Below are positions 1 through 64,000 of a stretch of 64,000 nt of DNA, one piece after another. This stretch comes from Diplonema japonicum. Lineage: Eukaryota > Protista > Euglenozoa: Diplonemea. The stretch covers positions 310,001-374,000 of the forward strand of contig OZ025686.1 in NCBI GenBank assembly GCA_964019335.1, read 5' to 3'. Positions within the stretch are counted from its first letter, which is position 1, and every line of letters begins with the position of its first letter. Position numbers and translations under genes: made by a program. The notes below the pieces were generated by a model. It saw only the letters and a list, made by a program, of their open reading frames with translations. It had not been told where the DNA came from and searched no databases.

Positions 1-481
1 CCTCGATGCCACCGGTGGTGGAGAACGCCCAGCAGCTGTGTGGGATGGTGTGTTATTCATCTGGTTATTCGTCTGTCACATACCTCCCGCACTGTGCTTG
101 GTTCTTCACGTGGGTCACGGCACCCTTGGACCTCCAGTCCACCTCGGTGGGTGCACGCAGGCCGGTGCCGTTCCAGGTCGGAGCATCGATCTGTCTGACT
201 TGAAGGTTGTGGTAGACTTTGAACTCAGCGGGGGTCAGGTCGCTGAAGACATTCACCCCGAAGGAGGCACCCATGGTCTGCTCCGCCTCGTAGTCCACAC
301 CTTGCAGAAGGTTCGCGAGGAAGACCTGGTATCTCCTCTCCTCTTCGACAATGGACGCGTACCTCTTGTTGTAGTCTTGCTTGAACACGCTGAACATGGA
401 GCGGGCGTTGCCGCGGATGTACTCCTTGCTCAGACCCTGCACGGTCCCTGCAAGGAGCGCCATGACGATGAGCGACTTCAT
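1..481 (-). CDS. Papain-family (C1A, cathepsin L-like) cysteine protease, 5' part; runs off window start
   Basis: Signal peptide, I29 propeptide (ERFNIN-like, GVNVFSDLT), VDWRSKGAVTHVKNQAQCG. Removing GT-AG intron 36-83 (48 nt) restores the catalytic motif QCGSCWAFSTTGGIE. Confidence 0.93.
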
Positions 482-553
482 GTTAGTTAATGTAGTGTCT
501 GTGGGGGATCGGGAAACATGCTGGAAGGGGACAACACAACAACAAAAAACTGT

Positions 554-1110
554 TTAAAGAAAAGTTTTCGCCCCGCTCCCCGTCGAGTTCACCATAGATA
601 AGGAGTAAAGAAAAGGGGAGGAGGTAAGAGAGGGACTGTTTGGTGGCCAGCGCCACCCCATCAAGATGGTAAAAGTTTCAGTAAACACAAATGTGTTTAC
701 TTCCCCACGGATGCGCCTGGCGATGTTGAGGTCAAGGTGGTTGAGGGTCTGTTTCTTCCTGTGGATCTGCATCATGACAGCTGCCTGGAAAAGCCCGACC
801 ATGTAGCTCTCCGTCGCTTCCTGCATTGCTTCGAGGGCAGAGGGCTTAAAGGAAAGGCCAGTCTTGTAGTTATTCATTGTCTCCCTCACCAGCCTCTGGA
901 AAGGTGCCTTCTGCAGCAGCAGCTTCGAGGTTTTCTGCAGCTTGAAGATCTCACGAAGGGCAACAGTTCCTGGCCTCCACCTCCTTTTCCCTTCGCTGTC
1001 ATCCTTCTTGCTTTTCTTGGACTTTTTCTCTTTCTTGGCCTTCTTCGACTTATTCGTCACGTCTCCTTGGGAGGCTTCCCACCGGTAGACTTGAGGCTAA
1101 AACGGGGCAT
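554..1110 (-). CDS. Divergent histone H3 variant (H3V-like), with an apparent 1-nt frameshift in the tail
   Basis: Histone fold RRWRPGTVALREI...APFQRLVRE...SALEAMQEATESY...ARRIRGE. ATG at 1110 gives MPRFSLKSTGGKPP in a different frame. The 3' end after RGE is uncertain (possible intron). Confidence 0.8.
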
Positions 1111-1849
1111 GTGTACCAGAAACTTTCTGGAGGGGGGAAAAAATGGATTAACGTATTTTATAAAAAAAAGTAATGGAGAAAACAAGTACAGAAAAAAAAA
1201 AAAAAAAAAAAAAAAACAAAAAACAAACAAACAAAACGAGGGTGGTCGAAATTTTCTCTTGTCATCTTTCTTTTTTTTCTTTTTTCGAACACCCCTCCCT
1301 ACCCTTGTCCCTCCATAGTCACATCCTGTGTATTACATACAAACCACACACAAGTTCTTTACTGTTCTTCAGAAAAAAAAGGGGGGAGGGGGCATAAGAG
1401 GGAAAGGTAGAGGGAAAGGGGGAGGGTACAATACAAACAACTAAGAGAGACCTGAATCCCGCTCAACAAAGAACCCCAAAAGAAAATATACGGGTCCCTA
1501 TATGTCCCCCTTTTTATAAAAGAAAAAGAAAAAGAAAACAAAAATGAGAAAGGGGGGGGGTAAAAAAAATGGTAACAACAACTTTTTTCTTTTTTTCTTC
1601 GAGTGAGCAAAATTCCTTTTTTTTTTTTTTTTTTGCTTCAGTTCGCATCTCAGTACTGGGGAACAAACCTTCTTGTAGGACTGTGGGAAAAAGAAAAAAA
1701 TTTCCCCCCTAGATTTTTCTACCCTCATACCTAACACTCCTTGGCTGCCCAAGGGGTGAGTAAGCCGAAGTTGGGGAAGCCAGACTGGTAGTGGAGTAAG
1801 GGTTAACCTACAGATTTTTTTTTCTCCAAAAAGTCAAAATTTATTCCCT

Positions 1850-3049
1850 TTAACAAACCAATGTCTCGTAGTAAGCCTTTGGCTTCGACGCTGTAGAAGG
1901 GTACTGAGTAAGGGCGGCTGTAGTGGATAAGGGGCTCATGGGTGAAGCACCACGTGTGGGTTGCGAAGGGGCACGAGAGGAGCTGTGTTGGGGGGACTGG
2001 GACCTGAGAATTGACTGAAGAGCAGTGCGAGCCTGCTGGAGTTTGACTTCATTCTCAAAACCGGCCCCTGCAGAAGAAACGATTGCATCCTGCGCGCGTT
2101 GGAGCTTCTGCTGCAGCATCTGGACCTCAGCGTCCCTCTCAGCAAGCATGGTCTGCAGCTTGAAGATGGTCCCCTGTGCCTCGTTCTGCCCCCCAGCAGG
2201 GAATGATGTGGGCCTGCCATCCTTAGTTTGCAGCGCCTGGATCTTCCCCTCTGCGTCGTGTAGCTTTGCCTGAAGCTCTTTAATAACCGCCCTGTCCTGG
2301 CTTGAACCCTTCTCCGACACGTTCATCGACGACCTGGACGCACGGCGCTGCACGTTTGCTCTCGCTTTGGTCTCCGCCTCCTCTGCCCGCTTCGTCAGCC
2401 TCTTCACCTCCGCCTCCAAGGACTTTATCCTCTCAGATCTCTTCGCCAGGTCCTGCGTCAGCATCTTGATCTTCACCTCCCCCGACCCAGAACTCATGAG
2501 ACGCTGAAGAGACGCGTTCTGTTGCTCCAGCGAGTGCACCTTCGCCCTCGCGTCCGCCAGCTCGGTCTCGACACTGCGTGCCTCGGGGGGGGTGGTAGGG
2601 GGTGCCACAGGGGTTGCGGCCCTATCCGAGTGGACAGACTCTGCCATTTCCGGAACTGGCTCACGGGGCTCTGATGGGGCAAGGGATGCTGCACTTGCCC
2701 TTGCGGTACCTTGGCTCCTGCCGCTGAGGTGGCTGCCCTGCCTTGTCATTTCTTCAGCGGGAGATGACACTTCAGGGATGGGTGTCCCCGCAGCCGCAGC
2801 TGCTGCTGCCGCGGCGCTCTCTGTGACGGACTCCTTCAAGCTAGCCCTGCTCCCCTGCTTCGACAGACCAGGGCCTTGAGATGCCGTGGAGCCCTGCCTT
2901 GACCTTGCCTTCACACTGTCGGGGGACGTAATAGGTGTCTTGGGAGGAAGGGCAGACGCTGTAGAGCCCTGCCTGGACCTGGCAGGCGTACCTGGGGTGG
3001 GCACAGGGGTGGTCGCTGTGGCAGCTGGTGAGTTGAGATTCTCGCTCAT
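1850..3049 (-). CDS. Ser/Pro-rich and coiled-coil protein, unknown function
   Basis: 399-aa ATG ORF. ARSRQGSTAS occurs twice; C-terminal half is heptad-rich. Confidence 0.75.
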   Translation of the reverse strand: MSENLNSPAATATTPVPTPGTPARSRQGSTASALPPKTPITSPDSVKARSRQGSTASQGPGLSKQGSRASLKESVTESAAAAAAAAAGTPIPEVSSPAEEMTRQGSHLSGRSQGTARASAASLAPSEPREPVPEMAESVHSDRAATPVAPPTTPPEARSVETELADARAKVHSLEQQNASLQRLMSSGSGEVKIKMLTQDLAKRSERIKSLEAEVKRLTKRAEEAETKARANVQRRASRSSMNVSEKGSSQDRAVIKELQAKLHDAEGKIQALQTKDGRPTSFPAGGQNEAQGTIFKLQTMLAERDAEVQMLQQKLQRAQDAIVSSAGAGFENEVKLQQARTALQSILRSQSPQHSSSRAPSQPTRGASPMSPLSTTAALTQYPSTASKPKAYYETLVC

Positions 3050-3197
3050 TGTTCGTTTGTTTGTTTAGCTTCCCTGAGCTGCGTGATGTGCTGCACAACC
3101 CTTTGTGCCAGATACTTAAAATACTAATGTAGTGTAAGCACCCATGGGCCTTGTTTTTTTTTTTTTTTTTTTCCTTTCCCTTTTGTAAAAGGGTAGC

Positions 3198-3464
3198 CTA
3201 CAGGTTGGGGTAAGTGGGGTTCCCAGGGAGGACTAGCTGCCTGGGGTTCTTGTGGTTCAAAGTCGCGTTGCGGTCCTGTGTGTTGTTGTGGTTCTTCCCC
3301 CCTTCCCCCCCAAGAAAACAAAAACACACCTCAATCTCGTAGTTAAACTTTGCAGTCCCAACAGCAGCACCAGAGCCGTACCTGGCGTGGCTCCCCCAGT
3401 TCCCACCGTGCTGCTGTGTGCCGTCGAACACACTCAGGGGCTTCATCAGGCCGTTGGCGGGCAT
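3198..3464 (-). CDS. Small (~70 aa) unknown protein, copy 1
   Basis: ATG ORF with putative in-frame intron 3276-3329 (GTGTGT...CACAG). Identical coding copy at 22467-22733 with a different stop codon (TAG vs TGA). Confidence 0.7.
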   Translation of the reverse strand: MPANGLMKPLSVFDGTQQHGGNWGSHARYGSGAAVGTAKFNYEIEVCFCFLGGEGGKNHNNTQDRNATLNHKNPRQLVLPGNPTYPNL

Positions 3465-3719
3465 TTTGGTTTTCTTTTGGGGTTTTTTTTAATAGTGTAT
3501 CTACTTAATGCATTCATCTTCTTTACAAAAAAAAAGACAAGAAAACTGGCAAACGTAAGGGGGCGAGGCGGGGAGGGGGGGGGGGGGGGGGGTAACAAAC
3601 CAAAAAAAAAAAAAAAAACAGACTCAACTGATAGTTCGTCCCCCTTTTTTTGAATTTATTTTTTTTTTGTTGTTCATGTTCTCACGCACAGGGATGTTTT
3701 TATCGCTTCCGTTTCGTTC

Positions 3720-4997
3720 TCACAGTTCGACCGTTTTGGACGCAGCTGTGTTGCGCTCTATCTCTTGGACGGACTCCATGGCCATGTCGGCGGTCTGCTG
3801 CAGGTTCCCGATGTTGGCCCACACAGACGAAAGGTGCCGTTTCTGTTCCAACTCCGCGGGGCTCGGTTTGGAGTACGAATCCAACATCTCTACAAGACTC
3901 GACTTCCTCTCCCGAAAGGCCGCATTCTGCACCAAATAATCATTCGGGTGCGGGTTAGGCGTTGCAGTGAAATCCCTCTCCGCCGTTTCAAGCTGCTGGA
4001 AAAAGCTCGCGGTCGACTGCATGAGCTCGGGACCCGACAGTTTCTTGAACATCGCGTCGTTCTGAGCATATTTCTTCCTGACAGCCATAAGAGCCAAGAT
4101 CACACCCATGAAGACGACAAATACCACACCACAGCCTATAAGCAACATAAGAGTCAACAAATCATTATCACTCTTGCTACCATTACACACTGGCATTACA
4201 CCCACAGTGATGTTAACAGAAGGAGACAGACAAGAACAGATAAAATCGCCTTTCACGGTGAGACGAGGGTCACGGCACTCAGCCTTGACTCCACAGGGCG
4301 CGAGGCGACACTCATCTTCACCTACGAACTCAGTACAGTTGACGTTCACCTCATCGTCATAGAACGACATAATAAAGGAAGTTGTGAGGTCCAGTGAGTA
4401 ATCGGTGTATGTGTTGATCTCACGGGGAGCGGTTACTACAGAAGAGTTTAATGATGGTAGAGGTGAGCTTTCTGATGGGTTGCAGGTGTCGTTAAGCCAG
4501 GTCGCGATGTCACGGGAAGTACCTAGGTTCTCGATCACTGTTAGAAATTCAGAGTTTGGTGAAAATTGTGTAATGGTCACCCGTAAGTTGGAGCTTGGTG
4601 TTGCGGTGAGAACCAGTGGGGGTACAGGGATGTCAGGCATTATGTCGGCGCATGTTTTTCCTATCCACACTCCGCGGCCCATGACACTGTCGGTGCCTTT
4701 TAACGGGAGGTACACAGTGTCGTTGGCGGGGATGACACCTGCGGCGCCGCTTTGTCCCCCGAATTCGAAGCCTTCTGGGTTGTTGAACCTGCATGGGAGC
4801 TTGCTTACTATCATCTCGCCCTCCCACCCGACTACCCGCACCTCGTTTTCCTCTCCGGTCAGCTGGAATTTTATCGTCCCGAGGTCTTCAAACACCGCCT
4901 TGCTGTTCCATGGGCCCACGCTTTGACAGCGGCCGCTGTTCGCGAACAGCAGAAAAACTAACACGATTGGGATCGCTGTGCGATTCATGGTTGGCAT
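3720..4997 (-). CDS. Type I membrane protein with EGF-like domain
   Basis: Signal peptide, EGF-like DECRLAPCGVKAEC...FICSC...C, TM helix LLTLMLLIGCGVVFVVFMGVILALMAV followed by RKK. Confidence 0.8.
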   Translation of the reverse strand: MPTMNRTAIPIVLVFLLFANSGRCQSVGPWNSKAVFEDLGTIKFQLTGEENEVRVVGWEGEMIVSKLPCRFNNPEGFEFGGQSGAAGVIPANDTVYLPLKGTDSVMGRGVWIGKTCADIMPDIPVPPLVLTATPSSNLRVTITQFSPNSEFLTVIENLGTSRDIATWLNDTCNPSESSPLPSLNSSVVTAPREINTYTDYSLDLTTSFIMSFYDDEVNVNCTEFVGEDECRLAPCGVKAECRDPRLTVKGDFICSCLSPSVNITVGVMPVCNGSKSDNDLLTLMLLIGCGVVFVVFMGVILALMAVRKKYAQNDAMFKKLSGPELMQSTASFFQQLETAERDFTATPNPHPNDYLVQNAAFRERKSSLVEMLDSYSKPSPAELEQKRHLSSVWANIGNLQQTADMAMESVQEIERNTAASKTVEL

Positions 4998-5247
4998 TGC
5001 ATTTTTTTCCCCCTTTCTTTTTTTTTTTCCCCCCCCTTATCCTTGGAGGAAAACTAGGAGGGAAACAAAAGGGGGAAACAAAAAAAAAGGGGGTAAAACT
5101 GTTTTAAAAAAACAAAAACAAAAACAAAAAATGCACTGTAACTTTTCCTTTGCGGGATTTTTTTTCTTTTTTTTTTTTTTTTTTTGGAAAAAAAAAAAAA
5201 AAAAAAAAAGACAAAAAACAAAAACAAAACCCCCCGTCCAAAAATCT

Positions 5248-6313
5248 TTAAACAGCGGACCTTGCAGTGTGAGCCGTCGCGGGACGTTGTTTTTTCCTCC
5301 CTGCAGTGGAGGCGGACACATAAGACGAAGCAGGTGGCGTGGGGACGGGCTCGGCCTCTGTTTCCCGCACCTTTTCCGCAGCCTCGTGACATCTCTTGGC
5401 GAGCATCCCCGCGTAGTTGTTGTTATAATTTTGAAAGTTTACAGTGGGCTGGTACGAAGCCGCTGTCTGTGACATCATCGTCCCCTTGAGATGCCCATCG
5501 AGCAGATTTCCCCAAGGGGCACGACACCCAGTGCCTCGACTAGAGAACACACGCGGAGACGCCACATTAGGAATAGGCTTGGCTGACCCGAAAAATGCAT
5601 CATACGTGGTCCCCTTATTGTTTGCAGATTGAAGCGTTTTCGGCTTTACAACAGGGCGACCGCATGTTGTAGAGGCCATTGCTCGGCTGCCTACATCAGA
5701 GTCTTCAACAACGTGGGGTAGGCTACTTGATACTAAGGATGCCTTGGGGGTGGGTTGACCTTTGGAGGATTTTTTTTTGACGCCCATCGATTTGTTGGCT
5801 ACTCCTATATTACGTAGATGGATGTGCTCTGCGGTGTTGTGGATCCCCTCTACCGTATACGTTGTTTTGTAGTCGGAGATCCCATTGAACAACCTTAGTG
5901 GTTTTATCTTGCCAAAGATTTCGCGGAACATCTGCCTTTCGGTCTCGCCAGACATTGCCAGCCACAGCGCCACCAGTTTCCTGTACTCCTTTGCGACGTG
6001 CTCGCCGCCGTGTTTTTTCATTATGACCCTTGCCTTTAGCATGTTTTCTTCGTCCGCCTTCTTCATCACTGTCCTGTTCTCGGGCAGCATCACGGCGCGC
6101 ACCACGGTTTTAAACTTCGCTCTCTGCTGTGCAGTGGAGTAGTTGTTGTACCAGTTTTCTACGGACACACGATGTTCTTCGGCGATGAACCGTTTGTATT
6201 TTCCCTTTTTTTTTGTATATTGTCATATATATTCATACCTGTAGCAAGTGGTAAGTGCTGGTAGGGGCACCAACTTCGACTGTCACGTTCAAGTGGTTTA
6301 TCTGGTCGGCCAT
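5248..6313 (-). CDS. Hypothetical protein (2 exons)
   Basis: Exon 1 6313-6239 (MADQINH...LLQ) joins the 5248-6204 ORF in frame after removal of a 34-nt GTATG...AAG intron (6205-6238). Confidence 0.65.
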
Positions 6314-6657
6314 TGCCCCCTCCCGTCCTTTTTTTTTTTTTGAATTTGTTTTCCAAAACGGGGCAGGGGGGCGGGTGTTTTCTTTTTTTTTTTTTTCTTT
6401 AAGAGCCCCAAAAAAATCGTTTTTTTTTTTAACACATGTGGCAGGATTATATTTGCTTCAGACAATCACCAAAAATCGTCAAAAAAAAAACCCCCCCTGG
6501 AAAAAAAAACACTGCTAACATTCAAACAAGGAAAATGAACACGAAAAAATACACAGGGTAAGGGAGGGGGTCCTACGTTCGATCAAATATCAATACAGAA
6601 ATTTTAAAAAAAAGGGGGGGGGGAAACAACTCTAATCTATCTTTTTATTTTTAACTT

Positions 6658-7239
6658 TCAACTCCCCACCCACCGCACTATCGATAACATGGAAGAGGTG
6701 GTTGAGGCAGAGTTCCCTGACGACGCTGACCCACTGCGCGGTTCCACACCGTAGTAGGAAGGGCAAGGCGAAACAGCTGAAGAAAAAGGTGTAGGGGGGT
6801 AATGCCGTAATGGCCCTTTGAGAGGCGGTGCAAATGCAGAGACACCAACACCAAGAGGCACACGTGGGGAGGAGGAAGAAGGTAGAGAACTGCTTTCCCT
6901 GTATTGGGGATTGGGTTCCCTTTTGTAGTAAAATAATTTTGTCCAAAACAGCTTTAGATACGCCCTCTCTACTAGTTTTTCTCGGTGCAGGGCGGCCCGA
7001 GTAGCATATTTTGCTATTCCTGCGTTTAGTTTTAAACTCCTTTCCAATTCTCCTTCGACCATCTCCAGCATCTCACCAGACCGTCTCTTCTCTGTCTCCG
7101 CTCGGGTTTTGTCTTCTTCTTTCTCCTCCTCCATTACCCGCAGCATCTCTTTCAATCTTTGGCACTCCATCTCCTTCCTTTCGATTTCATAGCACAGTTC
7201 ATCGATATTTTCTCTTATCTTTTCAGGATCGACCCACAT
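6658..7239 (-). CDS. Coiled-coil protein, unknown function
   Basis: 193-aa ATG ORF with E/K/R-rich helical N-terminal half and Ser/Pro-rich tail. Confidence 0.6.
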   Translation of the reverse strand: MWVDPEKIRENIDELCYEIERKEMECQRLKEMLRVMEEEKEEDKTRAETEKRRSGEMLEMVEGELERSLKLNAGIAKYATRAALHREKLVERAYLKLFWTKLFYYKREPNPQYRESSSLPSSSSPRVPLGVGVSAFAPPLKGPLRHYPPTPFSSAVSPCPSYYGVEPRSGSASSGNSASTTSSMLSIVRWVGS

Positions 7240-7590
7240 TTACCTTAAAAAAAAAAGAAAACCCCCCTCCCCCACCCACTCTCACCTTCTTTTCTTGAGT
7301 TTGCTCCAGAAGGAAGGTTTATGTGATTACCAATTAACAACAGGAAAAAGAGGAGGGTAAAAGAAAGAAAGCGAGAAAAAAAAGGGGGGGGTGAGGTGCT
7401 ACAAACATAATGGTAGAGGGTGGGAGGGGGAAGATACAGGGATAAGATAGAAGAAAGAAGAAAAATACAATATTTATTTCGGGGGGGGGGGTGGAAACTT
7501 AGACAACCTAGGGGGCAAAAGTAATAGAAAGATACGGGAATGGAAAATACAATGGGTGTCTACATGTCAAGAGAAGAGAGCAGGGCGGGT

Positions 7591-8557
7591 TCACATCCTG
7601 TCGTAATGGTGGAGGGAATGCTGGTCCCTCAGTGCAGAGATGGCGGAGTGGTGCTCGTAGCCACGGCTTGAAAGAGGAGGAACCACGGCAGCCGAAGCAG
7701 AGGCGATGGGAATGGACGAAATGGGCACAGCAGAGATGGGCACAGCAGAGATGGCGGGAGACGTACCTGCACCAGTGACCTGGACTCTTCCAGGGCTGCC
7801 CGACCTGGCTGTCCTGCCAGTGAAGCTTTGGAAGTCGGTCCTGAGTTTCATCTCCTTGGTCTCGAGACTGTCCCTCTGTTCCCTGAGACGGACCTCCTGC
7901 TCCAAGAGAGGCTTCTCGTCGTCGTCCACAGACCTGCGGCGGGACCCGAAGTCGATGTTTTCCTGTTCCAGCTGTGACACGGTCCTCTCCTGTGAATCCA
8001 CAGCCTGTCCCGCATTTATCTCCTCCGTCTTCCTCAAGGACTCCTTTTCTTGCGCCGACGCCAGCTCCCTCTGGTCTACGTCCTTCTGCGCGAGCTGCCT
8101 CGCAACGTCGTTCGCTGCGTCGCGCAGGGCCGCCGCCGCCGCACGCTCCCTCTCCTGCCTCGCTGCCACCTCCGTCTCCGCATCCGCCGCCCTGTCCGCT
8201 GCGAGGTGCACCTCCCGCCTCGCCTCGTTCTCTCCCATCATCGCGTCCTGCTCCTTCGCCTGTGCTTGGGAGAGGTCCCCACGCATCCTCTCTGCGTTCG
8301 TCCTCTGCACATCCACCTCCCTGTGCTGCTCCTGCAGGAGCCTCTCGATCTCCCTCAACCTCTCCTCCGCCTTCGCCACCTCCTGCTCCTGTGTCTGCAG
8401 GCGGCGCGACGCCACCTCGACAGCCCTCTGCGCCTCCGCGAGCTCCAGCTGGCGCTGCCTCTCCCTGTCCTTCGCCCTGTTCAGGTCTGCCATCCTCTCC
8501 CTCAGGTCTGCTCTTGCCCTTTCTGTGTCTTCGTGGGCGTTGTCCAATGCGCTCTGC

Positions 8558-8591
<34 letters not shown>

Positions 8592-9123
8592 CCCTTCTTC
8601 TTAAATACCTTTGCTGCCTGCTCACGAGCCTGTGCATCCGCCACTACCTGCAGCTGGGTTTGGAGCTTGTGCTCAGCAGCATCGGTGTCCGATTGGGCTT
8701 GAGCGTGTGCCGTGCGAGCCGCCGCCTCCCTCTGCCTCAGCTCGTCCAGAAGCCTCTTCGCCGCCTCGATGGCGTCTCTCTGCGCGTTCTCTGTCCAGAA
8801 GTCCTTCGCGCGGTAGTACAGGCAGTCGATCATCGTGGGGTACAGTTCACCGAACCTCTGGAACTCCCCCAGCGTGATCACCTTGTCGCTGTTCGCATCC
8901 GCCTTCTCAAACAAGTCGTTCACAGTCGCAGACGAGAACCCCACGTTCAGCTTCCTGAACTGTGCAACGAAGCTCTCCAGGTCGATGGAGCGGCACTTCC
9001 TCGAATCGAAGTCGTCGAAAAGGCGGCGCACCTGTGTTGTGTTGTGTTGTGTTGTTGCTGGTTCTGCTTGCTGCACACCTTTTCGTCATGGTTGATGTGG
9101 TCGGGCCAGTTTGTCAGCGACAT
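7591..9123 (-). CDS. EF-hand plus long coiled-coil protein, paralog A (3 exons)
   Basis: MSLTNWPDHINHDEK, intron 9032-9078, VRRLFDDFD...DANSDKVITLGEF (EF-hand), intron 8554-8608, then coiled coil. Confidence 0.85.
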
Positions 9124-9284
9124 TGTCTTCGGTTCCAAGGCTCCTGAGGTGGAAATACATTCAAATAAAGCAACAGGAGGGGGAAACAAATGCTGCGGGT
9201 TCCAGTGGGCGAGGAGAAATAAAATTTGCCCCACTAAAAAAAGAAAAGATTTCCCAGTATTCTCCCACCCCGGCCCATTACCAA

Positions 9285-9527
9285 GTTAGTATTCCAGAGT
9301 TAACACTGCTGGTTTGCGGAGGTAAAGGGGAGAAAGACGACTTTGTACCATGAAACCTCCCCACAGAATAGTGCTTGGGGAAGGGTAGCAGGAGTGGGAC
9401 CCAAGACATAAATAAATGCTGTTCCCTTTGTCTCCCTTCCTTCCAGGACGTTTCTTTGCTTGGTTTATTCGTTTCTCTTTACCCCCCCTTTTTTTTAATA
9501 ATATTCTCCAAGAAGAACAAACAAGAG

Positions 9528-9560
<33 letters not shown>

Positions 9561-10330
9561 GTATTACTTTTGGTGTCCTTTTTTTTTCCCTTCGAGATAA
9601 GGTTTAAGCCTTGTAGACGGAGAAGACACCCTCCTTCTTTGCGTAGTGGGCCTTCACCACCGGGATGTTTGCAATCTTCTTGGTGTGTGCGGTGATGTTC
9701 TTGAAGGGGGCGAGGCAGTCGGTGGGGTAGCCGTCGAACTGCCCGCTCCTGAAGATGTTGGGCCAGGCGAAGACAGCGGCGTCGGCGAGGGTGAGGTGGT
9801 CCCCGACTGCGAACCCGGAGGGGTTCTTCCCGATCAACTCGTCGATGAAGGTAAGCCACTTGAAGGCGTCGCCGCCCTCCGCCACAGAGGCTGCCCTGAA
9901 GGCCTCCCTCTCAGCTCCCTCGGGGACACCGAAGCTCTTGATGAGGGGACCGAACACCTCTCCAACCATGTCCACCATCTCGTCCACGCGGAGGGCAGCA
10001 AGCGGGCACTCCGGGTACAGGGGCTTCCCCTCGAACGAAGACTTCTTCGCCGCCCACCTCGCCATCGCCACGCTCTGCGACACCTGCACACCGTCCAACT
10101 CCATCAGAGGAAGCTGCTTGGGGGCAACCGTCGGCTTCATCTTCCCCCACGACTCCCCCGTCACGATCTCATCCTCGAAGGGCACTCCCCCGACCATCAG
10201 GCAGAACCGGGTCGGCTCCAACCTCCCCGCAATGTCGAAGTAGGTGAGCTTCACAGACGGCATTGTTTTGTTTTTTTTGTTTTTAAAGTGTGTAGAACAA
10301 GCTTCAGGGGTGATGTAGAGGGTGTGGGAT
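9285..10330. repeat. ~1 kb direct repeat (GST CDS plus 3' flank), copy 1
   Basis: Matches 18366-19410 at constant offset 9081 with no difference seen through the 3' flank and CDS; the 5' flank diverges. Confidence 0.92.
9604..10263 (-). CDS. Glutathione S-transferase (sigma-like), copy 1
   Basis: KLTYFDIAGRLEPTR, KQLPLMELDGVQVSQSVAMARW, GFAVGDHLTLADAAVF. Confidence 0.93.
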   Translation of the reverse strand: MPSVKLTYFDIAGRLEPTRFCLMVGGVPFEDEIVTGESWGKMKPTVAPKQLPLMELDGVQVSQSVAMARWAAKKSSFEGKPLYPECPLAALRVDEMVDMVGEVFGPLIKSFGVPEGAEREAFRAASVAEGGDAFKWLTFIDELIGKNPSGFAVGDHLTLADAAVFAWPNIFRSGQFDGYPTDCLAPFKNITAHTKKIANIPVVKAHYAKKEGVFSVYKA

Positions 10331-10996
10331 GTAAAAAGAATAAATTTGTCAAAGAGAGGAAGAGAGCTGGTAATCAAGAAAGGAAGAAAAAAAAAAGGGG
10401 TAACAAAAGAGCATTCCAAAAAAAGAGACCCGGGGCCTGACTCAACAGAAGCGACAGAGGAGCAGTAGGAAACGGAGGGAAACCTTGTTTTCTTTTCTTT
10501 CGCTCAAGCTGTAATGACAAGAGGTGGAAAGCCCCACAAGTTAGTCCACACCCCTCGCTGTTTACCCTTCAGGTTTCTGTCTGTTTCTCTTTACTCCTGT
10601 TTTACTTGCCCACAACATGGGGGTCCCTTCAGAGTTTGAAGGGCTTATTTGTTTTTCCTTTAAAAATTAGAGATAGGAAGAAAGGAAGAGTATTTCTTCG
10701 GCCCAAAAAATGAATGGGAAGAAGAAGTGAATTTATTGCTATTGGCCGCCATGGCGGCTTCCTCAGTAACTTGTACTGGAGGTGACTAGCGCGGTTAGCA
10801 AGGACACAGTGATGAGACAGCTGGTGTTCCTTGAAATGATGAAAATAGAACTAGTGCAACTTTTTAAAAAAATTGGTCGTCTACGGGATTCCCTCCAAGA
10901 TGAGCGGGAAGAGGTGAACATTTTGGCATACAAGATGCAAGCCAAAATAAGAATAATAAAAGAAAAACGCACCAAAAGAAATGAATTCTTAAGGCA

Positions 10997-11048
<52 letters not shown>

Positions 11049-11202
11049 GAAATAAAACTGTCCAAGAACATAATTCTTTCGTTTTCTCTCTTCTCTTTCT
11101 TTCTTTCTTCACAGCCATTAAGCTAAAATAGAATGAGTTAAGTTGTTTCAAAGAAAACTTAGATTGATCCCGTTCTTTCGGGGGGGGGGGGTTTTTTTTC
11201 TT

Positions 11203-14200
11203 CTAGCACGGAGCGTTGGCAGGGAAGAGGTAGCAGTGGAACTGCGTGTCCTCCGTGTACAGCTTGCGCCCAGCAGAGATGACTTGCCCGTTGACCTGTG
11301 ACTTCTCGAGCTCTATCCTGACCCTCTCGTCTTGCGTGATGAGGGTCCCGTGCAAGGTCACGTTCTTCAGGAGCATGTGGGTGTCACGGTAGCCCTTCCA
11401 GTTGGAGTGCCAGTGCCAGGCGTGGTGCACGTGGCGGTGCCAGTGGTGCCAGCCCCACCAGTGGTGGATGTACCTGCACTCCCTCTCCCTGTGCCAATCG
11501 CTGTGGCTCTCGCAGAGCTGCTTCATGTTGTAGATGGTGAAGGGAGCCCCGAGGGACCTCCCCTCGAAGACGGTGTCCCTCAGGGTGTCCAGCCTGTGGT
11601 CCAGGTGTCCGTACTCGATGTTCATGATGACCCAACCGGAGGCCCGCACCGTCATCACGGGCTTCGGGTCCGTCCTCCACACGTCGTTGTGGTGCTTGTG
11701 GTTGCGCCAGTGGTCCCAGCCCCACCAGCTGTGGTGCACCGGGTGCGGGGTCGGGATGAGCCACTCGTTCCCCGAGACCGAGAAGACATTGTACAGGTCG
11801 CCGTCCCCCTCCAGCAGCATGTTCTCGTTGCTGTCGATCGTGGCCCTCGTCGTCGTGTTGGGGGTCAGCATGTCGACCACGCAGAGGGACTGGTTCTGGT
11901 CGGGGCAGGTGATCTTCATGGCCCCCGTGCGGAGGGGCGGGAGGTTCAGGAGCGCCTCCGAGAAGTCCGTGATGTTGTCGGCTGCGCTGCTGTCCCCGAG
12001 CTCCTGCACCGGCATCCCGCAGTGGTCCGTCAGCGGCTCCGCGATCCCCGCGACCACCTTTTCAGCGACGCTCCTCCTCAGCGTCACCCCCTCAACCGAG
12101 CCAACGTCGCCGACGGTGGTGTTCTCCATGTGCACGTCGCCGACGGAGAAGGCTTGGAACTGCGTCGCGTTCCCCAGCTCCCCGATCCCCCCCTGCGAGC
12201 GCGGGTGCTGCACGCGCACCACCTGCTCCCAGGTCGCTTCAGTCGTCGCGCAACGGTCGCGCGTCGTCCACCTCCTCGTCACCGCAGCAAGTCCTTCGCT
12301 GCAGCTCTGCGCGTCCGAGTGGAAGCCGAAGGCAACGTCCGCATACTCCAGCTTGATCGGGTAGGACACGAGGTTCAGGGCAGCCATGTCGGGGTGGGTT
12401 GCAATGTCCTCCACGAGGGGGACCCCCGTCACTGCAGGCCCGTAGTCAGACAGGAAGTGCACGAACTGGTCCGCCTCAGGGGTCTCGATGAACTCGGGGG
12501 CGAACAGGTCCTCCACCGTGATCGTCTGCACGCGCGTTGTCGTCAGGGAATCCGGGTAGGCATCGAAGTCTTCGCCGCAGTCCGCGTAGTGTGGCTGAAC
12601 CTTCCAAGTCCGCTTGATCTCCCACACCCCGCAGGAGACCAAAACGGGCGCCGCGTCCCGGAAGGGGATGCTGAGGGGCGTCCCGCAGTAGGCAGCCCCG
12701 GTAGGCCTCCCCAGCCCGCTGTCCGGGCGGAGCGAGTGCGTCGTGTTGATCGTGGTGTTCGCGGGGAAGGTCACGAAGCGTGGCGGTTCGGAGTACACCT
12801 GCTCCTTGTAAGCGACCGTCGGGTCGGGGTGCTTCCTCCTGCACCCGTCCTCCGTCCACGGGGCGTCCTCGCACGCGTGCGTCGCATTCGGCGAGTGGTC
12901 CAGCGGCCTGAAGTCCTTCGCACCCCCGACCACCTCCTTCCCCGCGTGGCACACGTCAGGGAGCTGGCTGATCCCCACCCAGTAGGCGAACACCTGATCC
13001 CCGGGGACCCACCGCTGCGTCTCCCTCAAGACTGTCGGCGGATGCTGCACCTTCACCGTCTGCTGGAAGCTCCTGCTGTTCCCGCACCTGTCGGTCGTGG
13101 TCCAGTTTCTCGTGTGCTGCGCGAGCCCGCGGTCCCTGCAGGTCGGTTCGTCCTCCAGGTGCACAGACTGCCTCGTCATCGGGCCGTCAACCGAGGTCGT
13201 CGTCGTCGGCTCCGACACGAGGTCCATCCCCGCGAAGTCCGGGTGCGTCTGTTCCTCCGTCAGAGGGATCGGGTTCACAGACCTGAAGTTCTCGAAGAAG
13301 GGAACCTCCACCATCTCCTCGGGAGTGTAGGTGAAGACAGGCGCCGTCTCGTCCGTGACGTAGATCGTCTGCACCCTGCTGCTGCTCTCCGCATAGGTCC
13401 CGGTGCACACCTGTTCGGAGAAGTAGGGGGTGATCGTCCACTTCCTCTCGATCGTCCACTTCCCGCACTCCCCCTCCACGGGCTTCGGCTCGCCGTCCAC
13501 GGAGAAGATGTCGAACTCCTGTTTGCAGGGGGACTCTCCCTCCGCGATCCCCAGCACCTCCGGGTCCAGGGTCTGCTGCGTGGTGATGTGCGCGTCCGAT
13601 GGGAAAGAGGAGAAGGCGGGCGGGGCCGGTTCCACCGTCACGATCTGCTTCACCTCGTCCGAGCGGCCTCCGCACGCGGGGTTGTCGTGCAGCTGCCACA
13701 CGACCTCCAAGTAGTAGGTCCCGCAGATCCTGTCCGGGAACTGCGCCGCGGGGAGCGTCTTCTTCCTCAGCATCACCACCACTGCCCCCGCCGTGCACGC
13801 GGGGTCGATGTACACGGGCCGCGGCTTCAGGCTGTGCAGGTTGATCGGCTGGTCGCAACGGAACGTGTACGAGGTCGCGCCCCCGAGGATCGGCCGCTGC
13901 CGCGTCACCAGCCCCGCCTCGCTGCTGATCTCCGACCCCATGCCCCCTTGCTTCTCCAACGCCCTGTCCTTCATCGCCCGCACCATCCTGTTCTTCGTGT
14001 TCTCCACACTCGACTCGTAGCTCGCCCTCGACGTGAAGTCGAACGGCATGTCCTTCAAGGACACCGCCTGCTCTCCACCCGACAGCCATCCTCCACTCCC
14101 CCTCCCCCCGTACTGCCTCACCCCACCGTTGAAGGTCCCCGCCACCGCCGCCTCGTTCGACCCAAACGGCACCGACAGGGTCGACTCCTGCAGCGACGGT

Positions 14201-17200
14201 CTCGGCACTGAAACACCCGCGCTGATCCTCAGCAGCCCCGGGTTGATCGTCTTCGAGGCGTCGATGATGGCCCTCTTCTTCGCCATCTTCACAGATTCCG
14301 TCTTCACGTCGGCAGCCGCGAGAGACACATCTTCCATGCACTTCGGCTCCGCGAACTTCGACCCCGACTTCGTCTTGCAGGTCTTCCCAAACCGGCACCA
14401 CCCGTGGCACCAGCACTCCCTCCACTGCTCCTTCACGTACTTGCACCCGTATGTGTTCTTGCCCCCTGCATCCACGATCTTGTGCCCCTCCGTGTTGTAG
14501 ATCCCGATCGAGCTCCCGAAAGACTTCCCCGCCCCTTCGAAGTCTCCGTCCAGAAGCTTCTCACCCACCTCCACGATCTTCCCCAGGACCGGTACTTCCT
14601 TCAGGGCATTTGTTAGGTCGGCGATCACGTCCTCGATGTTGTCCAGGAAGGCCCCTACCAGGTTCTTGATCCCGCTCAGGGCGTTGTTGAAGATGTTCTT
14701 TATCCCGTTCCACAGCTGCAGCACCTTCCCCTCCACGAAGTTCCACGCCTGCGTCGCCACCCTCGCCACCTCCCTCACCGCCGTGTTTATCCCGTTCGCG
14801 ATCGCCTGTCCCAGGTCCCCCAGGGACACCGACACCGTGATGTCGAACTCCGAGTCCTCGAACCTCGGGGCCACCACCGCGTGCCCGCTCACAGTCGTCT
14901 TCACGAGCGCCCCATCCAGCGTCACCTCGAAGTCGATTTCGTTCCCGTTCACCTCCACCTTCGCCGCGAGGTTCACCACGAACAGCACCTGGATCTTGCA
15001 GTCGAAGATGGCGTACGGCACGGGGCGGCTTAGCTCGTACATGAAGATCACCTGCTTGATCTTCACCACATCCAAGAAGTTCATGTCCCGCAGCTCCATC
15101 TTGAAGAAGGTGAGGTCCCAGTTCCAGGTCACGTTCACGTTCGAGGACAGAGCCCCGTCGAACAGGCTGATCGCCGACGTGTAGGAGAAGATGTCCGCGT
15201 TCAGCGTCACGTTCAACATCCCGTACGCCTTCAGCATCGGGATGTCGAAGGCCCCGCCGATGTCGATCAGAGCGCTCGGCATGGGCGCCACCCGCAGGTC
15301 CACCAGGAACTTCGCCCCTCCCACCGCCACCTTGTTCTCCAGACGGTTCCCGATCCGCATCTGGAACCCGTCTCCGATCTCCAGGTCCACGGGGTCCATC
15401 CAGGCGTCGATGTAGAGGCGCGTCTTGCTCACCGCGAGGTTCATCGCGATCTCCCAGCCGAGGAAATTCAGGCGCCCTTGCAGGGCGACCCCCGCCGGGA
15501 TCACCACGTTCCCGCTCCGGAAGGCCAGCCGCTGCTCCTTGATCGGGCTGTAGGAGAGGAAGGCGAAGCACTCCAGGTCCAGGTCCTGCGCTGTCTTGTT
15601 CACGAAGCCGTCCAGCTGTCCGACACAGCTCGTCTTGTAGTCTTGGTCAAAGGGGTAGATTCCGGACTCCGCGAGCTTCCCCGGAATCGACACCGTGTCC
15701 AGGGCCGGCACATACTCCGACACGAGGTCGATGACCCCGCCGATCGTGAGCTCCGACACCATCGCGATGAAGAAGTTGTCCTCGGGGAGGGTCGCGCTCA
15801 CCCCGACGTAGGTGCGCCCCTCGAGGAAGGGGTCCGTGTTCGTCTTGCAGTTGTCCTCCTTCCCCAGGCAGACAGCGCCCCCGAGGGTGTACCCGGTAGG
15901 GAGCGGAAGCTTCAGATCCCACTCCGCTCCGAGCGTGATGTCCCCGATGTGCAGGAAGGGGAGCCCCAGGGCGCGGTACCACCACCCGTCCATCGTGAGG
16001 GTCCCGCGCACCATCTGCGCCCCCGCAGCCACCACCAGCGACAGGTCCCCGATGAGGTACAGGAAGTAGCGATTCGCGTAGTCCTCGTCACACCGCTCCA
16101 CGCAGATCTTCAGCGGAAGGTTCACCCCGAGGGTCTGGATTGGGAGGCCCCCGACGAACACGTACTCGAACTGGATGTAGATGCTCATCCCGAGCGTCCC
16201 CGCCGTATTCACGACAGCGAAGTTGCTCTCCGACGTGTCCCCCTCCGTCCCCACACGCAGCTCCAGCACCACCGACCCGGCAAACTGAAGCTCCGCACTC
16301 GCCGACACCCGGAAGTTCCCCGCCACGTCTGCGATCACCTCCAGGAAGCCCCCCTCCATCACGTCCGGGAGCTTCGGTGACCCGATTGCGTACAGCTTCA
16401 CCCCCGTCGTCGTTGCTGCCAGAGCGAGCTTTGTGTCTTGGATCCCGAACGACAACACGGGAGACATGATCGTGTCCAGGGCGGTCGCTACCTTTTCGTC
16501 GAAGTTGCTCGTCACCAGGTAGGCCACGTTCGCCACCGTGATCTGGTCCACCCACACCCCAGCCTCCACCCCGTTGCACGTGGCGGGTTGTCCGATGACC
16601 CCGGTCCCCGAGATCGATGTTGTTGGTGTCGGGTTGCTGCACTCCCCGAGACAGAAGGGCATCGCTATCTCACCCTCTTCCACCACCGGCTTCAAGAGCT
16701 TTAAAAAGTCGCTGAGATCTGTCGCCGCGTCCAGAAGCTCTCTGCCGCCGGTGCCGGTGCTGCTCGTGTGCGCGTTGCTTGAGGTACTCTTCGGCTGCGG
16801 GCACGAATCCGCATCGAAGAGCAACCCGTTCTCCTCGTTCGAGTCGTCCAGTGTCGCCGCAAACCCGAAGCTGAAACCCATCCCGGACCACTTGTTCCCC
16901 AACGCGTCCGTGGAGGCAGCCGCTTTCTGATTCCTCCAGTCCGCCGCGAAACGCTGCCTTGACTTCTTCACCAGCTCCTGCAGCCCGTCGATCGCCCTGT
17001 ATATCGCGGCCAGCCCTCCCTTGGTCGACGGTGCGCTCGTCGGGATCTCCACAGATTTCACGGTCAGTCCGAAGCCCCCGAACTTCACATCCCCCCACCA
17101 GGTCTCGCTGTCCACGACCTCAAAGCACCTCCAGTGCGGGTGCGTCAGCACGATTGTCAGCCCCTCGATCCCGGTGGCCACCTGCACGATGTTTGGCATG

Positions 17201-18258
17201 TCTATCCCGACCGTGAAGGCGAAGCCACTGTAGGCCCCGGCGTTCGCAAACCACTCCACCGAGAGCGCCACCTCGAAATTCGCGTTCGCGAAGAAACCCT
17301 TCTTCGCTCCCGGAGGCGGCGAGGTTCGTTCAGAGAGCACCTCTGCCTCCCTCCCCGCAACTGACTCATCCACACATGTCCTGTTCCTGCACACCTCGTT
17401 TAACGCGCACTGGTCGTCGATGTCGCAGCGAAGTGGTGGGGCAGGGGTGGCGGGGGCTGAAGTGGGGGCAGCTGTAGGGACAGAGGTCGGTACTGAGGTA
17501 GGAACCGAAGTCGGCACGGAGGTAGGGACAGATGTAGGGACAGACGTGGGTCTCTCATAGTTCAAGCCAACGCCCCAGCCAAGGCCGACCCCTCCGAAGA
17601 AGTCGATCGACGGGTTTGCAGTGTCCACTCCGATGCTCGCGGCGATCCCCGCCGAGGGGCTGAACGAGTAGCCGTTGCGTTGCAAGAGCGGGTAGGAGAG
17701 GCTGAAGTCTATCGTCACCGTGAAAAGCGGGCACTCGAACGCCGTCTGCCCACAGTCCCGCCCGTCCAGAGACCGCGCCACACGCTTCCTTCCCAACATG
17801 TAGTTCTCCTGTGCTTCCAGAAGCAGGGCCTTCCTGCTGGTCGACGAGGAAGATGCGTTGCACTGCCCGGCGAAGGCGCGGATCTGCGGCTTCAACATGT
17901 TCCCAAGGTTCGAGAGCTCGTCTGTGAAGGTGTCTATGTCGTCCCTTTCGAAGAAGGCCATCATCTCGTCGGCTCCGGACACCGCCTTGTCCTTCAGGGT
18001 GTTCAGCTGTTCTAGGTTCTCCGCCATCGCCTCCACCTCCTTCTTCACCCCGAGGGCTTCCACCAGCTCCTTCCCCCTGTTTGTCAGGATGCTCGCCACC
18101 GTCCCCCTGTACTCCTCCACCGTGTCCACCAGCGAGGACGCCAGCGAGAACACTGTCAGCGGTTCGGAGGTTGTTGTCGTCGTCGGAGCCTGTGCCCCTG
18201 CCCCCGCCAACAGGGCTGCACTCCACAACAGGAGCGTCGTAGTGCGGCCTGTCGCCAT
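11203..18258 (-). CDS. Giant secreted protein (2351 aa) with PTSV repeats, HYR-like repeats and a C-terminal choice-of-anchor-A-like domain
   Basis: Intronless GC-rich ORF with signal peptide. Repeats such as RNWTTTDRCGNS...QTVKV and TITVEDLFAPEF; C-terminus LHGTLI...SQVNGQVIS...QFH. Domain names are by motif recognition. Confidence 0.85.
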   Translation of the reverse strand: MATGRTTTLLLWSAALLAGAGAQAPTTTTTSEPLTVFSLASSLVDTVEEYRGTVASILTNRGKELVEALGVKKEVEAMAENLEQLNTLKDKAVSGADEMMAFFERDDIDTFTDELSNLGNMLKPQIRAFAGQCNASSSSTSRKALLLEAQENYMLGRKRVARSLDGRDCGQTAFECPLFTVTIDFSLSYPLLQRNGYSFSPSAGIAASIGVDTANPSIDFFGGVGLGWGVGLNYERPTSVPTSVPTSVPTSVPTSVPTSVPTAAPTSAPATPAPPLRCDIDDQCALNEVCRNRTCVDESVAGREAEVLSERTSPPPGAKKGFFANANFEVALSVEWFANAGAYSGFAFTVGIDMPNIVQVATGIEGLTIVLTHPHWRCFEVVDSETWWGDVKFGGFGLTVKSVEIPTSAPSTKGGLAAIYRAIDGLQELVKKSRQRFAADWRNQKAAASTDALGNKWSGMGFSFGFAATLDDSNEENGLLFDADSCPQPKSTSSNAHTSSTGTGGRELLDAATDLSDFLKLLKPVVEEGEIAMPFCLGECSNPTPTTSISGTGVIGQPATCNGVEAGVWVDQITVANVAYLVTSNFDEKVATALDTIMSPVLSFGIQDTKLALAATTTGVKLYAIGSPKLPDVMEGGFLEVIADVAGNFRVSASAELQFAGSVVLELRVGTEGDTSESNFAVVNTAGTLGMSIYIQFEYVFVGGLPIQTLGVNLPLKICVERCDEDYANRYFLYLIGDLSLVVAAGAQMVRGTLTMDGWWYRALGLPFLHIGDITLGAEWDLKLPLPTGYTLGGAVCLGKEDNCKTNTDPFLEGRTYVGVSATLPEDNFFIAMVSELTIGGVIDLVSEYVPALDTVSIPGKLAESGIYPFDQDYKTSCVGQLDGFVNKTAQDLDLECFAFLSYSPIKEQRLAFRSGNVVIPAGVALQGRLNFLGWEIAMNLAVSKTRLYIDAWMDPVDLEIGDGFQMRIGNRLENKVAVGGAKFLVDLRVAPMPSALIDIGGAFDIPMLKAYGMLNVTLNADIFSYTSAISLFDGALSSNVNVTWNWDLTFFKMELRDMNFLDVVKIKQVIFMYELSRPVPYAIFDCKIQVLFVVNLAAKVEVNGNEIDFEVTLDGALVKTTVSGHAVVAPRFEDSEFDITVSVSLGDLGQAIANGINTAVREVARVATQAWNFVEGKVLQLWNGIKNIFNNALSGIKNLVGAFLDNIEDVIADLTNALKEVPVLGKIVEVGEKLLDGDFEGAGKSFGSSIGIYNTEGHKIVDAGGKNTYGCKYVKEQWRECWCHGWCRFGKTCKTKSGSKFAEPKCMEDVSLAAADVKTESVKMAKKRAIIDASKTINPGLLRISAGVSVPRPSLQESTLSVPFGSNEAAVAGTFNGGVRQYGGRGSGGWLSGGEQAVSLKDMPFDFTSRASYESSVENTKNRMVRAMKDRALEKQGGMGSEISSEAGLVTRQRPILGGATSYTFRCDQPINLHSLKPRPVYIDPACTAGAVVVMLRKKTLPAAQFPDRICGTYYLEVVWQLHDNPACGGRSDEVKQIVTVEPAPPAFSSFPSDAHITTQQTLDPEVLGIAEGESPCKQEFDIFSVDGEPKPVEGECGKWTIERKWTITPYFSEQVCTGTYAESSSRVQTIYVTDETAPVFTYTPEEMVEVPFFENFRSVNPIPLTEEQTHPDFAGMDLVSEPTTTTSVDGPMTRQSVHLEDEPTCRDRGLAQHTRNWTTTDRCGNSRSFQQTVKVQHPPTVLRETQRWVPGDQVFAYWVGISQLPDVCHAGKEVVGGAKDFRPLDHSPNATHACEDAPWTEDGCRRKHPDPTVAYKEQVYSEPPRFVTFPANTTINTTHSLRPDSGLGRPTGAAYCGTPLSIPFRDAAPVLVSCGVWEIKRTWKVQPHYADCGEDFDAYPDSLTTTRVQTITVEDLFAPEFIETPEADQFVHFLSDYGPAVTGVPLVEDIATHPDMAALNLVSYPIKLEYADVAFGFHSDAQSCSEGLAAVTRRWTTRDRCATTEATWEQVVRVQHPRSQGGIGELGNATQFQAFSVGDVHMENTTVGDVGSVEGVTLRRSVAEKVVAGIAEPLTDHCGMPVQELGDSSAADNITDFSEALLNLPPLRTGAMKITCPDQNQSLCVVDMLTPNTTTRATIDSNENMLLEGDGDLYNVFSVSGNEWLIPTPHPVHHSWWGWDHWRNHKHHNDVWRTDPKPVMTVRASGWVIMNIEYGHLDHRLDTLRDTVFEGRSLGAPFTIYNMKQLCESHSDWHRERECRYIHHWWGWHHWHRHVHHAWHWHSNWKGYRDTHMLLKNVTLHGTLITQDERVRIELEKSQVNGQVISAGRKLYTEDTQFHCYLFPANAPC
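17460..17552 (-). repeat. Coding tandem repeat (PTSV)n, mucin-like linker
   Basis: 12-nt units encoding PTSV x5, then PTAAPTSAP. Confidence 0.9.
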
Positions 18259-18365
18259 GTGAGCAAAGGATTTCCTTCTTTTCCTTTTATCTTCTTGTAG
18301 TGTATGCGAAACCTGTTGGTGTGAACAAAGAGAGAACTATAGCAAATATGGTAAAGAATAACAAT

Positions 18366-18608
18366 GTTAGTATTCCAGAGTTAACACTGCTGGTTTGCGG
18401 AGGTAAAGGGGAGAAAGACGACTTTGTACCATGAAACCTCCCCACAGAATAGTGCTTGGGGAAGGGTAGCAGGAGTGGGACCCAAGACATAAATAAATGC
18501 TGTTCCCTTTGTCTCCCTTCCTTCCAGGACGTTTCTTTGCTTGGTTTATTCGTTTCTCTTTACCCCCCCTTTTTTTTAATAATATTCTCCAAGAAGAACA
18601 AACAAGAG

Positions 18609-18641
<33 letters not shown>

Positions 18642-19410
18642 GTATTACTTTTGGTGTCCTTTTTTTTTCCCTTCGAGATAAGGTTTAAGCCTTGTAGACG
18701 GAGAAGACACCCTCCTTCTTTGCGTAGTGGGCCTTCACCACCGGGATGTTTGCAATCTTCTTGGTGTGTGCGGTGATGTTCTTGAAGGGGGCGAGGCAGT
18801 CGGTGGGGTAGCCGTCGAACTGCCCGCTCCTGAAGATGTTGGGCCAGGCGAAGACAGCGGCGTCGGCGAGGGTGAGGTGGTCCCCGACTGCGAACCCGGA
18901 GGGGTTCTTCCCGATCAACTCGTCGATGAAGGTAAGCCACTTGAAGGCGTCGCCGCCCTCCGCCACAGAGGCTGCCCTGAAGGCCTCCCTCTCAGCTCCC
19001 TCGGGGACACCGAAGCTCTTGATGAGGGGACCGAACACCTCTCCAACCATGTCCACCATCTCGTCCACGCGGAGGGCAGCAAGCGGGCACTCCGGGTACA
19101 GGGGCTTCCCCTCGAACGAAGACTTCTTCGCCGCCCACCTCGCCATCGCCACGCTCTGCGACACCTGCACACCGTCCAACTCCATCAGAGGAAGCTGCTT
19201 GGGGGCAACCGTCGGCTTCATCTTCCCCCACGACTCCCCCGTCACGATCTCATCCTCGAAGGGCACTCCCCCGACCATCAGGCAGAACCGGGTCGGCTCC
19301 AACCTCCCCGCAATGTCGAAGTAGGTGAGCTTCACAGACGGCATTGTTTTGTTTTTTCTTCTTTTTTTTTTTTGCCTTTAAAGTGTGTAGAACTTCGGGG
19401 GTGATGTGGA
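18366..19410. repeat. ~1 kb direct repeat (GST CDS plus 3' flank), copy 2
   Basis: Matches 9285-10330. Confidence 0.92.
18685..19344 (-). CDS. Glutathione S-transferase (sigma-like), copy 2
   Basis: Protein identical to copy 1. Confidence 0.93.
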   Translation of the reverse strand: MPSVKLTYFDIAGRLEPTRFCLMVGGVPFEDEIVTGESWGKMKPTVAPKQLPLMELDGVQVSQSVAMARWAAKKSSFEGKPLYPECPLAALRVDEMVDMVGEVFGPLIKSFGVPEGAEREAFRAASVAEGGDAFKWLTFIDELIGKNPSGFAVGDHLTLADAAVFAWPNIFRSGQFDGYPTDCLAPFKNITAHTKKIANIPVVKAHYAKKEGVFSVYKA

Positions 19411-19527
19411 GGGTGCTAGGTTTAAAGATACATAGTTGGTATGCAAGGTTCAGGAGCAGGGCTTTCAAAGCGGTGGTTTTGTGGATCAATTTAAGGCCAG
19501 AAAATTGAACCTTTTTTTTTTTTTTTT

Positions 19528-20235
19528 TTTTATTTCACTCTTCAGAAATTACTTCACGCACTAGGGGGCCTATTACTTCACGCTAAATCTCATTACTTCA
19601 CGGCGAAAGAATGGCCTGTTTTCCGTGAAGTAATAGGGGTTTCCGGTAAATAATGTGCCTCAGTGGGCCAACTTTTGCCTCGGTTCAGTTCCAGTGGGGC
19701 TACTTTTTCACCCGGTTTGTCAATTTCCCCCCAGGTTCAGCTCAATGGCCAACTTTTGCCTCGGCTCAGTTCCAAGTTGACTACTTTTTCCTCCCAAATT
19801 TGCCCACTTTGGCTAGGCCTTGTTCCCAGTTTCAACTTTTCTATTTAGTCAGCTTACCAAGCTCCCCAAAACTACTTCAAAATACCGAAGCAGCAGAAAA
19901 AAAGGAGCCAGTGGCCGCGCCAGGTATGAGAAGGCCTGATTAGAGATGGTGACAGTGGCAATGCCAGTGACACTTAGTCAGCAAAAGGAGGAACAACTTG
20001 TATTTTAACCTTTGTAACCCCTCTCTTGTTGTACCCCTTGTCACCCCGTTGTGCCCCTCGAGGTTTCAGAGTGTCGTGAAATAAAACCACTTACCTACCG
20101 CCAAGTAATGCTTTACCGACCTCGGTAAAGTCATTACTTGTTGGCAGTAAATAGCTATTAATTTCACTCTTCGTCATTTTCTTCATTCACTAGGGGCCTC
20201 ATAATTTAACGCGAAATCGCCATAATTTAACTAGA
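19528..20235 (+). mobile_element. Putative non-autonomous Helentron/HINE-like element plus start of a second tandem unit
   Basis: TTTTATTTCAC (19528-19538) inverted as GTGAAATAAAA (20076-20086), followed by a long palindrome (20102-20140). Internal repeats ATTACTTCACG (x3 plus inverse) and GGCCAACTTTTGCCTCGG (x2). A diverged copy of the left end restarts at ~20161. Confidence 0.6.
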
Positions 20236-20279
20236 GGACTTTGAGCATTTTGGAAACTGGGTCAAGTTAGGACTCTACC

Positions 20280-20313
<34 letters not shown>

Positions 20314-20767
20314 AAAAAAAGAAGAATAAGAAAAAAAAATGGAAAAAAGGAGGAAACGCCACAAAGGAAGCATAAAGAGAGAAAACAGTACACTAAACGT
20401 CGCACCGGAGCACTAGGAGGAGCGGACACCTCTTTTTAGGGTGTAACTTGGTAACGTGGAAAATCCAGGGGAGCGGGGACGTTTAAAAAAAAACGGTGGT
20501 GAGCCTTTTATGGACTACCCGAAGAGACAGGAGGCATCGAAATGAAACAGGAGGGAAAAAAAAAAAAACGCAAAACGGCGGGGAAGAGGGATACAAACAA
20601 ATAAGGGACAAAAAGGAAGGGGGGGAAAGAACAAAAATAAGTCTGCGTGTTCGCATCTTGTGTATAGTACCGTACAAGAGAAGGATAAGAAGAAGATGTT
20701 TGCGGCTTCGTTATAAGCAGTGTGCCGAGGCAAAGCCAGCAATTACATTACAAACAGATACTCTATG

Positions 20768-21764
20768 TCAGTAGAACTTGCTAAGGGGGCTGCGGGCGGG
20801 GCTCGTGTGGAGAGGTTTGGGACTGTCATAAGAATGCTGGTCCCTCAGTGCAGAGATGGCGGAGTGGTGCTCGTAGCCACGGCTTGAAAGAGGAGGAACC
20901 ACGGCAGGTGACAAAGAAGCAGAGACAGACGAAATGGGCACAGCAGGGATAACTGGGGACACACCTGCAGTGACAGGCGAGGATTGCCCAGCGCGCCCAG
21001 GGCTGCCCGACCTGGCTGTCCTGCCAGTGAAGCTTTGGAAGTCGGTCCTGAGTTTCATCTCCTTGGTCTCGAGACTGTCCCTCTGTTCCCTGAGACGGAC
21101 CTCCTGCTCCAAGAGAGGCTTCTCGTCGTCGTCCACAGACCTGCGGCGGGACCCGAAGTCGATGTTTTCCTGTTCCAGCTGTGACACGGTCCTCTCCTGT
21201 GAATCCACAGCCTGTCCCGCATTTATCTCCTCCGTCTTCCTCAAGGACTCCTTTTCTTGCGCCGACGCCAGCTCCCTCTGGTCTACGTCCTTCTGCGCGA
21301 GCTGCCTCGCAACGTCGTTCGCTGCGTCGCGCAGGGCCGCCGCCGCCGCACGCTCCCTCTCCTGCCTCGCTGCCACCTCCGTCTCCGCATCCGCCGCCCT
21401 GTCCGCTGCGAGGTGCACCTCCCGCCTCGCCTCGTTCTCTCCCATCATCGCGTCCTGCTCCTTCGCCTGTGCTTGGGAGAGGTCCCCACGCATCCTCTCT
21501 GCGTTCGTCCTCTGCACATCCACCTCCCTGTGCTGCTCCTGCAGGAGCCTCTCGATCTCCCTCAACCTCTCCTCCGCCTTCGCCACCTCCTGCTCCTGTG
21601 TCTGCAGGCGGCGCGACGCCACCTCGACAGCCCTCTGCGCCTCCGCGAGCTCCAGCTGGCGCTGCCTCTCCCTGTCCTTCGCCCTGTTCAGGTCTGCCAT
21701 CCTCTCCCTCAGGTCTGCTCTTGCCCTTTCTGTGTCTTCGTGGGCGTTGTCCAATGCGCTCTGC

Positions 21765-21798
<34 letters not shown>

Positions 21799-22335
21799 CC
21801 CTTCTTCTTAAATACCTTTGCTGCCTGCTCACGAGCCTGTGCATCCGCCACTACCTGCAGCTGGGTTTGGAGCTTGTGCTCAGCAGCATCGGTGTCCGAT
21901 TGGGCTTGAGCGTGTGCCGTGCGAGCCGCCGCCTCCCTCTGCCTCAGCTCGTCCAGAAGCCTCTTCGCCGCCTCGATGGCGTCTCTCTGCGCGTTCTCTG
22001 TCCAGAAGTCCTTCGCGCGGTAGTACAGGCAGTCGATCATCGTGGGGTACAGTTCACCGAACCTCTGGAACTCCCCCAGCGTGATCACCTTGTCGCTGTT
22101 CGCATCCGCCTTCTCAAACAAGTCGTTCACAGTCGCAGACGAGAACCCCACGTTCAGCTTCCTGAACTGTGCAACGAAGCTCTCCAGGTCGATGGAGCGG
22201 CACTTCCTCGAATCGAAGTCGTCGAAAAGGCGGCGCACCTGTGTTGTGTTGTGTTGTGTTGTGTTGTTGCTGGTTCTGCTTGCTGCACACCTTCTCGTCA
22301 TGGTTGATGTGGTCGGGCCAGTTTGTCAGCGACAT
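20768..22335 (-). CDS. EF-hand plus long coiled-coil protein, paralog B (3 exons)
   Basis: Near-identical to 7591-9123 including introns; different C-terminal tail. Confidence 0.85.
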
Positions 22336-22428
22336 TGTCTTCGGTTCCAAGGCTCCTGAAATGGGGTGGCTTTAAGAATGAGTGAGCATAAAATGTGAAC
22401 AGATAAAGAATGTAGTGTAAGGAGGAAA

Positions 22429-22463
<35 letters not shown>

Positions 22464-22466
22464 AGG

Positions 22467-22733
22467 TCACAGGTTGGGGTAAGTGGGGTTCCCAGGGAGG
22501 ACTAGCTGCCTGGGGTTCTTGTGGTTCAAAGTCGCGTTGCGGTCCTGTGTGTTGTTGTGGTTCTTCCCCCCTTCCCCCCCAAGAAAACAAAAACACACCT
22601 CAATCTCGTAGTTAAACTTTGCAGTCCCAACAGCAGCACCAGAGCCGTACCTGGCGTGGCTCCCCCAGTTCCCACCGTGCTGCTGTGTGCCGTCGAACAC
22701 ACTCAGGGGCTTCATCAGGCCGTTGGCGGGCAT
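22467..22733 (-). CDS. Small (~70 aa) unknown protein, copy 2
   Basis: Identical to 3198-3464 from ATG to last sense codon. Confidence 0.7.
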   Translation of the reverse strand: MPANGLMKPLSVFDGTQQHGGNWGSHARYGSGAAVGTAKFNYEIEVCFCFLGGEGGKNHNNTQDRNATLNHKNPRQLVLPGNPTYPNL

Positions 22734-22848
22734 TTTGGTTTTCTTTTGGGGGGGGTTTTTTTTTTCGTGTAGTGTATCTGCATTTTTTTTTTTAATTGAA
22801 ACAACGACAAACAAAAATTCACTATGATAGGAAACGAAGTGGTTAGAG

Positions 22849-22896
<48 letters not shown>

Positions 22897-23109
22897 TCGG
22901 TTGATTGTTGTTTGTGCACAGCCGGGGTTAACCTAGAAGGATAAGCCAAACAATGCCACCACTACTCTTTTTAGCAATAACAATTCAGTATCAATATATT
23001 GTTTTTCTTGTTCATGCAAAAAAAAAAAAAAAAAAAAAAAAAAAGAAGGAAGGGTTGGTGCGCATCAACAACTACCATTGACCCCCTCCCCTTCTTTAAT
23101 CACATGTCA

Positions 23110-23574
23110 CTATGCAAGCAAAACTGATTCCAGTTTATCGACCGCAAACGTGATGGGAGGGTCAAGAACATAAGGCAGAAAGGGGATGACCGCGAGGCCT
23201 GATAAAGTAGGGGCGAATTTCACCATCGAAGGAGAGGCTTGCGGGCGGTATTTTTTGATGAGAAACGAGGTGCTTGCTACTTGTTTGTTGACAAAAAAGG
23301 CGGGGAGGGTGACGGAGGCAAGAAGCTGCCAGAGAGCCGCACAACCACCAACAGCAAATGCTTTTTTTGTGCTAGATCCGTTGGTCAGTTCATTCCTCGT
23401 CTTATCGATCGAGTCCCCCGCTGCATAGCCAATAGCAATCACATAAGACCCCCACACAGCCTGGATCGGGATGAGCGGCCTGTAGGCTTCCCCAAGTTCA
23501 TTCACGTAGCCTAGGTACCTCGCATTGCTGTCCCGCCACCAGTCATAGGGTGCTCCTGGGGGCGCATCGTGCAT
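23110..23574 (-). CDS. MTFP1: Mitochondrial fission process protein 1 (MTP18 family)
   Basis: DWWRDSNARYLGYVNELGEAYRPLIP, GYAAGDSIDK, LWQLLASVTLPAFFVN. May extend 5' (MKRSYD...) if an A-run near 23575 is one base short. Confidence 0.85.
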   Translation of the reverse strand: MHDAPPGAPYDWWRDSNARYLGYVNELGEAYRPLIPIQAVWGSYVIAIGYAAGDSIDKTRNELTNGSSTKKAFAVGGCAALWQLLASVTLPAFFVNKQVASTSFLIKKYRPQASPSMVKFAPTLSGLAVIPFLPYVLDPPITFAVDKLESVLLA

Positions 23575-24000
23575 TTTTCTTGTGGTTTTTGAAACTCCTT
23601 TGTTGTGGTAACGGTGTCCTCTCCATCGCTGAAACCCACCTCCCCCACCACCACAAAGTCCCCGAACAACCCCTCACCCCTCTCCACCCTGACGGCTCCG
23701 CTTTCCCCTCCCTCGCCCGCACCGCTGTCATAAGATCTCTTCATTCGATAAAAAAAAATCAAACGGGGGAACAGATTTTTTTTTTTTTTCGATCCCTTTT
23801 TTTTTTTGTACGTTTTTTTTTTTTCTTTTTTTTTTTTTTTCCTCCTTCTTCTTCCTTCCCCGGTGTCAAGACTGCAATACAAAATAAAAAAAGGCAAGGA
23901 AAAGGAAGGGGGAAGGGGTAATGACACTTTAAAAAAAAAAAAAAAAAAAAAAAAGAAAAAAAGAAAACTGACACACTACTGATCGCTTTTTTTTTTATAT

Positions 24001-25281
24001 TCAATTCTTCTGTTTTTTCGCCGGGGGTTCCGAATCGGTGCATTCCTTTGCAGTGGTGGCCGTGGCCGTGGCGGACCAGAAGGACCTGGGGTGGTTGTTC
24101 TTGACAATCGACCCCGACAGGATAAACCCCCCGGCACTGTTCATGTTGACGAAGGGGTGCGTCCGGTTGGGGAGGACCTGGTACTCCCTCCAAAACGTCT
24201 CGTTGAGCTGAACGTTCACCGCGCTGAGGTCCGCCCGAAGGGCGGACGCAAGTTCGGAAAGGGGCATGAGGTACTTACTGTGGATCGCGAACGAACACCG
24301 CCCGCCCATCAAAGGCCTGAACTGTTCAAACACTTCAGCAGCATCATGCTGAGAAACGATAATAACAGAGTCCAAACCGCCACCTGCTACAATCTCCTTT
24401 ACTGACACATGTAAAGATTGCATGACTCGGTACCCTGACATCGGTTTCGCATTTTCTTCAATCTCCATCGGAGAGGTTACCTCTGTCATAACGTCTCTCG
24501 TTAGTTCCACATTAACAAGGCATTTTTCAGCAGCGGCGTTGAGGTGCATCCAGTCGAAAACCGGTGATGTTGGTGCCCCCAGGCCTTGTGTGCCAACTAT
24601 GTTGTATATTTTTCCAAATCCGCCTTGTCGTTCCACAACCCCGGCGGAGATGAGCCCTGCGCAGGATTCCATGATCAATGTTTTAGAGTGCGCGTGGACG
24701 TTGGCTTGGTGAAGGATTTGCGCGATCCCGTCTACTCTGAGGTTCATTAGCTTTTCGGGTTTCTTGACATGGTACAACTCAAGAGAGTTCGCTAGTGTCG
24801 CGCGTCTTGGCCTCATCGAGAACGACCATTTTTTTTGTTTCTTCTTGATGTACTTCTCTTGGGAGTAAACTGTTTTCCCTGCGAACGTGGCCGAGCTGTT
24901 CACGAGAACTTTAACGGCGTCGTTGCCCCCCCCGCCCTTCTTCAAAGCCAGTAGTTCTTCGGTGTTTGCTTGCTGTGCTGTGTTGGTGTCCAGCAGGCCT
25001 CTGTTGTCATCCCCACCTACTATAAGCATCGCCGCCTTAGCCTCCTCGTTCTCTCCTTTCAAGTCCTTCACCAGCTTCTTCTTGTCCGTGTCGTAGATTA
25101 TGCTCTGGTTCCACCCCATGCCCACCACCTCCCCCAGGTTGATTTCTTTCACACCGGGTATTTTAGCCGATTTAAACAGCTCGTTCTTTTTGAAGCACAC
25201 GCTGAACACCCTGTCGTCCATCAAGTGGATAAGACCCCAATCGCCTTCTTTGATGGTGCCATCGTCACAAACTGCTGCCAT
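24001..25281 (-). CDS. TRM6: tRNA m1A58 methyltransferase non-catalytic subunit (Gcd10/TRM6)
   Basis: DDNRGLLD, NSSATFAGKTVYSQEKYIKKKQKK, WREYQVLPNRTHPFVNMNSAGGFILSG. Confidence 0.92.
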   Translation of the reverse strand: MAAVCDDGTIKEGDWGLIHLMDDRVFSVCFKKNELFKSAKIPGVKEINLGEVVGMGWNQSIIYDTDKKKLVKDLKGENEEAKAAMLIVGGDDNRGLLDTNTAQQANTEELLALKKGGGGNDAVKVLVNSSATFAGKTVYSQEKYIKKKQKKWSFSMRPRRATLANSLELYHVKKPEKLMNLRVDGIAQILHQANVHAHSKTLIMESCAGLISAGVVERQGGFGKIYNIVGTQGLGAPTSPVFDWMHLNAAAEKCLVNVELTRDVMTEVTSPMEIEENAKPMSGYRVMQSLHVSVKEIVAGGGLDSVIIVSQHDAAEVFEQFRPLMGGRCSFAIHSKYLMPLSELASALRADLSAVNVQLNETFWREYQVLPNRTHPFVNMNSAGGFILSGSIVKNNHPRSFWSATATATTAKECTDSEPPAKKQKN

Positions 25282-25471
25282 GTTCTTTTTTTCCTTCTTT
25301 TTTTTTTTCCCCCTCTTTTGTATGTGTGTGTGCTGTGTGTCTGTGTTTTTTTTTCTTCTTCTTTTTTTCTACAAATACAACAAAAAAAAAAAGTGAACAC
25401 ACTGGAGATTTTGTTTTTCTTTTTTTGTTAAAAAAATAGGCCAGGGAGGGGGGGGAGTGGTAAAACAACTT

Positions 25472-27157
25472 TCAGACCTTCAGCACAGTTGTGTTGTTCA
25501 CGATACCGTTGTACACGATGACGTTGTTAGCGGGGACCCTCTGTTTCGTGAGAAGCTTGATAATCTCTTGTGAGGCGATTCCTCCCAAAACAGAAGCGAT
25601 TGTGTGGATTTCCACATGACCAGAACGCACTGCTTCTCTCGTGTATGAAGGTGGGATGGAGATTGCGCACTTCCCACGCGACAGCACGGCCCTGAGGTGC
25701 TTGTCCAACACTGCACAGTCATCAATATCCGATGTCCCAGGGTACCTTCCAGCAGTTCGGTAAAAATCTTCTCCAGCCAAGTGCACAGCGAACCACCACG
25801 CGTCGCTAGGCGTGCTGCTGACCACCCCTTCCAGGCTCCTGTTGCCTTCTTCGAAAATCTTCGAGTGTCGGATGACTCTCAGGTTTCTAGCGTTCTTGCA
25901 AAACCTTGCGACTGTGTCTTCCTCAAATCCTTCTTCACACTCACCGTTCAAGGAAATAGCTCGTTTCCGGATCCAGTTCACATCCTCGAGAGCCTTTTCA
26001 CGATGAATATCCCTCAGCTTGGTGTAGTTGGCTGTGGTAGATACCATGTCTGGTATAGACCCTGTCAAAGGAAGGACCTCGAATTCCTATGGTTGGGGCG
26101 TTATATTTTTATTTAAAAAAAAAAAAGAAATACCTTGTAAAACTCGCTCAATGCCTTCACCAACACCCAGAAAACTCTGTTCGTGCCACTTGGGATCTCC
26201 TCGCAGTTTTGATCCGAAAAGAGCTGTGTGTGTGTGTGTGTGTGTGGTTTCATTTGTTTTCCTGTCTCAAACCTTCTCAACATCGCCCACTTTCGGCGGC
26301 AGGTACTTATTGATGTTCTCTGCCGCCTCACAGAAGTTCTCTTCCTCTCTGTACGAGCCTTCGATTTCTCCAGGGAGCCTCATCTTCATGATGAGTTCCT
26401 TCAGCTCTTTCTTCTGTTTGTACTCCTGCGGAAGCGCAGTGTCGCCCAGCCCATTCTTCTCCCGCCATGACTGTGTCGCAAGGTAAGCGATGACTGGCCA
26501 CGGGACATGGGAGTGCTCGTGAGAGTCGGTGATCTCTGAGAGAGTGAAAGATCTGAAGAACGACAGCAAGGAAGGGAACGGCGTAGTGGTCCGCAGATCT
26601 TGAACTTCCGAATCGGGGAATCCTTCTACAATGGTGTGCTCATTGCCGGCTTGCAAGCGTATGAAGCCTAACATGCCGTTCGTGGAAAGTGTCAAGAGAT
26701 GGACATGTTGTGAAGCGCACATCTCAGAAACCTTTTCAACAAGTTGTGGGGAGAGATCTGCAGCCACCACACAGGACACGGCGTCGTCGGTAAAGAAATT
26801 CGGTCTTTCAGAGAGAAGTGCCTCTGGGTCTACCTCAATGGCGGCTGCTTTTACATTCACAGGATTCATTTCCTGAAGGAGTTCCGTGACCGTTTTTGCC
26901 TTTCCCTCTCCCAGTTTGTCCTTTGTGACGAAGAAGTTTCTCCCCAGGTCTTTTTTTGTCACCACGCTGCCATCCACCACCGTGACCCTCCCCACCCCAG
27001 GTAGGACCAAGTTCTTCAGAGTTTCGCATCCCGACGCGGTGGCTCCCAACAAACACACATGTCCATTTTCCAGTGTTTCTTGACCTTCAACCCCCCATAG
27101 CCTGACGCCACGGTCGTACCTCGTTTGCTTTTCGCTCGGTTTTTCAATGGTGTTCAT
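25472..27157 (-). CDS. NAE1: NEDD8-activating enzyme E1 regulatory subunit (APP-BP1), 3 exons
   Basis: RYDRGVRLWGVEGQ, ETLKNLVLPGVG, HSHVPW, EENFCEA, LPLTGSIPDM, GGIASQEIIKLLTKQRVP. Introns 26224-26272 and 26087-26133. Confidence 0.93.
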
Positions 27158-27361
27158 TTTTTTTTTTTTTTTTATATATCCCCGTGTGTAGAAGACTGGG
27201 GTTGAGGATGAGAAACATCATTCGTATTTGCATGAATAACATAGAGAAGGAAATATTTAAAAAAAAAAAGATGTCTTTGAAGGGAACCTGCAGTATGTGA
27301 CAGGATCGCCTAACGACAATCAACTCATCTAGTGTTTGATCCCTTCTGTCGTGGTAGTGCC

Positions 27362-28677
27362 TTAGGCCCGTCGTAGTATCTCATCAGCAGCTTGGGCGTG
27401 AAACCAACTAGCGAGTTGTTGAGGATGCAATGCGTGCGCATTTGTTCCTCTAGGATCGAGTGGGTGACCTTCGGGGATGCGGATTTTCTCGAGGGTTAAG
27501 TATTTCTTGGATACAGCTCCAAAACTGTTCTCCGTGGATGGGGCTGCGGTCCTTCGCAAGCTGGGTGAGTTTACTTCGCCTCTGCCTGAGAATATCGAGT
27601 TTCCCAATTGTGCTGTCCCCCTCAAGAGATGCTTTTCACAAGCTGTAGAGAGCGCTAAGAAAGCGGCGTCTAGATCCCCGGTGTCCTTCAGGGCCCTCAA
27701 TGTTGGGAGAATATCACTGTGCGGTGTACGGTCTCGGGAGTCCTGGAGGGGGACGATCATCCTGGGCAGATAGGTATTGGAGCGAGGGCTCGTGGAATTT
27801 TGGGATATCAATCGAGATTTTAAGTGCGTGGTGGGAGGGGACACCAATGTCGATGGTCTGGCAGTCTCTCAGAGCCATTGACGCCGTTGCGTTCATCAGG
27901 ATGTAGTCTGGCCTGGATTTCGCCGTTGCCGTGACGAAGGAGGGAGGGGTCTGTACCACGTAGGCGTAAGACCTTGTCCGAGGCGTCCGTCCAATGCTGT
28001 GCAAGGGCGTGTGAAAGCACCGGGGAGTCCTGAATGGTAGTATTAAAATCTCCCGTTACGATGACCGGAACGTCCCCCAGTTGCGTAGTTTTCCGTAGTG
28101 TGTCATCTATCAGTGCTTCCCTGTTTCTTTTGGCGTGACTACTGCCGTCGTTAACCTGGCAGTAGAGGGTGATGACGTGTAACCAATCCCGTTTCCCCAA
28201 TGCGACTCTTACGTGAACTCTGCGTGTGTTGGTGCCGTGGTCTTCGAAAAGAGAAGTCTCCTTCTTCGCAGTCAGCCGCTTGTTCACTATAATTCCCACT
28301 CCTCCTCTTTGGGCGACCGAGGGGGACTCTGCATCCTTGGATATCTTTCCCTGTTGCGGGGGTCCCCAGAAGAGACGGTGTTCTTTCAGGAAAGCGTCAC
28401 GTTTTGTTTCTTCGTTCACCATTCACTGACCAGCTTGCGTTAGGGCTGTCTCCTGGAGGCAGATCAGGTCAAATGATTGTAGTTTGATCCTATTCAGATG
28501 GTTCGGGAGGTTCGTGACGTTCACCGAGATAAGAGTGAGCTCCTTCTTGTTCTCCTCTTCGGGTCCAGGATTCGGATGGATGTCACCGTGGGTCATGAGC
28601 CGTTTTCTCGCTTCGCGTGCGATAGATCGTCTCGACCTCTTCAAAATGAGGAAATGTGCCCGTGGAAGGTGGATCAC
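27362..28677 (-). pseudogene. ORF2 remnant: 2A-like peptide plus apurinic-like endonuclease
   Basis: ORF pieces 28423-28677, 27820-28422, 27714-28004 and 27362-27847 are collinear. In-frame TGA after QETALTQAGQ; SRPDYILMN matches the APE xRxDY motif. Confidence 0.8.
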
Positions 28678-28851
28678 TGTTAAGGAGTAGATCAGGAGGT
28701 TGTTCCTGGATGGAGAGCCGAGCCAGTCGCAAGTGAAAGGGGCGAAGGGGATTGGCGTGGCCGAAGAAGTTAGGAGGTCAATGAATGAAAGAATGATGAT
28801 AATGGTAATGGGGAGGGATATGACTGCCCCGCAGAACTTCAGTGCCTCCTG

Positions 28852-30445
28852 TCAGATCTTCTGGTTTTTGGGGCTTGGGGTCGTCTGCGAGTGGGTTTCC
28901 GACTCCCCTCTCTTCCTCGAACTCTCGGCGTTGGCCGCCTCCACTCGTGCTTTTTCGAGTGCCGCCCATGATCTAGGGAACTCCGCCTCCGTCAGCTTCA
29001 CCCTTTGCTGCTTCCCTTTGAAGGTTCTCTCCCTTCTGTCCGGTGCGTCCTCTCGGGTCCAATCCCTGATTACGAGGGAGTGTCGCTTCTCCCCTCGCGC
29101 GATGAGCCTGACCGTAGGGGGGTTGGTTGCACGTATGAGCCATTTCGACGCACTCAACTTGTCCATGTGGTTAATAACCCACCCACAACTTGCCAGGTCG
29201 ACTCTCAAGTCGCACTCGTGTTCGCAGTTCAGACACCCTTCCAGAATGTATTTTTCGCCTGTCTTCTGCACCGGGAGTAGGATGGGGTTGACCCTGGCCA
29301 GGACTTCCTTGCGGTCCGCACCTCTCGGTAGCATGAGGGCTAACCCGATCGGCGTCACGGTGAGGGAGGTGCCCAGCGACGCGGTGGGAACGTCGGCCGC
29401 CCTGATCCCTTTCTTCAGCTGGATGACTTCTAGTCGGTCTCTCGCGAACGCGTGTGTCCAGAAGACACCCTGGTCCCCTGAAGCTGCTAACAGTCTCGTC
29501 GCGTGTTCAGGGTCTACACGTACGAGGGCGGTGGCTGTCTTGTTCTCTGTGGATCGGTCTATCCTGAAGACAGCATTCGGTAAGACCTTGTAGAGTCTCT
29601 CCTTGTCGCGTGCTGCTAGTAGTGCCATCCTTTTAATGGCGTTGCCGTCTGCAGTGCGTTTCCACTGTGCCGCCGAGCAGTGGTCTCTCGCAATCACCGC
29701 CTTGAGTATCGTAGTCCTGTTGATGTCCTCCTTGGGAGGGGCGTCCATGGCATGTGGGAGCACCTCGTTCCCAGTGACCCAGGTTCGAATGATCCCTCTC
29801 GTCGTGGGAGAGTCTGACTCAGTGCCGCCCACGAATGGCTTGGTGCAGATGATTTTGAAATCAAGGTCGAGTGCCTTGAGACGAGAGGCGAGTTGGACCG
29901 GGTCCGAGGGATTGAAGTAGATACCAGCCGTGAGCTGGTCGGGAATCACGTTGTGGATCTGCTGAGCTCCCCAGTGTTGCTGTACCAGTGCTAAGGGGTT
30001 TAACAGGGGCAGGTCTGCTCGTCCAATTGGTGGCCGCCCCGAGGTATGTCTTGGCGCTTCCTCTTGTCTCCTTCCTCGGGGGTGTCCTCTTCGATTGTTG
30101 CTGCTGTAGTGCCGGCTGTCCTTTCGGTTGTTGCTGCTGGCGCTGTTGCCCCTTAGCCTGTTGGTTTTGGTGCTGCTGCTGCTGAAATTGTTGCTGGGGT
30201 TGACCCGTCTGTTGGTATGGCTGAGGAGGTTGTTGCTGAGCAAATGACTGTTGGGGTTGCGGCGGGGGCTGGTATTGTTGCAGAGCTGGCTGTTGTTGCG
30301 GGGCGGGCTGTTTAGGGGAGGCCTGTGCCTTTTCGACCAACTGTAAAATGCAGCTTAGTGTGGTCAGCACCAGGCTCCTGTTGTCCTCGGAGAGGTCGCC
30401 CGCAAGCAGGCTCTGCGCCCTCTGGACCAGATGATGGGGGTCCAT
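28852..30445 (-). pseudogene. ORF1 of retroelement (Gln-rich N-terminus), frameshifted near 30000
   Basis: ATG 30445 MDPHHLVQ..., polyQ/P tract, continuing in the 28852-30243 frame; lies directly upstream of the APE remnant. Confidence 0.65.
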
Positions 30446-30672
30446 GATCGTCGTCGGTGAGGGGGATAAAATAAAACTGTCTTTGTAAAATTCGCACTCT
30501 CGTCTACCAATCACTATAAACTTTCGTACTCCTACTGACAAACTTTTCACTGATATACTGATACTGATACTTTGCTATCACCTCGCTGTGCTCCGTAATA
30601 CTTGCTGCTGATCTTTGATCTATATTTTTTCTTTTCAAACCGCTCTACCTGGTTCCTTTATTGGCACGGTCG

Positions 30673-30714
30673 ATACCAATAAAGTACAGAAACTGTAGCT
30701 TTAGAATCGTTGGT
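30673..30714 (-). ncRNA. Spliced-leader (SL) exon (38 nt) plus GTAT splice donor; partial SL RNA copy
   Basis: Minus strand 30714-30677 reads ACCAACGATTCTAAAGCTACAGTTTCTGTACTTTATTG, then GTAT. It contains the conserved euglenozoan SL 3' half ACAGTTTCTGTACTTTATTG and, from recall, the diplonemid-type (A)ACCAACGATT 5' half. Confidence 0.9.
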
Positions 30715-31276
30715 AAAAAAAGGGAAAACGATGGAAATAAAAGAAGAAAAAAAGTAAAATAATAACGCAACGCCTCCCCCCCCCCTATTTTAATGTTCTT
30801 TCTTTTTAAACCCTCATGGAGGGCTCTCTCCTCTTACCGCTAGATAATTGGGTTAAGGGCAGAGGAGAGATAAACATGAGCTCGTCCGGGAAAAAAAAAT
30901 GTCAACAAATGACCCTCCCATGCGACAAAAAGACCCCCGTTAAATTTCTAAGTAGGAAAGTAGCCCGACACCACTGTGTGCAGAAATGCAGCCCGGGGGT
31001 TGCAAAGCCTGCCACCCTCATGGCAAAACAAGCACCGCAATTGAAAGAACGGCAACAGGCACACCATGTATGTCATCTTCCTATGGTTGCATGCTGCCCC
31101 CCCCCCCCCCCCCCCTTTCTTTTTTTGCTCAAATAATCAAAACAAAAAAGATTTCGTAACTGCCAAAAAAAAAAAGTGGTCATCCGGACGAGCTCATATT
31201 TTTATAAAAAAAAAAACTCAAAGTACAGGACAAGCCCTCGCTTTAAAAAAAACAAAAAGAAACTTTTTTTTTTCAC

Positions 31277-31798
31277 CTACATTTTATTCACCCGCATGTG
31301 AGAAGTAGTGTACTTCTGAATTGCTTCGCCAGCAGCTCTTGCACAGCTTGTTGCAAGTTCGCCCTGATTGCCTAGACTGATGGCAGCAAAGGCTGCCCGA
31401 GGGCTGATGGTCGCAACTTTGTTGTGAACGGAAATGTCAGAAGCCAAAGTAACTAGCTTATCAATGTACGCCCGCAAGAGGTCGTCCACAACGCTCATTG
31501 CACTGCTTTTAATGCGTGTGATCTTGTTTGCTTTTCTCTTCTGAGATAGAATCCTGTGGATGTAGAGCTTGTAGCTGCTGTAGCTCGACTTCTTGACTCT
31601 CGCTCCATCCTGCTTGCGGGGTTTTGTCTTCTCTTGTTTTGTGCGCTTCAGGGTTTTCTTGTTCTTCTTAGCAAACCCCGGCAGCAGCATCTTGCTTCCA
31701 GAGACGGGAACTGTCGGCGTCTGTAGCAATTGCTGGCTAAACTGTGTGCCCTGCACCTGGCTCATTTGAGCCTGGGGTACTTGTGAATTATTGAGCAT
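31277..31798 (-). CDS. Divergent histone H2B variant with long N-terminal tail
   Basis: SYKLYIHRIL...IKSSAMSVVDDLL...LASDISVHNKVATISPR...GELATSCARAAGEAIQKYTTS matches the H2B fold. Confidence 0.85.
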   Translation of the reverse strand: MLNNSQVPQAQMSQVQGTQFSQQLLQTPTVPVSGSKMLLPGFAKKNKKTLKRTKQEKTKPRKQDGARVKKSSYSSYKLYIHRILSQKRKANKITRIKSSAMSVVDDLLRAYIDKLVTLASDISVHNKVATISPRAAFAAISLGNQGELATSCARAAGEAIQKYTTSHMRVNKM

Positions 31799-32090
31799 TT
31801 CTTTTTTTTTTTTCTTCTTTTTTTTTTTCCCCCCCGCTTCTCACCCCCTTCCTTTCTTTTACAAAAAAAAAAAGAACGCAAACGCGCTCAGAAGAGCTGC
31901 TGTGTCTTAATTCCTTTCACAGGTAACAAAAAACAAAGCGATGCTAGAGGCTGACAAAACGAACAAACAAAAAAAAAGCTCATATTAGACAAGGGAAGGG
32001 AAGGGGGGGGGGGGGGTGGGATTAAAAAACAGGTCAGAAAAGGGACAAATAAGAGACAAAAATAAAGTGGGGAGGGGGAGGGGGGGAAAT

Positions 32091-33473
32091 CTAAGTCGAC
32101 GCCCTTCTAGGACTGAACCATCCCGTGATCCACGAAAAAATGCTCCCGTTTGGAGACGGGCAATCTACGGTATGCGGATGAGGGACAGCCGTGTTAGGAG
32201 TGGCAGGGGGTAGGGGTAGGGGTAGGGACCTGGCGGAAATGGCTTCAACAAGACGGCTCCTTGTGCGGGCTATTGTGACTCGCCGAGCGGCAATGGCTTG
32301 TACGTGCCTGTCAAGGCGAGCGTCTTCCTCATTGAGTTTAATAACAGCAGCCTTCAAGTCGCCAAGGGGAACGGGGTTCTGAATGAGATTATCAATCCTC
32401 GTCTGCAGCTCGCATGGCTCCGAGGCGATTAAGGGCGTGTTATGCTCCTCCTTCTCATTGTCTTGTTCCTCACGTGCGTCAGGTGGGTTCAAAGGTGTTG
32501 TGCAAACAACCTCCTGCGGTGTGGCGGGCTTTGTATCAACCTCCATCGATTCGCTTTCAAACTGCTTCATCACCTCAAGCTCTTCTTCGTCGGGGACCTC
32601 ACGTGCATTGGGTGCGTCAGGTGGGTTCAAAGGTGTTGTGCAAACAACCTCCTGTTCATCCAGCCCGAGGTTCAACGGTGTGACGGCCTCTGTTACAACT
32701 TCTGTATCATTGTTAACACAGGTGTTGTCTAACAGGTCTGACGGCAAGGAAGCGTCCATGTCCATCGATTCGCTTTCAAACTGTTTCATCACTTCAAGTT
32801 CTTCTTCGTCGGGCTCTGCGCGTGATTCTCTGGTCGATGCATTGGGTGTGTACAGAGGGTTCAAAGGTGTAATGCAGGGTTGGTCATCAAATTGTGGCGG
32901 ACGTGGGGTTTGAGGGGTGTGAGGTGTACGGGTGCATTGGACCCTTTGTTCTAGGTCGGCGAAGGCTTGTGAAGTTTCGGTTGTTGATGGTGTGGTGGCT
33001 GTCTTGCTTTCTTTGATCTTTTGTTCGAGTTCTGCGAATGTTTTCGCGGTGTTCTCTCTCCTTGTCAACTCCTTGTGCCGAACCACAGATGCTTGCTCGG
33101 GTTCGGTGGGTGGTTGGGCTTTTCTACCTTTGACCATCGCCTCAAGCGCAGCAAATCTCTTCACAGTGTTTTCTCTTTTAATCATTTCCTGGGGTATGAT
33201 GATGTTTCCGTTGCCTATGTGTCGCCGGCTTGCGCGGATTTCTTCGAGTTTGGTGCGTTTTGCTTGGGGTTCGGTTGCTAAGGGTGAGGTTTCTTCTATC
33301 AGCCTGCCGATGCTTTCGCCGCACTCTTCCTCCTCCACCTTCAACAGCGTCCTCTTGCGACGGCCGGGTGTCTTGTTCTCAATTGGTGTCGATATTTTCT
33401 CTAATTCTTCTTCTTCTTCTTCGTCGTCTTCTTCTACAAGACATTTCTTCAACCTCCTCCGTGTTATTGCCAT
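32091..33473 (-). CDS. Low-complexity acidic/Thr-Pro-rich protein with internal repeats
   Basis: 460-aa ORF; EEELEVMKQFESESM x2, QEVVCTTPLNPPDA x2; short C-terminal coiled coil. Confidence 0.7.
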   Translation of the reverse strand: MAITRRRLKKCLVEEDDEEEEEELEKISTPIENKTPGRRKRTLLKVEEEECGESIGRLIEETSPLATEPQAKRTKLEEIRASRRHIGNGNIIIPQEMIKRENTVKRFAALEAMVKGRKAQPPTEPEQASVVRHKELTRRENTAKTFAELEQKIKESKTATTPSTTETSQAFADLEQRVQCTRTPHTPQTPRPPQFDDQPCITPLNPLYTPNASTRESRAEPDEEELEVMKQFESESMDMDASLPSDLLDNTCVNNDTEVVTEAVTPLNLGLDEQEVVCTTPLNPPDAPNAREVPDEEELEVMKQFESESMEVDTKPATPQEVVCTTPLNPPDAREEQDNEKEEHNTPLIASEPCELQTRIDNLIQNPVPLGDLKAAVIKLNEEDARLDRHVQAIAARRVTIARTRSRLVEAISARSLPLPLPPATPNTAVPHPHTVDCPSPNGSIFSWITGWFSPRRAST

Positions 33474-33854
33474 GTTCTTTTTTTTTTTTTTTTTATTGCC
33501 TGTTTTTTTTTTTGTTTTTTTTTTTTTTGTTTTTTTTTTGTTTTGTTTTGGCTGACGAAAATATGCATTAAAAGGAAAGTGGTGGGAAAGGGAAAAAAAA
33601 AAAAAAAAAAAGAAGGAAAATGAACATGATCAACGTAATAAGGGGATGTTCCCAAGAAGCACGCGTATATTTTTCGCGCTCATTTATGGGGGTAGGGTGC
33701 AAGAAAAAGGGAAAAAAAAAGAAAATGCACAACGAAAAAAAAAGTAAGGGGAAATCGAAAAATAACCTGGTTTTTTCGTTCACCCCCTCTTTTTTGTTTT
33801 CTTCAAATAAAAAAAGAAAATGATGAACTGGAAGAGGTAAGAACGGGGTGGTGG

Positions 33855-33886
<32 letters not shown>

Positions 33887-33986
33887 GGAGAAGGGGTAGA
33901 AGAAGAAAAGAAAAAATCACTATGATTGAAGAAAAATGATACTTTATATGAGGTGTGTGAAGGAAGTAAAACAAAAAACGATAAAG

Positions 33987-34017
<31 letters not shown>

Positions 34018-34022
34018 TATTC

Positions 34023-36041
34023 TTACCATTTTCCGCCCTTGTAGCCACCGCCACCCTTTCTACCCTTTCCTCCCTTTCCGGAGTTGCTGAATTTGCCACC
34101 GCCCTTGCCCTTGCCCTTGCCCTTGCCCTTACCCTTGCCTTTAGAGACCTTTTCAAGGAGTTCGGGGAGAACAGTGGGGATTTCGAGCCAGTCGTCCTTG
34201 TCGACTGTCTCCTGGAGTTTGTCGCAAATGTCCTCGCGGACATCGAAGACAGCGCCCCATCTGTCGGCGGTAAACTGCATAGTGGTGATGCTCTTGGGGT
34301 CGTTCAAGACGTCTTCGGGAAGGACCTTCCTCAGGGCACCCCACACGTAGCCGAGACCGTCGATTTCCTTCCACTTGGAGCTGAACTGGTAGCAGCGGTA
34401 GCCAGTGGCGTTTGAGAGGATTGACTTCGCAGCAGGCTTCTCGGTGTGCCCTGTTGCCAGAGCAAGTGCTGCGGCAACTGCCTTGTTGGCGTCGCCCACG
34501 GTTTTGATAAGCTCGGAAGCCTGCTCCGTGAAGTGCTCTGTCACCTCGTCGGGGATCCTGGCCGCGTCCTGGATGGCTGTCGTCGCGGCGATTTCCATTA
34601 CCTGCGACGGCTGCGGTGCGGACAGCCACTCGAACGTGTTCTTGGTCTGTGTCTGGATCGTCTTCACGCTGTTCTTGGCGTTTGCTGCGTACAACGTCAC
34701 GCACACACCCTTTCTGCCGGCCCTACCTGTTCGCCCAGACCTGTGCACGTACGTCTCGACCTCTGGGTATCCACCCCTCGATTCCGGCACTTTTGAGTTG
34801 ATCACCAGGTCCACTCTCATGTCCAGACCCCTTGCCGCGACATCCGTCGCCACCAGAACCCTGAACCTGCCGTTGCGGAAGGCGTCAAGGGTGGTCTCCC
34901 TGCACGCCTGTGCGATGTCGCCGTGGAGGGGCTTCGCCTCGTATTTCATTGTTTCATCCGCGCACATCTCATTGCACTCTGCTTTTGTCGAGCAGAACAC
35001 CAAAGCCCGTCCGGTAGCACCCGCGTACATACCGATGCAGTCGGAGATGGTGGCCACACGGCTGGTGTAGTGGGTCACGATGGCGATGTGTCGGACGTCC
35101 TTGGAGGCGCTGCCCTCGGAGTCTGTCACCATGTCGATGACCTTGTGGTCCACCATGTGCTTCTGTGCGACTTCGGCGACCCATGAGGGGAGGGTGGCGG
35201 AGAACAGGCACTTCTGGTGCTTGGAGCTAGCCTGGTCGAGGATCTTGTCAACGTCCTCCTTGAAGCCCATCTCAAGCATCTTGTCAGCCTCGTCGAGGAC
35301 GACGTGTGCAATCTCGTTGAGGTCAAGGGTGCCCCTCTCGAGATGGTCGATCACCCTACCAGGCGTCCCCACCAGGACATCAACACCGTCCCTAAGAACC
35401 TGGCATTGCTTGCCCATGGGGGCACCACCATAGACGCAAAGGACTTCAAGGTTGGAGGCGACGGAGGTGAACTCCTTCCCGACCTGCTGAGCGAGCTCTC
35501 TGGTGGGTGCGAGGACAAGGCATGCAGGCTTCCTGCCACGCGGTCGCCTCCCGAGCTTGAGAAGGGTCTCCACAATGGGAAGGGCGAAGGCAAGGGTTTT
35601 GCCGCATCCGGTTCTTGCACGGCCGATGATGTCCTTGCCCTCTGAGATGTGTTTGAAGGTCGCGGCCTGGATGGGGAACAGTGCCTTGATGCCCCTCTCA
35701 AGAAGCGCTTCCTTTGTGATGTCGCTGAGTTCGAAGTTATCCACGTGGAAGGGGTCCTTCTCCTCCTCGGAGTCGGAGTCACCAACCGACGAGCTGTCTT
35801 CCTTCTTCGCTCGCTTCGGGGAACCGATTTGCTTCTCTGCCTTCCTCTTCACTGCCTTCTTGGGGCTTGCTTTGGGGCTCTTCTTCGGGCTTTTCTTCGG
35901 GCTCGCCTTAGGGCTCCTCTTCACAACTTTCTTCGGCTTCGGAACCTCAACAGAGCTGTCCGAGTCCGAGCTGCTAGACTCGGGCTCAGGCTCAGGCTTC
36001 TTCTTCATTACCTTCTTCGTCGTCTTCTTTGCGACAGCCAT
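34023..36041 (-). CDS. DDX21: Nucleolar DEAD-box RNA helicase (DDX21/RH7-like)
   Basis: Q motif, ARTGCGKT, PTRELA, DEAD, SAT, YVHRSGRTGRAG; K/SP-rich N-terminus and GK-rich tail. Confidence 0.88.
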   Translation of the reverse strand: MAVAKKTTKKVMKKKPEPEPESSSSDSDSSVEVPKPKKVVKRSPKASPKKSPKKSPKASPKKAVKRKAEKQIGSPKRAKKEDSSSVGDSDSEEEKDPFHVDNFELSDITKEALLERGIKALFPIQAATFKHISEGKDIIGRARTGCGKTLAFALPIVETLLKLGRRPRGRKPACLVLAPTRELAQQVGKEFTSVASNLEVLCVYGGAPMGKQCQVLRDGVDVLVGTPGRVIDHLERGTLDLNEIAHVVLDEADKMLEMGFKEDVDKILDQASSKHQKCLFSATLPSWVAEVAQKHMVDHKVIDMVTDSEGSASKDVRHIAIVTHYTSRVATISDCIGMYAGATGRALVFCSTKAECNEMCADETMKYEAKPLHGDIAQACRETTLDAFRNGRFRVLVATDVAARGLDMRVDLVINSKVPESRGGYPEVETYVHRSGRTGRAGRKGVCVTLYAANAKNSVKTIQTQTKNTFEWLSAPQPSQVMEIAATTAIQDAARIPDEVTEHFTEQASELIKTVGDANKAVAAALALATGHTEKPAAKSILSNATGYRCYQFSSKWKEIDGLGYVWGALRKVLPEDVLNDPKSITTMQFTADRWGAVFDVREDICDKLQETVDKDDWLEIPTVLPELLEKVSKGKGKGKGKGKGKGGGKFSNSGKGGKGRKGGGGYKGGKW

Positions 36042-36861
36042 TTTTTTTTTTTGTGTGTTGTGTGTATTGCTGTAGGGTGGGGTTTTTTTTTTATAAGAAA
36101 GAAGAGGGGGGGAAGGAAGGGTGGGGAAAAAAAAAAGAGAAAGAAAAAGAGGGGATCACTATGATGGGGGGAGTAGCGTTTAGCTCCGACCCCACCAAAA
36201 AAAAAAATATAATCTAAAGAACGATGGGGGACAAAAATAGAGAAATAAGAAAAAAAAAGGAAAAGAAAAAGGAGGGACACTGCAACAACAAGCTAACATA
36301 AGCATAGGGGAAAGGCAGAGGTGTGGTGGGGGTTAAAAGAAAAGGAATCGGGGGAATGGGGGTAGAAAAAAAAGTAAAGCGTCTAGGAAAAAAAAAATCT
36401 GTAATTTTGTTTACTTCGAAAGAGACAAGCTGCACAATTAAAGGAGGGTTTCACGGAAGGGGGCCCTCCCGCCCCCTTTTCTTTTTTGTAGGGGGTTAAC
36501 ATATTTTTTTTATTGAATACTGTAAAATGAAAAGGTGCCGGACTGACAAATGTCCGAGTTTTTTTTTTTTTTTTTTTTTTTTTTCGGACTATTTTTTTTT
36601 TCTTTTTTTTTTTTAAATTCCCAGTCCGGGTATTCTTCGAAAGGCATCCCAGAACATTTTCTCCGTCCAGATAAATTTTCCCACCTCCCCCAACTTTACA
36701 AGTATTTTTTTCTTCTTCTTTTTTTTAATTTTTTTTTTTTTTTCGTTCTTTTTTTAATGAAAAAAAAGTAATGAACAACAAGAAAAAAAAAAGCGGGAGA
36801 AAACGGGATCTAAAAAAAAAAAATGGGGGGGAGGGGGAATGAACTCTCTTTTGAGACATTT

Positions 36862-38184
36862 CTAAGCCTTGGTGTATGCAGGGTCACGGACACGGGTAGG
36901 GGCGTTAGGAGCACCGAGAATATGCCCATAAGAAGACTTCTCATACGCTTCGCGCTGAGCGTTCATGCTTGCAGCCTCAGGGTAGTACTTTAGAACAAAT
37001 GGATGGTACATGATGTCGTAAGCACGAATACGCTTCGTTTTATCGTAGCAGAGACACTGTTGGAGAAGATCGAGAAAGTCTTTGTCGATAACCATTCTGG
37101 AGAGCGGTTGGATCGTCCGGAATTTCTGCTGAATTCGTGGGCTGGCTCTGTCTACCCATGACATGTCTAGCTCCTTGTTTTCATTGAAATACTTCTTGTG
37201 CTCTGGTGTCATATATTCCATGAGCCATGACGGGAATTTTCCAAGAGTCCGTTCCATCAAGCACAGGTGCTCCCTGTTCTCGTGGGTCTCGTAGAGAAGC
37301 CTCCCGGTCAACAGTTCGATCAAAATGCACCCCACGCTCCATATGTCGGCACCGAACATCCATCCTCCGTTCACGATGACCTCCGGCGCCCTGTAGTGCC
37401 TGGTAGATACAATTGTGTTCCTTCCGTGCCTTTCGTCAGTCGTACCACCAAAGTCAATGACCCTAATCTTGGTCTTAGGCGGCAGGTTGTATCTTCGGAG
37501 CTGTTTTTTTTTTTTTTTTTTTTTTTTTTTTGTGGATAATACCCCAGATTTGTCAACAGTTTCAACTTGTTCCTGGAGGAGGATGTTCTCAGGCTTCAAG
37601 TCCGTGTGGATCAGCTTCAAGCGTGCGTGGAGGTAGTTAAGAGCTGCGCCGAGCTGCCACGCGATGTGCGCGATCTCGTGTAGCTTGAAGGTGCTGCACT
37701 TGTTTAGATAGTCAAGAAGGCAAAACCCGAGCTTTGGAAACACAATGCACATATGCTGCCCCGTCTGCGGGCTGTGCACAGGGAAGTAAGTACGGTACTT
37801 CACAGTGGGGTAGAAGTCGGACTGGTCATCGTCTTTGATACGGTGCAGTATCTGGATCTCGAACTTCGCGTCTCTTGTGTACTTTTCGATGGCACGGACC
37901 AGCTTAATGGCCACGTAAGCCTTCCTCTTTCTGTCCCATGCTTCGATCACCTTCGCAAAGGTACCCTCGCCCAGAAGATCAAGGATCTTCCACCTGTGCG
38001 GGTCTGGTGTCCCCTCCACGTCCTCTCCCAGTACCACATTGTAATGTCCAGGCTCTTTGCTCTGATGCGGGGTGTATGTCTTCTTCTTCTTCTGGACTGT
38101 CGTGTCCTTCAAGGCATCCCCTGCGGTCCTCTTCCCACCGCTCAGCCTCTTGGGCTGCTCAGTCGCCGTCGTAGCCGGATCCAT
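36862..38184 (-). CDS. CLK: CLK/LAMMER kinase (KKT10/19-like)
   Basis: LGEGTFAKV, HTDLKPEN, VSTRHYRAPE, EHLCLMERTLG; in-frame 42-nt intron 37501-37542. Confidence 0.92.
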   Translation of the reverse strand: MDPATTATEQPKRLSGGKRTAGDALKDTTVQKKKKTYTPHQSKEPGHYNVVLGEDVEGTPDPHRWKILDLLGEGTFAKVIEAWDRKRKAYVAIKLVRAIEKYTRDAKFEIQILHRIKDDDQSDFYPTVKYRTYFPVHSPQTGQHMCIVFPKLGFCLLDYLNKCSTFKLHEIAHIAWQLGAALNYLHARLKLIHTDLKPENILLQEQVETVDKSGVLSTKKKKKKKKKQLRRYNLPPKTKIRVIDFGGTTDERHGRNTIVSTRHYRAPEVIVNGGWMFGADIWSVGCILIELLTGRLLYETHENREHLCLMERTLGKFPSWLMEYMTPEHKKYFNENKELDMSWVDRASPRIQQKFRTIQPLSRMVIDKDFLDLLQQCLCYDKTKRIRAYDIMYHPFVLKYYPEAASMNAQREAYEKSSYGHILGAPNAPTRVRDPAYTKA

Positions 38185-38286
38185 TGTCCTGTGGCCGTGT
38201 GTCCTGTGGGGGGCGTTGTGTCAGGAGAATGTTATGGAAAGGAGGGGGAAAAAAAAAAGAAAAAAAAAATGTTATTCACATTCGTA

Positions 38287-39411
38287 TTAAGACTGCATGG
38301 TAGAAGTCATGGTCATGGTCATGGTGGCGTCGTGCGTTTCCTCCTCTTCCTCTTCCTCCTCTTCTCCCGACATTATTTCATCGATCTCGGGTATGTCAGA
38401 CTGTTGTTTTTGTTTTGTTTTTGTTTTGTTCTTCCCCTCCCTTCCTGTGGGGAACAAAGGAACACATACCAGTTCATTGCTAGCCACGTCCAGCATGAAC
38501 AGCTCGTTGGTAGGGGTGCCTGTGGCGTGAGGGGTGCCGCCGAAGAGGCACAACTTGTTTCCCGCAACGGAGAAGGAACAATAAGATCGGGGTGACGGGG
38601 CTGCGTTCGTAGTGATCGTGGACCAGATCAACTGATCGGCTGCGAGATCTAACGTGTACACCGAGCTGTCAGCGGTAGGCAACCCGCCGAAGATGTACAG
38701 CAGTCCTTTGTGTGCAGTGGCGGTGTGCCCGTACCGTGGGCCTGGTTTGTTGCTGGGATCGATGCGGACCCACGTGGAGATGGGGGCTTCAAAACACAAA
38801 AGGTCGTCTAATGCATCCTCCTCCTGGTCCTTCCCACCGAACACAAGCAGCTTATCGCCAACTGTGGTCATCGTGTGCGAGCTTCGTTTGCTCGGTGCCG
38901 TACCTGCTCCCGTCGCAGACCAGACTCCGGTCCCCTCGTTCAGAACCCATAGTTTGTTTGTGACCTCTGTCGTGCAGCCTCCAAAGACGTATACTGAACC
39001 ACTGCACCATGCAGCCGCAGAGAATGTGACGCCCCCAGGCGATGTGCCTGTTGTTTCTTTCTTCTCCACGGTGTCGTCTTTTATCACGTATGTGTCGTGG
39101 TTCCGTTTCTGGCTCTGTGCGCCCCACCCACCCATCAGGTACAAGGTGTCCCCGTCACTGCAACAGCAGTGTTGTGTTAGATCAGCAAGCAGTCTCACGT
39201 CACCTTCGCTTCCGCACAGCCTCTTGTCGCTCCACGTTGCAGACGGGTCTACTTCCATTGTCCTGTACACCCCACTCCCTACCACCGCTAACTTGTTGCC
39301 ACCAATCGTGCTGCTTTGATGCTGCTGCCGTGCAGAAGGTGCTTCACCGTAACATAATTGCGTCCACGTGTATATCAGCTCATCTGGGCTGGCCGGGCTG
39401 CCTGACGCCAT
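38287..39411 (-). CDS. Kelch-repeat beta-propeller protein
   Basis: Repeated (Y/V)xFGG...W blades; probable intron 38401-38469. Confidence 0.88.
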   Translation of the reverse strand: MASGSPASPDELIYTWTQLCYGEAPSARQQHQSSTIGGNKLAVVGSGVYRTMEVDPSATWSDKRLCGSEGDVRLLADLTQHCCCSDGDTLYLMGGWGAQSQKRNHDTYVIKDDTVEKKETTGTSPGGVTFSAAAWCSGSVYVFGGCTTEVTNKLWVLNEGTGVWSATGAGTAPSKRSSHTMTTVGDKLLVFGGKDQEEDALDDLLCFEAPISTWVRIDPSNKPGPRYGHTATAHKGLLYIFGGLPTADSSVYTLDLAADQLIWSTITTNAAPSPRSYCSFSVAGNKLCLFGGTPHATGTPTNELFMLDVASNELVCVPLFPTGREGKNKTKTKQKQQSDIPEIDEIMSGEEEEEEEEETHDATMTMTMTSTMQS

Positions 39412-39525
39412 TCCCCTGGAAACAAAGATTATTCGCGAGCATAGGGGTAGGGGTAGCAATAAATAATAACTACAAAACTATCATCAACATGGGTTTTTTT
39501 TGGGGGGGGGAACTATCTAAGGCGA

Positions 39526-42500
39526 TTACCAATACGACCCGAAGGTCTCGTTTACATCCCTGTGTATGGTGCTTGCATAAGGACTGACCCGGTCCGTTTG
39601 CGGCCCTTGTGACAGGTACCTTTGCGCTTCTTCTACTTCCATTTTCGACCATATTTCTTGCTGGGTTTTCCATTGTTGTTTGGTATTGCCTGTGCTTGCA
39701 GTTCTGGTCTTTCTTCGGAATTGTTGTTGGAGGTATGCCTCTTCCTGGGCAGCGAGGGTCTCACGGCGGAGAGCGCTGTTCTTCTCGGCACGTTCTTTTT
39801 TCAGCATTTGCTTATAACGCGCTTCAGAATCAGCTTCCAGTTTGCTGTCCTTGAGGTCCCGCAACGCCTTCCTTCTCGCTGCCTCTTCTTCTCTCCGCAG
39901 TTCTTCCTTTTTCTTCAGGAGTTCTCGTTGTCTGTATTGCTCCTTCCGCGCCTCTATGGCTGCTCTTCGTACGGTTTCTTCTCGTTTCTTTGTGGTTTCC
40001 ATCAATTTTGCTTGCTCACCGGCCTTTTGCCTGATCTCGTCCATGCGTTGCTGATGGGTTTCCGTGTGTTTTTTGATGATCCCTGCTTTGATACGGTCGG
40101 CCTCAGCGTCCTTTGCCGACCATTGAGCTTCTTTCCCTTCCCACGCCGTTAGGTCATTTTCGACAAACCTGCTCCACAGTGACAACTGTTTGTGAGCTTT
40201 GGAGTAGTACGCCTTGCGATCTGCTTCGATGCGCGCACAGGTTGCAAGCCTACCGGACGCGTACTTCAGACCAGCTGCCCGTTGTTTGGCAGTGAATGCT
40301 TCTTGTTTCCTTCGTTGGTTGTCAACGACGGTCCAAGCCTCCTCATCTCTTTTAAGTTGTGCTTCTTTTTCCTCCTCGAGTCTGATGGCTTCGCGTGCCG
40401 CGTGTTCCACAAAGACCTCCTGCCGTCCCAACAAGCCAAGGTACACTCTTTTCAAAGTGTCTGTGGCATTCTGTTTCAACGATTCTCGGAGATGCGTGAG
40501 TTTGGTGTACGCGGCAGTTGTGAGGAAGACATCTGACAGCGTACCGACCTGAAGGTCGGACTGGGGGATGTTGAGGTGGTGTTGAATAGATAGACATTGG
40601 TCCCGAGGCGAAGCTTCCCGTGTATACGGAGGATAGAGACACCCGTAGCGTGCGGTGAACGTGTGGAAAGATGTCATCTGCGGGCCTGACTCGAGAAGCT
40701 TCACGGTGGACACAATACCGTTGCAGTGGAGCTGCCTGTACACTTCGTCGCCCTCAAAGAGGTTGGGACGTTTCGATGTGTTTGGTTTGACGCATCGCAC
40801 CCACAGAGTTTCTGTCTCGGCAACAACGTCAAGCAGGTTGTTCAACTCCTCTTTGAACTCTCTGCTCAGCAGAGTGGTCGAGACCGATCGGTTGCTTGCA
40901 ACCACGCGTTTCGTTCCCTCGTTCCCAGACGAACCCAGGAACTTCACAACCTCATCCTTAACCGGGTGCTTGTTCTTCTCGATGCTTCCCGTAACCTTGT
41001 ACCTTACGTCCCCTGCGTAGTGCGTCACAATGAAATCCCACGGCTCCGAAGCCACTTTTGGTTTATTAAAGTAAGGGTTCAACCGCTGTCCCTGAGGCCC
41101 GGTGTAGCTTGCGTAGAGCTTTTCTAAGTACGATGAATCGGAAGATTTCAAACCAGACAGTGCACACTCGTCCTCGAGGGTTCTTAGGATCCCAGTCCGG
41201 CTTTCAATGAGGTCGATGCATTTTGCGTTGGAAACGTGTTTTGCGATTTTGAACGAAACGGACTGTGCCTTGCAAGCGGAGGTCATCGCCATGAAAAGCT
41301 GTGTGTTGTAGTGGTGTTGCAGCGATTCGTTGGCGTAGTTGATGAGAAACTGCTCGAGAAAATTTTCCCCGAAGTTTTCAAAGCCGAACAGGTCCAGCAA
41401 CGAGATCGTTGTGGACCTCACGGGGCCCACGGGTTTCAACTGTTCGTTGACCAAGCTCACAACCCAATCGAACAGCGATTTGTAAAGAAATTTTGCAATC
41501 CCGTTCCGAGTAGCCTCCGCCTTCACAACTGACAGACCGGATGTGATCATCTCTGACTCCCCCGGCGCCCGCATTGTGGTGGTGGTCAATGTTTTTAAAA
41601 GCCCGTCTGGTGAGACACCAAGGAGCGTCGCTGCTTTTTCAACATGAACATGATCGACAACTTCTGACCCGTCGTTTCTTTTTGCCGGTCGAAAGGTTAT
41701 GTTCAATAGATGCATGATGGATGCCACGATGGACCAGAAGCCTGTTATTTGAACAGCGTGCGTGACGCCAAGATCGTTGAGGCTTTTTGTTATGATTTTG
41801 AAATTCTCGTGGTCATCAACGTTGCGCACAAGGTTTGTAGTGCCCGGGTTGACGCACTTGAAGTCCTGCGGGCGGGTGTCGGGACCCAACAGCTGCGTTT
41901 TGATCCCTTCGTTGCCCTTCAGCAACGCGTAGAAAACGTGGAAGTTTCTGTCCAACACCCCATGCGACACGACCCTGGAGACCTCCAGCAGATACGTACT
42001 CAGCTTCGCACCTTTCAAGTGATTCTCACCATCGAACAATAACGTAATATACTTCCCAAACCTGCTGGAATTGTCATTTTTCTCCGTTTTCGCGTTTCCG
42101 ATAACCTCCAACAACAGCATAGCATCCATTACTCTCCTCCTGACCTCCTTCCCCGTCTTGACGGATAGGTATCCCAAAAGAGCTTTTGTCGTTTCTGTTT
42201 TGCCGGCGCCGGACTCTCCAGTGACGACGATTGATGTCGATGCACGGGCGAGGCTTTTATAAGCACGGCGAGCCAAGGAGAAGGGGTGGTGATGGGGGGG
42301 TTTTTTGTAGTGTTTGTGATCGTACAAAGGTCCTTCGGGTAATTTATATGTATATGGGTTCACAACTATGACGATGTCCTTCCCCAGCCGGGTGCAGCAC
42401 TGCCCCGTAAGGTACACGTTACGAAGGGCGCAGAACACGATTCCTTCGTGAAGCATCCCAAGGTCCATCACATCCTCGGGGCATTCTCCCAGGACTCCTT

Positions 42501-42651
42501 TATCCATTACCTCGCAGACCTGATCGACTCCGTACTTCTTCCCTTCTATCTTCACCATCGTTTTCTCCCCGAAACCCGTCACATCTTCCACCACACCTGG
42601 TACCCAACCCGCCTTAGGGTCTAGATAAACTACTGAAACTCCGATTTTCAT
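39526..42651 (-). CDS. Myosin (divergent motor, charged helical tail)
   Basis: GESGAGKTE, NDNSSRFGK, LDLFGFE, INYANESLQ, HYAGDVRY, VRCVKPN. Confidence 0.93.
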   Translation of the reverse strand: MKIGVSVVYLDPKAGWVPGVVEDVTGFGEKTMVKIEGKKYGVDQVCEVMDKGVLGECPEDVMDLGMLHEGIVFCALRNVYLTGQCCTRLGKDIVIVVNPYTYKLPEGPLYDHKHYKKPPHHHPFSLARRAYKSLARASTSIVVTGESGAGKTETTKALLGYLSVKTGKEVRRRVMDAMLLLEVIGNAKTEKNDNSSRFGKYITLLFDGENHLKGAKLSTYLLEVSRVVSHGVLDRNFHVFYALLKGNEGIKTQLLGPDTRPQDFKCVNPGTTNLVRNVDDHENFKIITKSLNDLGVTHAVQITGFWSIVASIMHLLNITFRPAKRNDGSEVVDHVHVEKAATLLGVSPDGLLKTLTTTTMRAPGESEMITSGLSVVKAEATRNGIAKFLYKSLFDWVVSLVNEQLKPVGPVRSTTISLLDLFGFENFGENFLEQFLINYANESLQHHYNTQLFMAMTSACKAQSVSFKIAKHVSNAKCIDLIESRTGILRTLEDECALSGLKSSDSSYLEKLYASYTGPQGQRLNPYFNKPKVASEPWDFIVTHYAGDVRYKVTGSIEKNKHPVKDEVVKFLGSSGNEGTKRVVASNRSVSTTLLSREFKEELNNLLDVVAETETLWVRCVKPNTSKRPNLFEGDEVYRQLHCNGIVSTVKLLESGPQMTSFHTFTARYGCLYPPYTREASPRDQCLSIQHHLNIPQSDLQVGTLSDVFLTTAAYTKLTHLRESLKQNATDTLKRVYLGLLGRQEVFVEHAAREAIRLEEEKEAQLKRDEEAWTVVDNQRRKQEAFTAKQRAAGLKYASGRLATCARIEADRKAYYSKAHKQLSLWSRFVENDLTAWEGKEAQWSAKDAEADRIKAGIIKKHTETHQQRMDEIRQKAGEQAKLMETTKKREETVRRAAIEARKEQYRQRELLKKKEELRREEEAARRKALRDLKDSKLEADSEARYKQMLKKERAEKNSALRRETLAAQEEAYLQQQFRRKTRTASTGNTKQQWKTQQEIWSKMEVEEAQRYLSQGPQTDRVSPYASTIHRDVNETFGSYW

Positions 42652-42662
42652 GTGGCCATGTG

Positions 42663-42695
<33 letters not shown>

Positions 42696-42931
42696 CTTTA
42701 TACAAAATTCCTCCCCCTTTTCGGTATAATAATTCAAAGTGGGTGGGGCACAAAAAAGAAGAAAAAAAAGAAAGAAAAGGAATTCAAGTTCAAGATTTTT
42801 TTTTTTTTTGGTTGTCCCCCCCCTTTTTTTTTTCCCGTCGAAATTCCCCCTCATCATATGGGGGTTAGGGGGAAGAAAAAAAAAGAATTGAGAGGGGTGG
42901 GAAAAAATAGGGGGTGTGTGTGGGGTAGTAT

Positions 42932-43336
42932 TTAGCCCAGTGAAGCAAGGGAGGGTTCGCCAAAGGCCACGAAGGCGGTGCTCGGGTCGGCGGTATTTGG
43001 TGCACCGCAGATCATGTTCAGAAGCGATGAGGTGCCCTTTGTGCGGTTTTTCTTCCAAGTTTCCTTGCTTTTTGAGGCCTTTTTCGCGTGGGATAACGGT
43101 TTGGACCCTCCTTTTCCCTTGCCAGGGAGGGGGGCCATCGTGTGCTCTACCTTTTTCAATTCTTCTTCGATGAGCTCCCGCGAGATCTTTTCTCGAAGAT
43201 CCTGCACCCCTAGCCCTTCCGCATGAAGGTGCTCGCTGCTTGGACACGAAACGGTGTCGTCACTGTCCGTCCCATCGGAGACTTCCTCAACTACCTCGAC
43301 TCGTTTAACATGTGGTTTCACAGTTAATTTTGTCAT
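42932..43336 (-). CDS. Hypothetical protein (134 aa)
   Basis: ATG after A-rich leader; open frame of complex sequence. Confidence 0.55.
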   Translation of the reverse strand: MTKLTVKPHVKRVEVVEEVSDGTDSDDTVSCPSSEHLHAEGLGVQDLREKISRELIEEELKKVEHTMAPLPGKGKGGSKPLSHAKKASKSKETWKKNRTKGTSSLLNMICGAPNTADPSTAFVAFGEPSLASLG

Positions 43337-43459
43337 TTTATTTATTTTTTTATTGGTGTGTATTATCTTTTTTTTTTTTTTTTTTTTTTTACGGAAAAAA
43401 AAAAAAAAAAAAAATGGAGACAAAACTGATTGGAAAAAAAAAACCCCCCTCCCCCCGCC

Positions 43460-43984
43460 TCAGTACTCGTAAAGTTTCGGGAAACAGTACTTCTTGATGG
43501 TGAGGATGAACCCGTCAAACCCACCAGAGAGGACTTCGGAGTTGTGGACCCACAGCGTGTCCCAGAAGATATATTTGAAGAGAGATGGTAGGAAAGACAT
43601 CGAATCACCATACATAGGCACGCAGAAGGCCATGTAATACACCAAAAACACAAATAGCACTATCGCTACAAAGTTGAGATAGGGTGGTAGCACTACTTTA
43701 ACGAAATACCTCGCCGCGTGGAACGAGGACGTGCTGCGAAGAGCTTTGTGCTGTGCTATTTTCATCTCTTCCTTGTACTCCTTCTCGGTCATTGTGGTCA
43801 CCTCCTCCGACTCCGCACTCATAGCTCCACGGTCTAGCCTCCTACACTCCCTCACAACTTTTCTTAATAATTTCGCCTGCTCGCTCGTCATCCCGCTCTC
43901 TTCCAGGCTTTTATGGTGAGATGGAACACCCCTCTTCTTCGATATCTCAGTACACCATCTCCTCCCTGCGCGCGTGCATAACAT
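43460..43984 (-). CDS. Hypothetical membrane protein, possibly mitochondrial
   Basis: Arg-rich N-terminus and one hydrophobic segment (FVAIVLFVFLVYYMAFCV). Confidence 0.65.
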   Translation of the reverse strand: MLCTRAGRRWCTEISKKRGVPSHHKSLEESGMTSEQAKLLRKVVRECRRLDRGAMSAESEEVTTMTEKEYKEEMKIAQHKALRSTSSFHAARYFVKVVLPPYLNFVAIVLFVFLVYYMAFCVPMYGDSMSFLPSLFKYIFWDTLWVHNSEVLSGGFDGFILTIKKYCFPKLYEY

Positions 43985-44165
43985 TTTGTTTTTTTCCCCC
44001 TCCTTTCAAATTTCCTTTTTTTTTTTGTTGTTGAATCAGTTTGTAGAAGGGGGGGGGAAAAATTGTGACGACAAATGAAAAAAAAAAAAACCTTTCTCGT
44101 AAAACCAAAAAAAAAAAAAAAAAAAGAAAAAGAAAAAAAAAAACTACACTATCCCTTCATTGTAT

Positions 44166-44649
44166 CTAACGCCTCGCGGCACCGGTCTTCTTAAGGTTGT
44201 GGAGGCCACCCATGTTCATGTCCCTAAGCATGTCGAAGGTCACGTCATCAACCTCAATACCGTCCATGATGGCCTGGTCAACGATCGACACCTGTGGTGG
44301 TGGTGGTGGTAGGGTATTCTTTTATAGCATACCTCAGGCACGAAGTCCATGCGCCTCTCACGCTCCTCCTCCTGAAGCTTCAGAGAGATGCCACGGACGG
44401 GACCACGGGCAATGCGCTTCATCAGGTGGGTGGTGAAACCGGAGATCTTGTTCCTGAGACGCTTGGAAGGGATCATGGACACCTCAACGATCACCTGTTT
44501 GGTTTTTTTTTTTTTTTTTTAATATTCAAAAAAGAAGAAAAAAAACGCACCTTCTTGTTGGTGTGGAAGTCCCTGTTCAGCTTGGTGTAGTACTTCTCAA
44601 CAATAAGTTTCGCTGCCTTCTTCACGGTCTTGGTACGAACCTTACCCAT
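44166..44649 (-). CDS. RPS17: 40S ribosomal protein S17 (eS17), copy A
   Basis: [11 protein letters not shown]...[11 protein letters not shown]...[18 protein letters not shown]; introns 44495-44550 and 44292-44332. Confidence 0.95.
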
Positions 44650-44677
44650 TTTATAAGATTAGAAGGTTAACTAGCTT

Positions 44678-44723
<46 letters not shown>

Positions 44724-44811
44724 CCCACCCCAATAACGAAAGAGCGCAAAACAAAGTAAGACAACTCACCACCTGACGTTGGTCTTGCGGTGTTGATAAA
44801 TACTAAACCAT

Positions 44812-45139
44812 CTAACGCCTCGCGGCACCGGTCTTCTTAAGGTTGTGGAGGCCACCCATGTTCATGTCCCTAAGCATGTCGAAGGTCACGTCATCAACCT
44901 CAATACCGTCCATGATGGCCTGGTCAACGATCGACACCTGTGGTGGTGGTGGTAGGGTATTCTTTTATAGCATACCTCAGGCACGAAGTCCATGCGCCTC
45001 TCACGCTCCTCCTCCTGAAGCTTCAGAGAGATGCCACGGACGGGGCCACGGGCAATGCGCTTCATCAGGTGGGTGGTGAAACCGGAGATCTTGTTCCTGA
45101 GACGCTTGGAGGGGATCATGGACACCTCAGAGATAACCT

Positions 45140-45170
<31 letters not shown>

Positions 45171-45293
45171 CCAAGAGAAAAAAAAAAAACGCACCTTCTT
45201 GTTGGTGTGGAAGTCCCTGTTCAGCTTGGTGTAGTACTTCTCAACTATGAGGCGCGCGGCCTTCTTCACGGTCTTGGTACGAACCTTACCCAT
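44812..45293 (-). CDS. RPS17: 40S ribosomal protein S17 (eS17), copy B
   Basis: Tandem paralog; introns 45138-45194 and 44938-44975. Confidence 0.95.
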
Positions 45294-45334
45294 TTTATGC
45301 TAGGTTTTTTTTTTTAAAAATGAAGTTGTCTTCT

Positions 45335-45367
<33 letters not shown>

Positions 45368-45427
45368 CCAACCAAAAAAAAAAAAAAAAAAAAACTCCCA
45401 TCACTGTAAAATGAGTGGGAAAACACC

Positions 45428-46456
45428 TCACCTAGAAGGGTATTCCAACAAGGCTTCGGAGAGAACTGGGTAAGAAGCAACGCCGGCTAGTAAATCGGAA
45501 AGGGGTGCGCGTCCTATACTGTCGAAGGACAGCGAAGACGCAACAGTGTGCAGGAGGGTAGAGACTTCTTGGTGGTGACGTCTATCACCTGTGTCGGGGG
45601 TGTTGGCTATACACTTTCGGTAGCTTGAAAGGAGTGTCTGCACCTCAAATTTAGTCACATAGCGCGGCAGGCCCGAAGAGTCAGATAGGAAGGAAAAATA
45701 ATAATACAAAGCTTGGCTTGGCGGTGCGGCATTGCTAAGTATAGCAACGCCCGATGACAACTCCCTCATTGAGATCTCACCGTTGCAGTCCCTGTCGAAA
45801 AGGATGAAGAGGCGATCGACAGTATTCTCATCGTAGCCTTTTTTCACGCAAGTTTTGACGAAATTCGTGAAATTCTGTCGGTTTAACCTATCTTGTTCAT
45901 TAATCCACTTTGAAGCTTGAGCGAGGAGATCTTCTCTGGACTTTGCTTGCAGAGCTCTCACCAAGGCTGTGTCTTTGAGTAGCATCAATTGGAAAACTGT
46001 TACAGCGAGCTGGGGGGATACTGGTGGACCTGGTTTTCCCTTTATGTTGGGGTGATCCAACAGTGCGAAGGCAAGATGGTTTTCAAAACTGTTTAGGTGA
46101 TCAGCGACCCAAACATTTTTCTTTCCTACCGACCCGCCTTCAGGGCAATATATATCAGGAAGGGCCATTTTTGTAGTGTTGGTGGAACATGGATAGTGGC
46201 CGCCCCAAACTGATGTATCGATAGATCCCCGTTTCATCCTGATGCTATCTGTATCTACCTTTCGCATTCTTTTTTTCAGATATCTGTCCTTTTCCTTTCT
46301 CTCAATCTTGATCGGGCCCATTAAATCACTGCCGCTGCTCCCCCTGCTGATCGTCGTTCCTCTAAACAACCGGTTTGACCCTTTTGATATTTTGCTGCTG
46401 CAGTTGCTTTTCCTATCGATTGGAGGCAGCCTGTCCGGGGGGCGAAGGCGGTCCAT
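45428..46456 (-). CDS. EF-hand domain protein
   Basis: LFILFDRDCNGEISMREL canonical EF loop. Confidence 0.75.
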   Translation of the reverse strand: MDRLRPPDRLPPIDRKSNCSSKISKGSNRLFRGTTISRGSSGSDLMGPIKIERKEKDRYLKKRMRKVDTDSIRMKRGSIDTSVWGGHYPCSTNTTKMALPDIYCPEGGSVGKKNVWVADHLNSFENHLAFALLDHPNIKGKPGPPVSPQLAVTVFQLMLLKDTALVRALQAKSREDLLAQASKWINEQDRLNRQNFTNFVKTCVKKGYDENTVDRLFILFDRDCNGEISMRELSSGVAILSNAAPPSQALYYYFSFLSDSSGLPRYVTKFEVQTLLSSYRKCIANTPDTGDRRHHQEVSTLLHTVASSLSFDSIGRAPLSDLLAGVASYPVLSEALLEYPSR

Positions 46457-46695
46457 TTCCCCCCCCCCCCCCCCCCCTCTTTTCTCCCTTCCCCTTCACC
46501 CTTCACCCCTCTTTTTTTGTTTCTCGATTGTATATAAAAAGAGAAAAAGAAACCGCGATAAGGGAAAAAAAAGAGAAAAAAAGAGAGAGAAAAAAAACAT
46601 GTTCTTCTTCGTGTACAGCACACTACGTATCTACGAAAGCTTGATGACTTTTTTTTTTTTTTTTTTTTTGCCTTCCCCCTTTTTATAAAAGATTT

Positions 46696-47398
46696 CTAGT
46701 CCCGTTTTACAGAAGCCCTTATAGGGCAAGCCATCCAGCAGCATACAGCCATAGCACCGTGGAGCATAAGAAGCTGTTGTTGTAATTTCAGGGAAAATCT
46801 TTTTTTTTAAAAAAAGAAATACCTGAATACCGGACACCCCAGCGGCCTGCGCAGCTGATAAAATAGAAGGCAGACAACACCTGAAGAGGATGAAGAGAGA
46901 AGGTATGACAGGGAATCTTTCCTTGGAGGAAACCCATGACAGGGCGAACCCTGCAAAGGCGAGCTCTATCAGGAGGTTGAGGTTGATGGAAAAGGCAGCT
47001 ACCAAGGGAGCTGAGGTGAACTGAGGGGCAGAGGCTTTGGAGATGGCAAGCATTTTTGTGACAGCATCACCCATGGCCCAGCAGAGGCCGACTACCTCGA
47101 CTTGAGTGGATGGAGCGAGTTCTTTAAGTTTTTTTTGGTCGAATAGTATGTTCAGCGCCACTAAGTCCACTATGCGTGCTGTACAAAAGCTGGCCTCGTG
47201 GGCCCAACCCACTTCCCCTTCCTGCGTCTCTGGTACAAACGTCGCTATCAGTATCATCTGCAACAACTGTGAGACAAAGAACAACGAGGCACACAGCCCA
47301 GCGGTCTCAACCAGCACCGCCTCCAGCCGCCCCTTCCACATCATGGCCAACGGGCCCAACCCAAGCACCACACAGTTAAACAAATGCAAAGCTCCCAT
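46696..47398 (-). CDS. TMEM147: TMEM147 (BOS complex subunit)
   Basis: MGALHLFNCVVLGLGP, QLLQMILIATF, VVGLCWA; multi-pass. Intron 46774-46822 restores the last TM helix. Confidence 0.8.
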
Positions 47399-47559
47399 TT
47401 TATTCCCTCTTTTTTTTTTGTCCCCCTCCCCCTCTCCTTTATATGGTGACATTTTTTTAAAAACAAAGGGGGGGGGAAGAAGAAAAAAAACATAAGACAT
47501 GTTCGTGCCCCTGCAATTATGAGAGATTTTTTTTTTTTTTTTTTTTAATATATCACGTA

Positions 47560-49326
47560 TCAGGAGTCCAGCTTCCTCAAGAAATTCTCGAGTTTCAAGT
47601 GCCGTTCGCTGTGGCCTTCGTAGAGCTTCACCCATCTGTTCGGGAGGGTTGTGAGGGTGTGCTCGGTCGCCTGGCGGGTGGTCTCAAGCTGCTCGACAAG
47701 ATGAGCGATCTTGGTGGTCTGCAAGTGAAGCAGTTGGTGTAAAATGAGCTTCAGATTCGCAAGTTCACGCTGCGCCAGCAGCGCGGCCTTAGCTTGAAGA
47801 ACTCCGAGAGCCGTGGAAGCCGCAGCATCAATAGTCATTGTGTCGGGTATGGGAAGCCCCGGAAGTGAGGAATCGTCAATAAAATCAGCAATTCTAGTTG
47901 AAATAGACTCCACTGCAAGGGGTGGATCGGCCAGCGGTGGTTCTTGAACGGTACCGGCGACCAACGACATTTCGGTAAACTTCAAAAGACAATCCCTCGC
48001 TGTCTTAGATGGGATATAATTCGCCGCCAGCTCCGGGAGATCCTTCACAACCCCTCCCACCTCCGTACACGTTTCCATGGCTCTGACAAGATTCGCCTCC
48101 TCGTCAGGGTCCCAGTTAACAGGGTCCGCCTCGAAAATACCCGGAAGCGCCGCAACAGAATGTGAAGGAAGAACCTCTTTAACATGTCCCAATGGGGATA
48201 CCCCGTAGTTTATAAGCCCCCATTTTGACACGAATTTATGAATTACAAGCAAGCTTGAATCATCGCCAGAGATGCTCCTTCGCATCAACATAAATGACAG
48301 GAATCTACTAGGGTCTGCTCGGTATGATTTTACAAGCCAGTCGCGGGTTTCAATGTAGAAGGTATCCAAGGGGACAGTGAGGTCGTCGTCACCCCGTTCC
48401 ATCTTGTGAAGTACGTTCGGCCGGTACCAGGTGGCCGCGAGAGGTACGACTGCGACGCGACGTTTCTTCACGATTTGGTTTTGAATCTTTTTCAGAACTC
48501 TTTTTTTGGAACGGGTTGCGTCTTCCACGGTCCACGTACCCTCTACTATCTGCCGGACCGGTTCATCACACACAAAGTCCATAGGGTACATGAACTCGCC
48601 ATGTTCCTTTGATGCCGTCAGATAACTAGCGTGCACCTCAACGGGGCACATCGACCCCTGAACGATCTTCGGTTTGAACACGAAATCTGCTGGTTTCACG
48701 AATTTATCAAAACTCGGAGGGCTGTATTCACGATGTAAACGAAGTCCTGTCCGTATTTCACAGAAGCTGGAAGGTATAACCCGAACCCGTTTTGAAGGTT
48801 TCATGAACGATGTTTGCGAAGTCTTTTGAACACTTACAGCGGCGGTGCCCTTCACATCCACAACGGTGCCGCCAAGCTGCGACACGATTTCGCAGCACAC
48901 CGCATAGTTGCTACACGCCGGGTGGATGTAAAACTTCTTTTTCGGGTAATCAGGCGTTGTGCAACCATTATGTACAGCCTTGAGGAGATCCTCGTGGTTT
49001 CCAAAGCCTACACGGACGAAGGGCGATCCGTGTCGAAGCTTCATAAACTGCATGGCGCATACTACAGCAATGCCGTAGCCAGGGAGGCCTTGCGATGGGG
49101 TGTCTCCTGCTTCTAGTTCCGTCACGTACCATGGAAGGCCCCCTTTCGCAGCCTCGTTAATCGTGATAAGCGCCACAAGGTTCTCTGCGAGATCCTCCCA
49201 TGTTGTTAGAACTCTGGTCACCTCGTTTGCGATTCCTTTGTTCAGGATCGCCTGCCTGCACGTTTCAAGCTTTTCCTTGAACGGGGAAAGGTCCTCCACC
49301 GTTGGGATGAATCGCTTCCCGTTCAT
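47560..49326 (-). CDS. SWI/SNF subunit SWI3/SMARCC-like (SWIRM plus SANT plus coiled coil)
   Basis: SWIRM YIETRDWLVKSYRADPSRFL...IHKFVSKWGLINY; SANT W...SKTARDCLLKF; AASTALGVLQAKAALLAQRE. Confidence 0.85.
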   Translation of the reverse strand: MNGKRFIPTVEDLSPFKEKLETCRQAILNKGIANEVTRVLTTWEDLAENLVALITINEAAKGGLPWYVTELEAGDTPSQGLPGYGIAVVCAMQFMKLRHGSPFVRVGFGNHEDLLKAVHNGCTTPDYPKKKFYIHPACSNYAVCCEIVSQLGGTVVDVKGTAAVSVQKTSQTSFMKPSKRVRVIPSSFCEIRTGLRLHREYSPPSFDKFVKPADFVFKPKIVQGSMCPVEVHASYLTASKEHGEFMYPMDFVCDEPVRQIVEGTWTVEDATRSKKRVLKKIQNQIVKKRRVAVVPLAATWYRPNVLHKMERGDDDLTVPLDTFYIETRDWLVKSYRADPSRFLSFMLMRRSISGDDSSLLVIHKFVSKWGLINYGVSPLGHVKEVLPSHSVAALPGIFEADPVNWDPDEEANLVRAMETCTEVGGVVKDLPELAANYIPSKTARDCLLKFTEMSLVAGTVQEPPLADPPLAVESISTRIADFIDDSSLPGLPIPDTMTIDAAASTALGVLQAKAALLAQRELANLKLILHQLLHLQTTKIAHLVEQLETTRQATEHTLTTLPNRWVKLYEGHSERHLKLENFLRKLDS

Positions 49327-49731
49327 TTTTTTTCTTTTTTTTTTTGTTCCCCCCCCTTCCCTGAAGTGGTGGAAAATGGGGGGTGAGGAAGAAACAAAAA
49401 TGGTGCAGGCGGAAGGGGGACGTCCTGGTTGCGGGGAAAGACGGAAGGTTCTTCCCAGTGCAGAACCCCATCTATAAGAGATTCTGTGCAGCGGTTCGGA
49501 TGATATCAATGGTCGACATCCCAGGTGATGGGGGCTGCTTCTATCACATGCTCAGCCACATCACCACGTGGCGTGACATAGGGCGTATCCCTGGAGAACC
49601 ATGCGGACCATCCTGCTGGGCGGCTGGAATTCGCAAGAACATTCTTGGCACCATCACATTCATAATTTCATCCAGGGCATACACGGCATATGCGAGCGAT
49701 AGCAAGAGGAGAGACAAAAAAAAAAAGGAAG

Positions 49732-49766
<35 letters not shown>

Positions 49767-49781
49767 TTCTTCTTTTTTTTT

Positions 49782-51092
49782 TTATTCCAGTTTCTGTCGT
49801 TTGCTTAGATCAGTGTCTCTTTCTCCCCCTTCTTGTTCGGGTTCCTTCCGCTTCTCGGCCCGTTTTTGCTTCTTATCGAGGATTTTGTGCCGTTTCGACC
49901 GTTTGTGGATTCTGAACTGTTCCTCGCCTGCAAGAACCTTTCCTGGACACACAGGGCATTTGAATAGTTTGAAAACACCGACATCCGTCCGTGAGGTCTT
50001 CTCACCAGAGAACACGTAAGGCAAGGCATCCGGGTGTGGGTTCTTCCCTTCAGACAGGTATCCTTCCAGAACTGTGAAGGCAACCTTCGCAGTTTGCTCT
50101 CTCCATTTCGCAGAATCGGTGGTGTCAATTCTGTAAACGAATATATTGTCTCTTGGGAGGATTCTGTTTTTGATCCACTGCTGCTGCTGCTTGGCGTACC
50201 GTCGTGTGTTTGCCTTCAGAGTTGTCAGCCCTGATGCAAGATCGCTTTTTCCAGTGAGGTAAGGGTGCAGTTCTTTGAACCCGATGGCACTGAATACCCC
50301 TTTTGTGGGAAGGGTTTCTCCGGGGATTTTATTTTTCAAACTCTCCCAAAAAGATTCAGCTTCCGCCACAATGCCACGTTCCACCATCTTGTCCACCCGG
50401 TTGTCCAAACGGTCATATAATGTATTTCTGTCGCAATCGGTGCAGAACACTATGTTTCGTGTGTTCGGGGTGAACCGTAGCCTCTCCTTGTCCTGCGCCT
50501 TGATGATATCGGAGTGGAGGACACCTTCTATTTTGCAGATTTCAAGTGATCTCCTTATACGTCGGATGTCGTTGGGGTGGTATTTCTCCGCCATTAGAAC
50601 ATCGGTTTTTGTCAGAAGCGCGTGGAGATCTGCGTCCTTGATCGTGTTTAAATCCGGTATTTTCGCGAGGATTTTGCTTTTTTCGGTGTCTGCGGGGTTG
50701 TGTTCTTCGGTCACAAGACTATCTGATAACAAAAGGGACTGCATGTAGTAGTTCGACCCTCCCACTAGAATGGGGATTTTCCCGTCGTTTTCTATTTTTT
50801 CGATCATATTGACAGCCTTTTCAGTGAAGTCTCCCACGGTGATAGGATCGTCGAGGGGGTCCAGAAATCCGAGGAAGTGGTGCGGGATGCCCTCGTCCTC
50901 CCCGTCGTTCACCTGATTCGTTGCAATGGGCAGTCCTTTGTACATCTGCATCGCGTCCACATTTAAAATCTCCACTTTCTTCCCCGTCCTTTCTTGCAAC
51001 CACTTCGCAATGCACACCCCTACCTTGGACTTCCCTGTCCCGGTGGAACCAACGATGAACACAAGTGGTGATGGGGTGCTTGGTGATGCCAT
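49782..51092 (-). CDS. TRIT1: tRNA dimethylallyltransferase (MOD5/TRIT1)
   Basis: GSTGTGKS, DAMQMYKGLPIATN, VGGSNYY, AIGFKE, TRRYAKQQ, C-terminal C2H2 finger. Confidence 0.93.
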   Translation of the reverse strand: MASPSTPSPLVFIVGSTGTGKSKVGVCIAKWLQERTGKKVEILNVDAMQMYKGLPIATNQVNDGEDEGIPHHFLGFLDPLDDPITVGDFTEKAVNMIEKIENDGKIPILVGGSNYYMQSLLLSDSLVTEEHNPADTEKSKILAKIPDLNTIKDADLHALLTKTDVLMAEKYHPNDIRRIRRSLEICKIEGVLHSDIIKAQDKERLRFTPNTRNIVFCTDCDRNTLYDRLDNRVDKMVERGIVAEAESFWESLKNKIPGETLPTKGVFSAIGFKELHPYLTGKSDLASGLTTLKANTRRYAKQQQQWIKNRILPRDNIFVYRIDTTDSAKWREQTAKVAFTVLEGYLSEGKNPHPDALPYVFSGEKTSRTDVGVFKLFKCPVCPGKVLAGEEQFRIHKRSKRHKILDKKQKRAEKRKEPEQEGGERDTDLSKRQKLE

Positions 51093-51723
51093 TTTTTATT
51101 ATATTTTATTCCCCCCCTTTTTTTTCGTTATTTGTCGCGTGTGAATTACAGAAAAAAAGGGGGGGGGGAAACAAAAAAATGAAATGACGGAGAAAATAAA
51201 AAAAGGAGGCGGGGGGAGGGTGAGAAAAAAAAAAGGAGGGAGCAAATGGTATCTGGCCATGTTGTTTTCTTTTAATTATTTTTGCCTTTGTCCCTTTAAA
51301 GATATGTCAAGGATCTGTTCAAAAAAATATGAGGGGCAGGGGGGGGGAGGGCTGAAACAAAGGAGAGGGTAAAGATAAAAAAGGGAGATTTACGGGGGAA
51401 TGGAAAAAAAAAGGAGCAATGAAACTTTCTTGACATTGTCGGGCGGGGGGTAATAAAAAAAAAGGAGAGGGGGGGGAAGGAAAAGAGAACAACAATTCGC
51501 TTTACCCCTTCTTATTGTCCCCCCCTCCCGCCCGTTATGCTATCGTCACGGGAAAGAAACGGGAAGGGTTTACTATTTTTTTTTTTGATCATTTTTTTTT
51601 TCTCGGCCCACTAAACTCCCGTAAAAAAAAAAAAAAAAAAACACTTTTTTTTCTTCTTTTCTCAAAGGGGGACAGCAGCACCCCGGTTTTTTTTTTTTTT
51701 TTTTTTTTTTTTCCCCTCCGAAA

Positions 51724-52329
51724 TCACTCCTGGAACACACCGACCTGGCTAGGCCTCAGCACACGGGCCTTGTAGTTGTAGCCCTTCTTGACAATCGTCC
51801 CGATGGTGTTGGGTGTCTTTCCCTCAGTGGCAGGAATGTTGAAAATCGCCTCGTGGTACTGCGGGTCGAACTCATCGCCCTCGGCGACCTCTTGGATGTC
51901 AATTCCATGCTGGGCAAGGATTTTGTGGAGGGAGTGGTTAGTCATGTCGACACCTTTCTTCAAGTTGCCGACTGTGGGGTGCGCGGCCGACTCCTCCTCG
52001 GTAACAGCTGAAGAGGCCCTGTCAAGGTTGTCAGCCACATCCAAAAGGTCCTTCGCGAAATTCTTAAGGGCATATTTCTTGGCGTTGTCCACATCTCTCA
52101 TTGCGATTTTTCTTGCGTTGTCCGCCTCAGCAAGGGAGTAGGCAAGGCTCTTGCTCAGCTCCTCGATTTTGAGGTCCTTGGGGTCCTTCTCCGGCTCCTG
52201 AGTCTCCTCCGGCTTCTCCTGCTCCGGTGTCTCCGGGGCCTTTTCACAGTAAAACCTCCCCTGAACAGGAGCAAGCCCCCTCATGGTGCTCCTCACCGCG
52301 GTCCTCCTCATCACATTCAGAAACGACAT
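51724..52329 (-). CDS. MGE1: Mitochondrial GrpE nucleotide exchange factor
   Basis: Presequence; FAKDLLDVADNLDRA, FDPQYHEA, KGY...RVLRPSQVGV. Confidence 0.93.
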   Translation of the reverse strand: MSFLNVMRRTAVRSTMRGLAPVQGRFYCEKAPETPEQEKPEETQEPEKDPKDLKIEELSKSLAYSLAEADNARKIAMRDVDNAKKYALKNFAKDLLDVADNLDRASSAVTEEESAAHPTVGNLKKGVDMTNHSLHKILAQHGIDIQEVAEGDEFDPQYHEAIFNIPATEGKTPNTIGTIVKKGYNYKARVLRPSQVGVFQE

Positions 52330-52411
52330 TTTTTTTTTGATTAAAGAGAGTGCTACGCGGGGGGGGGGGGGGGGTTTATGCTGGATTTCTTGGGGGGGGG
52401 ATTTTTTTTTT

Positions 52412-52519
52412 TTAATTCTCCCCTTGAGACATTAAAACTACCCCGTCTCCTCTTACGTATAGCATATCGAGTTTTCGGATTATTCTATTCCCTGTCACTG
52501 GATCTTTTGTTACCTTTTG

Positions 52520-52565
<46 letters not shown>

Positions 52566-52765
52566 ACACCTCTTCTACGCCTGATAGCATTACGTTCACG
52601 TGTTCGTCAACACCTAGAAGCACACCTGTTATCTCCTTGTCTCCTCGCATTTGAAGGGTCACTTTTCCGCCAAGTGATATTCTGGGAATTTTTTTTTAAT
52701 ATCTCCCCCCCCCCCAAAAAAAAAACATACTTCAGTAGGTCCAACGGCTGTTTAACTTGTTCCAT
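52412..52765 (-). CDS. LSM3: Sm-like protein LSm3 (3 exons; missed by the ORF track)
   Basis: Splicing out 52682-52730 and 52514-52569 gives MEQVKQPLDLLKISLGGKVTLQMRGDKEITGVLLGVDEHVNVMLSGVEEVTKDPVTGNRIIRKLDMLYVRGDGVVLMSQGEN. Confidence 0.9.
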
Positions 52766-53960
52766 TTTATTTTCTCTTTGTGTGTGTTTTTTCTCTTTTT
52801 CTTCCCTCCTTTGTCCTGGTGGTTCGTGGGTGGTTTGGGACGAAATCAAAGAAAAAAGAGGAAACTGGTGGTGGGAGGAGAACATTTTCTTTTCATTTTT
52901 TTTTCTATTCTTTTTTTTTTTTGAAAAAAAAGAGAAACTCAACTCACAATTGGGGAGTGTTAGCAATCACACCTAGAAAAAAAGAAAAAAAAAAGAAAAA
53001 AAAGGGGGGGGGATGTATCTTGTCAACGTCCTCATTGCGGCGAGGGGGAAGGAAGGGATGAAAAGGGGGCATATCATTATATTGCGTAAAATAAAATGCA
53101 TTGGGGGAAAAGAAATGGATCACTTTCCCAGGGCCCAGGTGCATCGTTTTTTTTTTTTTTTTTTTTTTTTTCATCTTTCTTTTCCTTTTTTTTTTTCCCC
53201 CTTTCTTTTTCCGCTTCGGCGTCGAAAAAAAAAATTTTTTTAATAGGATGCCATAAAAGGCAGAAAACTCGAAGGCCCTTAGGGCGGGAGAAATGCACCA
53301 AAAAAAAAATATATATATTAGAAGATAAAATGAAGTGTATAAATGCTGGTCAGATGAAAGTTACAAACCGCAAAAAAAGTAAAAGAAAAAAAAAAAAAAA
53401 AAAAAGAAGAAGAATGTCTTCTTTCTACGTTGTTGGTGCTGTGAACGCAAACTTCAGTCTTCCTTCTTCCTCGACTCAGATTGCAAGCGTGTTGGCCACG
53501 CCCATTAGCTCATCCAGTCTCATTCACTAGCCCCCTCTTGGCGCAAAAATATTCACCAGGTACCAGTCAGTATTACCCCATAAAAAAAAGGAATTGTCTG
53601 TAGAAACAAACATGCAAAAAAAAGGGGTGAGAGGGGGGTGGGGATATCGCAAAAATAAAAAAAAAAAATAAAAAAAAAGTTGTAACTATTGAGTTCTTTT
53701 TTTTTTTTTTTTTTTTCTCCCTTGGTTAAATAAGGTGAATGGATAAAACCAAACTTGGCACTGGTGTCACGTTTATTGTGAGTTGTGTGGGTTTTCTGTT
53801 GAAAGTTGTTTTCCCAATGCTGGTTAGTGCTGACTGACCCCTTTTTTGTAGCACACGTTGCCTTTGCACCATTTCTGAAATTATTTTAATAGAACATGAT
53901 GGTTATCCAGGTCTAGCCTAAAACCCCTCAGGAGAGAAGTAAAAAAAAAAAAAAAAAAAC

Positions 53961-54003
53961 GATGTCATTGAAGGGAACTGCAGTATGTGACAGGATTGCC
54001 TAA
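53961..54003 (-). repeat. 43-bp solo copy of the retroelement's putative 3' terminus
   Basis: 41/44 identical to 27270-27313; flanked by T-tracts on the minus strand. Confidence 0.75.
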
Positions 54004-54511
54004 AAAAAGGAGGAGTGTGGGTGTGGGGGGGGGGGGGGGGGGGTTGCTGACATGTATCGGTAGCGGTTTGATTGTACAGGTTACTTTTTTTCCCCCCTCT
54101 TTTTTTCCCCTTCTTTCCTTTGAAAAAAAAAAGGGAAAAAAAAAAAACTTCCCCCAAATCGCCATCGAAGGAAAACTGGTGAAACTCGGTATAATTCTTT
54201 TTTTTTTTGAATAAAGATACGACGCCCCCGCACTACGCACTTCCTCTCTCTCCCCCCCCCCCCCCCCCCCGGGGGGAGGGGGGGGGGGGGGGGGTCAGTG
54301 ATAAAAGGCTTCAAAGGCATCATTCTTACAGAGAAAAAGAAAAGTGGCGCATAAAAAAAAGAAGTCAAAATTTGAAGGGAGAGGGAAAAAAAACAATGAG
54401 GCGGGGTGTCATCGAACACAGTAGGGGACAAAAAAAAAAACTAGGGGAAGGATAATAAAAAAAATAAAATAAAATAAAAAAGCGAGAAGTTCAAAAGGTT
54501 TATAAAAAATT

Positions 54512-54850
54512 TCAACATTGCTGGTCAGGACTCGCTACTTGAAACGCCATCTGTGGTGCAGAAGGAGGTAGCGGCGCAGCCTCGCAGCATTCGTCATCAG
54601 CACGTGCCAGAGAGGCAGTGGCTACCGCAGGTATAGGCACACCCTGCACCGCTTCGCGTGTTGGGGGCACTCGAGTAGCTTCAACAACCTTTTAAAAAAA
54701 AATCGTGAAACAAAAAAAAAAAGACAAAAAATCACTACACACCTGAATTTCCTGAGCTTCCAGAATCTTGGCTGCGAAGTGCTGCCTGCGTTTCATGAGG
54801 TAGAAGTGCGTCCCTACCGACAAGGCAGCAAGGAAAACAGCTACACCTGA

Positions 54851-54890
<40 letters not shown>

Positions 54891-55753
54891 CCATATAAAA
54901 GAAATATAAACATACCAACAGCAACCCCAATGACGGTCCCATGCCAGTTCTTATGGTCCGACTTGGGTTCTTTCCATTCCGGGCAGCCAGACAAGATCTT
55001 GGCGTTGCTAACTTTGAAGTCTTCAGGCGATCTGTTTATAGTCTCGTAGGTCCCAGTGTCGGTCCGTTGTGTGACGGTTGTCCTTGCCTGTGCGTAGAAT
55101 CCAGGCCCGGCAGAAGATGATGGGATGTTCTCGACACCAGCTGCGGCCCGGTTTATCTTCCCCTCGTCGTCTCGCTCAAAGAGAAGGACCTTTATCTTTT
55201 CCTCATAGACCGTCTGCCCTGCGTCCTTCACGGAAAACCGTACCTGGGGCTCGGAGGTGGGTAGCAAGATAGCCGAACCATGATATTCACTTGAGTAGGT
55301 TTTGGCAGAGTTCACATCCATATAGGAGTACTTGTAGCTGTACTCCAGGCGTGTGGTTAGAGAGCATGCATCAGAGAAGTCAAAGAAATCATCTTCATAC
55401 TGTGTGTTATGGACGTCATGCTCGATGTGGCAAAAGGTTCGGTGCCGTGTGCAGTTGCCATTTGTCCACCAAGTGAGAGTGCCCTTTGCCTTGTTTCTTC
55501 CGAGTATGCTCAGAAGCCGGTTACAGTGAAAAAGGCTGGAGTCGAAGAAGGTGCGAGGACACCTGCTGAACGAGGACTCCTGGCACATCTGGTCCCCGTT
55601 GTAGGGGTAGCATACGTCGTTCGTGTGCTGCAACGGTTTTGCACCATTTCTTTGAACATTGTCCTCACGGCCTTGCTTCAAAGCACCGAACACAGCATCG
55701 TGTCTCTCACCCGTGACGCACAGAACAGACGTGAGGAGCACAGCAGCCAACAT
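54512..55753 (-). CDS. Type I membrane protein with Cys-rich ectodomain (3 exons)
   Basis: Signal peptide; TM restored by removing intron 54847-54915; intron 54689-54742 leads to a Pro/Ala-rich tail ending at 54512. Confidence 0.75.
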
Positions 55754-55815
55754 TTTTTTTTTTTTTTTTTTTGTTGTTGCTGTGTATTATTTATTTTATT
55801 TTTGATTGACTCCTC

Positions 55816-55858
<43 letters not shown>

Positions 55859-55902
55859 TGCAGGAAATGAAAAAAGAAAAGAAAAAGAAAAAATGTTTAA
55901 CC

Positions 55903-57735
55903 CTACATCCCCACCACGGACAAACTGCACTCGTCTAGCAGTGTCACAGAGCGCCTCCCCTTCGACATCACCTTTTCGGCGACGGACCCACGCCGCTCAC
56001 GCTCGCCGTCTCGCTCTGCAGGTAGCTTTGACGAAAAAGGCAACCACCAGTTCGGGTTGTAACTGTAAGGCACGTGAGGTGTTTCCTTAAAGTACTCCAA
56101 CCGCGACTCAAACAACGGTGGACACAACGTGTAAACGTCGGTATCGTGAGACATGAGGTTTGAATGCGAGTTGGGGAGCTCAGGGTTCACCCACGGCGAG
56201 AGGAAACACGGTATGTCGGCCTTGTGCAGGTAGTCCTTTACGGCTGTGTGTACAGAGGACGACAGCGCAACCTCCCCGCCACGTGCCGACCCACACAGCA
56301 ACACCGCCTTCATGACTGAGAAGCCATGGTAGTAAAAACCCCCCGAACCATCTGGTTCCTGCCAAGCGTCGCCTTCATAAACCCCCATGCGGCATCGTAT
56401 CCCTCGCAAAGCGTTCTCGTGTCTGACAGGGCCGCCGAACTCTTCAACGATCTTGCGTAAGTCAAAGAGGTCGTTCCACACGGGCAGAACAGGGAGCCTG
56501 CCTTCTATTGATTCAGATTCCTCGCATGTTTCCAACTCGTCAGGCCACGGGAGGTAGTGGAGCATGGTTTGAACCGAGAGGCACCACTGCACACATTCTT
56601 CGGGGGACTTGAACCTGACAAGCATGTTGCCGTGGTGGAACGTGTCGGGGGCTTCCTTCACGATGGAGCCTGTATGGCTGTGGTTCAATGACGCTCTTAT
56701 CGAACCGACGAACATTTGGTAAAGCCCGGGCATCACCGAGGAGTGCTTTGCGAACAGTTTCTTCGCCCCGTACAGCTCCAGACACACCACCGTCACGGGT
56801 TCCACCCTTTCCGCGCCGTGTTGCGCCAGCACCGCCGCAATTTCCTGGCAGATTACGGTTGACGACCGGGCCCTGTTGTGAAGCGATTCGCGTTTTTGGC
56901 CGTTTTGTTGCACGGTAAGCTTTGCCTTGGCCTCGGCTGCCTTAACCCTAACCTGAAGCAGTTCGTAATGTTCGAGCAGGCCTTCCATCGAATCCTTCAA
57001 GATTTTCACGCTTAAACAGTGTTCCGCCATGATGTTCGCCAGCTCCTTGTCCTTGATCTCCGAGATCTTGATGAACAACGCTTGCAAGGTGTCCACCGTA
57101 GTGCACAGCTTTGACACTGTCTCATGCACAGGGGTTGGCTTCTCCTTGCAGCTGATCTGGTAGTTAAGCAACACATCTGGAAAGAAAAAACCCATGTCGC
57201 CGGACATTTGTTCATCATTGAAGATAGAATGAGATCTCCTGTCCTGCCCCGCAGGGGGTGCCCGGGGCAACATTGGTGTCAATGATACCCCCGCGGATAA
57301 GGAGAATGCCATCGGGGGTGAATTAGGGGACAATGGGATCCCTGTTGAGCTCAGTGGGAGACAGGGCACACTGTCATCGCATTCCATACCTGCCCTGTCG
57401 TTGTAGGTCTTGCTGTACTCTATCACCTCAGTCATTCCGGCCTCGTACATGTTGATTTGTGTCAGGAGGTCGTTAAGTTTCTCGCCGAGGTTTTTTATGC
57501 TGTTTTTCTTGGTCAGTGTCTCCGTGCCGTTCGTGTTGTCGCCTTCGTTGACCAGGCACGACATGATGCTGTCCAAGCCAGAATCGCTCCTGTGCCGTGG
57601 TGCTGTCGTTGTCTTTTTGAGGTGTTTTGGCGGCTGCGCCGCCACCTTGGCGAGCGTCCGAGAGACGTGGGGTGGCTTCACCCTTCGAACACGCTTCAGG
57701 GGTGCCTCTGTAACCGATCTTCGTTGATTAAACAT
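55903..57735 (-). CDS. Class III nucleotide cyclase-like protein, probably inactive
   Basis: PVTVVCLEL, RGIRCRMGVYEG, YYHGFSVMKA...ARGGEVALS follow the cyclase pattern, but catalytic residues are substituted. Confidence 0.75.
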   Translation of the reverse strand: MFNQRRSVTEAPLKRVRRVKPPHVSRTLAKVAAQPPKHLKKTTTAPRHRSDSGLDSIMSCLVNEGDNTNGTETLTKKNSIKNLGEKLNDLLTQINMYEAGMTEVIEYSKTYNDRAGMECDDSVPCLPLSSTGIPLSPNSPPMAFSLSAGVSLTPMLPRAPPAGQDRRSHSIFNDEQMSGDMGFFFPDVLLNYQISCKEKPTPVHETVSKLCTTVDTLQALFIKISEIKDKELANIMAEHCLSVKILKDSMEGLLEHYELLQVRVKAAEAKAKLTVQQNGQKRESLHNRARSSTVICQEIAAVLAQHGAERVEPVTVVCLELYGAKKLFAKHSSVMPGLYQMFVGSIRASLNHSHTGSIVKEAPDTFHHGNMLVRFKSPEECVQWCLSVQTMLHYLPWPDELETCEESESIEGRLPVLPVWNDLFDLRKIVEEFGGPVRHENALRGIRCRMGVYEGDAWQEPDGSGGFYYHGFSVMKAVLLCGSARGGEVALSSSVHTAVKDYLHKADIPCFLSPWVNPELPNSHSNLMSHDTDVYTLCPPLFESRLEYFKETPHVPYSYNPNWWLPFSSKLPAERDGERERRGSVAEKVMSKGRRSVTLLDECSLSVVGM

Positions 57736-59879
57736 TTTTTTTTTTCCTTTTTTTTTTTTAAAAAATTTTTTTTAATTTGTTTAGACAAGTCAAAGACCTC
57801 TTTCTTGCAAAAGAGGAACTGGGCCCTCTTTGTTTGTACGTGCCGGGTAAAACATGGAGAAGTTTGTCAACTCGAACGTTGCCAACGTTTTCCTCTTTTT
57901 TTTTTTGTTTTAACAATATTATTGTCGAGACTAAAAACTAGTTGATGGCAGCGTAATGAGCTATTTTATTAGGTAAAATTCCGCTCGTGCGCACAAACAA
58001 ATGGAGCGCCAAACTAGTTTTTCCCCCCATTGTTGCAGAAATTTTTCGTGAATAGGAAAGAACAATAAAAAAAAAAAAAAAAGAAGGGGAAAAAAAAAAA
58101 AAAAAAAAAACCAAGAGTTGCCCTCTCAGCTATAGTACTCACCATGTGCTGGAAGGAAGTGAGAGGAGGGAGGGGACATGGGGACTTTTTATTTTTGGAA
58201 TATGAAACGGGGGGGTGACAGAGCGAGAAACGGAGGGGGAAGAGAAAAAGATATCACAAAAAAAAAAGAAGAAAATTGGAAGAATCGCAGGACCAATATG
58301 GTTGAAGCAGAGAAAAGGTGATGCTTAAAGGCAAAATCCCACTTTAGGACTACCCTTAGGGGAAAAAAAAAATTAAAAAGTAAAAGGGCGACAGTTGAGT
58401 GTCACACCATCCTTTGTTATTTTATTTCTTAAACTTAAAACATCCTCTTCCCTTATCGACTTCCCTTTTGTTGTTTGTTTTGTTTTTGCGTTGGCCACTT
58501 TTCTTTCCCTTTCTTCTTCCTAGGGCCCTCCCTCTCGTTTAGTGGGGGAAGAGAAAAAAAAAAAATGCAAACCTCAAAAAGAAAAAAAAAGTGTAACTCC
58601 CAATCAAAGGACCAGTATTTCCCAGCCACTCGGCAAACGGAAAAGAAAAAGATTTTTTTTTTGAGGCTGACCGTATTATTTTTTTTTTTTTGAAGAGGAG
58701 AGGGAATAATGTTTTGAGTGCTTTCTTTGGTATTTTTTTTTTCTTTTTTTTTTTTTCTGTACTTCGGATAAGGCACACGCTTTTCCTTGACCAGTAAGCA
58801 TGTTCTCCTTTTTTTTCTTTCTTTTTTTCTTCTCCTTCGTTTGTGAAGGAATCAAAGGGATTCACTTTCTGTTCTATTTTTTTTTTTTTTTTTTGCTTGG
58901 TACCTTTTTTTTTTTTTTTTTTTTCAACCCTCACACCTAGTCCTCTCATCCTGCTTTCCTGTTGGACCTTAAGCTACACATTCAGAAAAAGGGAACGCGA
59001 GGCAGAACATCAGGGAGGTATATAAAAATAAATAAATAAAAAATGCTAGGTGGGGGAAAGAAGGGTGGGAACGAAAAAAAAAAAGTGTTTCTTTTTTTTC
59101 CCCCGTTCATTTTTTCTGTTTAACTTGCTGCAGCGTGCCTCGGATTTACTGAGTTCTCAAGTCACTGGTGCCATGGTCAATGAGGATTGTCCGGAGCTAT
59201 AATAATATAATAATATAAGGAACGTCCAGTTGGAGCTCTATTCTAGAATATTGTAAAATCAATTTCATCCCCCCCCCCCCGGACTTTTCTTTCTTTTCAT
59301 TTCTTCCTTTCTCGACTCAAAAAAAAGAAGAAGGAAACAGTTTTTTTGCGAGACAAAAGAAACCAGTTGGCAGCAACACTATAATAAATATAAAAGAGAT
59401 GACCTGCAACGATCAAAGGGAGGGAAGAAAAAAAAAACCCATCAACATGACGGGGGAGAAGTGTCAGCAACGACCCCACCACAAAATGGAAAGGAAAAAA
59501 AGAAAGGAATGGGAATGTGACAAAGCAAGTGGAGCAGAAAGGGGAGAGAGGAGGGGGTAAAAAAAAATGAGGGAGACTGAATAGAAAAGGGATACTTTTT
59601 TTAAGAAAAGAGGGGTAGTTTTTACCCGTTCCTTTGTGTGAACAAACGAGAAAAAAAAAAAGGAAAAAAGAAAGACATCCCCATTGGTTTTTTTCTCCCC
59701 CCTATTTAATTTTTTTTCCCCCCCTTCCCCCTGCCCCATCCTTTCTGCCATATTCAAATTTTATAGTTAACTTACAACAAAAAAGATTTTTTTTTTTTCC
59801 AAACTAACTTACTACTTTTTTTTTTTTTTTTTTTTTCTTCCTCCCACACCATGTTCTAATTCAATTCATTCGGAGGAAG

Positions 59880-59922
<43 letters not shown>

Positions 59923-61893
59923 CTACTCATTCTCGTCACAAGGCAACCTGTTCTCTATTTGTGAGAACGAAGGGCGCTTTGAAGGCGACGATGTCCAACA
60001 GCTTTCTATCACGTTAGCCACGACAGCGGGAAGTGTCGTAGGAATGCGCGGGCGAATGCCGTAGGTCACCCCTGAAGCAACCTGCGCACTCCGTCCACGA
60101 ATGGCAAGCGACGCAAGATGCGCTGACGGGGGCGGTGCCTCGTCGTAATCTGCAGGCTTTGGCTCTCTACCTGTGAACAAAAAGTACAAAACCATCCCCA
60201 TGGCAAACACATCACTCCGGACCGAGTTCTTTTTCCCATTAAAAACCTCTGGTGCCATGTACATCAACGACCCCCTTCGGCCTTTCACCATTGACACCGG
60301 AAGGGTCAACCCATAATCGCCCACCACTGCGTGGCCATCTCGTATAAAAATATTTGAACAGTTTAAATCGCAATGAACCATGCCTGCTTCTTCGATTGCT
60401 CGCATACCAGTGCAGACTTCATGAGCAATGCGGGTAGCGTCGTTGAGTTTTAAACCGTTTTCACCGGATTCTAAGATGTGTTCTTTGAGGGTCTTGTCGC
60501 AGAGTTCTGTGATGATCCCGCACAGACCGGGGACCACGCCGAGAAGTTTGAGGTTGTGGGGCATGTTGTTTGTTGCTGATAATGCCGCCACCTCTTTTTT
60601 ATACTGCTCCTCCTTGTTCTGAAGGGTTTTTTTCAAAACCTTCACGGCAACCATTTCACAGTTGAGCCGGGCTCTGTACACAATACCATGCGCGCCCTGT
60701 CCCAAAATATTTTTCGGGTCCGAGAGATTAACATCGATGTCCGCCCATTTATAAACAGGGGGTTTCCATGCATCCCTGATGAAAGCTGAAGAACCCGACT
60801 GCCCGAGATGCACTCCAAAGCGGAAGTTGCCACGTGGGAGGTTGAAGCATTCGGGGTTTCTCCCTTCCCTCCATGAGAATTCAGCTGTGTTCTTCACGAT
60901 TTTAACAACAACCTCTGTGTTTGCAGGAAGCTTTTCAGACGGAAGTTCTTGTATGAGCTCTCCGTCTTGAAGAAATGAAACACCGGTATCCTCGGATGAC
61001 ATCATGGTTATCCCGGACTCTGTGATTCCAAAACTGTCTTCTTCAACAACGGCGACTGCTGTAGTTGCACCGTCCAGCACCACGCGGAACTCATGGCAGT
61101 CGGATGAGCTCACTACCTCTCGTGTCACCACTGTTGTCGGTTCCAGGATTTTCACGCTTTTCTCTCCGACGTTCTCCGCAATTTGATTGAACGTAAAGCC
61201 TTTTTCAGCGCTGTACATCTCCTTTGGAGCACGGCCCACCACAGTCACTATATCTTGGTAAGGTGGACCTCTCACGTCTTCCTTGTCACCATTGTCCCAC
61301 AACACTGTAAACGACCCGCTGGTGTGTTTGGGATGGGTTAGAACAAGACCTTCTTCTGTTTTAGGTCTCTCCTTATTATTCATAGTCGGCCCCGACACAA
61401 TTTTAGAACCCACTGCTGGGAGGTACGGTTTCCCGGTGCAGTACGAACACAGGACATGGGAATGGGTTGAGCACCACTGAACGTGGGTAGCCGTTGTTCC
61501 GCATACCGTGCAGGTTGCAGGGAGAATGGACAGTTTTAGTTTGCAGCCTTCCGGGCATAATCGTTCCGTGTGTGATGGGAAGGTTGCAAGGGGAAATTCC
61601 ATTGTGGTGGTGGTGGTTATTTTGATTACAACTGTGTTTTTTCGGAGGGTATGGACCACACCCATTTTGGGCCAGCTGTGGTTCATCTTGCTTGTGACCC
61701 TGCGAAGTCGGTCGTCGGAGCTGAGTGGCAGCTGAACTACAGCGCCTACCTTTAGTATGTTGCATGTGACGTCACGGTGTTCTTTTAGAAGGCTTTCCGA
61801 GCCTTTCTTCATGAGCGTTGCAGGGGGTATGGAGTGCTTTTTTACGTACAGCGGTTTTATCTGTTGATTTTCCTTTGCTGTACATTGTCCCAT
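59923..61893 (-). CDS. TKL-like protein kinase with N-terminal Cys-rich and Mib/Herc2-like segments
   Basis: MGQC acylation-type start; LGQGAHGIVY, VAVK, VHCDLN, DYG, YMAPE, CW...RPSF. Confidence 0.85.
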   Translation of the reverse strand: MGQCTAKENQQIKPLYVKKHSIPPATLMKKGSESLLKEHRDVTCNILKVGAVVQLPLSSDDRLRRVTSKMNHSWPKMGVVHTLRKNTVVIKITTTTTMEFPLATFPSHTERLCPEGCKLKLSILPATCTVCGTTATHVQWCSTHSHVLCSYCTGKPYLPAVGSKIVSGPTMNNKERPKTEEGLVLTHPKHTSGSFTVLWDNGDKEDVRGPPYQDIVTVVGRAPKEMYSAEKGFTFNQIAENVGEKSVKILEPTTVVTREVVSSSDCHEFRVVLDGATTAVAVVEEDSFGITESGITMMSSEDTGVSFLQDGELIQELPSEKLPANTEVVVKIVKNTAEFSWREGRNPECFNLPRGNFRFGVHLGQSGSSAFIRDAWKPPVYKWADIDVNLSDPKNILGQGAHGIVYRARLNCEMVAVKVLKKTLQNKEEQYKKEVAALSATNNMPHNLKLLGVVPGLCGIITELCDKTLKEHILESGENGLKLNDATRIAHEVCTGMRAIEEAGMVHCDLNCSNIFIRDGHAVVGDYGLTLPVSMVKGRRGSLMYMAPEVFNGKKNSVRSDVFAMGMVLYFLFTGREPKPADYDEAPPPSAHLASLAIRGRSAQVASGVTYGIRPRIPTTLPAVVANVIESCWTSSPSKRPSFSQIENRLPCDENE

Positions 61894-62261
61894 TTTTCTT
61901 TTTTTTTCTCGCCCCTGCCTCCTTTTTTTTTTTTGTGGTTTTTTAGAGTAACAATAAATAAGAGAGAAAAAAAAAAGATTTCGAAAAGAGAAAAAAAAAA
62001 AAAGAAGTAATAAAAAAAGGCAAAAACGGAGAGGGAATAAAAAGCAAAAGTAAAAACGGAGTGCCAAAAAAAAAAAAGAAAGGAAAAAAAAAAGTACCTC
62101 TCGAATGGGGCCAAATAGAAAGTTTTTTTTTGTTTCGTTGTTTTTTTTTTTTTTTTTTTTTTTTTTTTCCTTCTTTATTTTGGTTCATAAAAAAATAAAA
62201 ATAATGCGGAGAGGGGTGGGGGTATGGTAACAACAAGTTAAGAAAAAAAATTTGGGTGTGT

Positions 62262-62304
<43 letters not shown>

Positions 62305-62544
62305 CTCTTTCGGAATAAAACGAAACGGAGATAAAAAAGTTTTTCAAAAGAATAGGGGAAAAAAAGTAATAAAAGAGTTCAGATCCGCAGACACTTTACG
62401 GATCTGAAGCGTTAACCTTTTCCTTATAAAATGCAAAGGGGGGCAGGGTTTAGAGATCAGAGTGGATCTCTATAAATTAAAATGGGTGTTACAAACAAAT
62501 CAGGTTAACCTTTTTTTTCTTTTTTTCTTATTCTTCAATCAAAT

Positions 62545-63195
62545 TCAGTAGTACAGCCTGGGGGAGCCAAGAGCGGCATCAACGTAAGCCCTGCGAACGG
62601 AGGCGCTGGCAACAGCGTTGGCGACAGCTGCGTTGGTGGCGACGGCATTGGCAGATGCGACAGCGTTGGCAGAGGCGACGGCATTGGCGGAGGCAACAGC
62701 GTTGGCAGTGTGGATGGCGTTCGCGGTGTTGATGGCATTTGCAGTCGCAACGGCGTTGGCGTTGGCCTCGACGGCACGTGCAGTGATAGCAGCCTCAGTC
62801 GCGCGGGCGTTGGCGTTGGCAATGGCATTGGCTTCGACGATACGGGCAGAGGTGCTCGCAGCAATGAGGTCGGCTTCGGCAGCCACAGCGATCCTGGATG
62901 CCACAGACGCCGTTGACGACCCGTACAGCCCGTAGGGGTAGGCGGCCAGCCTGGGCGACAGAGGAGCGTAGGTGGCGGCCGCTGCCGCGGCCCCCGCCGC
63001 CCTCACCTCCGCCGCGGCCGCTGCCGCGGCCGCCGCGGCCACCCTCGGGCTCGACACAATGGGCGTGTGCACCAAGGGCACCACTGCCCTCGGCGACAAG
63101 GCAACAGCCGTCGCCAACGGTGAGATGGATCCGAGCCTGGGGGACACGGGCACAACAACAGGGCTGCCGGAGATCGAGTCGTACACAACAGACAT
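62545..63195 (-). CDS. Ala-rich repetitive protein (ANAVAS hexads, SPR motifs)
   Basis: 216-aa ORF after A-run; 18-nt degenerate repeats at ~62610-62830. Confidence 0.75.
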   Translation of the reverse strand: MSVVYDSISGSPVVVPVSPRLGSISPLATAVALSPRAVVPLVHTPIVSSPRVAAAAAAAAAAEVRAAGAAAAAATYAPLSPRLAAYPYGLYGSSTASVASRIAVAAEADLIAASTSARIVEANAIANANARATEAAITARAVEANANAVATANAINTANAIHTANAVASANAVASANAVASANAVATNAAVANAVASASVRRAYVDAALGSPRLYY

Positions 63196-63429
63196 TTTTT
63201 TTTTTTTTTTTTTTTAAATGGAAGAGAAGGAAGCTTTTTTTTGTTGGATGTGGTATTACGATGGAGGGGGGTCTGAAATAATAATAATAATAATAATGAC
63301 AAAAATGTAACAAAACGCTGTGATTGATAACCAGAAGGATGGGGGGTAATAAAAAAAAAAAGCAAAAGAAAAATGGACGGATAAAAGGGGGCGTAAAAAA
63401 AATAATAAATGCATCTTTGCGTGCGTCTC

Positions 63430-64000
63430 TTAGGCTTGGGGGATCGTGACTGCGGACGCAAGGACCTGCTGGACATCCTGAGGCAAGGTGGACGCCACAG
63501 CACGGATGGCGGCAGGGTTCTCCGTCGCGACCTTCTGCAGGGTGCTGGTGAGCTCGACCTAATTTAATTTTCTCGTTTTTTTTTCTTCTTTGCAATACCT
63601 TAATCTCTGGCTGTGTAAATTCATGTGCAAGACCCTTGGCGAGACACTGCAGGATCTGGGGGAGAAGAGGAACAGACACATCGTGCATCGTCTCCAGCAC
63701 GAGCTTCACGGTGGAGTACACATTTTCATTCTCTGTGAAGTCAGCTTTGAGGGGCACATGCGGCAGGATAACTGGCATGGTCTGCAGAAGGAAACACGCA
63801 GCAGGGTTGCACTTGATCATCCTGCACAGTGCCGAGACGGCGTTGTCCACGGCTTCCTTCCGCTCGCCTTCCCTGCCGATGATCTCTCCAAGGAGAGGGA
63901 GGATGGTGGGGTAGAACGGGAAGGCCTCCTGCAGGCCACCCTTGCAAGTCACACCAACGGTGAAACAAGAGTTGGAACGAACCCCGCTGTCTGTCGATTT
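63430..64000 (-). CDS. IPO4: Importin-4-like karyopherin, 3' part
   Basis: VRSNSCFTVGV, DNAVSALCRMI, VPLKADFTEN; intron 63559-63598; frame open to window end. Confidence 0.75.

Follow-up and report, generated by a model that had tools for sequence, protein, structure and literature searches.

A degenerate LINE of Diplonema japonicum carries the spliced leader at its 5' end, probably through trans-splicing

Within a 64,000-nucleotide stretch of Diplonema japonicum DNA (contig OZ025686.1, positions 310,001 to 374,000; hereafter the window) lies a dead, internally deleted LINE copy of 3.4 kb (27270-30714, minus strand), from which the reverse transcriptase (RT) is gone and in which the reading frames are broken. 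Its first bases are those of the spliced leader (SL), which is the element's own 5' end and a trait of its family. We regard it as probable (about 0.6) that this is the relic of a LINE that received its SL through trans-splicing and that now has it as a functional, inherited 5' module. What is of interest is the family, the copy in the window being no more than an ordinary dead insertion.

All features of the copy are on the minus strand. It lies behind a T7 tract (30721-30715), the upstream remainder of a T-run target, which together with the T11 tract that makes up the downstream part of that target (27259-27269) is a probable target-site duplication. The element then begins with bases 2-39 of the SL exon (30714-30677; a 38-nt match), A1 being missing and a T standing where it would be expected. 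The native SL RNA genes in L029 have exactly these bases in their exon, and a search of the window for the 19-nt 3' half of the SL gave a single hit, against none in shuffled sequence. GTATCG follows the SL directly, at the start of a conserved head module (30626-30676, beginning GTATCGACC) that was compared between subfamilies A and B and contains CGTG and an anti-SL arm; the two arms of the anti-SL hairpin are at 30684-30673 and 30667-30656. A variable part of the 5' UTR (30446-30625) includes the AG sites of the variant heads SL|GTAGAG and SL|TAGGAG found on other copies, and the ORF1 ATG is at 30445-30443, 231 nt past the SL. An earlier sequence-only reading of this DNA had described the same succession, a T tract, SL bases 2-39, GTAT and some 230 nt to the ORF1 ATG, and this was confirmed, as were the ORF1, 2A-like peptide and APE endonuclease that it had placed downstream.

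ORF1 (28852-30445), which when intact specifies 530 amino acids with a Q-rich N-terminus and no known domain, is here in two frames, split by a 2-nt loss near 29994. The 2A-like motif GDIHPNPGP (28561-28587) lies near the N-terminus of ORF2, of which a remnant persists with a leader peptide and an APE endonuclease domain (27481-28677; Pfam PF03372, E=1.2e-5); an in-frame TGA (28425-28423) interrupts it, and further on the frame shifts near 27951 and near 27772. At an internal deletion junction (27480/27481) 2,853 bp are gone, comprising the rest of ORF2 including the whole RT. By blastn against a full-length copy, nucleotides 165-3235 of the window copy correspond to 201-3270 and nucleotides 3234-3443 to 6124-6333, nucleotides 3271-6123 of the 6,335-bp relative being absent; the gap is also seen in genome matches. 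Beyond the junction lies the conserved 3' module (27270-27480), consisting of the end of ORF2 and the 3' UTR and ending ...CAAAGACATC. The copy had been taken for a near-full-length cDNA, a description that does not hold for a relic with this deletion, a stop codon and frameshifts. It sits in its T-run in the orientation of the surrounding gene cluster, the neighbouring ORFs of the window all being on the minus strand.

The family is an APE-type non-LTR retrotransposon (LINE) of about 6.3 kb with two ORFs. A full-length copy (L062, 6,335 bp) possesses an intact ORF1 of 530 amino acids, for which no match was found in Pfam, PDB or Atlas, and an ORF2 of 1,402 amino acids containing the 2A-like motif, APE (PF03372, E=1.7e-9) and RT (PF00078, E=2.7e-24), the best PDB matches of the RT being LINE-1 ORF2p and R2. 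The APE domain bears out the earlier distinction between this element and the SL-targeting elements with their restriction-like endonucleases. The sequence GD[VI]HPNPGP is kept in all subfamilies and in the distant homologs P0001, P0003 and P0004. A homolog search with the element protein returned protist and metagenome proteins only (ORF2 identity 33-46%), and no ingi or L1Tc protein was among them.

Copies of the family start at nucleotides 1913, 2032, 2191 and elsewhere (window-copy coordinates), share one 3' end and have no LTRs. Position 27270 is the true 3' terminus (...CAAAGACATC and then a T-run) and is common to other copies; all 3' ends read ...CAAAGACA(T/C)C and run directly into a T-run, with no poly(A) tail. 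The 3' module is also found genome-wide as short tail-only fragments flanked by T-runs. Many loci match it at 99-100% identity over 212 bp, and in the DNA-like sequencing runs its word depth is about 80 times that of the ORFs, this being a summed depth and not a copy number. Identity to the window copy reaches 99-100% in some copies, suggesting recent activity, yet a master copy is missing. Internal deletions with microhomology are numerous among the copies. The longest upstream open frame shares the orientation of the element in 9 of 11 loci. The 6.3-kb element contains no T6 run, where only about 0.25 would be expected, so that this is uninformative on the avoidance of T-runs.

Evidence from sequencing runs was drawn from Logan contigs. 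Two runs behave as RNA, the SL word depth being about 1000 times that of a gene. In these the element ORFs are covered at gene-like depth, and there are SL-to-tail joints that are absent from the genome; genomic SL|TTAGGCG copies, which would have explained such joints, were not found in the genome.

The view that the SL is the element's own 5' end is upheld by the other copies. Wherever the first UTR bases occur they follow the SL as SL|GTATCG (14/14 exact and 2/2 one-mismatch occurrences, or 16/16 copies). Copies with AG followed by element sequence and no SL, which the sequence-only reading had named as evidence against itself, were looked for, and genome-wide no SL-less AG|GTATCG source copy was present among the 14 exact and 2 near matches. 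DNA copies of the family start at SL base A2 or C3, and the relic ends at base 39. Every copy seen has its head behind a T-run or a short T/C-rich tract at an unrelated locus, never behind an SL promoter. The missing first base, already remarked upon in the window copy, proved to be general: retrocopies of genes and of SL RNA start at A2 or C3, and so do other element families. In every family seen the SL part equals the native SL apart from private or CpG changes, and lineage-specific changes are lacking, a pattern no less compatible with a fresh acquisition in every cycle than with inheritance in cis. Most SL-headed element families have GT right after the SL, a recurrence that cannot readily be explained unless they shared a common ancestor.

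The head is strongly conserved between subfamilies. Its nucleotides 1-89 (the SL and about 52 nt beyond) are 98.9% identical between subfamilies A and B, the ORFs of which are 77% identical, and nucleotides 90-303 are not alignable. The same head is found on at least five diverged bodies, the breakpoints differing between them. A 12-bp anti-SL stem is predicted in both the MFE and the centroid folds of the head, and the hairpin is kept in several lineages. The whole-head fold is only modestly better than that of shuffles (z=-1.75), and compensatory changes backing the stem were not seen. The head gave no Rfam match to an HDV-like or other ribozyme or RNA family, nor was a promoter detected in it, CGTG being only a 4-mer.

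The variant heads indicate that trans-splicing acts on element RNAs. In this LINE group 6/6 of them use canonical AG sites, including AG|GTAGAG, AG|TAGGAG and CAG|TTTCTG. They comprise SL|GTAGAGCGG (L033), at the internal AG|GTAGAG site; SL|TAGGAGTAC (L052), SL|TAACGG (L102) and SL|CTACAG... (L072), each after a canonical AG; and SL|TTTCTG... (L040 and L105), after a CAG inside the SL relic. The first of these demonstrates that SL+GTA can arise by trans-splicing, so the combination is not peculiar to the SL RNA gene, as had been supposed. In family K, two of the 19 copies are SL-headed, at an AG in a (GAAAA)n leader. Stacked partial SL relics are present in this LINE group (L040, L105 and L072) and in another family (L017, L026, L093, L098 and L101).

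Heads with a duplicated 16-mer show single duplications only and none with three, which suggests that re-spliced copies rarely reproduce and that heads are inherited exactly; in DNA the exact heads outnumber the duplicated ones by more than 10:1 (roughly 13:1). A head-bearing copy has a relic that ends in TG, so that SL|GTATCG cannot be regenerated from it by canonical trans-splicing. In the GTCGTTCG... family several SL junctions have no preceding AG, all of these being preceded by G, and a second joining process may be at work there.

We infer that the SL was picked up by trans-splicing and not from an SL RNA gene, and that the founding event used an AG|GTATCG site in an element RNA. Transcribed together with its gene cluster, this RNA would have been trans-spliced there like any mRNA and then reverse-transcribed to its 5' end, A1 being absent because RT presumably stopped at the hypermodified cap-proximal base. 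From then on head-bearing copies would have been the source copies, passing on the SL and hairpin as a functional 5' module. Most likely the 5' end of the transcript lies at the first base of the relic, through either initiation or processing there, an arrangement resembling Pr77 of L1Tc/ingi, and by analogy with these our leading guess is that a Pr77-like internal promoter renews the exact head in each cycle. The hairpin would mask the SL|GU pseudo-donor, and the rare variant heads would result when an RNA is now and then trans-spliced again at an AG within or beyond the relic. More tentatively, and with the odds rather against it, the head of about 90 nt (SL 2-39 and an SL-RNA-like stem hiding SL|GU) may be a cis-encoded leader, serving as an internal promoter or as a module that defines the 5' end; the mRNAs would then bear the SL without trans-splicing, possibly in several unrelated element families.

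Of the other explanations, the one that survives best, though we think it unlikely, is that a promoterless element acquires its head afresh in each cycle. The template would be a read-through or re-spliced RNA, and the head would be rebuilt either by an RT template switch, through the 38-nt SL homology or a 16-nt repeat, onto an authentic SL-bearing RNA, or by non-AG trans-splicing at the TG|G boundary of the relic. The unaltered SL part of every family seen, private or CpG changes apart, agrees with this, as do the starts at A2 or C3, which are those of de novo gene retrocopies, and the G-preceded non-AG junctions of the GTCGTTCG family. The microhomology deletions and an SL RNA chimera would likewise reflect frequent RT template jumps. 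However, such a process leaves the equal conservation of the 52 nt beyond the SL unexplained, exact heads could exceed duplicated ones by more than 10:1 only if homology-driven switching were very efficient, and all six variant heads of this group are at canonical AG sites.

Less credible again is a frozen accident, in which a single event of copying from a trans-spliced mRNA supplied the SL, inert ever since, the copies having come from a few lost or unassembled masters. This genome, like those of dinoflagellates, has many retrocopies with SL relics, and the window copy is indeed dead, both of which are in keeping with such an origin. An inert leader accords poorly, however, with a head that is 99% identical where the ORFs are 77%, with its presence on at least five diverged bodies with different breakpoints and with the retention of the hairpin in several lineages; the copies 99-100% identical to that in the window also speak of recent activity, and the master is absent.

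The proposal of the sequence-only reading that the family resides in the SL RNA gene or has captured it, with a master transcribed from the SL promoter and the dispersed copies as its cDNAs, is highly improbable in the light of the native genes. Only six promoter-bearing SL RNA genes are present in the genome, with a conserved upstream block, the full 39-nt exon, an intron of about 95 nt and a T-run, one pair of them adjoining a 5S rRNA gene. All six have the native intron GTACCCAATC..., no element is fused to or interrupts any of these loci, and a search for element copies behind the SL promoter yielded these native genes only. The assembly contains 232 SL copies, and the summed depth of SL words in the DNA-like run X1 exceeds that of a flanking gene about 245-fold, again a depth and not a copy number; the two being close, there is no sign of a large unassembled SL array. 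The proposal has the attraction that SL|GT resembles an exon|intron boundary, the native intron also beginning with GTA, that CAATAAA pairs with the 3' end of the SL in both intron and element, and that no SL-less copy exists. RT moreover does copy unspliced SL RNA in this genome, there being three intron-bearing matches that have no promoter; the one inspected, L004, continues into unrelated sequence. Against these, GTA and the CAATAAA motif are all that the post-SL sequence of the element has in common with the native intron, the alignment of head and intron is non-significant (240 of 2000 shuffles score as well), and SL|GTAGAG comes from an internal AG.

Where every mRNA needs a hypermodified trans-spliced leader, a selfish element must still obtain an RNA that is full-length and translatable and whose 5' end is defined. 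Pr77, a promoter and ribozyme in one, is the trypanosomatid answer, and the present family points to a second, with the leader in the DNA, the exact junction kept and the pseudo-donor folded into a hairpin. If the leader is in truth cis-encoded, the element would have made its own counterpart of Pr77 out of the SL. SL relics also provide a natural record of where RT stops on cap-4 RNA (A2 or C3), of the AG sites chosen in trans-splicing and of the frequency of RT template jumps. A literature search found relict SLs in dinoflagellates and Pr77 in trypanosomatids, and no account of a LINE in which the SL forms a conserved head.

SLACS, CZAR, CRE and NeSL possess a restriction-like endonuclease and a fixed insertion site inside SL RNA genes. 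They too are retrotransposons tied to the spliced leader in trans-splicing organisms, whereas the family described here has an APE, inserts in T-runs and has no copies in SL RNA genes. Membership of this SL-gene-specific class was considered and rejected, the six SL genes being uninterrupted and the ORF2 domain being an APE (PF03372).

In L1Tc/ingi a 2A-like NPGP motif lies ahead of the APE (PMC3708506), and the 5' head of L1Tc (Pr77) is both an HDV-like ribozyme and an internal Pol II promoter and binds TBP and SNAP50, transcription factors of the SL genes (PMC8190864, PMC1874656). Both groups are euglenozoan APE-type LINEs in polycistronic gene clusters, with a short head at the 5' end that is conserved far more strongly than the remainder of the element. 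The head here, however, is a host SL exon with an anti-SL hairpin and gave no Rfam ribozyme match, whereas L1Tc transcripts are without SL. There are two ORFs here against one, no poly(A), the element ending ...GACATC inside a T-run, and an H in the 2A-like motif where the consensus has E. The Pr77 hallmark (77-79 nt, ingi/L1Tc clade) was compared by description, and only the CGTG 4-mer is common with its described DPE.

In U6-L1 and other chimeric snRNA-LINE retrocopies, a LINE RT can switch templates and thereby fuse a small nuclear RNA to another sequence (PMC4476161). L004, an unspliced SL RNA copy running into unrelated sequence, is of the same kind; in the LINE, by contrast, the junction is exactly at the end of the SL exon, not at the 3' end of the SL RNA, and is heritable across subfamilies. 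Dinoflagellate retrogenes carry a DNA-encoded 5' SL that derives from reverse-transcribed trans-spliced mRNA, re-splicing leading to stacked partial relics (PMC6050394, PMC5585692). Retrocopied SLs and stacked relics occur here as well (L040, L072 and L105, and the gene retrocopy L103). The dinoflagellate relics mark sporadic retrogenes and decay, whereas in D. japonicum stacking occurs at most once, the exact junction appears to be inherited, and the SL stands, fixed and conserved, as the first module of autonomous LINE families.

On the minus strand of the window, a T7 tract (30721-30715) is directly followed by 38 nt equal to bases 2-39 of the 39-nt exon of the host spliced leader (SL), at 30714-30677, as the sequence-only reading had observed. 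GTATCGACC comes directly after this stretch, and the ORF1 ATG (30445-30443) lies 231 nt past the SL. A search for the SL's 19-nt 3' half finds this one occurrence in the window and none in shuffles. The SL is of euglenozoan type. Two positions distinguish it from the 'Euglenozoa 14' SL of PMC3795323. We take the latter to be that of Diplonema. The LINE (27270-30714) is in sense orientation within a gene cluster, since all of the neighbouring window ORFs are on the minus strand. Its description as a near-full-length copy proved wrong: nucleotides 3271-6123 of the 6,335-bp element L062 are missing. Because of this deletion, a TGA at 28425-28423 where L062 has Trp, a 2-nt loss in ORF1 near 29994 and more frameshifts near 27951 and 27772 (the last three with contigs of other copies as reference), the window copy is dead. 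Directly upstream of the LINE, a candidate MITE-like unit of ~330 bp (30872-31201) is bounded by the 18-nt inverted repeats AAACATGAGCTCGTCCGG and CCGGACGAGCTCATATTT; it is probably present in very many copies, since DNA-like runs give it a word depth several hundred times the value for a single-copy gene.

The window interval gave 54 scored matches, of 757 candidates, in the 62.5 Mb genome. In several copies query bases <=3235 and >=3234 are separated by ~2.85 kb, and internal deletions of other kinds are present in others. L062 (contig 87) retains both ORF1 (530 aa) and ORF2 (1,402 aa) intact; ORF2 contains APE (PF03372) and RT (PF00078) domains, its best solved relatives being LINE-1 ORF2p and R2. 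The nearest protein matches, at <=46% identity, are unnamed ORFs from protist transcriptomes. A 2A-like motif, GD[VI]HPNPGP, is conserved across all subfamilies and distant homologues.

The suggestion that the SL is the element's own 5' end was borne out, the SL preceding the first 14 UTR bases at all 14 of their exact matches in the genome and at both one-mismatch copies. SL-less AG|sequence copies, which the same reading had named as contrary evidence, were sought genome-wide, and no AG|GTATCG copy without the SL was found. At the 13 loci read, copies bearing the head (the SL bases plus the next ~52 nt) start at A2 or C3 of the SL, downstream of a T-run or short T/C-rich tract. A T-run likewise comes after the element's 3' end, ...CAAAGACA(T/C)C; the target is therefore a sense-strand T-run, and the SL is part of what was inserted. 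The exact SL|GTATCG junction is common to lineages A to E, the bodies of which diverge after about nt 58, 66, 86 or 94. Between lineages A and B identity is 98.9% over head nt 1-89 compared with 77% in the ORFs, and nt 90-303 are unalignable. In the fold of the head, the last eight SL bases and GTAT pair with GTGCCAATAAAG to form a 12-bp stem with a 5-nt loop; 7-10 bp of this stem are kept in related families, and its counterpart in native SL RNA is 7 bp long.

Every variant head in the LINE group, in which the SL is joined elsewhere in the element, directly follows a canonical AG in the standard sequence. The joints are SL|GTAGAGCGG in L033 (AG at nt 66), SL|TAGGAGTAC in L052 (AG at nt 180), SL|TAACGG in L102 (after CTCAG), SL|TTTCTGTAC... 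in L040 and L105 (after CAG within the relic, the DNA copy of the SL) and SL|CTACAG... in L072 (after AAAG within the relic). As L033 shows, SL+GTA can be a plain product of trans-splicing. The sequencing runs were studied at the contig level. SL word depth was ~1000x that of a gene in runs X4 and X8 and ~20-30x in X1 and X2; from this depth, the records giving no library type, we infer that X4 and X8 are RNA. Both cover the LINE ORFs at gene-like depth and contain, at high depth, joints of the SL to the 3' tail (TTAGGCGATCC... or GTTAGGCG...) that are absent from the entire genome; no AG precedes the joint site in the element. The final ~42-44 nt of the tail also occur as tiny T-run-flanked insertions (window 27270-27313, L038:~1080-1130 and L059).

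A head-bearing copy cannot remake SL|GTATCG via an AG because its relic ends in TG. Re-splicing would be expected to yield heads in which 16 or 22 bases are duplicated; these are rare and never doubly duplicated, and therefore such copies seldom reproduce. Given this rarity, the shared exact junction and the conservation of the head, head-bearing copies must be the sources; the head must be under selection or exchanged as a unit. By analogy with Pr77 of L1Tc/ingi, we think it most probable that transcripts begin where the head dictates; the SL would then be inherited in cis, and the hairpin would keep SL|GU from serving as a splice donor. The SL part is perfectly identical in all families, which acquisition of a fresh SL in each cycle would account for just as well.

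Residence of the family in the SL RNA gene, also proposed from the sequence, found no support: the six promoter-bearing genes in the assembly all keep the native intron and are six of the nine exon-intron junctions genome-wide, and the similarity of the element to the SL RNA intron is not significant. Only GTA and a CAATAAA pairing with the SL 3' end are common to the two, and their local alignment is no better than shuffles (240/2000 score as well). The promoter-exon junction occurs six times genome-wide at zero mismatches, each among those nine. Two of these genes stand alone, and the others make up two pairs with spacings of 346-352 bp; six is a low number for an organism whose gene clusters are of SL type. 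In the pair read, in locus L029 (place noted: L029:1009-1127), which adjoins a 5S rRNA gene (102.6 bits), the units are 352 bp apart, and each possesses a conserved block upstream with the end ...GGGAGGTTA, the complete 39-nt exon, the intron start GTACCCAATCTGATCC, a terminal stem and a T-run. Summed SL word depth in X1, a DNA-like run, was ~245x that of a flanking gene, close to the number of copies in the assembly (232); depth is not a copy number, but the value does not point to a large SL array missing from the assembly. The other three exon-intron junctions have no promoter, and we read these loci as probable retrocopies of unspliced SL RNA. The one read, L004 (G000:C2:149076-152094), contains exon bases 2-39 and most of the intron, without A1 or promoter, passes directly into unrelated sequence with an ATG, and resembles a template-switch chimera of the U6-L1 type.

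Genome-wide, the SL 3' half is present at 232 places, heading several element families as well as SL RNA retrocopies; GT directly follows the SL in most of the SL-headed element families. Relics start at A2 or C3 in the element families, a (GAAAA)n family, the locus L103 and the SL RNA retrocopies, and these starts across all kinds of relic support the idea, raised in the sequence-only reading, that RT stops at modified cap-proximal bases. L103 (G000:C91:6975-7135), with SL bases 2-39, a short leader and an ORF beginning MKFLVYGHKGWIGGQ..., has the look of an ordinary cellular gene copied back as a processed retrocopy. The (GAAAA)n family (19 copies; L071, L074, L081-L092) has a variable (GAAAA)n 5' leader before the ATG; two copies carry the SL instead, with the joint following an AG in the repeat. 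Private changes in SL relics recur at the single CpG (ACG to ATG or ACA; L014, L076, L107, L001 and L070) and may reflect deamination of CpG cytosines in this genome.

An abundant SL-headed family (GTCGTTCG..., start GTCGTTCGTGTTCTGCTGG...; L008, L012, L070, L073, L078, L099-L101) is found mostly near contig ends, with many SL matches within 2-12 kb of them and (CAAACCCG)n-like repeats often adjoining the copies. Here SL junctions fall at several internal positions with no AG before them, TG, CG or GG preceding the same positions in longer copies, and some junctions have 1-4 extra or missing bases. Some process other than canonical splicing may be responsible, RT template switching with G microhomology being one candidate.

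Pr77 of L1Tc/ingi is a conserved 77-nt head that acts both as a ribozyme and as an internal Pol II promoter; it is bound by the SL-gene factors TBP and SNAP50 (PMC8190864, PMC1874656). The present head is likewise a conserved LINE 5' head; Rfam finds no ribozyme in it. A 2A-like sequence in front of the APE has precedents in ingi, L1Tc and animal LINEs (PMC3708506); the present LINE has such a motif too, in which His unusually replaces Glu and the 2A activity is putative. The SL-headed LINE is a variation on features already known, namely LINE 5' hallmarks and relict SLs.
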